Shown: positions 1 to 42,444 of the stretch, piece after piece | How the letters are laid out: each line of letters opens with the position of its first letter | How positions within the stretch are numbered: the stretch's first letter is position 1 | Assembly: GCA_031763465.1 (NCBI GenBank) | Contig: JARFOE010000163.1 | Coordinates: 3,244,553 to 3,286,996 of the forward strand | Source of the DNA: Squatina squatina | Taxonomy: Eukaryota | DNA length: 42,444 bases | Direction of reading: 5' to 3' | Program-made: the position numbers and the translations under genes | The notes under the pieces: generated by a model | Told to the model about the DNA's origin: nothing | The model's database searches: none | What the model saw: the letters and a program-made list of their open reading frames with translations, nothing else

Positions 1-3000
1 AAAAGGCAGGAAGAAAATCAAGATTTGTGGATTCAATCAGAAGCTAAATGAAGCTTTGGTGCATTAAGGAATGTAGCATCGAATCATCAGCAAAAGGGGC
101 TGATAGGGTTTGATAATAAATTAATGAATTATTTAAAATGAGAAGGAATGAAGTGGGAAAGAGAAAATAATCCTGTGGACACTTTGAGATTGTGGGAGAA
201 GAGTCAAAGATGAACCATCAGATACAGCACAAAAAGAGTGATTTGAAAATAAATTTGACTGCCAGACGTAACTTTGGTAACTTGTTTAGAAGTGCATAGT
301 TCCAGACCCAGTCAAAGACTTCGACATTTGAAAACAAAAATGTTGGAAAGTGTTAGTTCCAGGTTTCTGATATGGTAGATCAAAAGTCAAAGCCTTTTGA
401 AGGCGTGTCCAATATAACTCTTTTGTTCATTTCTGTGAAGTGCTGTAGTCAATATTTTTAAAGTTCTCTGCTAGAAATTGATTTCAGCCATGTAGCTGTC
501 ACTTTTCAACCAAATGTATTTCTGTTCCTTCAATTATTATAATATGGCTGGGATATGAAAGATAATATGAGCTAAGTTGCTTGGAGAATAGGAGTCAGGT
601 AACAAAACAAAAGCCTGCATTGGAATCAATACTATCAACAAAAGAAATCCATGCCAACAACTGCATATTTTAGTATTTAGTGGCCTATATTTTCCTTATC
701 CCTGACTGCTCTTTCCCTGTGCATCTTAGCTCTATCAAACTGGGATCCCCATCCCCATGGACCCCGGCTGGATCCCAAGGCCATCCAATTTCTGTCCATC
801 TGTCGTCAGCTTATTCTCTTTTTTTTTTGTATTTGTTGACTTATTAGGGCATTACTTTTGTTGCTATGTACTGATGAAAAATGTTTTCTGCCATGATTTT
901 CTGTTGGGTAACTGTACATCACCTGATAATTCCTATGAACCAGAGTATGAGTATGTAAGTATTGATGCGTAAGAGGGAAATAACACTTTCACTAAAGCAC
1001 AATGTTAATTATTTGTGCAAAGAGTTAATAGTTTTATTACACAGCTTGTGGACAGGCGAAAGACTTCAAATGAGGGAATGAAAGAATTGTTAATCAGCAT
1101 GCAAATGTAACAACCTCCTCTGCTCTATTTTCTGATTCATTTTGCTGTGGTCTGGTACNNNNNNNNNNNNNNNNNNNNNNNNNNNNNNNNNNNNNNNNNN
1201 NNNNNNNNNNNNNNNNNNNNNNNNNNNNNNNNNNNNNNNNNNNNNNNNNNNNNNNNNNATTATACAGAGCACAAACAAACTCTTGACTGCCTCTGTAGCT
1301 CATCTTTCAAAATCTGTAATTTTAAATGAGCACAAATTCAATTTACAGGCGCAAAATTGAACCTTAGATTTGTGTGCATGAATAGCATTTGTTCTTTGAT
1401 CAAATAAAGCTGGAAGCTATTGTATGAATGTATTAAATGCGCTCACATCAAATTCCTTCCTCCGCTATTTTAAGCAAGGTCTTAACCTGAAATGGGTTTA
1501 CTTCTCTATTAAACTAGCTGAGGGTAAAATTTGATACAAGTGCCCAAAGAGTTGGTATAATAGCGATGGCTAGCAGAGTCCTTTTGTCAGGAGTCTTTGT
1601 GTAGTGCAAAACTTTCTCCGGTGAGCCTACTTTCTTAGTTTTCCATTTGAAGCAGCTGGGATTGAAACAAATCTAAAAAAAAAACTACGCACAAAATGAT
1701 ATCAATGAACAACTCTTGTGTTGCAGTATGTTTTCGCTTATTTGATAGCATAGACATCATGTGGAAAATTGCCTTTCTGAAAGATTTTGCATTCTTTTTT
1801 CTTTTACCGCAATTCAATATGTGGGTTGTATCAAACGTCTGCATTCATTTACAAAAGTGATCTGTGCCTCTAATTTACCTACCACAGTTTCATATTCTAA
1901 GACTGGGAGGTTAATCCCCTTGATATGGGGAGCTGGCCTGAAACTTACAGATACAAAGCTCCAGTGTTTTTTTGTTGTTGCACTGAGCAAAGGACACGAN
2001 NNNNNNNNNNNNNNNNNNNNNNNNNNNNNNNNNNNNNNNNNNNNNNNNNNNNNNNNNNNNNNNNNNNNNNNNNNNNNNNNNNNNNNNNNNNNNNNNNNNG
2101 CACCATATTTCTTGCTTAGTTTATTTCTTTTCTTTTATGGTTCATAAATTCCTGTAGGATCGACAATACCACTGTTTTCTAAGAAATCAGAGCCCACAAT
2201 AAGTGAAATTCAATGTAAGGCCTAACTGAGCCGATCCAACTAAGCTTATTAACGAAGATTTTTGTCTGGTTTTGCCAGTTCCGTGAGCTACAGGAGTTCG
2301 TGACTACATAGTTGTCGATGTTTCAACTTAGTGGGAGGGAGGAAAGGGGGAAAAGGAGACAACCGACACACTTTTTCCAACCCACAAGTAAAAACACTTA
2401 TTAGCAAAATAAGTTGGAGAAAGACTGCAGCTTGTTCGCCCACCCACTCAGTTAAAGGAAGTGGCGTAGAAGCAAGAATTCACATCATTGAAAGTGGAGG
2501 CTTAAATAAAAAGAAAGAGAGACACCTATTTGATATATATCATTTGCATATTGTACTTTGTATGCTTTCTAACCGTAGAGCTTAAAACAAGATGGGAGAA
2601 CTCATTCCAAAAAGAAAAATGCATTGACCAAGTTCTACTTCAGGGATGGAGTACATAATCAAGTCTGGCATTTTGAGATGGTGCTGAATTGTTGGAGGTN
2701 NNNNNNNNNTGTCTGCCTATCGCACTGTTCAGAACAATGCCAGAAAAATCTCATGGCTATTCAAGGAGTAGGAAGTTCTCCCAGTGTCCTGGTCACCTGG
2801 ATATGCATGATGAACTTAAGGAAAGATGGAAGCAAGGCAGAGTTCCCAGTTCCTGCTCAGTTTTTGAACAATTTTTCTTCTGCGCTATTGTGGATCCAGA
2901 GAACTTCCTATCTTTAATTAAGATGTGATTTACTTTGTTTTAAAAATGTAAACAATAGATGGGAAATCTTCCAATGAGCAATGATTTTCTCCAATAGATC

Positions 3001-3202
3001 CCCCTTAGAAAATTTCCCTTTAGTTTCATTCACCCTATTGCCACATTTTCCCATTCTCTTTTTCTCATTCGTTCTTGGCCTATTTTTACTTCTTACCTTT
3101 AANNNNNNNNNNNNNNNNNNNNNNNNNNNNNNNNNNNNNNNNNNNNNNNNNNNNNNNNNNNNNNNNNNNNNNNNNNNNNNNNNNNNNNNNNNNNNNNNNN
3201 NN

Positions 3203-3297
3203 GGTAGCTGTGGGAGTCAGTGTGCTTATAATAGCTGTTAGTGAGGAGTCTATCCCCAGAGATGGAAACAGTTAAGTCCAGGAATGGATAGGAAGAG
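3203..3297 (-). mobile_element. Penelope-like element reverse transcriptase fragment
   Basis: Minus-strand translation YPFLDLTVSISGDRLLTNSYYKHTDSHSY matches the PLE RT C-terminal pattern (PFLD...YxKPTxxxxY). Bounded on the left by an N-gap. Confidence 0.75.
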
Positions 3298-3299
3298 GT

Positions 3300-3370
3300 G
3301 TCGGGACACCGGGACACTTCCCCAAAAACCGGGACTGTCTCGGCAAAACCGTGGATGTCTGGTCACTCTA
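3300..3370. mobile_element. hAT-type (MER96/Tip100-like) non-autonomous DNA transposon end
   Basis: Repeated (C)CGGGAC subterminal motifs, ending in TCTGGTCACTCTA, which resembles the reverse complement of a TAGGGTGACCAGA TIR. Confidence 0.55.
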
Positions 3371-3403
3371 GTCAGGCGTAATGTTGTTCTGTGCTTATAG
3401 CGT

Positions 3404-3666
3404 CAGCTGGGGCTCAGAGGCTAGCACTTTCACATCTTAGAAGGTTGTGGGTTCAAGGTCGCACTCCCGAGAACAAAAATTTCAGCTGACAATCCAGTGT
3501 GGTACTGAGAGTGCTGCACTGTCAGAGGTGCCACCCGAGGCTCCGCCTGCCCCAGTAAAAGATCCCATGCGGGAGCTTGCTGTGCACAAAACTGGCTGGC
3601 TGTGAAGCTCTTTGGGATGTTTGATGGTCCTAAAAGACGTTATATAACTGCAAGTCTTTCTTTCTT
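3404..3666 (+). mobile_element. tRNA-derived DeuSINE (SacSINE1-like), internally deleted
   Basis: A-box-like GGCTCAG..GCTAGC, B-box-like GGTTCAA, Deu-like core CCAGTGTGGTACTGAGAGTGCTGCACTGTCAGAGGTGCC and GTAAAAGATCCCATG, tail TATATAACTGCAAGTCTTTCTTTCTT. Related copies occur elsewhere in the window. Confidence 0.75.
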
Positions 3667-3719
3667 TGGATTGTATTTCTTGATGTCATGCAGCCTTTTC
3701 ATCCCTTTAAATATTGTTC

Positions 3720-3881
3720 TTGCTTTATTGGTTAACGTTGCTATGGTTTCCGTTGTCAGGGCCATCCCAGTTCCTTTTTACGGAATGCTTCCGTCAGAGA
3801 CGCTATAAACGCACTGGAGCCCTGATCCAGTCACTCACTGGGCCGGGCCAGCTCTTTGGTTGCACGCAGGGCGAGTGGAAG
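3720..3881 (+). promoter_or_regulatory. Probable promoter and non-coding exon 1 of the B7-like gene
   Basis: ATTGG (reverse CCAAT) 3727-3731, RFX X-box-like GTTGCTATGGTTTC 3737-3750, TATAAA 3804-3809, Inr-like TCACT with A at 3833 (29 nt after TATA), donor AAG|GTGAGG after 3881. Start of a CpG-rich stretch. Confidence 0.55.
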
Positions 3882-4430
3882 GTGAGGAGAGCCCGCTTCC
3901 CCGCTGTCTCACGTTGCATTGAGGGGAAAGCATTGAGAGGTGTCAGACTGGGAGCGGCCGCTTGTTGTGAATGCCCCGGTGCCCCGGACGCGGCCACACA
4001 AGTTTGCGAGTTGCAGCGCAGTCCCGGGGCTGCGCGCGCGCCGCCAGCGCTCTCTGCCGCCCCCAGTGGGCCGGGGCTGAATCGTGAGTTGCCGCTGAGT
4101 GAAGCCGCTCCTTCCCCATCCGCACATTCACTGGCTGCAGTCAGCAAGCGGCTGCGGTGGGAGTTATTTTCACAACCGCAACAAACTGCTACTTTCGTCA
4201 ACGGAAGCGCTCGAGTAACAGATCGAACATCAGCAAGTGTGATGACCTGTTGCTGCACTGTAGATGTACAACTTCTCCGTATGAACGGAGCCAGCCTGCC
4301 CTGATCGCCCCACAATAACTTGCTGGGAGTTTGCCTTCTGGGCACCGAGTGAGGGTTGTGGTGTCTCTCATTGTCGAATAGCCGGCCAACATTCACTTTC
4401 TGGGCTCACGTCTGTAGAATGACGCCCTGG
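3780..4430. promoter_or_regulatory. CpG island
   Basis: Visibly GC- and CpG-rich (e.g. GCGCGCGCGCCGCCAGCG) against an AT-rich, CpG-poor background, directly upstream of the first coding exon. Confidence 0.7.
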
Positions 4431-4538
4431 GTAAATTCCTGTTTATTAATGTATATTCATTCATTTAATAATGACCGTGTTTGTTCACATATCTTGTATT
4501 TCTTTCTTTCAGGAGTTTACCAGCTCAGAGAAACAGCA

Positions 4539-4596
4539 ATGCCATTGAAATCTCAGTTGCTTATTCATGTTCTGTGGGGACAACTCGTAGTTGGTG
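4539..4596 (+). CDS. B7-family (CD276/B7-H3-like) gene, signal peptide exon
   Basis: Acceptor TTTCTTTCTTTCAG at 4512, ATG 4539, MPLKSQLLIHVLWGQLVVG, phase-1 donor G|GTAAGT that joins in frame to the IgV exon. Confidence 0.8.
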
Positions 4597-5039
4597 GTAA
4601 GTCATAACTAACTTCATAATTTCAAGCAATTCGATGTGATGTTGTGCATTTGCTTTTCTGTTACTGTTCAATATTGTACAGAATTAACACTTGATTGTCG
4701 TTATAACTGGCAACTTTCAAATCAGTTTCTTCCGTTTACAGCCAAACAATCCAGGAAGTGGATAGTCCAGTGGGTTAGCACAGGGTGCTAATTATGGCCC
4801 ATTATCCGGCTGGTAACCATTCACAGTGCAGCCCACCGAGCCGAGATAACTCTGTTGGACTGTCATTTACATTTCTTACTTGCAGGTTTACCCTGTTTGA
4901 ACTTTGTGAGCCTGGATGTTTGGGAAGAGTTAGGAATAGTAGTTCTGTGTCATTGGTGAATAAATCCTCACTCAGAACATCAGCAGTATCTGCAGCTAGT
5001 GACTTTTGCAAATTAATGCAAGGAGATACAGAGATCATT

Positions 5040-5195
5040 AACATGTCATGTATAAGTACAGAAAATAATCAAAGGCTTATGGAATGCTGGCCTTTATATC
5101 TGGAGAACCAGAATACAAAGGGGTAGAAGCTATGCTGTACAAAGTTCTGGTTGGACCCCACTTGGAGTGCTGTGAGCCGTTCTGGGCACCACACC
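5040..5195 (+). mobile_element. CR1 LINE ORF2 3' fragment
   Basis: CTGTACAAAGTTCTGGTTGGACCCCACTTGGAGTGCTGTGAGCCGTTCTGGGCACCAC encodes a degenerate LYKxLVRPHLEYCxxFWAP CR1 motif. Confidence 0.7.
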
Positions 5196-5292
5196 TTTCC
5201 ACAGATATTGACTGACTGGCTGAGGATTCGTTTAGTGTTTTCTGTTTTTGTTTCAGATTTCTAACACTTTATTCTTCCTCTTTAATTTACAG

Positions 5293-5640
5293 CTGGATTT
5301 GAAGTCAGAATGGTTAAGGAACCAGTGACAGCTATCCATGGCCAAATTGTTTTGCTGGGATGCAGTTTCACCAGCGAGTCACCCGTGAAGAATCTTATTA
5401 TCACCTGGCAGCGCGTCAAGACTGACGCAGTTGTCCACAGTTATTATTATGGAGAAGACCAGCTCAGCAAGCAGAATCCTCAATATTCAGGCAGAACAAG
5501 TCTATTCCCAGAGGAGTTTCAAAATGGAAATGCTTCACTGAAATTAGAAGGAGTAACACCAGCGGACACTGGACTGTACCTGTGTTATGTCAGTAATACA
5601 ATTGGAAATGATAAAGGAATAGTCTCTGTCAAATTTGCAG
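5293..5640 (+). CDS. B7-family (CD276/B7-H3-like) gene, IgV exon
   Basis: Acceptor TTTACAG, phase 1/1. Encodes LLGCSF...ITWQR...VVHSY...YSGRTSLFPEEFQNGNASLKLEGVTPADTGLYLCYVS, a B7/butyrophilin-type V-set domain with both Cys, the Trp, GNASL and DxGxYxC. Donor CAG|GTAAAT. Confidence 0.93.
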
Positions 5641-6770
5641 GTAAATATACTGAAAATATTTCTCTTTTCTTTCTCTTCTCTCATCTTACCTGAAGTTGCT
5701 GGCTCATGCTACGATATTGTAGCCTGGAATACATCCTCTCTCTTTATTCATTGTGAATGGGTCACAGGCATGTACTGTACACTTCTTCTCATTAAGTATT
5801 AATAAGCACAGTGCAGAATGTAGCTAATATCGCCCATTATACAAGCTATTGGAACATTTCTCAAATTGCCTTTCTCTAAACTGATTGAATTAAAAGTTGA
5901 AGGAATTTCACTATATTGGAACATTTAGATTTCTGATGCCTTAAATTGGCACTCGAGGCTGAATTACCTGGCCCCCTCTCTCAAGTTCGAGCTTTGTTTG
6001 AATATGGTCCGGTCACAGCCCGAGTACTCCTCACAGGGCCTTGTGTCAAGAAATGTCAGTTGGAGTACAGCAGCCAGAATGGCAGAAAATCTGGTGGGTC
6101 ATAGTTTCAATAAAATCGTCCAGCTACCTTTCGGCTTCTCTTCACTTTGCTGCTGGATCCCCTCAGATCCACTGACCCAATTGGGTGCCGGACACAAGGC
6201 CCACCATCCACTTCTTGGGGTACCTCTACATCTGGACACCCCTGGGCTGCAGAGGAAAATCTATCAGGCAGGAGGTCAGGAATGCCCATCCCACCTCATT
6301 TAAGTGAGCACATTGTGCCTGTGCCTGTTGCTGGCACAGGTCCCGCTCCGCACTTGCAGCAAGCCCAGCAAATCCCAGGACAGTCTAAAGGAGGTGAATG
6401 CTTGGCAGAACTGGTTTTTACCCCTTTTATGACCTTTGTGCCCAGAGAATTGGCGTTCCCTTGGGTAAGAGTCAGGCTGATCTGCTCATGATGAAATGAG
6501 ATTGTGATCAAATCATTTATTCATCTTCTGAGGATGCTCAACCTGTGCAGAACTCCAACATCAAGTACACACTTGACCTCTAGCTCTTCTGTGCTGCACT
6601 CCTTGTTCTCAAAACAAATAATGGTTGCTAACCAAGAACTTTATAAGCATTATATTCGGCCATGCATTGTTCTGCAGCATACATCAGGCATATGCCAAAG
6701 GTCTTCAGCAATGGCACTGTATCATTTATTACTGAAGAGGCAAGACTGAATGATTGTTTTAATTTCGCAG

Positions 6771-7058
6771 CATACTACAGTGAGCCAGTGCTGTTGATCA
6801 AACAGGAACTGTCCAGCACCATTTTAATATTTGAGTCCCGAGGCTACCCGAAGGCTGATGTTTCTTGGTACAGTGGAGACAACCGCGATAATTCCCTTTT
6901 GTCCAATTGTTCACACCAGCAAACTGCCAATGGTCTGTACACAGTCCAAAGCACAATGGAACTCAAGGTCACAGAAAGAAGTTCAAACTATACATTCGTG
7001 TTAAGAAATGCTGCTGTGAATCAAACTATCTCCAGGACACTTAGTTTTCTTATTCCAG
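6771..7058 (+). CDS. B7-family (CD276/B7-H3-like) gene, IgC exon (canonical Cys replaced by Phe)
   Basis: Acceptor TTTCGCAG, phase 1/1. AYYSEP...RGYPKADVSW...NGLYTVQSTM...YTFVLRN parallels CD276-type APYSKP...RGYPEAEVFW...GLFDVHSVL...YSCLVRN. Donor CAG|GTAAGA. Confidence 0.9.
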
Positions 7059-7912
7059 GTAAGATTTTGGTTACTTTTTCTCACTGATTTTCTTCCTCTC
7101 CATCTCTCCTGAAGGTACCAGGACACTATCATACTCAGGCAGGTTATTATTTATGTGGGAACATTAATCATGGGTTTTAGCAGGAGGAATATCAATGGTG
7201 ATTCAGAGCTGCACCTGATCCTATTCTCACCTCCTGTCCACAAAGGTGCAGTTTCAGAATGGGTCACTGGTAACCCTAGGGCATTAAGACTGATTGTCAC
7301 ATCTGTACTGCTGTCCCAGCTGTTATCGGCTAACTCAGCATATATTGAACGTAAGACTGCATGACTCAGCTACTCACTGCAAAGACTCACTGAGCCACTG
7401 GAGGAGTTAGACATTCCTTTTTAATAAATGACTGTGTCATAGATTTATTGTTTTAGAAAATTAATCTATACTAAACAAATTCAATTATTGGAAAGCTGAC
7501 AATAAATTCGTCATAGGTCATGTGTAAAGACCATAATTTCAGTGGGCTGTACTCCTGACTACTGTGCGAGTCGAAGATCAGCCTCCAGACTTATTATTGT
7601 CTCAAAATAACTTTGCCTTAAATAGCAAACACATGGTAATTATGCCTATTTTAATACTGATCATCAGTTTGTGTGTATAATTTCTTCATTCTGCTGCCTG
7701 TGAATCTTTCTTTGAATCACTGATTTTACCTGACGGATCCTGATTTAGCAATGAGTCACCTGGTAGCTGAAACAGTTAAACGTTTGACATCCATTGAAAA
7801 ACCACAAGTTTGAAACCCCTGCTTGTCTTTTACACTTGCTGCTTCAGTTGGCTTGGTTTTCCACTAGACGATAAAATGAAACCCGTTTTTTCATTACTTC
7901 TTGCATTTTTAG

Positions 7913-7977
7913 GGTTGGCACCAACAGAAATAAAATCAGGACACATAACGGATGGGATTGTGAGTTCAAGACATTAG
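7913..7977 (+). CDS. Candidate further exon of the B7-like gene (hydrophilic; GLAPTEIKSGHITDGI then donor, or VSSRH*)
   Basis: Pyrimidine tract ending TTTTTAG at 7912, open in phase 1, internal GTGAGT donor at 7960, TAG at 7975-7977. No homology support. Confidence 0.3.
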
Positions 7978-9057
7978 CTCCGTTTCCTCATATCGCATAA
8001 AACAAAGAAAATGGGAAAGAGGCTAAGAAGTACAGTGGGAAGGTCCAAACCCGTTTCATTTTCCCTTGTTAAAGAAATGAAACATCAGTCTAACTTTTGT
8101 CTCTGGAGCAGACCTTAAACCCATGATCTCAGACTCATAGGCTAGAGTGGTACCACTAAGCCAAGTTGACTGTGATGGACTGTATTGTATGATTTTATTT
8201 TAGTTTCTAATTAAGTTTGGCTTTAATGAATTTGTATTTTGTAACATTAAATATGTGGTGCATGGTAGTGGAGCCCTACCCACAGTCCCAGGAAACATTC
8301 TGTGGTACGACAGTTCATGGCCTCAATGTGTAGCTTTTTAAACTGGAGCTTCTCTGAGTGCACAGCACTATCGCCTGGCCTCTCATACCTCTATAGCAGC
8401 CACCAGCATGGTGTATGGTGTGCCAAAGGTCTATTAAGTGCTGCAGAGACAAGAAGAATGGTATCACCTGTCTTAGCAGAACTGCATGTATTAATTACTG
8501 CAAATATGGGTTTGACTTGGATTGAGCTCAGATTCCAAGACACCATTTACTGACCTTATATAGAGAAATGGTTTATTCACCAATGCAGCTAAAAATCATC
8601 TAAAATATCAAAGATGATAAACACAATGTAAATTTTAATAATTCAAGCATTTATTTTGTACATGCAAAATAAAGCGAGATGATGCTTCCCATTGCTAACA
8701 TAGCCCTTTTCATCAGTAACATGCAGAACTACATGATTTTTTTCTCCCCCTTTTACTTTGTCATTTTCTTGATCAAGGAGATATAGCTGGAAATCCTTTT
8801 GTAAACATTTGGCTCTCTCAGACCTTCGTAATCTTTGCCAAAGGAAAGTAATCCTTCAACCTCATTCTTTTTGCAAACCAGCAGCCCAGCAGAATCCCCC
8901 TGGAAAACATACCAGTATTCAACATTAGAAAAAATATGAAATGTGACTACAATAAAAAAACTATGTGGACATCAAAAATAAAATGCTGCTTTGGGACAGC
9001 ACTAATTTATGTTTAAATTCACATTAAAATTTCATATTCCATACAATTTATGAACGC

Positions 9058-9150
9058 TACAGAAAGCAAACATTGCAGATGCTAGAAGTCAGAAACATCT
9101 GGAGAAAACATACAAGTCAACATTTCAGTTGTAGACCCTTTGTCAAGACT
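9058..9150 (+). repeat. Degenerate Penelope-associated short repeat
   Basis: CAGAAAGCAAACATTGCAGATGCTAGAAGTCAGAAA...CATCTGGAGAAA...GTCAACATTTCAG..GACCCTTTGTCA. Related to 32474-32560 (+) and 5195-5262 (-). Confidence 0.5.
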
Positions 9151-9726
9151 GGAAAATATTAGAGGAACTGCATTTAAAAAGGAACAGAACAAAGTGAAAG
9201 GGGAGGGAAAAACACACGAGGAAGTAGGATGTCCTGGCTTAAAAGTCACGCATGATATTAAGAGACAACAGGAGACATGAAGAGAGAAATTAAAGACATT
9301 TACAAGACATAGAACATGTAACTAGCCAAGACTGAGGGGTGAGGCAAGAGAAACAAGAGAAAACTGGCTTGAAGTTGNNNNNNNNNNNNNNNNNNNNNNN
9401 NNNNNNNNNNNNNNNNNNNNNNNNNNNNNNNNNNNNNNNNNNNNNNNNNNNNNNNNNNNNNNNNNNNNNNNNNNNNNAAGCAACTGAATGAACAAAAGAT
9501 CAAGGAATGAAGCATTATAGTAAGGTTTGCTGTGGTGTCCAATCTTAAGAGTCAGATTCTTCGAGAGAACTAACCCAATAAAATAAATGAAATTTCACAA
9601 GCACATTATTTCAGAAGTGTTTTGAATGAACAGTCAACGTAAACTGCCCACGAGAGTAAAAGGAGTTACCTCAAATCTAGGACTATATCCACATTTGCAC
9701 TTAGCCATGTGCTGTTTTCATCTCAG

Positions 9727-9785
9727 GTTTCATTGAAGAAGGCACAGCACTTCGTTCTCCATGGCCATTTCTTTCCAAATGCTAG
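9727..9785 (+). CDS. Candidate terminal exon of the B7-like gene (GFIEEGTALRSPWPFLSKC*)
   Basis: Acceptor CTGTTTTCATCTCAG|G, stop in phase 1 at 9783-9785, AATAAA at 9893-9898. No homology support. Confidence 0.3.
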
Positions 9786-10869
9786 CAAAGATCCTTAGAA
9801 GTTGTGAAGTGTTATAAAAATCTTTAATGGACTTGAACACCTTTCTGAACAGACGTTTGCACTAAATTTAGCTGTGTCCAATTTTTTCTTTTAATAAAAA
9901 ATTATTTTACAGCAACAGAGACAATTTATTTTTGAACTGTTTGTAACCTTTACTCTGATGTTTCGGATATCTGAACTCCAAAAAGAGATTATAGACCATC
10001 CAGCTGCTGGTACTAATTTTATCACTTCACTGATACAACTGCAAGTTTCGGAATAGAAATGTTCCATTTTGTTATCAATTACTCCTCATGTCATCAAAGT
10101 CATTACAAAGCTACCAGTTTTTGAGAAACATGAAAAGGCAACGAGGAGTTTTTTTTATAATGAAGTTTCAGACAACAGATAGCCTTTTGATATCTGGCAC
10201 TAAATAAAGATTCTTTTCAAAGTAATTGCGGCAATGATACAGAGAAAACTTCCACTTCAAAATTTGCCTTTTTGCACAAATGAAGTGATAAGAGTTCGCA
10301 CTAAAATGATAAGATGGTTAAATGCATTAAAAATGGCTGATCTAAAATAAAAGCCGAGGACAGATTCAAGGCCAACCTAAGGAACTATTTCAAAGAAGCA
10401 CCATAGTTGGCAATGACCTCAGACATGCCAACCACATGAGAAAACGAGTAGTACTGATTTTTACTTGTACTCCTACAACTGTTGCAAAGGGACAGTTGAG
10501 ATTTCAGTTTAGATCAATTGGTTAATACTGTACTACAGTACTTTATATAGTATACTACAATCATGACAATGCAGTGTATCTGGAACAACTTTTTGCCACA
10601 GGCTGCTTGATGCTAAGCTGGCAATTTGTTCACATCACTTAGTTGTCAAGGTATGTGGGGCATCAACTGCAGTGGCTATACATCTACAACTGAAAGCAAT
10701 ACAAGTCTTCACTACTGGCTCAAGAGTCATTTCCTAATACCCCCTAATTAGTTTATAAAATTACCTTTCTCCAACTGCTTTTACCATTACAGTTTAATTA
10801 CAATTAATCCCCACCTCTATCCTTTCTACTATATCTCATCCCACAAGAATCCAACTACAGGAAGATCAG

Positions 10870-12032
10870 GGTTATGAGTCAGGTATTTCTTTTAATGAGG
10901 CTTCGTGAAGCCTGTTTCAGTACAAAAAGGTCAACTCTAAACCACTTGAACATACAACACAAAGAAAGCCATTTCCAAATATTTCTCATCCAATACATGT
11001 CAGCTTATAAAGATACATTGCTCAGAACTTCATTTGTAAATTTTGAAGAATTTGGAACATGATTAACTAGTTATTTACAGTGTACAGAACTCTTGAAACT
11101 ACTGAAAGATGCACAAATGTCCAATTACAAGTTAAAAATGAAGCCTTTTATCTTTAGCAGTATCAAGGTGGTTTGTGAGGCAGAGAATATCTTCTGTTCC
11201 CATGTTGCTTCCCTACCTTGCTACACTAAAGGAACGTTTCAAATGACATTTTTTTTTTACAAGAATAAGTGGCTATGAAAGCCTTTATTTTAAAATAAAG
11301 ACCACAGCTTGTTCAGCTTCTATAAAACATCAGTTTGCTTAGCATAAAAATAGATTGAGAACACACTATTAAACCCCTTTTACACATGTTTGTTTTCACC
11401 AGAATTCCAGTCAACCCCACAACTTCAATTCAGAATCAGAAATAGCTAGACATTATGGGAAGGATTGAAGCATTTGAGCAATGTTAAGACAAAAACAAAG
11501 AAACAGAGAGGCAGAGAGACACAGAGACAGAGAAACGGAGACAATGAGAGAGACACACAGAGACAGAAAAACAGAGAAAGAGACACAGACACACAGAGAG
11601 AGAAACAGAGAGACAAAAAAAGAGACACACAGAGACANNNNNNNNNNNNNNNNNNNNNNNNNNNNNNNNNNNNNNNNNNNNNNNNNNNNNNNNNNNNNNN
11701 NNNNNNNNNNNNNNNNNNNNNNNNNNNNNNNNNNNNNAAAGAAACAGATCTAAAGTAAGAAGAAAACCTCAAAACGTTACTAAAAAAATAAAAGAGGGCT
11801 CTGCTAAGTGCCTGAGAATGCTTAAGATTGCTTGATTGTTTAATTCTAAAATTACTGAGCCAACACTTAGTGTGCATCCTCATGTCAGAAGCTGTCAGGC
11901 TGTGATTAACAAGGCCAAACTGAATTACTACAAGTCAGTGAGAATACAAGTACACAATACGATTCCACGAAGCTCCGAAAATCTTTATAAATACAGCCAT
12001 AGGAAGGACGATCTTGAGTCAGGAAGATTTAT
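10870..12032 (-). other. CIRBP: CIRBP 3'UTR with ATTAAA poly(A) signal at 10896-10891
   Basis: Follows the ATHNE stop codon. Blocks CTTCCTGACTCAAGATCGTCCTTCCTATGGCTG, GAAGCTGAACAAGCTGTGG and GGCTTCACGAAGCCTCATTAAAAG resemble the mammalian CIRBP 3'UTR as recalled. Confidence 0.7.
11487..11750. repeat. Compound (AG/AC/AGAC)n microsatellite spanning an N-gap
   Basis: Directly visible AGAGAC/ACAGAG low-complexity tract. Confidence 0.9.
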
Positions 12033-12049
12033 TTATTCGTTGTGAGTAG
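12033..12049 (-). CDS. CIRBP: CIRBP last coding exon (ATHNE*)
   Basis: Acceptor CTTCTTGTTCTCAG then CT ACT CAC AAC GAA TAA in phase 1, the same as the human CIRBP C-terminus ATHNE. Confidence 0.88.
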
Positions 12050-13841
12050 CTGAGAACAAGAAGCAGGTACAATGTAAAAAGACTGCAACAGTAATCATAG
12101 CTTCCTCTTCCTACTGTTAGATCAGTGGTATGGACTGACTTGATCATGGTTTAGAGCTACTGGGGTATGGTGGATCATCATCTGAAGCATCACATAACAT
12201 TGAATGTTATGCCATCTGCATTCCCATCTCATACTGAATGTATTATGGGAATACAGCAGNNNNNNNNNNNNNNNNNNNNNNNNNNNNNNNNNNNNNNNNN
12301 NNNNNNNNNNNNNNTCGTCAATGGTTCAAAAATTTAGAATACACTGCTGCTTTCTTGTTTTGGTTCAAGGTAGTATACATATATAAATTGATTTATAAAA
12401 GGAGTGGACAAATCCAGTCAGCTATCCAAATGACTGCTGAAAAGTTGGACATGCAGAACAAGAGCTAAAAGTATACTAGCTCAAGGTTTAAATGCAAAAA
12501 AAAAATGCATTAAACTATGGCACTTTATATTTGACTTCAAAGTTTGTACTCCACTTCTCAATATTGCACCGCTGCAGTTAACTTATAGAACTAGTAGCGG
12601 GGATCAAGCACCGTGGTGTAGCACACCAAGAACCTGTTCTTTCCGCCTGGACCCAACAGAACTGCAAGGCCAGAACCTACCATCAGTAGAACTTTCCACC
12701 CCCAGAGATGCACTGTTGACTGGTACTACAGGAAGAATCAACGTTGCATTCTACTGAGCTTTGAGGACTTTCATTATTCAGGTTACGGTTAAGTAACTCA
12801 AACCCTTTGTGGACAGCGTTGACATGCAGATACACTGCTTATTGGCCATTCACATTATATAATAATTTTATCAAGTCAACTAGATCTTTTCAGAAGATTA
12901 TAGTTACCCCAACCCGATAGTTTTCACTTGATTTCCATTTTTAATGGCACACGAGCAGAAGCCAGACGTTGTCGTCAGTTTCACAGAGTAATGATGGCGA
13001 ATGCGGAGTTTTGCCGTCATTACAACCCCAAATCACGGGCCAGTCAACCTCTGTGCTAAGCTTATAAATGCAATCATATCTGTGATTAGAAAGAGGCCAG
13101 CAGTATGGATGAACCAGTCAAAGACTCAAGCAATGCACTGGTGAGTGTACAGTGTAGATTTTCTCAAACATTAAATGATNNNNNNNNNNNNNNNNNNNNN
13201 NNNNNNNNNNNNNNNNNNNNNNNNNNNNNNNNNNNNNNNNNNNNNNNNNNNNNNNNNNNNNNNNNNNNNNNNNNNNNNNNNNNNNNNNNNNNNNNNNNNN
13301 NNNNNNNNNNNNNNNNNNNNNNNNNNNNNNNNNNNNNNNNNNNNNNNNNNNNNNNNNNNNNNNNNNNNNNNNNNNNNNNNNNNNNNNNNNNNNNNNNNNN
13401 NNNNNNNNNNNNNNNNNNNNNNNNNNNNNNNNNNNNNNNNNNNNNNNNNNNNNNNNNNNNNNNNNNNNNNNNNNNNNNNNNNNNNNNNNNNNNNNNNNNN
13501 NNNNNNNNNNNNNNNNNNNNNNNNNNNNNNNNNNNNNNNNNNNNNNNNNNNNNNNNNNNNNNNNNNNNNNGTGTGAATACAATCACATGGACAAAGGTGC
13601 ATCAATAATCAAATCAAACCACATGAAATGGGCCCACCTTGGAAGACTCCAGTGGCCAAAAGGTCCTGCCTACAAGTTAAAGTGATTTTAATACTGCTAT
13701 ACCACTTTCTCCAGTCATTTCAGTGTTCAATGTAATAAAGGGACCAACGGCAGTCTAGAGAATCGATCTGCTTAACCTCCACCGTCTCGGGACACTAAAG
13801 TGGATAAAATTCTTTTGAACTATATTAGTAAAGTTGCATAC

Positions 13842-13983
13842 CTCTAGAAAACCCACGTGCTCTACGTCCAGACCCACCACGGAAAAATCCACGGCTGCTT
13901 GCATTTCCACCCCTGTAGCCTCGGGATCGGTCCCCAGAGGATTTGCCAGCTTGATCCACCCTAATCTGACGCCCATCAATAGA
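13842..13983 (-). CDS. CIRBP: CIRBP exon 4, module B (end of RRM plus RGG region)
   Basis: Acceptor TTTTTCTCCAATTCTAG, phase 0/1, 142 nt. [47 protein letters not shown](G), donor G|GTATGC. Close to human [26 protein letters not shown]...RGFFRGG...RGFSRG. Confidence 0.92.
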
Positions 13984-14039
13984 CTAGAATTGGAGAAAAA
14001 CATCGAATAGTTATTGGTTATCAAATGGCTTTGTTTTAG

Positions 14040-14265
14040 AATATAAAGAACCTTCATTTATATAGCGTTTTCTATAATCTATAAACATCCCAACATGCTT
14101 TACATGGAAACATTGGAACAGGAGTAGGACATTCAGCCCCTAGAACCTATCCCACCAATCAATTAAGTCATGGCTGATCTTGATTTTTTCTTATAGTCAC
14201 TTTTATAATGTAGGGAAACGACATATTAACAACTTGCATTTATCCAGTGCCTTAATGTAAAACAC
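14040..14265. mobile_element. Nested SINE tail and CR1/HE1-type 3' end fragments
   Basis: AAAGAACCTTCATTTATATAGCG and AACTTGCATTTAT (reverse SINE tails), plus GGAACAGGAGTAGGACATTCAGCCCC...TCATGGCTGATCT. Confidence 0.55.
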
Positions 14266-17200
14266 NNNNNNNNNNNNNNNNNNNNNNNNNNNNNNNNNNN
14301 NNNNNNNNNNNNNNNNNNNNNNNNNNNNNNNNNNNNNNNNNNNNNNNNNNNNNNNNNNNNNNNNNCATCAGCTACACAAAAGGGAATACAATGCTATAAC
14401 TGCAGAAAACATCAGTATTCAACAACATGCTAGTAAATTAAATACAAGGAAAATACAGAATTTGAGCCATTGCTTGTGGTATGCCGGGCCCCAGACTGAA
14501 ATCTGGGGACCTCGCGAACCCCAGTTTGGAAACCTATGCTGTATAATATTGGAAATAACTTGTGTTACGTACAGGAACTTGAATATTTAATAAAATTGCT
14601 CGAAAAGACACAAATTCCTCTCCCTGTCCCACTTAACAGTACAGTTGACCATAGCATCCATATTGCTGAGTTTGGCAAGTTAAGATCCAGGATATGAAGT
14701 GGATACTTATGATCTGTTTCATATCAAGAGTCCTCCATTGATCTTTTCACCCAATGGCAACAAGTCAACTTGATCTGGGTGCATTCACAAACAGGGGAAC
14801 TTTATATTGCGATGTACATTCAAGAGACCCCAGGAGGAAATCCACTAGTTTATTCCAAGCACATCACCAGAACATTTAAAACGGATCAGCTTAAAGAAAT
14901 GGGAAGGTGGACATTGTACGAGATCAAAATGAGTTACCTCAAGGCTATGATTATATCCATTGATGCATTAGTCATAACCAGTTGAAGTTTCTTTGCAGGA
15001 GGAACACGTCATTCTTCAATGCCACTACTTTCACCAAAGCTAGCAAAAATCTTGATATTGTAAAGTATATGAAAATCTTTTTGACAGGTAATATGGGCTG
15101 TTATCTTAATTCATGTAAATGTTGCAAAATATTAAAAGGATAAAATAACTAACAAGGAAGTACTTTCAGATAAGATAGTCTGAAGAAGTTTTACTTAAAT
15201 GCCTGATGAAATAGGTTTTTTGGGTATTGGGCCGCCCCCCGGCGGGCCGAACCGGACGAAAATGGAACAACTTGCATTCCACAGAACTAGAATTGCATCA
15301 GGTTTTTTTTTTTTAAATATTACCTTTGGGGCTAGAATAGTAATTTAAAATCATTGATCTCATTCTATCTACAACCTGAATTCTAGGATGCCGACTTGTT
15401 ACTTGGGCTCCTTTAGGGACTGGTGTCGCAGAATTTCCTTGAACAGCTATGCAAAATTAGTCTAGCATGTTTTGATCTGAGCAAGCTAGCTTTACCAATA
15501 GAAACATGCAGTTTTAATCCGCTATGCTTATTCATTTAGTTATCCACAAAAAAAAAACAGGATTATTCACACCTCAAGTAGGATTGAAGCGAATTAAATT
15601 CAGGCAAGTAATTAAAAAAGGTATGGGGAGGATAGGACATAGGTTACCATGGTTGCATACAGCCAGTAGGTCATCCCCCTATATATGACAGCACTTACTA
15701 CAAATCAAAATAACTCATTCGTGACTTTTCAAAAATGGTCTAAAGATACATCAGCNNNNNNNNNNNNNNNNNNNNNNNNNNNNNNNNNNNNNNNNNNNNN
15801 NNNNNNNNNNNNNNNNNNNNNNNNNNNNNNNNNNNNNNNNNNNNNNNNNNNNNNNTTTTCAGCATATTAAAAAAGAGAAACTGGCTTGCTGAGCTTGGGG
15901 GGGAAAGAGAAGAGAAGAGACAGTAAGGGAAGTCTGGAGAAAGGTGGAAATCATTGGAACAAATGAACAATTAGATCAATGTTAATTCATCTCCCCTGCA
16001 TAACTGGATTCCAACTTTACCCCAACCCAATTTGGTTCCAACTGTCCCCACTGTTTAAAAATATGATATTCAGTGACTTCAAATGTAGAAGACTTTATAG
16101 AACAGATAGAATGTTCATTTCACTTGCACCATTAAACCCATTTTAAAGGATGATGCACTACAGCTTACCCAACAAATAAGAGTTAAAACATTTATATTGC
16201 TTCTAAAAGCATTATATAGAAAGCAAGCTGTGAAACAATGCAATTCTGCTTTTAGAAACCTCCATATACACAGCACTTTAAAAAAAATTGTGCCAGTAAG
16301 TTATTACATAGCATGTGGATTTACTTAAATTATAGGTCAAATAGAAAACGGAGTTCTTACTGCATAAGTACAGCATTTAGAATTATAAAAAGGTAAAGGA
16401 CCCAATAATCAGAATGTCACATGTATTAAAATCTCAACATCCAATTTCAGTCACTACATTTTATCCAAATTGGATGAACTTCAGTTAACAGGGTTCACTA
16501 TAACACTTATGGTTGATTAAAGGCAACAAGAGATCTTTGGGCAAGGTTCTTTAATCAGTTTCCAAAAAGCCAAGTTTATACAAAAAAAAAGTGTTTCATC
16601 CTTGTGCATGAAATACAGCATGAACAAATGGCCAACTTTACCAGTATATAATTTTCCAAAAACAAGCCTCCTATATTAGATTAAAAATGAATGCATTTTT
16701 TTGTAAATTGTATCTTAACAGGCTTTATGCAAATACTCAAGACCCAGCAGATTTGAACATTCCACTGCAAGGTAATTTTCAATGACAGGCAGAACGACTG
16801 AATGTTGATTTACCATCAGGAAAGTAATTGGTGTTATCATTGCATTTCATCAAATAAGCGTGAAAAGGTCAATACAGCATTGCAGCACACGCAGCTTTTA
16901 ACAAATATCTGAGTGCTGCATTCAAACATGGCAGCGCTGGTGTCAAATCTGTGTTGCACACTGACTGATGTCATAAACTACCTGTTCTGCATGCTGCCAG
17001 CGATCGTTGGGTGCACGCACGCAAACTCCTGTACCAAAATGGCGTCTGATGCACTTGCCATCAGAAGGGTGTGCGCACATCCAGGACTCAATTTTTGACC
17101 ATTAGTGCCTTAAGAATGGGCACAACAGAGCAGAATTTTGCAGTCAGTGTTTTATTAATTTTTCATTTCTCTGTCCCCGCTGCTTAAATAAAAAAAATGA

Positions 17201-19457
17201 TGGATATATGAAGACCCAAGTGGTATAATTTATATTCCACAAGTGGGTTAACCTATGAACTGAAGNNNNNNNNNNNNNNNNNNNNNNNNNNNNNNNNNNN
17301 NNNNNNNNNNNNNNNNNNNNNNNNNNNNNNNNNNNNNNNNNNNNNNNNNNNNNNNNNNNNNNNNNNNNNNNNNNNNNNNNNNNNNNNNNNNNNNNNNNNN
17401 NNNNNNNNNNNNNNNNNNNNNNNNNNNNNNNNNNNNNNNNNNNNNNNNNNNNNNNNNNNNNNNNNNNNNNNNNNNNNNNNNNNNNNNNNNNNNNNNNNNN
17501 NNNNNNNNNNNNNNNNNNNNNNNNNNNNNNNNNNNNNNNNNNNNNNNNNNNNNNNNNNNNNNNNNNNNNNNNNNNNNNNNNNNNNNNNNNNNNNNNNNNN
17601 NNNNNNNNNNNNNNNNNNNNNNNNNNNNNNNNNNNNNNNNNNNNNNNNNNNNNNNNNNNNNNNNNNNNNNNNNNNNNNNNNNNNNNNNNNNNNNNNNNNN
17701 NNNNNNNNNNNNNNNNNNNNNNNNNNNNNNNNNNNNNNNNNNNNNNNNNNNNNNNNNNNNNNNNNNNNNNNNNNNNNNNNNNNNNNNNNNNNNNNNNNNN
17801 NNNNNNNNNNNNNNNNNNNNNNNNNNNNNNNNNNNNNNNNNNNNNNNNNNNNNNNNNNNNNNNNNNNNNNNNNNNNNNNNNNNNNNNNNNNNNNNNNNNN
17901 NNNNNNNNNNNNNNNNNNNNNNNNNNNNNNNNNNNNNNNNNNNNNNNNNNNNNNNNNNNNNNNNNNNNNNNNNNNNNNNNNNNNNNNNNNNNNNNNNNNN
18001 NNNNNNNNNNNNNNNNNNNNNNNNNNNNNNNNNNNNNNNNNNNNNNNNNNNNNNNNAATTTCATGTGAATTTGAAGCTGACTGGATACAATTTTCTCAGC
18101 TTGTGTAATTTGGGTTACAAACATTTGCAGAAAAAAAACTCCAGAAAACAATACTTGAAGATAACCAGTGTTTTTCTGCAAACATACATGGCAAACAGGA
18201 GCACTCCATTTATCCAGCTGTTACTTAGGGTAGAAGACAACTGATAAAGGGAAATTTAGCACAGTAAGCTCCCGATTATCCAATCTAGTTTTTAAGACTT
18301 TACATTTTGAATCTTAAATAAATCTGTTGAGCTAATAAGCGGTCACATAATTACAGTCCGAGAGCACATTTTATTGAAAACATGAGATTAATAGTGGAAT
18401 TTTATAAACATTTGTCTCTTCCATGTAACTGCAGTTTTGGAAAAGAAATTTAAGTATTACTGTAGCATCCTAAATTATAAAAATAAACATCTAAAATACA
18501 AATTAAAACAAGTGCAACTATTTCTGCTCACCCCATCAGAATTCCCACCTCTTCTTTCCACTCAGTTTTTTTCATCTAATCCATTGTAGCCTTTTAGAAA
18601 TTGTATAGTTGCCCTTTCTGCTGGCTTCCACTTCCAGTTTAGAGGAAGGAATACATTTCAAAAACTTGTTTGTGCAGGGGGAGGGGTTGAATAACAGTTT
18701 TCAGCTACTTGAATCTCCAAGTCTTAAAAATTGACAATTGTGGCAGTTGAATTTCCAATGAGTAAAAAATATTACCCATAAGTGGCTCTGCTAAATTAAT
18801 AGAGTAATCTTACAGGTTAGCTCCTTCCCAAAATAAACACTGCCAAACAGGCATGGTTAGTATATCTCAATTCAATACTGAATTTTTGCAACATGTACCA
18901 TTGTAATTATTAAGTCCATTGATATAAAAGGTATACATTAAACTTCATACCAAGGCATTATTATTGCAGTGAAAACCCAGTATTAGGAAATGATGAAAAG
19001 AAACTTGAAAGGAATATACAGCTCCAGTTATCCCATTTACCCCAGGTGAGATTTTAAGAAAGCTTGAACTTCACAAAGCAGTATGTAATATTTTCACATT
19101 AAGTTGAATCTCATCCTTACATTGGCACTAATTTCTTGATTGGATGGGAAATTTCATTGTCCCAACAAGATGAGGCTCTTAAGGAGAACTACGGACCTTT
19201 TTAGTTACAAGATTAATGACGAAGTTATGTGGCTGCAACTACAATTTTAAGCTTAATGATACCCAGTCTTAAATTGCAAATTGCACTGAAAGCTTACACA
19301 AACACCCTTTAATAGCTTAGCTGACCATTTTGTCATCTCACATTTACTTCAATGAGATTTTTCACTTCATTGTAAGTATTCAAATGTTTACAACAGGTGA
19401 CAACATACTAGAACTCGAAATTAGCCCATATTTCCAGCGGTTTATACACGTACTTAC

Positions 19458-19531
19458 CATAACTATCATAGTCATCCCGGTAGGACCTCCCAGTTGAACT
19501 GCTGTAGCCATAACTGCTAGAATTTTGACTC
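19458..19531 (-). CDS. CIRBP: CIRBP-like module A exon 6 (RSY region)
   Basis: Acceptor TTTTTTTTAATTGTAG, 74 nt, phase 2/1. (R)SQNSSSYGYSSSTGRSYRDDYDSY, donor G|GTAAGT. Parallels human RSQ...SYRDSYDSY. Confidence 0.9.
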
Positions 19532-19607
19532 CTACAATTAAAAAAATTGTATTTACCATGTGCAATATAAAGTAGACTTAGTGATAGACAAAAATGCAAA
19601 CATTTAC

Positions 19608-19656
19608 CTATTATTATAGTCACTTCTGTAATTGCTTCGTCCACTTCTGTCACCAT
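19608..19656 (-). CDS. CIRBP: CIRBP-like module A exon 5
   Basis: Acceptor CTCTTCCAATAG, 49 nt, phase 1/2. DGDRSGRSNYRSDYNN, donor AG|GTAAAT. Keeps frame between exons 4 and 6. Confidence 0.85.
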
Positions 19657-20327
19657 CTATTGGAAGAGTGAGCAATTTTTGTTGGAGGGTGGGAACAGAA
19701 AAGGGAGAAAGTTAACATTTACAGATATTGTACTTTAAGATTTGCCTACTATATAAAATCAAATCAATTTTATTAAGTTGAATTAAAATTGTGGATAGAA
19801 CCATACATTAAGCTCTGACATGTTGCTGAATGCCATCAACCTCCCAGGCATTCTGTACAGCATTGCATTCAATGCTAGCACCCACTTTCTATTCAAGGAA
19901 GTTTTTAATTGTCTGATATTGGCAAGGCAATATTTATTACCCACCCCTAGTTACCCTAAGGGCATTGAGTCAACCATGTCATGTAGAACTGAAGTCCAAG
20001 CAAGGTAGTAGTGTATTACACCTAAAAAACACATTCAGATGGGTTTTTACAATAATCCTGCAGCATTCATGGAAATCTTTTCTGGTGCATGTCCGCAAAC
20101 TACCAGATTTATTTATTTCAATTTCACAAATTGCCACGGTGGGATCTGAACTTGTGCCCTCTGGTTTGCTTGCCCAGTAACATAAGCAATAGGCNNNNNN
20201 NNNNNNNNNNNNNNNNNNNNNNNNNNNNNNNNNNNNNNNNNNNNNNNNNNNNNNNNNNNNNNNNNNNNNNNNNNNNNNNNNNNNNNNNNNNNNNCAAATC
20301 AGACTATGTTCCACCATTATAGATCAC

Positions 20328-20460
20328 CTCTGTAAGATCCACGGCTGCTTCTCCCACCACGGAATCCATAGCCTCGTGATTGTCCACTTTGGTAATTCCG
20401 AGATCGTCCCCCAGAGCCTTTTCCTGCCTGGTCTACTCGAATTTGCCGACCATCAAGTGA
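20328..20460 (-). CDS. CIRBP: CIRBP-like module A exon 4
   Basis: Acceptor CTTGACACTTCAG, 133 nt, phase 0/1. [44 protein letters not shown], donor G|GTGATC. Confidence 0.92.
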
Positions 20461-20787
20461 CTGAAGTGTCAAGAGAAATAAAGCTGATGAATTACCATAG
20501 TGAAACAGTATTGATAGTATAAACTGAGTACAATCACCACACTATCATTTTGATTTTGTCAAAGTTTAGAATTTAAAATTAACTTTTGTTTCATTCGAGT
20601 AATCTGTTATTAGATGCAGGTGAGGAGTTGGGTGGAAAAGAAATAAAATCTGGAAACATCAAGCTAACCAAGTGGGAGATAGTTAGTCCATTAATCTAAT
20701 TTACTTACTGGCTGAAAATTTAAAATATTCAAGTACATTGCATCTGAAGAGATGCCGACCACCTAACCTTTAAAAGACCCTCATCTA

Positions 20788-20988
<201 letters not shown>

Positions 20989-21229
20989 TTAGCATATAGT
21001 ATTTGTTGGTGGGTATTACTCGTGAGCTGGCTTTTAAAAGAAAGTATACAATTAAAAAGGATTTCTGTGCCCCAAACACTGTCTGTGGACTTGAGGATCG
21101 ATGATTCCACATCAGGAACCTTTTCCTATATCAAGTAAACCTGCTAGCCTTCAACAGGAGCACAAGATTTACCAAGATTTAAGCCAGACATCATTCATTA
21201 CTCTGGCCATTTGCTCAAGCTGAACCACA

Positions 21230-21700
21230 CATGAAGCCTTGGTGCCACATTTGATCGAGCTATGCTTCAAACCCACATCGCATTTCTAACGTCACCCATC
21301 ACCGTACCCCTATTTGTAGTTTCTTCAATGCCCTCCTTTTCAGCATGCCATCCACCACAAATTTCAAGTTGCTAAAAATTCAACTGCACATATCCTAAAC
21401 CTTGCTCACCCACTACTCCCATCCTCACAAACCTATATTTGGCTGTATGTGCCACAACGCATTAAATTTGAAACAGTCCTCAAATCCCTACATGACCTCA
21501 TCCCAACCTATCTCAGTCTTATTTTCCCTCCCGTACTTTGCGTATCCTTCCCATCCTTTTGTCCGAATACCATGAGATACTTCAGTCACCTCAGTTCGAA
21601 TTTCAAGTTCCTTTCTGCCTCTCCACTCCAAAGAAAACCCTTTGCAAAGCCTTACTTTTCCATCATGATTTCAGTTATCTCTCCTAAGGCAATATGATTC
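21230..21700 (+). mobile_element. L2-type LINE ORF2 3' fragment (degraded)
   Basis: Degenerate TPIL..L.WL.V..RIKF...KSLHDL.P.YL, characteristic of the L2 ORF2 C-terminus. Confidence 0.6.
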
Positions 21701-22505
21701 AGCAATTGCTCCCCAATTCCTTTGATCTATTCTTTCCTCTCTCCTCCCCCACCCCAAAAAACAGCACCCTAGATTGTTTTCTACATTGACAGTGCAGTAT
21801 AAATGCAGTAATAGCCAGTTGCTATTTTTCAGTGGTGTTGGTTGAAGTAAGAATTCAGTCCAGAGTACTCAATGCTTTGTTTCATAGGGCTTTGAACATC
21901 CACAANNNNNNNNNNNNNNNNNNNNNNNNNNNNNNNNNNNNNNNNNNNNNNNNNNNNNNNNNNNNNNNNNNNNNNNNNNNNNNNNNNNNNNNNNNNNNNN
22001 NNNNNNNNNNNNNNNNNNNNNNNNNNNNNNNNNNNNNNNNNNNNNNNNNNNNNNNNNNNNNNNNNNNNNNNNNNNNNNNNNNNNNNNNNNNNNNNNNNNN
22101 NNNNNNNNNNNNNNNNNNNNNNNNNNNNNNNNNNNNNNNNNNNNNNNNNNNNNNNNNNNNNNNNNNNNNNNNNNNNNNNNNNNNNNNNNNNNNNNNNNNN
22201 NNNNNNNNNNNNNNNNNNNNNNNNNNNNNNNNNNNNNNNNNNNNNNNNNNNNNNNNNNNNNNNNNNNNNNNNNNNNNNNNNNNNNNNNNNNNNNNNNNNN
22301 NNNATGGAGAACAGTAAATGCCAGAGACAGTTTGTTCAGTCTCCTTTCCTGGTTGTCATCTCCTGCAGCACCCTATTTCAGTTAATATACCAAACACCAT
22401 CAGCCAGTAAAGCATATTTGGGACAGGCCTGTCAGTTTTTTCTTTTTAGTAAGAGAATGGCCACATTAAAATTGCTCAAAATAAACATACACATCAGGAC
22501 CTTAC

Positions 22506-22605
22506 CATCACGAACTTCTCCATACTTGGAAAATAATTGCTCCAGTGATTGCTCATCTGTGTCAAAGTTGAGCCCACCAACAAAAAGTTTTCCTTCATCA
22601 GACAT
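22506..22605 (-). CDS. CIRBP: CIRBP-like exon 2 (start codon, RRM RNP2)
   Basis: Acceptor TTCTCTCCCAG before 22613, Kozak [39 protein letters not shown], donor G|GTAAG. The non-coding exon 1 is not visible and may lie in gap 23603-23701. Confidence 0.95.
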
Positions 22606-25600
22606 GGTGTTTTCTGGGAGAGAACATAAACCAATCCAGACTATAATAATATATTTACAATCTCAATGAAAAAAATTACATTTTGCAAGAACCTGTGAAA
22701 ATTAGATTGGTTTGTTCCCTGCACATCTAACTTGGAACAAGCCTTTTTTTTTTTTAAAAAGTCCATTCAGCTTAAAAGTAGCACATCACATGTATTTAAA
22801 TTTTCGCTGATAAATTCTGAAAACCGACTAAAATGGTCAATCCATGTCTCAACTCCTGCAATAACAGAAGACACTACTACCTTACACAGGCATACTGAAA
22901 GGCCTACTTCAATCCATTACTTGCCAACTACATGGTTAATAATTTTAGTATGGCTGCAGGAAAATTACTACTTTTGAACTTGCCCACCCTGTGGCATTGG
23001 CACTCAAGAGTCAAGAACTTTCCTAAGAATGGGGAAATGAACAAGCAAGACAGTTCATACATACTTTTGTGGGGCATGATAAAATGTCATTGACCAACAA
23101 GCAGGGCCTCATTTTCAAGGCCCCAATGTTTTACTGATATAAAAGATAAAAAAGAGATTTTTTTTTTGTAAGGAGGTAAATGACAATTAAAACACACAGA
23201 GATTTTAAGACTAAGTTTACAGATTTTGACTTAAAATATATAATTTTAAACTAGTTGGGGCAGGGTCAAACAACTAAGGTGCCGGGACATAATCCACATT
23301 TTTATTAAAAGTTAATAAGATCTATAAGGTTTCTGAAAATATTATGGGATCACATCTCAGTATTTGTTTAAACAGCTTTATTTAGTTAAAATTAAAACCT
23401 ACATCTCCTTTAGAAGGGCAAGGAAAATTGTACACCACTGTTTATAAGTTAATACCACACTTCCTTGATTCTTCATTTTGCGCTACTTATGATTAAAATC
23501 GGTTGTGTTTAGCGTGGAAGTTATATCTATACTTCACTAAAAAGTCACTGAAATTGTCACCTGAACAGTCAATATTAAGGAATGAAGGAGACACACACAT
23601 ANNNNNNNNNNNNNNNNNNNNNNNNNNNNNNNNNNNNNNNNNNNNNNNNNNNNNNNNNNNNNNNNNNNNNNNNNNNNNNNNNNNNNNNNNNNNNNNNNNN
23701 NCTACGTTTAGCGGGCCTCGGAATGGATTACCTTTCCTGTCAGGTGACCAAGCTGAGATTGGCAAACTTGCCTTCCAGAGGAGACAAAATGATGAATAAC
23801 AGCCAAGAAACCAACGGAACGTTAAAGATAATAATACAAATTAAAGTTCTTAACAACTACAAATGATCCATTTGACCTTTTACTAATGACTGTGACTTAT
23901 TTTGTGCAGGCAGTGACTGAAGCAAAATAGCTTATCTCACTTGACAACGACGTTAGCAATGTTTCAGTCAGTATGAGTTTCACAGTCGAGTGGAAGAAAT
24001 CCTTCTACAAAAAGGACTTTGTGAGTCCAAAATTCTTACAGCTGCCACAAGTGGATGTTGGAAAGTTGGGGCGAAAAGTTACCTCAGGTGTATATGTAAA
24101 ATTTCAAAACTAAAGAGGCCTCCATGGGAGTGGCTCAATGAGCTGAAGAGGGTAGCAAGAGAGTATGGCCCATAGTAAATGTTTGTGAAGCAGTAATAAT
24201 GGTGGAGTTGTGATGCCCCAAACAGTATCGGNNNNNNNNNNCTGTTGCAGGCACAGGGGATGGCTAAACACAAGCGTGAGTTGTGAAGAGCACATAAAAA
24301 TACACGCGTAATGTTCATAGTTCACTTTTATCTGCACTTCATGAACTTCTGGACGAAAACGTATCTCAACCTGAAGAAAAGAAACCTCCTGAGATGGTAG
24401 AGTGCACAGATATGAACCATACTTCTATGTCGACACACATGATTCCTCAGGAAAAAGGCACTGTTGTCAATTTTAGGAAGAGGATGAAGATAAGATAAAG
24501 AAATAGAGGAAGAGTAGGGNNNNNNNNNNNNNNNNNNNNNNNNNNNNNNNNNNNNNNNNNNNNNNNNNNNNNNNNNNNNNNNNNNNNNNNNNNNNNNNNN
24601 NNNNNNNNNNNNNNNNNNNTGCAGTGTGGGTGGTTTGGAGATGCTATCAATTGCAGATGATGTTTGCTGTTTTCTCAAAAATATGCACAAAAGACCAAGG
24701 CCAGTTGCAAAGTAAATCACAGCTCCACTTATAGCGACAGTTAAATTATAACTTTGCTCAACTTAATCTAAACCTTCTTGTTGGAGATTGCTTTGCTCCT
24801 TCATTTCCAGTCTGGCGTGACAAGTAATATGTTTCGTTTTTTTTTCTCTTCGCCACAAAGTAATGCAAATTTAAGTGATGTAATTATGGTGCACATATTA
24901 CCAGATATCTCAGGCACAAGGCTTAACTCATGGCTTGTGGGATACATAAATCAGCCTTGGTCCAAAGTGGTTTGATCCTAATTGAAACCAGTACTATTCT
25001 GCAGTAAAATTAGTTTGTGGAAGAGATAAAGCTATTTCCCTCTGATTTATATTTTCCCTCCAGATTTTCCATTTCCCCCCCTCCTCTAGGGCACCCCTAC
25101 CACATAGCTGCCTTCATCTAGAATAGTAGATGAGCAAGTCATGGCCTTCCTCGTAAGTTTGGCACACAGGGCAGACATACTCAACTTGCATTTACAGGTT
25201 AACACAGATGCACTGAGTCATATTTCCATTCCCTGAGGCAAAACAGATGTTTCACGGTCATGATTCACGCTGCCTATTGGTCTTGATGCGAAATGAAGAC
25301 AATAGCTGGAAACATGGGTGGCATGAATCACATGTGTGCATCTATCTAATCAAATCATGGGNNNNNNNNNNNNNNNNNNNNNNNNNNNNNNNNNNNNNNN
25401 NNNNNNNNNNNNNNNNNNNNNNNNNNNNNNNNNNNNNNNNNNNNNNNNNNNNNNNNNNNNNCTGGTTGCGGTCATCCCTATCACAACATGTTCATGCAAA
25501 CTTAAGTGAAATTACAAGAATAAGGCAGTTACTAGAATGTGCTTCATCCATCAGAGAGCCCTTTGCAGCCAAATAGCTTCCTTTATTCTTTAGTGCAGTA

Positions 25601-26209
25601 TCTGTGCCGCAATAAACTCTGATTCCGAGTCTGTGATGTAAGCTTGTGTCTCTTTGCTTTCACCCTAGCATTTGCACCGCTGCTTTCAGTTCGACAGTGT
25701 GCTATCCTCTGAGGACCCTAGAGCCAACAACTGCTTCTTTATTATGCCAAATGCATAATTAGCATATATTACAATCTCATTTCCACGCTATTTAAATACC
25801 ACATGCAGCACGGTGAGCACCTACCCGACAATAAAATGACAAACATGCAGCACAGTGCACATCTATAATCCTTCCCATGTACATCTGCTCTATGCATCAC
25901 TGTTTATTTTCTGACCAGATTTGCCCAATTTTGATGGAAAATTGGCTGCGGAGCTGCTCTGCTGGCTCCCCAGAGGTTGCTGCCGCTTTCGGGATTTTCT
26001 GTTGGCTACTTTCATCTGTACTGGAATTGGGTATTAATGCACGGATGACATCATACCATGTATTCCCCATCATTGCCGCCATGGTAACGCTGGGCGGCGG
26101 GGATGCTGCAAGTCTGGTGGGTGGGAGGGGAGTTAAACTCAAAATCCCTCACCAAGGGGCTGTAATCAATCATAGATTATGGAACATGAAGATGCGCGAA
26201 ATGTTAAAC

Positions 26210-26469
26210 TCATAAGGGTTTCCTCTTTAGCTGCTTGTGGGAAGCCAGCCCTACTCGGCTGGGGCAGGTTCCCAAGGCCTGCAACAGTGATTTCCAGCGC
26301 CCTCCCGAGGTGAGCTTCCTGGCACAGGCAGTCGTCCAAGGTAGGTGTGAGGACCATATGGCAGATTGGAGTCCCACCCTACTGCAGATTCCAAAGCAGA
26401 TATCCCCACCTGGAAAAAATAGAACGATCTCCCCACGGTCCTTGTGGGTATAGGCACTACCTGGTATAC
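26210..26469 (-). mobile_element. Possible RTE-type LINE 3' fragment
   Basis: Translation TCPSRVGLASHKQ resembles the RTE ORF C-terminal CxSRIGLxSH motif. Otherwise degraded. Confidence 0.35.
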
Positions 26470-27559
26470 NNNNNNNNNNNNNNNNNNNNNNNNNNNNNNN
26501 NNNNNNNNNNNNNNNNNNNNNNNNNNNNNNNNNNNNNNNNNNNNNNNNNNNNNNNNNNNNNNNNNNNNNTGGAAGTGCTGTGTGTTTATGGTTGTACTGG
26601 GGCTTGAATTGGAAGTGCTGTACTGACAAGGACAAGCCATTTGTTGTGACATGAGATCCCGCAACGAACCCCGCAGATTTATACACTTCCCATGCGTAGT
26701 GTGAATTGTTCCCGAGCACTGTAATTGTCCATATAAAGTCGGTAAAATTTCTAGCTTCTAAGAGGATCTGAGCAAAACAAATAACTTGCTTTAGTTATGG
26801 TTAAGCAGTGGTGCTCATTCCTGGAAAAGAAAGGCTTCATAAATGCCCATGTGCTTATTCAGCAAACAACACGGCAAATTAAAGTACCTACAACAAATGA
26901 AAAAACATCTCATTTGGCCATTTCAGCCATTGTACAAGTTATCAGTGGTTGAATAACCTTCTTGCGAGTTAGCATTAGGAACATTCTTTGAATACGGTGA
27001 ATTCACTCCTCCAGTTTCAACTGAAGCAAAATAACAACAATGATTAATTGGCAAGAATCTTTTCAATAGACTTAATGTAAATTGTAGCTAGCTGATTAAT
27101 CGATTAGTTATTGCAGCTTCAGTTCTTAAGTGCTTGGGAACAAGACTATTGTTGGACAGTATTAGGGAGCGTAGCACTGCCATCAATCACACTGTACTTG
27201 ATAAAGGGCTGCACTCTATTGTGCTAGCTAGCCTTATTCCTAATTACATTTGGTGATCATTAATGATGATGCTGCTTAAACAGCATAAGTACTGAAATTA
27301 AACCTTCCAAATGACAAAGGAGAGAACTGCCACTGGTGGTATTTAGAGACCTTTAAATTGTTGGGATATAATTGTACTTCATTGCTGCTTCACAGGTCAT
27401 ATTTTCAGACGCATATTTAAAGATCTCCACTTACTGTCCTGAGGTTTGCAGGTGCCGTTAAGAAAAATATAAGTCAGCATATGCGAAAAAACACCAAGGC
27501 ACAAAAGCTTGGAAACTACGCTGTGTTATATTATTGGATGATGCTTAACGCATTCATAT

Positions 27560-27710
27560 AGACAGATTTTTGTTAACCAAAGGTATAAAGGGATATGGGG
27601 CAAAGGCAGGTAATATGGAGTTAGGTTGCAGATCATTCATGATTGCACTGAATGGCAAAGCAGGCTTGAGGGGCTAAATGGCCTACTGCTCTTATGTTTC
27701 TGTGTTCCCA
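27560..27710 (+). mobile_element. CR1 LINE 3' end
   Basis: GACAGATTTTTGTTAACCAAAGGTAT..AGGGATATGGGGCAAAGGCAGG..ATGGAGTTAGG..CAGATCA..CATGAT..ACTGAATGGC..AGCAGGCTTGAGGGGCTAAATGGCCTACT..TATGTTC. Confidence 0.75.
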
Positions 27711-28464
27711 TGACCTTTTCCTTACTTTATGAAGCCTACTCCAAAATGTTCTTGATGTCGCTTACCAAATTCCCACTTGTGTGCGAGTGTAAGGCCATTT
27801 TCTTGTAGTCTATAATCAAGGCACATGCTCGATTTGATTGGATTCGTGTATCGCAATAACGTTACTTATGTTGCAGACTCCTGGAATTCTTTCAATAACT
27901 TGTCAGACATTAAAATGTATCCCTACTGCTGAAGATATGCCAAATGTTAACTTTTTGTATTGCTTCAGATCACCATGTGGTGCAAAGATTTTAATATAGT
28001 GGTTCTTCTCATGGAGTTTCAGCTTGTGATACCAGATTTCAAGTCTAGCTTCAAGAAAAAACCCGACCAGTTTTGTTCTACAACAATCTCATTCCAGATG
28101 GGGGAAGAGAGAAGAGTGTCATGTCTTTCACATTTAATTACTTTGTTCCAGGCATATTAACAGAGTCATCATATTAGGATTGCTGGGTTTGGGGCCAATT
28201 ACTAGAAGCAAGATCCAAGAGGCAACACCACCTGCATCTTAAATTATACCACGATCTTCCGACTCTTACCTTTGCCGTAAGTTACTTGCTAACTTACAAT
28301 GACTGAGCAACAAGAACTATCATTATGCCTGCATGCTTGTCAGCTTGTCTATATCATAAAACATNNNNNNNNNNNNNNNNNNNNNNNNNNNNNNNNNNNN
28401 NNNNNNNNNNNNNNNNNNNNNNNNNNNNNNNNNNNNNNNNNNNNNNNNNNNNNNNNNNNNNNNN

Positions 28465-28570
28465 CGCCATTTTCCTGCACTATCCCCATATCCCTCGATG
28501 CCTTTACTGTCTAGAAATCTATCGACCTCTGTTTTGAATGTACTCAATGACTGAGCCTCCACAGCCCTCT
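28465..28570 (-). mobile_element. CR1 LINE 3' fragment
   Basis: Translation RAVEAQSLSTFKTEVDRFLDSKGIEGYG, a CR1 ORF2 C-terminus. Confidence 0.75.
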
Positions 28571-30584
28571 GATATAAAATTGGATCGACACAGGCCAGCA
28601 GAAGAGATACAGAGAAAGGAAATTCAAAATCAATGCGGGTCCGAATTTGCAGTGGGTATGATGGCATACTACGCCGTCATTCAGCCTTTGAAACGGACCG
28701 CAAGTTCGAGATCCTGCAATCCTGAACTTGTGATCTGTCACGCTCCGACTCCGCTCTGACATTGAAATCCTCATTGCTGGCGTAGAGTTGGGCTTAATTA
28801 ACCAGTAAAATTTTACAGCTGTCTTTGGAGAGAACATGTCTGCGTATGTTGATTAATGTTGTCATGAAGCACAGTTGTTAGACAGTGAGAATGTTGCAAA
28901 TCAGCATAGTAGAAGATGTTCTTCATTTTATCAACATATTTGTCCTTTAATCAATAAATGTTGGGCTATAAAACTTTTAACTTTCCTTACCTATTCCATT
29001 TGTAGTTGGAAATGGCTTCCTTTAATAGGATCTGTGAAGCGTTTTTATCACCACACAGTAATCTGTTGCACTTAATACTTTCCCAAACGGGGAGCCCATT
29101 TACATTTTGGCCATAATATCAAGTAAAGCACTTGTGGGAAAGGCATGAAAAATGGAAGCAGAATTCTGCAAGAACATTAATTGTAGTTTGGGATTTCAGT
29201 AAAAAATGCCTTGAAACTCAAAATTCTTCTTTTATACACACTTCAGCAAACAAAAAGCATTTCACATTCAAATGATATGGACAGAGTAAATAAATGTATG
29301 TGTTTGCTTTCTATTGTAATAAGAGATTACATTCATCTTTTTCTCCCTGCATTTCAGTATCTAAGTGGAATACTGTAAAAGCCACCAGCCATCTCCCTAA
29401 ATCAATCAACATTTCCTGAAAGCCTCAACAATGTTATGATTGTATAGAATGTCCCCGGGCATCTGAATACTCCCAAGAGACAACTTACAATAAGATCTGG
29501 GGATGCTGGATCAAAGATTCTAGCACACACACAAGTACCAGGACAGGAAAGGACATATTAAGGAAACACACAAGGGTGATTTCCAATTTATCTTGCCAAT
29601 CTTCAGAAAGGATTTGATATGTGCAATACACTTTCTCGGTTCACCTATTCCACATAAGCTTTGAACAGTCCACAAATAACCTGTAGTTGGTTTGATCACA
29701 AGGATAGCAACTGATTTGCTCCATTGGAGCCATCAAGTTTGGAGCGTTGCCACTGGTAAGATAAAAATATCATTTTTGCAATGTATAGCAATTAGCACTT
29801 GTTAAAATTCCGACATTACATGCTTGTATAATGTGGCAGTGTTGAACCGTTTAAAGCTATCAGTTTACAGGCCAAGTTACAGAATTCTAATAGTGCTATC
29901 ACAGGCGTATCAAAATACCTGACCCGTCTACATCAAATATAGGTACTTTGAATAAAAACTATGATTGGCCAATGGCACGTATCACCACNNNNNNNNNNAG
30001 ATGATTTGAAAGATAATAATCAAATACAAGGGCAAAAGTACTTTTTAATTTTGATGTTCACGGATCAGATTTATGGACTAGATGGAAAACAGAAATCTGC
30101 CAAATTCTATATGTATAAATTTACAACAGCCTGCCATATTGGTCTGTGGTTCTTCTAATCTAGAGTTCAAAGCTTAGGTATTACAGCAATCATATTGCTG
30201 GATGTATATCCATGTAGGTCTGTGCAATATCTGCATTGACACCCACAAAAAGTGGCACATTTGTTGGCCTTTTTAAAGAGGACAGAGGTTAGATTGTAAT
30301 GGTTGGTTAAAACTCCAAAACATCCCCCGACCCCGCATGTTCTTTGTTTTCGCTGTGCACTTTTCAAAGGTGGGAACAGTTTGAATTTCACTTCCCAATT
30401 TGCGGATTCCTCTGCCATCAGGACTATGCTGCTCTACTGGACATTATCAAGACTTGGTTACTGCGGTTCTGCTCTGCTACGCAGTCATTTCAAGTTTGAA
30501 GGTCACTTTTTCTACCGTACAACCCATCCTCCATCTGCTGCTGTTACCTGCTGAGCTTCTGACTGTACTTTATTTTTTTTATTC

Positions 30585-30882
30585 GTTCATGGAATGTAGG
30601 CATTACTAGCAAGGCCAGTATTTATTACCCATCCCTAATTGCCCTGGAGAAGGTGGTGGTGAGCCGTCTTCTTGAACCGCTGCAGTCCGTGTGGTGAAGG
30701 TTCTCCCACAGTGCTGCTAGGGAGGGAGTTCCAGGATTTGGACCCAGCGATGATGAAGGAACGGCGATATATTTCCAAGTCAGGATGGTGCGTGACTTGG
30801 AGGGGAACTTGGAGCTAGTGGTGTTCCCATGCGTCTGCTGCCCTTGTCCTTCTAGGTGGTGGAGGTCGCAGGTTTGGGAGGT
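30585..30882 (-). mobile_element. CR1-like LINE 3' region
   Basis: GCAAGGCCAGTATTTATTACCCATCCCTAATTGCCC...GGAGGGAGTTCCAGGATTTGGACCCAGCG. The minus strand carries a WNSLP-type motif. Recognised as a common shark LINE tail. Confidence 0.65.
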
Positions 30883-31655
30883 AAACAAAATATCTGCGGC
30901 AATCCAAGATGGCAGCACATGCAATGGAGCCTGCTGGGAACCTTTCAAAGATTCTGTTTGCGAATTGTTTTGAAAAGTTCAATCTTTACATAGAAGCCTC
31001 TGTATAAAGATCAGACTGTTTAAACCAGTATGATTGGAAAGATCTCAGTGAACTCATACTGTGAATACTGGCAGTGCTATTACTATTGGTAACAGCTTAG
31101 GCTGTCCTAAGCATTTAAAATAATCACTCAGATTCCCCAGTGGGACCGCAGTGCCCTTTTAAAGAAATGAATATGTTAAACACAGCTGCACTCTGCAGGT
31201 TTGATTTTTAACCTGTTCTAGTCTTGGATAAAGACAATAAAAAGCTCTTAATCAGTTCAAAATTGTAGCAGGATCTGCTTTCTTTTATCCTTCCTCATTT
31301 TGCCCTTCCGTCCTGAAGATGTGACTCTCGCTGTGGTAAAGCTCCACAGGTTCTGGCAGCCTTCCAATACCTTGGCCAAGAAGTCATTCTCTTCATCTGT
31401 GAGCCCAGAGTGTCAGTAGGCTATTTGGCTGTTGTGGGGGGGTGCGAGGTGGGGTCAGAGTAATGCCCTATTCTGCTCTCACCCAACGTTCACATTTAAG
31501 AGATTACTTTGGATTGTGCTCAACCGTAGGGAGCCCAGGCTCATTTTTTTCCCCTTCCTACCTCAGAGGCACTGAGACACTCAGAGGGGAGCTGATCTCT
31601 GTTTCAAAGAAGTTTAGGCACAGGACTATGTAGATCACTCATGAGGTTTTGCCTA

Positions 31656-31801
31656 CTGTGGCTCAGTGGGTAGCACTCTCACCTATAAATCATGGAGGTC
31701 ATGGGTTCAGGTCCCACTTCCAGAGACTTGAGTACCAAATCTGGGCCCACACTCCAGTGCAGTACTGAGGGAGTGCTGCACTGTTGGAGGTGCTGTCTTT
31801 C
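31656..31801 (+). mobile_element. DeuSINE (SacSINE1-like) 5' part
   Basis: TGGCTCAGTGGGTAGC A box, GGTTCAGGTCC B box, core ACTCCAGTGCAGTACTGAGGGAGTGCTGCACTGTTGGAGGTGCTGTCTTTC. Confidence 0.8.
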
Positions 31802-32473
31802 NNNNNNNNNNNNNNNNNNNNNNNNNNNNNNNNNNNNNNNNNNNNNNNNNNNNNNNNNNNNNNNNNNNNNNNNNNNNNNNNNNNNNNNNNNNNNNNNNNN
31901 NATATGTACCGACAAACTGGAAGAAGGATGGAGGAAGGGATGGGTAAACTGATATTTGGAAGAATAATGGATAGACAGACGGAAAGATGAATGGATCAAT
32001 TATTCGCTGCAGGAGAACCTGTATACTTAGCTTCCCATATAGCAAGCACACTGAGGAGGTCCCTTGCTGGTGTCAACTTTGATTGATTTTTATTTTTGAT
32101 GAATGAGTTTAAATCATTGTCTGGTGCATATGAATAGCTCCATGAACTGCAGCGATTCTTAAAAGAAAATGAAGAATGGTGTTGCCTCACAAATAAATGT
32201 AGAATTTCTAAATCAAGTGTCCCTGTTGGAGCAGTCTAAACCCTATCAAAGAGTAAAGCCAACAGAATTTTCTCTCGTTGAATTCCATTATAAAACTCAA
32301 AACTTGCAAAATGCAATGCTAAGGTCTGTATATGCATCTAAATGACATTTATATTCATCGAATCGAAAGTGTAAGAAGGTTCAACGCCTCTTTGAATAGT
32401 TGAATTATTGGTTGAGGGCTCCCTGAGTCCTGCTGGTTTTCCGAATGGAGCTAAAATCAGAAACGAAGTGAAA

Positions 32474-32560
32474 ACAAAAGCAGAATATTACAGTGGCTGG
32501 AAATCTGAAATAAAAATGCTGAAAACACGCAGCAGGTCAGGCAGCATTTGTGGAGAGTTA
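32474..32560 (+). repeat. Penelope-associated short repeat
   Basis: GCTGGAAATCTGAAATAAAAATGCTGAAAACACGCAGCAGGTCAGGCAGCATTTGTGGAGAG. Homologous to 9058-9150 and 5195-5262. Confidence 0.55.
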
Positions 32561-32807
32561 ATGAATTTGTGGCCCCTACGGGCGTGTACGAGGTGCTCAC
32601 GCGCCCGTNNNNNNNNNNNNNNNNNNNNNNNNNNNNNNNNNNNNNNNNNNNNNNNNNNNNNNNNNNNNNNNNNNNNNNNNNNNNNNNNNNNNNNNNNNNN
32701 NNNNNNNNAACACAGCAGGACGTTTGTGAAACTGGCACTTCCGGGTCTCACGTCCGTAACTCCACAACTCTGCTCTGAGCACGTGGCCCTGTAAATTTTG
32801 GGACGCA

Positions 32808-32917
32808 GATAATCTGTTTTTGTGATGTTGATTGAGGGATAAATATTGGCCAGGACTCCAGGGAGAACTCCCTTGCTCCTGTTCAAAATAGTGCCATGGG
32901 ATCTTTTACGTCCACCC
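32808..32917 (-). mobile_element. DeuSINE central fragment
   Basis: Reverse complement of GTAAAAGATCCCATGGCACTATTTTGAA..GAGCAAGGGAGTTCTCCCTGG.GTCCTGGCCAATATTTATCCCTCAATC, matching 34454-34520. Confidence 0.75.
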
Positions 32918-34453
32918 TTGGCATTAATGTTACAAATAGATAAAAGTATTTGCCTGAGGTTTAGAAACTAATGGTTAGCATTGTTAAGGCATCCCATGCA
33001 ATGTTTTTTTTAGAACTTGTACACAATAAGAAAAACGTTCCAATATGTTGGAACTCTCAGCCTCCCTGTATTTACTGCTTGACGTTGCTGTTTCAGCCAT
33101 ATCTCCATGTCCCACACCAGTGTTGCTACACTGAAACACTCGATCAGGAAAAAGGGCAGAGCAGAGTCATCTTTCTTCATCATCTTGCATTGTATTCAAA
33201 TCTTGGCCCGTCAGCCATCCTGAATTATAAATACAAAATGTACGAAACATGCAGTCATTTGATTAATCACTTTCCTCTACAGATCCCGTAATTAGAAAGT
33301 AATTGAAAATCTGAACACATTGTGAAAATAGTCATGACTTTTCACAATGAGGAGGAAGGGAAGTAGTAATCCCATCGTAATGCTGGCTATCGTGACAATT
33401 ATTTTCTAAACAGGCCCTGTCTCATCCAAGAGTTATTAGTCACCTATCACATCAAGAAAACCTNNNNNNNNNNNNNNNNNNNNNNNNNNNNNNNNNNNNN
33501 NNNNNNNNNNNNNNNNNNNNNNNNNNNNNNNNNNNNNNNNNNNNNNNNNNNNNNNNNNNNNNNAAGTCAAAGGGACGCTAACATGCGTGACAGACGACAG
33601 ACTGACAGACGACGGACCAGAAATTACAACCAATGCGCTTACGTCTATAGTGGGACTTAAACACAGAAACTTTTGGATGCTGAGGTGAGAGCGCTGCCAG
33701 TTGAGCCAAGCTAATACGGATAGCGTTGACATCATGCATACAACTGGCTGGTACGCTCATGCAGAGCATGGACAATGAAATTAAGAAATGTGAACCAGTG
33801 CTGAATGCCATAACAAATATGTAGCAGTAGATTCATATCTGCTGCATGCTACATGGAAAAAAATAGGCACCGGCCCATAATGCTAAAAACTCCCTATTAT
33901 AGTCAGGAGAATGACCATCTTAGTTGCGTTTGTTCTTACCCCGCAGCCCTCCCCATACAGTGCAGTGTGACAGATCCTTTATAAGGGACATATACAGTGC
34001 AGTGTGNNNNNNNNNNAAGCTCCCTTAATATTGACAATTTATGAATCTTCACCCTCAAGCCCAATTTGTATTATTTTACTGAATGCTGATTTTGTTTTTG
34101 TTTGATTAACATTTCTGTGCTCTGCATCAGCAAAACTGTGTGTTCCAAAGTGTGGAGCTGCTCTCTGTCATATGCTGTAGTTCCGGCTAATGTCTAATTT
34201 TCCTTAGAAAATTCATGCAGAATTAGTCAGTTCTATGCTAAAGGCACGGACCCTACATTAATAATTAACCAGAGACTGGTTCGTGCAGAAGGATTACTGG
34301 TATAATGCCAATAGCTAATCTGATCTTTCTCATAAGATGCTGTGACTCTGCATNNNNNNNNNNNNNNNNNNNNNNNNNNNNNNNNNNNNNNNNNNNNNNN
34401 NNNNNNNNNNNNNNNNNNNNNNNNNNNNNNNNNNNNNNNNNNNNNNNNNNNNN

Positions 34454-34700
34454 GGCACTATTTTGAAGAAGAGCAGGGGAGTTTGGTGTCCTGGTCAATA
34501 TTTATCCTTCAATCAAAATAACAAAAACAGATTACCTGGTCATTATCACATTGCTGTTTGTGGGAGCTTGCTGTGTGCAAATTGGCTGCTGCGGTTCCCA
34601 CATTACAACAAAAGTACTTCATTGGCTGTAAAGCTCTTTGAGACATCCGATGATCGTGAAAGATGCTGTATAAATGCCAGTCAGTCATTTTTTCTTTCTC
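34454..34700 (+). mobile_element. DeuSINE 3' part
   Basis: GGCACTATTTTGAAGAAGAGCAGGGGAGTT...CATTGCTGTTTGTGGGAGCTTGCTGTGTGCAAATTGGCTGC...TATAAATGC, then a T/C tail. Confidence 0.8.
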
Positions 34701-36009
34701 AATGCGTCTGAACCCAAATTTTAGTACAACCTGTCTTGCAAATGTTTTCAAGTCCATGTCTCAGCTTGTCTAATTTATGGATCATAATTAATTGTATTTA
34801 ACTTATGAGTTGAACTATATTACAAAATCATTCTCGAAAAATCATAATTTTTTTTTTAGTGGCCAAGTAACTAGACAGTATTTTATTTCCAACTTGTAGG
34901 ATTTGCGTAATAATACGGCAATTGAATTCGGCAAAAAGAATGAGGCTGGTTAAACATTTTTATTTGTGGATGTACCAACAAGGAAGGGACACTATTAAAG
35001 TAACAACTTGATGATATGTATTCAGTCTCTTTAATTTTCTCCCCTTGCGATAAGCTGACACAGGGAAGAAATCACCATGGCAACCGTGCCTTTTCCATCA
35101 ATGGAGCCAGGACACCACCTACATGTGAATAAAAAAGATTTTCTTCTTTAGTTCAGCAAGTAACCCTCTGTTTGGAAATAGACATGTTTTCTCAAAAATA
35201 TTTGTAGATAAGTTAATAAGATGTTCTTTTTGCTCTACCCTTTATGCGACAGAGAAATCAGAACCCCTTTCTTTCTTTGCTTTACAATATATAACAAAGC
35301 CTCCAGCACATTTCTTCTCTTTAATTTGTGAATAGAATGTGCTTTTACTCCATTCAAACCATTTCCAATTTTATTGCATTTGTCAATGCCTACAGCACTC
35401 GCTATGCCATGAATGCTAATAGCTCCATTAAGCCAAAGCTCCTAAAATGGATCAGCTTGCAGTATCTGGGAAGTACCAACTATGATGTGAAGACCCAGAA
35501 TAATCTGAGTTATAGCATTAGTTGTCCAATTTACCTTGAAATATGGCTAAATTTAAAAATAGACAAAGAGAGCATTCGACACCGCACTGGAGTCATTCTA
35601 CGGCCTTCTACTGATGGTTCTAGTAGTAGACCTGTAGTGGCCAATTAGACTTTGTTGATCTGAAAGGCTTTGATTGTAAGCGAAAGGCGACAATTGAACT
35701 AAGAGAACCAAGACAAAAGGCCAAACAATGCACCAATAATCCTTTGGCATTGCCGTTAAATCAAGACTAGGCACATTGAAACCGGAAAGATTTATTACTA
35801 ATCTCACCACAGATCAGAAGTGGGCTTTTTAATCAGGGACTTAGCCTTTGTGTGTGTACATATACTAAACAAAAGGACTTATTCAATGATTCTACACCCG
35901 CAGTGGGAGCCTCGCTTGATGGGAGTGCAGTGCGGGTCGGTGACCCGGTGAGGAGGTCAGTCCTCCTGTTTCTGATTTGCTGGTCATTAACTTTCATTTT
36001 AGACACTAA

Positions 36010-36250
36010 TTTCACATTTATACTGACCCCGCGTTTATACAAACTTCGTACGTTGACCCGCCGTTCATATGAGCCACACATTTATACTCACCACACATTA
36101 ATACTCACCACACATTTATACCATCCCTGCATTTATACTGCCCCCATGGCACATTATACTGCACTCACACTGACTCGACCTCCACTGACCCCGTGTTCAC
36201 ACCGACCCTGTGTTGCTGCTGTCCCCAGTTTTATACCACTCCATTTATGC
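36010..36250. repeat. Degenerate tandem repeat built on CACATTTATACT
   Basis: Repeated TTTATAC cores with CAC/ACC/CCC spacers. Confidence 0.6.
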
Positions 36251-36639
36251 TGCAGGTTTGTTGCCTGCTGAATTCCAGTTCATTCCTTTGTCAAATCAGC
36301 ATATTATGTCATGTCTATTTGCATCCTTAGATTAAATTAGCACACATTCTTTTCAGTGCTAGATTTGAATAACGAGCACCAACTTCCGATTAGGTTGGTT
36401 ATACTTTTAGTGGTAAATCGGGCAGGTGATTTGCGGGAACTGCAGCTTTTCTGCTTTGCACAATGTCCAAGGAGGCCTTTCTTGTTTCTGGGTATATCGG
36501 CTCAAACACTGCGTGCCAGCCCTGCCGTGGGGCAGCACTGGTGCTAGACATCAGTACAGAGTGAAACTGTGCAGTGTTTGACTGCAAGTGTACAGATGTT
36601 GCTTCCTGCTCAACCCCTGCCTCCACCTCCCGCTACTGT

Positions 36640-36810
36640 CGATGACTCAAGCGCCAACCCGTGCGAACTGTTAGAGACAGTTTGTTTTATATTGTAAATA
36701 ATGGTCGGCAAACGCCTTATAAGGCTGCGTGTCGGCGGAGCGGCCGGGGAAGTCTGAGAGCCGCGAGTAGCCATATACGGGCAAAGCCTGGAATTCACAG
36801 AGAATCTCGG
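36640..36810. promoter_or_regulatory. CpG-rich element with AP-1, CArG, ETS and CArG-like motifs
   Basis: TGACTCA 36643-36649, CCTTATAAGG 36715-36724, GGAAGT 36748-36753, CCATATACGG 36771-36780. Confidence 0.5.
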
Positions 36811-37398
36811 NNNNNNNNNNNNNNNNNNNNNNNNNNNNNNNNNNNNNNNNNNNNNNNNNNNNNNNNNNNNNNNNNNNNNNNNNNNNNNNNNNNNNNNNNN
36901 NNNNNNNNNNTATCCTAGGAACGAATAAAAGAAAGAATGGCCTTGTTACGGGCTGTGATCTTGTGTCATTCTAACAAATGGAGAGAAACGGCATACTGGA
37001 ACTACATTCCGAAGTGCTTTACACATTCAAATTGATGGTTCAGTTTCCCTTGTTCAAAGCTGTAGAATTTCGACGTGTGAGGCAAAGCATAACTTCAGGT
37101 TTTTAACACGGATATTGAACCATAAAATGGGAGGCTGGAATTTTGAAAATGTGGATTCAGGCACCACTATCTATGCCAGACACACGTTAAGTGGAAAATA
37201 AGAAGAGAAGACTGTCCAGAGCAAGAAAAAGCCCAGTCATTCCAATCACCTTTTGCTCCATTCAGAGCCCATTCTATCATGTCCTTGCNNNNNNNNNNTC
37301 CTTGCTCACCACCCATACCACCTGTTGATCTCCTGCACTTAAGAACACCAAGTTTGTTCTAATAACTCCCAAGAAAAAAAAAGAAGCAATGTTTTAAT

Positions 37399-38094
37399 GG
37401 CCTGGATTTTGCACTAACAATAACAGCGAGGCTATCAGCGCTCACTGTTGTTAAATAGTAAATTGGACAGCAACTTCCAGCAAATGTACATGCACAGTTA
37501 AACAGGGAAATCAGGAATTTGCTGTCTGGGTTGCCCTGTACCTCTCGAAGCTTTGCTATACCGGCTTCTCGCCAAGGGACTCAGCGTGAAATATATGGAA
37601 TGCGTGAAGTCGCTGTACTTACCCACTAGATACGCATTAAACTTGACAGAAAATTTTAGGGTTAAGTCTTAATAACTGCCAAACAACCTCTCTGGCATTG
37701 AAAATTAACTTTTACAAGTGCGGAGTGCCATTCCTTCAAATTTTAATTAGTTTTGGAGATATTAAAAAAAATGTAAATATTTTCAGTTTTACTTTTTCTG
37801 CCTCATTTCTTTCTCTCTCTTAATCCCATCTTTCCTTCCCTCTCTGTATTTCACTTGCTGTACCTGAGTTGCCATTGAATTAACTATTCTAACTTCGCCT
37901 TCCTGGTTCAGACTCTTCCTGCCTCAGTAAGGATTCTTCAATCTGATTGGTTAAGGAGATGCACAGTTGCTTGCCCTGTTCACACCAGCCCCAGATCTCC
38001 TGTAGAGGACGTCGTGCCAAAAATGGATTGCTAATTACCGCACATGCTAGTGCAAAAGCCAATTGAAAGTCTGTGAGCTAGCCAAATCCTGGCC
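37399..38094. mobile_element. MITE, PIF/Harbinger-like
   Basis: Left end GGCCTGGATTTTGC and right end GCCAAATCCTGGCC are 12/14 inverted repeats. Non-coding interior. Target site duplication not clear. Confidence 0.55.
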
Positions 38095-39124
38095 TCTATC
38101 TCTAACACTCAAATCCGCTTTCTCAAATCCCAATCCCATTTCTTAACAGCTTGCTGAAAAAGGGGATTGAGGCTGTTCAAAAATAAATTAACCAAATGTT
38201 GTTATTATATCTTCCAAATCAACCACCAGTTTTTGCAGCCTACTTAGCTTTTACCAGATTTCTGCTTAAACTGTTACACTCATTTTGTTCGGTGCTTAAG
38301 CATACTGGAAAGAATTGATCTTTTTCAGTCCCCAGTGATGTTGAACAGTTCCTGGGCCCCCGTTCCTATTAAATATGCCCAATTTAACAAGACTGGATCT
38401 TGTATGCAATTTCTGAACTCTTTCTCTGAGCTTTTGTAGTTTCTGAAGCCACATCTCATCAAAAACTTATCGCATCCAGTGGCTGACAGGTGCCCTGAAC
38501 CCATTAAAGCTGAACACAACCAGAGAATTCATATGTGAGATTGCGAATATTCAATGATTCTAGAGGGTATGTCTAATAAACTGTGCAAGGGAGCATCACC
38601 CACGCAATGACAGCACAAGAACATCAATTTTTTATTACCTGAAGCCAATATTACAGGAAACAAAAGTACAACAATTCAATATTGCAATGGAAAGCAAAAA
38701 TTTACCCAGTGTGTGTTCAATAAATAATTATTGGCTATTAGATAAGACACTTCTTTTCTCAGCTCACTGCTGCTTTTCTCCCTCTGCCTAGGCTAAATTG
38801 TCAGTAGTTTGCTTACAGAGATGACAGTGACATTCTAATNNNNNNNNNNNNNNNNNNNNNNNNNNNNNNNNNNNNNNNNNNNNNNNNNNNNNNNNNNNNN
38901 NNNNNNNNNNNNNNNNNNNNNNNNNNNNNNNNNNNNNNNCAGAATGTAGGTAGAGTGGAGTCGAGGACACCTGGAGCTCCAATGTGTTCTAGAGTGAATT
39001 CTCTGATTCTGTAACATAGAGCGTATCTGTAACAACCTGCTTTTAAATCATTGAGCGAGAGGCAGATAAATTGCTAATATTCAATGTGTTTTATTAATTC
39101 ATTGGGGGTCATTTTCCAAGTGCT

Positions 39125-39545
39125 ACAACAACAACTTGCAGTTATATAGCGCCTTTAGCATCATAAAACGTCCCAAGTATTATGCTGGCCGTGTAGTCAC
39201 TGTTTTTATGTAGTTAAACATGGCAGCCAATTTGCACACAGCAATGTCCCAAAAAAAGCAATGAGGTAAATGACTAGTTAATCTGTTTCTTGTCGTGGTT
39301 TCGAGATAAATCTTGGCCAAGACAGCAGATAAATTCCACTACTCTTCTTCGAATAGTAAATCGGGATATTTATGTCTGCCAAAATGAAGCTGATGGGGCC
39401 TGGACTAACGGCTCAACTGAAAAGATGGCAGTTCCGACAATGTAGCACACCTTCAGTACTGCACTGGATTAAGCGCTCTCGTCCCAGCCATGCAGTTTGA
39501 ACTCACAAACTTCTGACTCAGAGGTGAGGACACAACCACCAAACC
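39125..39545 (-). mobile_element. Near full-length degraded DeuSINE
   Basis: ACAACAACAACTTGCAGTTATATAGCGCC tail, GGCAGCCAATTTGCACACAGCAA, CAGTACTGCACTGGA core, and reverse tRNA head TTTGAACTCACAAACTTCTGACTCAGAGG. Confidence 0.8.
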
Positions 39546-41744
39546 ATGCTGGTGCTCCAGTATGGTGTGTGGACATCCGGTCCATGGCCTAGAGATTCGG
39601 CTGCGTAGGCGCTAAGTGGCCTACAAAATCCCCCAATATGGCGGGCAGGAGTGGCGTGCACAATTCCCTCTGGAATTGCAGCGCCCACCATATTGGTAGA
39701 GGAGGTTGTGCTGGCGGCAGAAGCACACACTGACAAGATCCTATTTCTTCTGTTCTCCTGTTCTCTGCATAACCAGTTTTAAGTTAGGCTCCATGTATTG
39801 ACCATGCTTAGTGCGGAGACAGGGTTTCCTGACCTCAGTCCTAAATTCGCTTTTTGTCAGCTTGACCCTGTGCCCTCTTGTCCTAGTGTTATGGTGTAAA
39901 ACATATTATTTACATCAGTGGCCAGTAATGCCACTTAACTAGTGGGAAACACAGTTATATGAAGGAATCCAGTGCATGACCTCTTTCAGGGACAAGGGGT
40001 TTGTATAAAATGGACAACCAAATTGAATTCAGTTCAAATCAATAGATTTAAATTTGATTTGTCAGACAAACACGTTATTTGATTTGAAACATTTATTTGC
40101 AATCCAACTTCTTGTACACCACGGATATCCTAATTCTTTCCTTTATTTAATCCTTTAACAAAATCTCCAATACAAAGATTTTAAACAGAAAATAAATCAG
40201 TCTCTTGGGAAGTGCAGTCGGAGATACGGTCTGAGCTCCATTGCCCTAAAATCCTGTTTAACTTGCATTACAAATCCTTACTTCTGGTTCCCTGGAACTT
40301 TAGTCTCTTGCTTCAAGCTAGGGTGGGACATTACATTAAATCTAGTAACACTGAACTGCTAATTAATTGTTCACACCAGACAAGGGTGTGATGTGGATTC
40401 AAAGCTGCTAAAGGACATATCTGAGGACTGACTATCCTCAAAAAGAAACAAAATGCACCTNNNNNNNNNNNNNNNNNNNNNNNNNNNNNNNNNNNNNNNN
40501 NNNNNNNNNNNNNNNNNNNNNNNNNNNNNNNNNNNNNNNNNNNNNNNNNNNNNNNNNNNNATGTCAGCAGTTTGCTTAATTGAACCGGGCACCTAATATC
40601 TCTGCGTCTGTGAAGGAAGATGTTTATAAAGAAGCTGAACTACATAAATGGCAACAATGACTGAAAAATATGATCCAATTTTGGGGAGGGGGTGCGGCTG
40701 GGCGTTAAGGTAGATGTTTGTGGCTGAGATAAAATTTCACGACAAAGTCGAGCTGAAAGGCATCTGCCAAAAGTAACAAAGCTGTTTTACTTCAAACCAT
40801 TCCTCTCCGCCTACGTCTTCCTCTCGACAGAGTGTCCTCTCACAGGATATTGCTGCCCACAGATTTCATTTCACTGCTTTTGTTATTGATGTAGATGTGC
40901 AATCTGTGTAGGATTCACGGGTAAAGTCGATAGGCGACAGATAGGAGACAAGTGACAGCTACAATTTCCAGTTGTGTTCTGCATTTTTTCTAAATGACAG
41001 CTCTGACCTTCAAAGTCCTTGCTTTTTTTTTGCTTTTGAATATTCCAAAATCTACATGTAAACCTTAGGCACACATATTTCATTTGTTGCCATTCAAGGG
41101 AATGTGAAGGTTTCATAACTTCTGTTTATTGTCCCTCCGCCCTGAAGCAATCTCTTGCAGAGCTTACACTTAACACAAAGAGAAAAAAATAATAAGCCGA
41201 AACTGTGCGCTATCAGGGAAAACATTAAAAATATATGTTTACCTGTCACTTCCTGCGTAATTTTGAGGAAGCTATTTGTCNNNNNNNNNNATGTAACATT
41301 GCCAAAGATTACTGTCATTAGGAAAAGGATTTTTTCACATCTTCTAGCAAATATGAGCTTAAATTACCTGACAAATTAGACAGGTTAATACAAATGCAAA
41401 ACCCTTTTTACATGTCAGTGGTGTTTGACAACGTCATAAAAGAGACAGAAAGACCAGCAGGAAATTAATGAGCTTCTCTTATGGGCAGAAGATGAATAAA
41501 AAGAGGATTTCAGACAAAATAAATGTGCTAGAATCCGACACAGACTGACAGGTAGATGCACTGCACGTATTCATAAACCATGCAGGTTGATGATGGTCTC
41601 TTTGAACTTTAACCCTTTGAGAATGACTGTGGTAGCTGCTTTGCACCAAAATTAAAATACTGTGAATGAACAATTAATGCGTGGTCCAGTGCATTACTCA
41701 AGTTATGCTGTATTTTCAGCTCTAATATTATAGTCGTAGAATAC

Positions 41745-42444
41745 ATCCTAGGCTGCTGAGGGAAGTAAGGGTGGAAATTGCGGAAGCTCTGGCCACAATC
41801 TTTAAATCCTCCTTAGATTATAGAAGTGGTGCCAGAGGACTGAAGGATTGCAAGTGTTACACCCCTGTTCAAAAAAGACGAGAGGCATAGACCCAGCAGT
41901 TACAGGCCAATCAGCCTAACATAATTTTTTAGCGACATTAATCTGGGACAACATTAATTGACACTTGGAAAAATATGGGTTAATAAATGAAAGCTAGCAT
42001 GGATTTGTTAAAGGCAAATATGTTTGACTAACTTGATTGGGCTCTTTGATGAAGTAATGGAGAGGCTAGCTGAGGGTAGTGCGGTTGCTGTTGTGTATAT
42101 GGACTTTCAAAAGGTATTTGATAAATTACCGCACAATAGACTTGTTAGCAAAATTAAAGAGGCTGTGGCTCCGTGGATACGAAATTGGCTAAGGTACAGA
42201 AAGCAGAGTAGTGGTGAATGATTGTTTTTCAGACTGGACGGTAGTGTGCTGTGGTGTCCCCCCCCAGGGTCAGTGTTGGGACTACAGCTCTTTTTAATGT
42301 ATATTAATGACCTGGACTTGGGTATACAGGGTATAATTTGATAGTTTGCAGATGACACAAAACTCAGAAGTGTAATAAACAGTGAGGAGTATATTAACAG
42401 ACTTCAGATAGGAGACACAGACTGGTGAAATGGGCAGACACATG
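41745..42444 (+). mobile_element. CR1 LINE ORF2 reverse transcriptase region, disrupted, running off the window
   Basis: Motifs YRPISLT, HGFVKGK.CLTNLI, VVYMDFQKVFDKLPH.RL, WIRNWL, GVP.GSVLG and FADDTK, with stops and frameshifts. Confidence 0.92.

Follow-up and report, generated by a model that had tools for sequence, protein, structure and literature searches.

The window analysed here, 42,444 nucleotides of the Squatina squatina genome (contig JARFOE010000163.1, positions 3,244,553 to 3,286,996, forward strand), carries the leader, IgV and IgC exons of what is very likely an intact B7-like gene, complete with a transmembrane exon on a separate contig, of an old jawed-vertebrate lineage without the IgC disulfide; a normal fold is predicted for the IgC domain, with Phe75 and Phe20 likely resting on Trp32. 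Judged from the aligned sequences, the missing IgC cysteines characterise an old B7-like lineage as a whole and are no peculiarity of one gene.

The window gene and its IgC domain

The exons of the gene located in the window are as follows.

4539..4596, plus strand: leader (signal peptide) exon, coding part (tblastn with the sawshark protein P0001, 74% over 19 residues)
5293..5640, plus strand: IgV exon, both canonical cysteines present (Pfam V-set, E 1e-15; translation)
6771..7058, plus strand: IgC exon without the B- and F-strand cysteines (AG acceptor, GT donor, phase 1/1)

The leader exon is directly followed by a GTAAGT donor, as read from the sequence, and its join to the IgV exon (4595 to 5293) is seen in public-run contigs of relatives (X4 and X16; runs presumed to be RNA), as is the IgV–IgC join, with GT..AG borders, in a relative's contig (run X16, likewise presumed RNA). 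The frame of the IgC exon is open from 6773 for 95 codons, and its match to Pfam C2-set_2 (CD80-like; E 1.2e-6, 28.9 bits, cut-off 21) and that of the preceding exon to V-set both exceed the Pfam cut-offs, giving the IgV-then-IgC order of B7 proteins in the broad sense.

The residues of interest in the IgC domain, numbered from its start, are these.

6830..6832 (TTT), plus strand: Phe20, at the B-strand Cys position (HMMER alignment)
6866..6868 (TGG), plus strand: Trp32, the tryptophan of the Ig core, identical in all rows of alignment A2
6908..6910 (TGT), plus strand: Cys46, inside the sequon N45-C46-S47 on predicted strand D, not conserved
6995..6997 (TTC), plus strand: Phe75, at the F-strand Cys position (HMMER alignment)

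HMMER aligns Phe75 to the F-strand Cys of both CD276 and PD-L2, and Phe20 to the B-strand Cys of PD-L2. The gapless alignment with CD276 places Ile19, rather than Phe20, at the B-strand Cys, because CD276 has one extra residue before GYP; neither residue is a Cys. The canonical IgC B–F disulfide, which is typical of B7 members without being a strict criterion for them, is absent (F20/F75). Cys46 is the only cysteine in the domain, which has additional sequons at N72 and N83.

A sequence-only reading of this exon had reported phenylalanine at both cysteine positions, within an otherwise intact fold and frame; sequence and HMMER alignments bear out the residues and their coordinates, and the open exon, the retained Trp32 and the C2-set_2 match above cut-off agree with the remainder. 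The closest orthologue, P0001, is 82% identical, full-length and has the same F/F pair, and a sevengill shark protein matches the window gene at 77%, values that point to a cartilaginous fish. All seven complete relatives among the eight matches of the first search are F/F, and the pair is conserved throughout the shark/ray clade, in 14/14 proteins assigned to it (nine by tree, five by similarity). Sequencing error and decay are ruled out as causes of the substitution because F/F is present in all 14 orthologues; the earlier reading had held the loss unlikely to be random decay. Its remark that each Phe codon is one G>T change from Cys is true but uninformative, both Phe codons being single-base neighbours of Cys codons; such proximity gives no evidence of route, and two G>T changes as the origin of the pair are unsupported.

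In a catshark isoform record, P0008, the N-terminal half of the C domain is absent, and with it strand B and the core Trp, which reflects either alternative splicing or an annotation artefact.

The cysteine-less lineage and its history

Cys-less relatives, most of them auto-named 'CD276 antigen-like' in databases, were found in chimaera, sharks, rays, bichir, sturgeon, teleosts, lungfish, coelacanth and turtles. They were gathered by a representative search (78 matches) and a profile search (88 matches), and the residue tally was made on 82 proteins, i.e. the best 65 of the 88 profile rows and 17 hand-picked from the representative search; three proteins without a C domain, three incomplete ones and one that failed the pattern (V/F by eye) were dropped, leaving 77 domains from 75 proteins. 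None of the 77 has a B- or F-strand cysteine, though this count is in part circular and comes from a set chosen to some extent for the trait: the profile was built on Cys-less proteins, 17 of the 82 were chosen by eye and near-copies were counted. Phe occupies the F position of 68 domains and Val that of the other nine. At the B position there are 41 Phe, 15 Leu, 11 Val, eight Tyr and one each of Met and Ile, with F/F in 41 of the 77. Since the B position varies in this way, strict Phe–Phe pairing is not required, only the F-strand Phe being near-constant. The 23 lower profile rows belong to butyrophilins and to proteins of the HHLA2 type, and all ten of them for which a C domain was displayed have the cysteines.

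The same genome has two further Cys-less C exons, L002 (L/V) and L003 (A/F), and also carries cysteine-bearing CD276-like and PD-L1-like C exons. L003, together with L050 of this genome, represents a third Cys-less paralogue (Ala/Phe) on an outer branch, grouping with the sevengill shark protein P0068. In the sevengill shark three paralogues are apparently on one contig, the fourth, P0068, being on another. The L/V paralogue clade comprises the following.

L002:97-414, minus strand (own genome); P0016, P0089, P0102, P0106, P0107, P0115-P0118, P0121: members of the L/V clade

Two new cysteines are conserved in the members checked (10/10), one located two residues past the core Trp and the other just before strand F; a substitute disulfide formed by this pair is plausible.

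In the first V+C tree a single branch (94/85) separates the 42 Cys-less rows from the rest, and CD276 and PD-L1 are adjacent; the lineage groups with these two at 95/83 and 97/91 in the V+C trees. The V-only tree, which is free of the trait, recovers a starred core of 27 rows that includes the window gene (98/98), but resolves none of the outer branches, which comprise one clade of sharks, a single lungfish gene, coelacanth and turtles. Sequence, fold and tree all place the window gene with B7 proteins, the trees having been built without ICOSL, B7-H6, confirmed CD80/86 and confirmed VTCN1. The VTCN1 comparison, made with two sequences only, has the V exon L054 of this genome, which we take to be VTCN1-like, and P0142, a coelacanth protein named VTCN1, both outside the core clade in the V-only tree. 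For the core clade, a single loss, which would predate the split of sharks and bony fish, is well supported.

The outer branches are complicated by a turtle paralogue with both cysteines, which came from a third search (45 new rows, 31 with a C domain) as ten complete rows.

P0184, P0187, P0192, P0193, P0196, P0198, P0199, P0201-P0203: turtle C/C proteins

Because this paralogue nests in the wider lineage, the outer branches may not go back to one loss. The C/C rows lie among Cys-less rows in the V+C tree (100/99 within turtles), and in a C-only tree from which the B and F columns were dropped they group with coelacanth and other turtle paralogues (95/90). The free C-only tree implies two changes, a loss and a regain, as against about five or six losses. 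Moving the turtle C/C rows outside every Cys-less row costs only 5.5 log units, and the AU test does not reject that tree (p 0.235). Retention of the cysteines by a sister gene, their regain and their repeated loss are thus all viable; regain of the cysteines in the turtle paralogue is possible, and gene conversion may be another origin of the C/C state.

An unlikely explanation of the lineage as a whole is that the cysteines were lost repeatedly and independently, the ancestor having had them, the turtle C/C proteins preserving that condition, and convergence accounting in part for the Phe on strand F. The nested position of the turtle rows and the single base separating Phe from Cys are as such a history would have them; against it are the five or six losses it needs on the free tree, the recurrence of Phe on strand F across most branches, and the failure of the AU test to reject a tree that unites all Cys-less rows.

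The cystine site, Cys46 and the last exon

The claim of the earlier reading that an aromatic pair replaces the disulfide holds in part: the substitutes are hydrophobic and mostly aromatic in the orthologues, and the model of the window domain has a pLDDT of 89.9, though AlphaFold would yield an Ig fold by homology for a stable or an unstable domain alike. What does not hold is a strict, gene-specific and symmetric Cys>Phe exchange, since the loss is lineage-wide and the B position varies. We propose instead that Phe75 and Phe20 pack on Trp32 at the cystine site, that the F-strand change from Cys to Phe would go back at least to the ancestor of the core clade (sharks, chimaera, lungfish and ray-finned fish), and that strand B may tolerate any bulky hydrophobic residue. 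By analogy with the family, the IgV domain would bind a co-signalling receptor of lymphocytes, most probably a CD28-family member, and the role of the IgC domain would be that of a spacer or a dimer surface.

The free cysteine had also been thought able to form an interchain bond. The residue at position 46 is, however, Cys in only four of the 14 orthologues, the others having Tyr (4), Ser (3), Thr (2) or His (1), while stray cysteines occur at six positions (16, 23, 46, 49, 55 and 91); the sequon of this region is present in 6/14, and P0001 has Ser46 and no Cys anywhere in the domain. Given the rarity of Cys46, the patchy sequon and the Cys-free domain of P0001, a conserved interchain bond is unlikely, and Cys46 likely plays no part. 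It is probably a neutral variant whose side chain faces inward while its two sequon neighbours face outward, and the protein would accordingly be a monomer or a non-covalent dimer. That a strict Phe–Phe pair replaces the disulfide and Cys46 makes a covalent dimer is therefore, we think, very improbable, even though F/F is the commonest pair and fixed in the clade, and Cys46, common to four sharks, sits on an edge strand: besides the distribution just given, other members of the lineage are V/F, L/V, Y/F or L/F, Cys46 aligns to the Thr of the PD-L2 N-T-S sequon, and a glycan on N45 would likely shield it.

A transmembrane exon was sought in the window and not found. It is present, with the tail, on L057, a separate 669-base contig of the same genome (G000) located by searching that genome with an orthologue's tail (E 4e-13); the last exon there is intact and encodes a run of hydrophobic residues and a tail, short and basic, of ~20 residues that ends in a stop. 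The two contigs share an intron stretch.

7352..7486, plus strand: intron sequence matching bases 1-137 of L057 (95.6% identity)

About six of the 137 bases differ. Past 7486 the window diverges from L057 without an N gap, reflecting either an assembly collapse or a haplotype without the transmembrane exon. The leader exon, the transmembrane exon on L057, outside the window, and the orthologue model together give a type I layout, and most likely the gene encodes a complete type I membrane protein and was broken up during assembly, a possible alternative being another haplotype from which the transmembrane exon has been deleted. It is scarcely credible that sequencing error, pseudogenisation or truncation to a secreted allele explains the window copy: the exon missing from the window and the few differences to L057, which may reflect another haplotype or a collapsed assembly, would fit, but the frames are open with canonical splice sites, the full-length orthologue is 82% identical and has the same F/F, the last exon is intact on the overlapping contig, and spliced leader–V–C contigs occur in relatives.

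Neighbourhood, related families and wider meaning

In this genome, from which alone synteny was taken, the gene sits between POLRMT and an FGF gene upstream, which we take to be FGF22, and CIRBP and midnolin downstream; an upstream exon without a database match is presumably RNF126-like. Downstream, a trypsin-like last exon (8756-8900, minus strand; Pfam Trypsin, E 3.8e-5) reads GDSAG, the usual trypsin motif being GDSGG, and a motif scan of 7059-19500 found no other exons of such a gene. Exons of CIRBP (cold-inducible RNA-binding protein) lie at about 19400-22660, minus strand, with midnolin beyond. Between the two is an ATP synthase alpha/beta family exon (Pfam ATP-synt_ab; L035:4645-4959, minus strand), which we take to be V-ATPase B-like; we presume that no such exon lies between CIRBP and midnolin in human. 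The human 19p13.3 neighbours are, we presume, POLRMT, FGF22, RNF126, CIRBP and MIDN, with no B7 gene among them. In the part of PMC11599192 consulted, 19p13 is described as a major MHC-paralogous region, and B7 genes are located in MHC paralogons.

CD276 (B7-H3) resembles the window gene in its IgV–IgC–transmembrane layout and gives the best match to it both in Foldseek and, for the IgV and the IgC domain alike, among PDB sequences; it differs in keeping the IgC cysteines and in its longer A–B loop. An orthologue of CD276 was rejected as an identity, the window domains grouping elsewhere and lacking the IgC cysteines and the long loop; the separate CD276 of this genome (L006, L052) groups with sturgeon and badger CD276 (100/99 in the C-only tree, 100/94 in the V-only tree). 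PD-L1 and PD-L2 share the short C-x3-G-Y-P register of strand B, and the strand-D sequon of PD-L2 (N-T-S) matches that of the window gene, with Cys46 at its Thr, but both retain the two IgC cysteines; PD-L1 and CD276 are jointly sister to the Cys-less lineage in the V+C trees. Orthology to PD-L1 or PD-L2 was likewise rejected, that place in the trees being taken by a separate PD-L1-like gene of this genome, L005. BTN2/BTN3 and CD80, at 15-22% identity, keep the cysteines. Shark butyrophilins have a B30.2 tail (PF00622), whereas the window gene ends in its short tail without B30.2 and is grouped elsewhere by trees, so a butyrophilin was discarded also.

Ig domains without a disulfide are exemplified by domain 1 of CD2 and CD58, the N domains of CEACAMs and domain 3 of CD4, and like the window IgC domain these have hydrophobic replacements, their sandwich being stable without the B–F cystine. 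As such domains are known in principle, the observation on one gene would alone be modest. Those domains, however, are V-type and from other families; in the window gene the bond is missing from a B7 protein's constant domain, the one next to the membrane, while the V domain keeps it.

No description of a cysteine-free B7 IgC lineage was found in the parts searched of the literature, including PMC12151841, PMC11599192, PMC6795676, PMC11926128 and PMC13262535, supplements lying outside the search; the word 'cysteine' is absent from the main text of PMC13262535. Novelty is provisional, as Hansen 2009, Flajnik 2012 or supplements may already name these genes. B7 surveys treat them as additional 'CD276-like' copies. 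The common structural signature and the well-supported core clade would set them apart as a separate old B7 lineage, and such a lineage would account for part of the B7 paralogue expansion in turtles and Cladistia (bichirs) that section 10 of PMC13262535, in the part consulted, presents as unexplained.

A broader reading, doubtful but worth stating, is that the gene is an unrecognised ancestral B7 paralogue of an MHC-paralogous, 19p13-like block, lost in mammals, whose disulfide was lost once before the shark/bony fish split and whose covalent stabilisation was rebuilt twice, by the new Cys pair in a shark/ray clade and by the canonical B–F pair in the turtle paralogue. Extra CD28-family receptors are reported from cartilaginous and early-branching fish in the portion of PMC11599192 consulted, and the lineage supplies candidate ligands for them; if the broader reading is true, it would be the natural candidate ligand for orphan receptors of the CD28 family in sharks and early-branching fish. 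The members of the lineage, with F/F, Y/F, L/V plus a new Cys pair, and C/C, form a natural series with which to test how a constant Ig domain manages without its disulfide.
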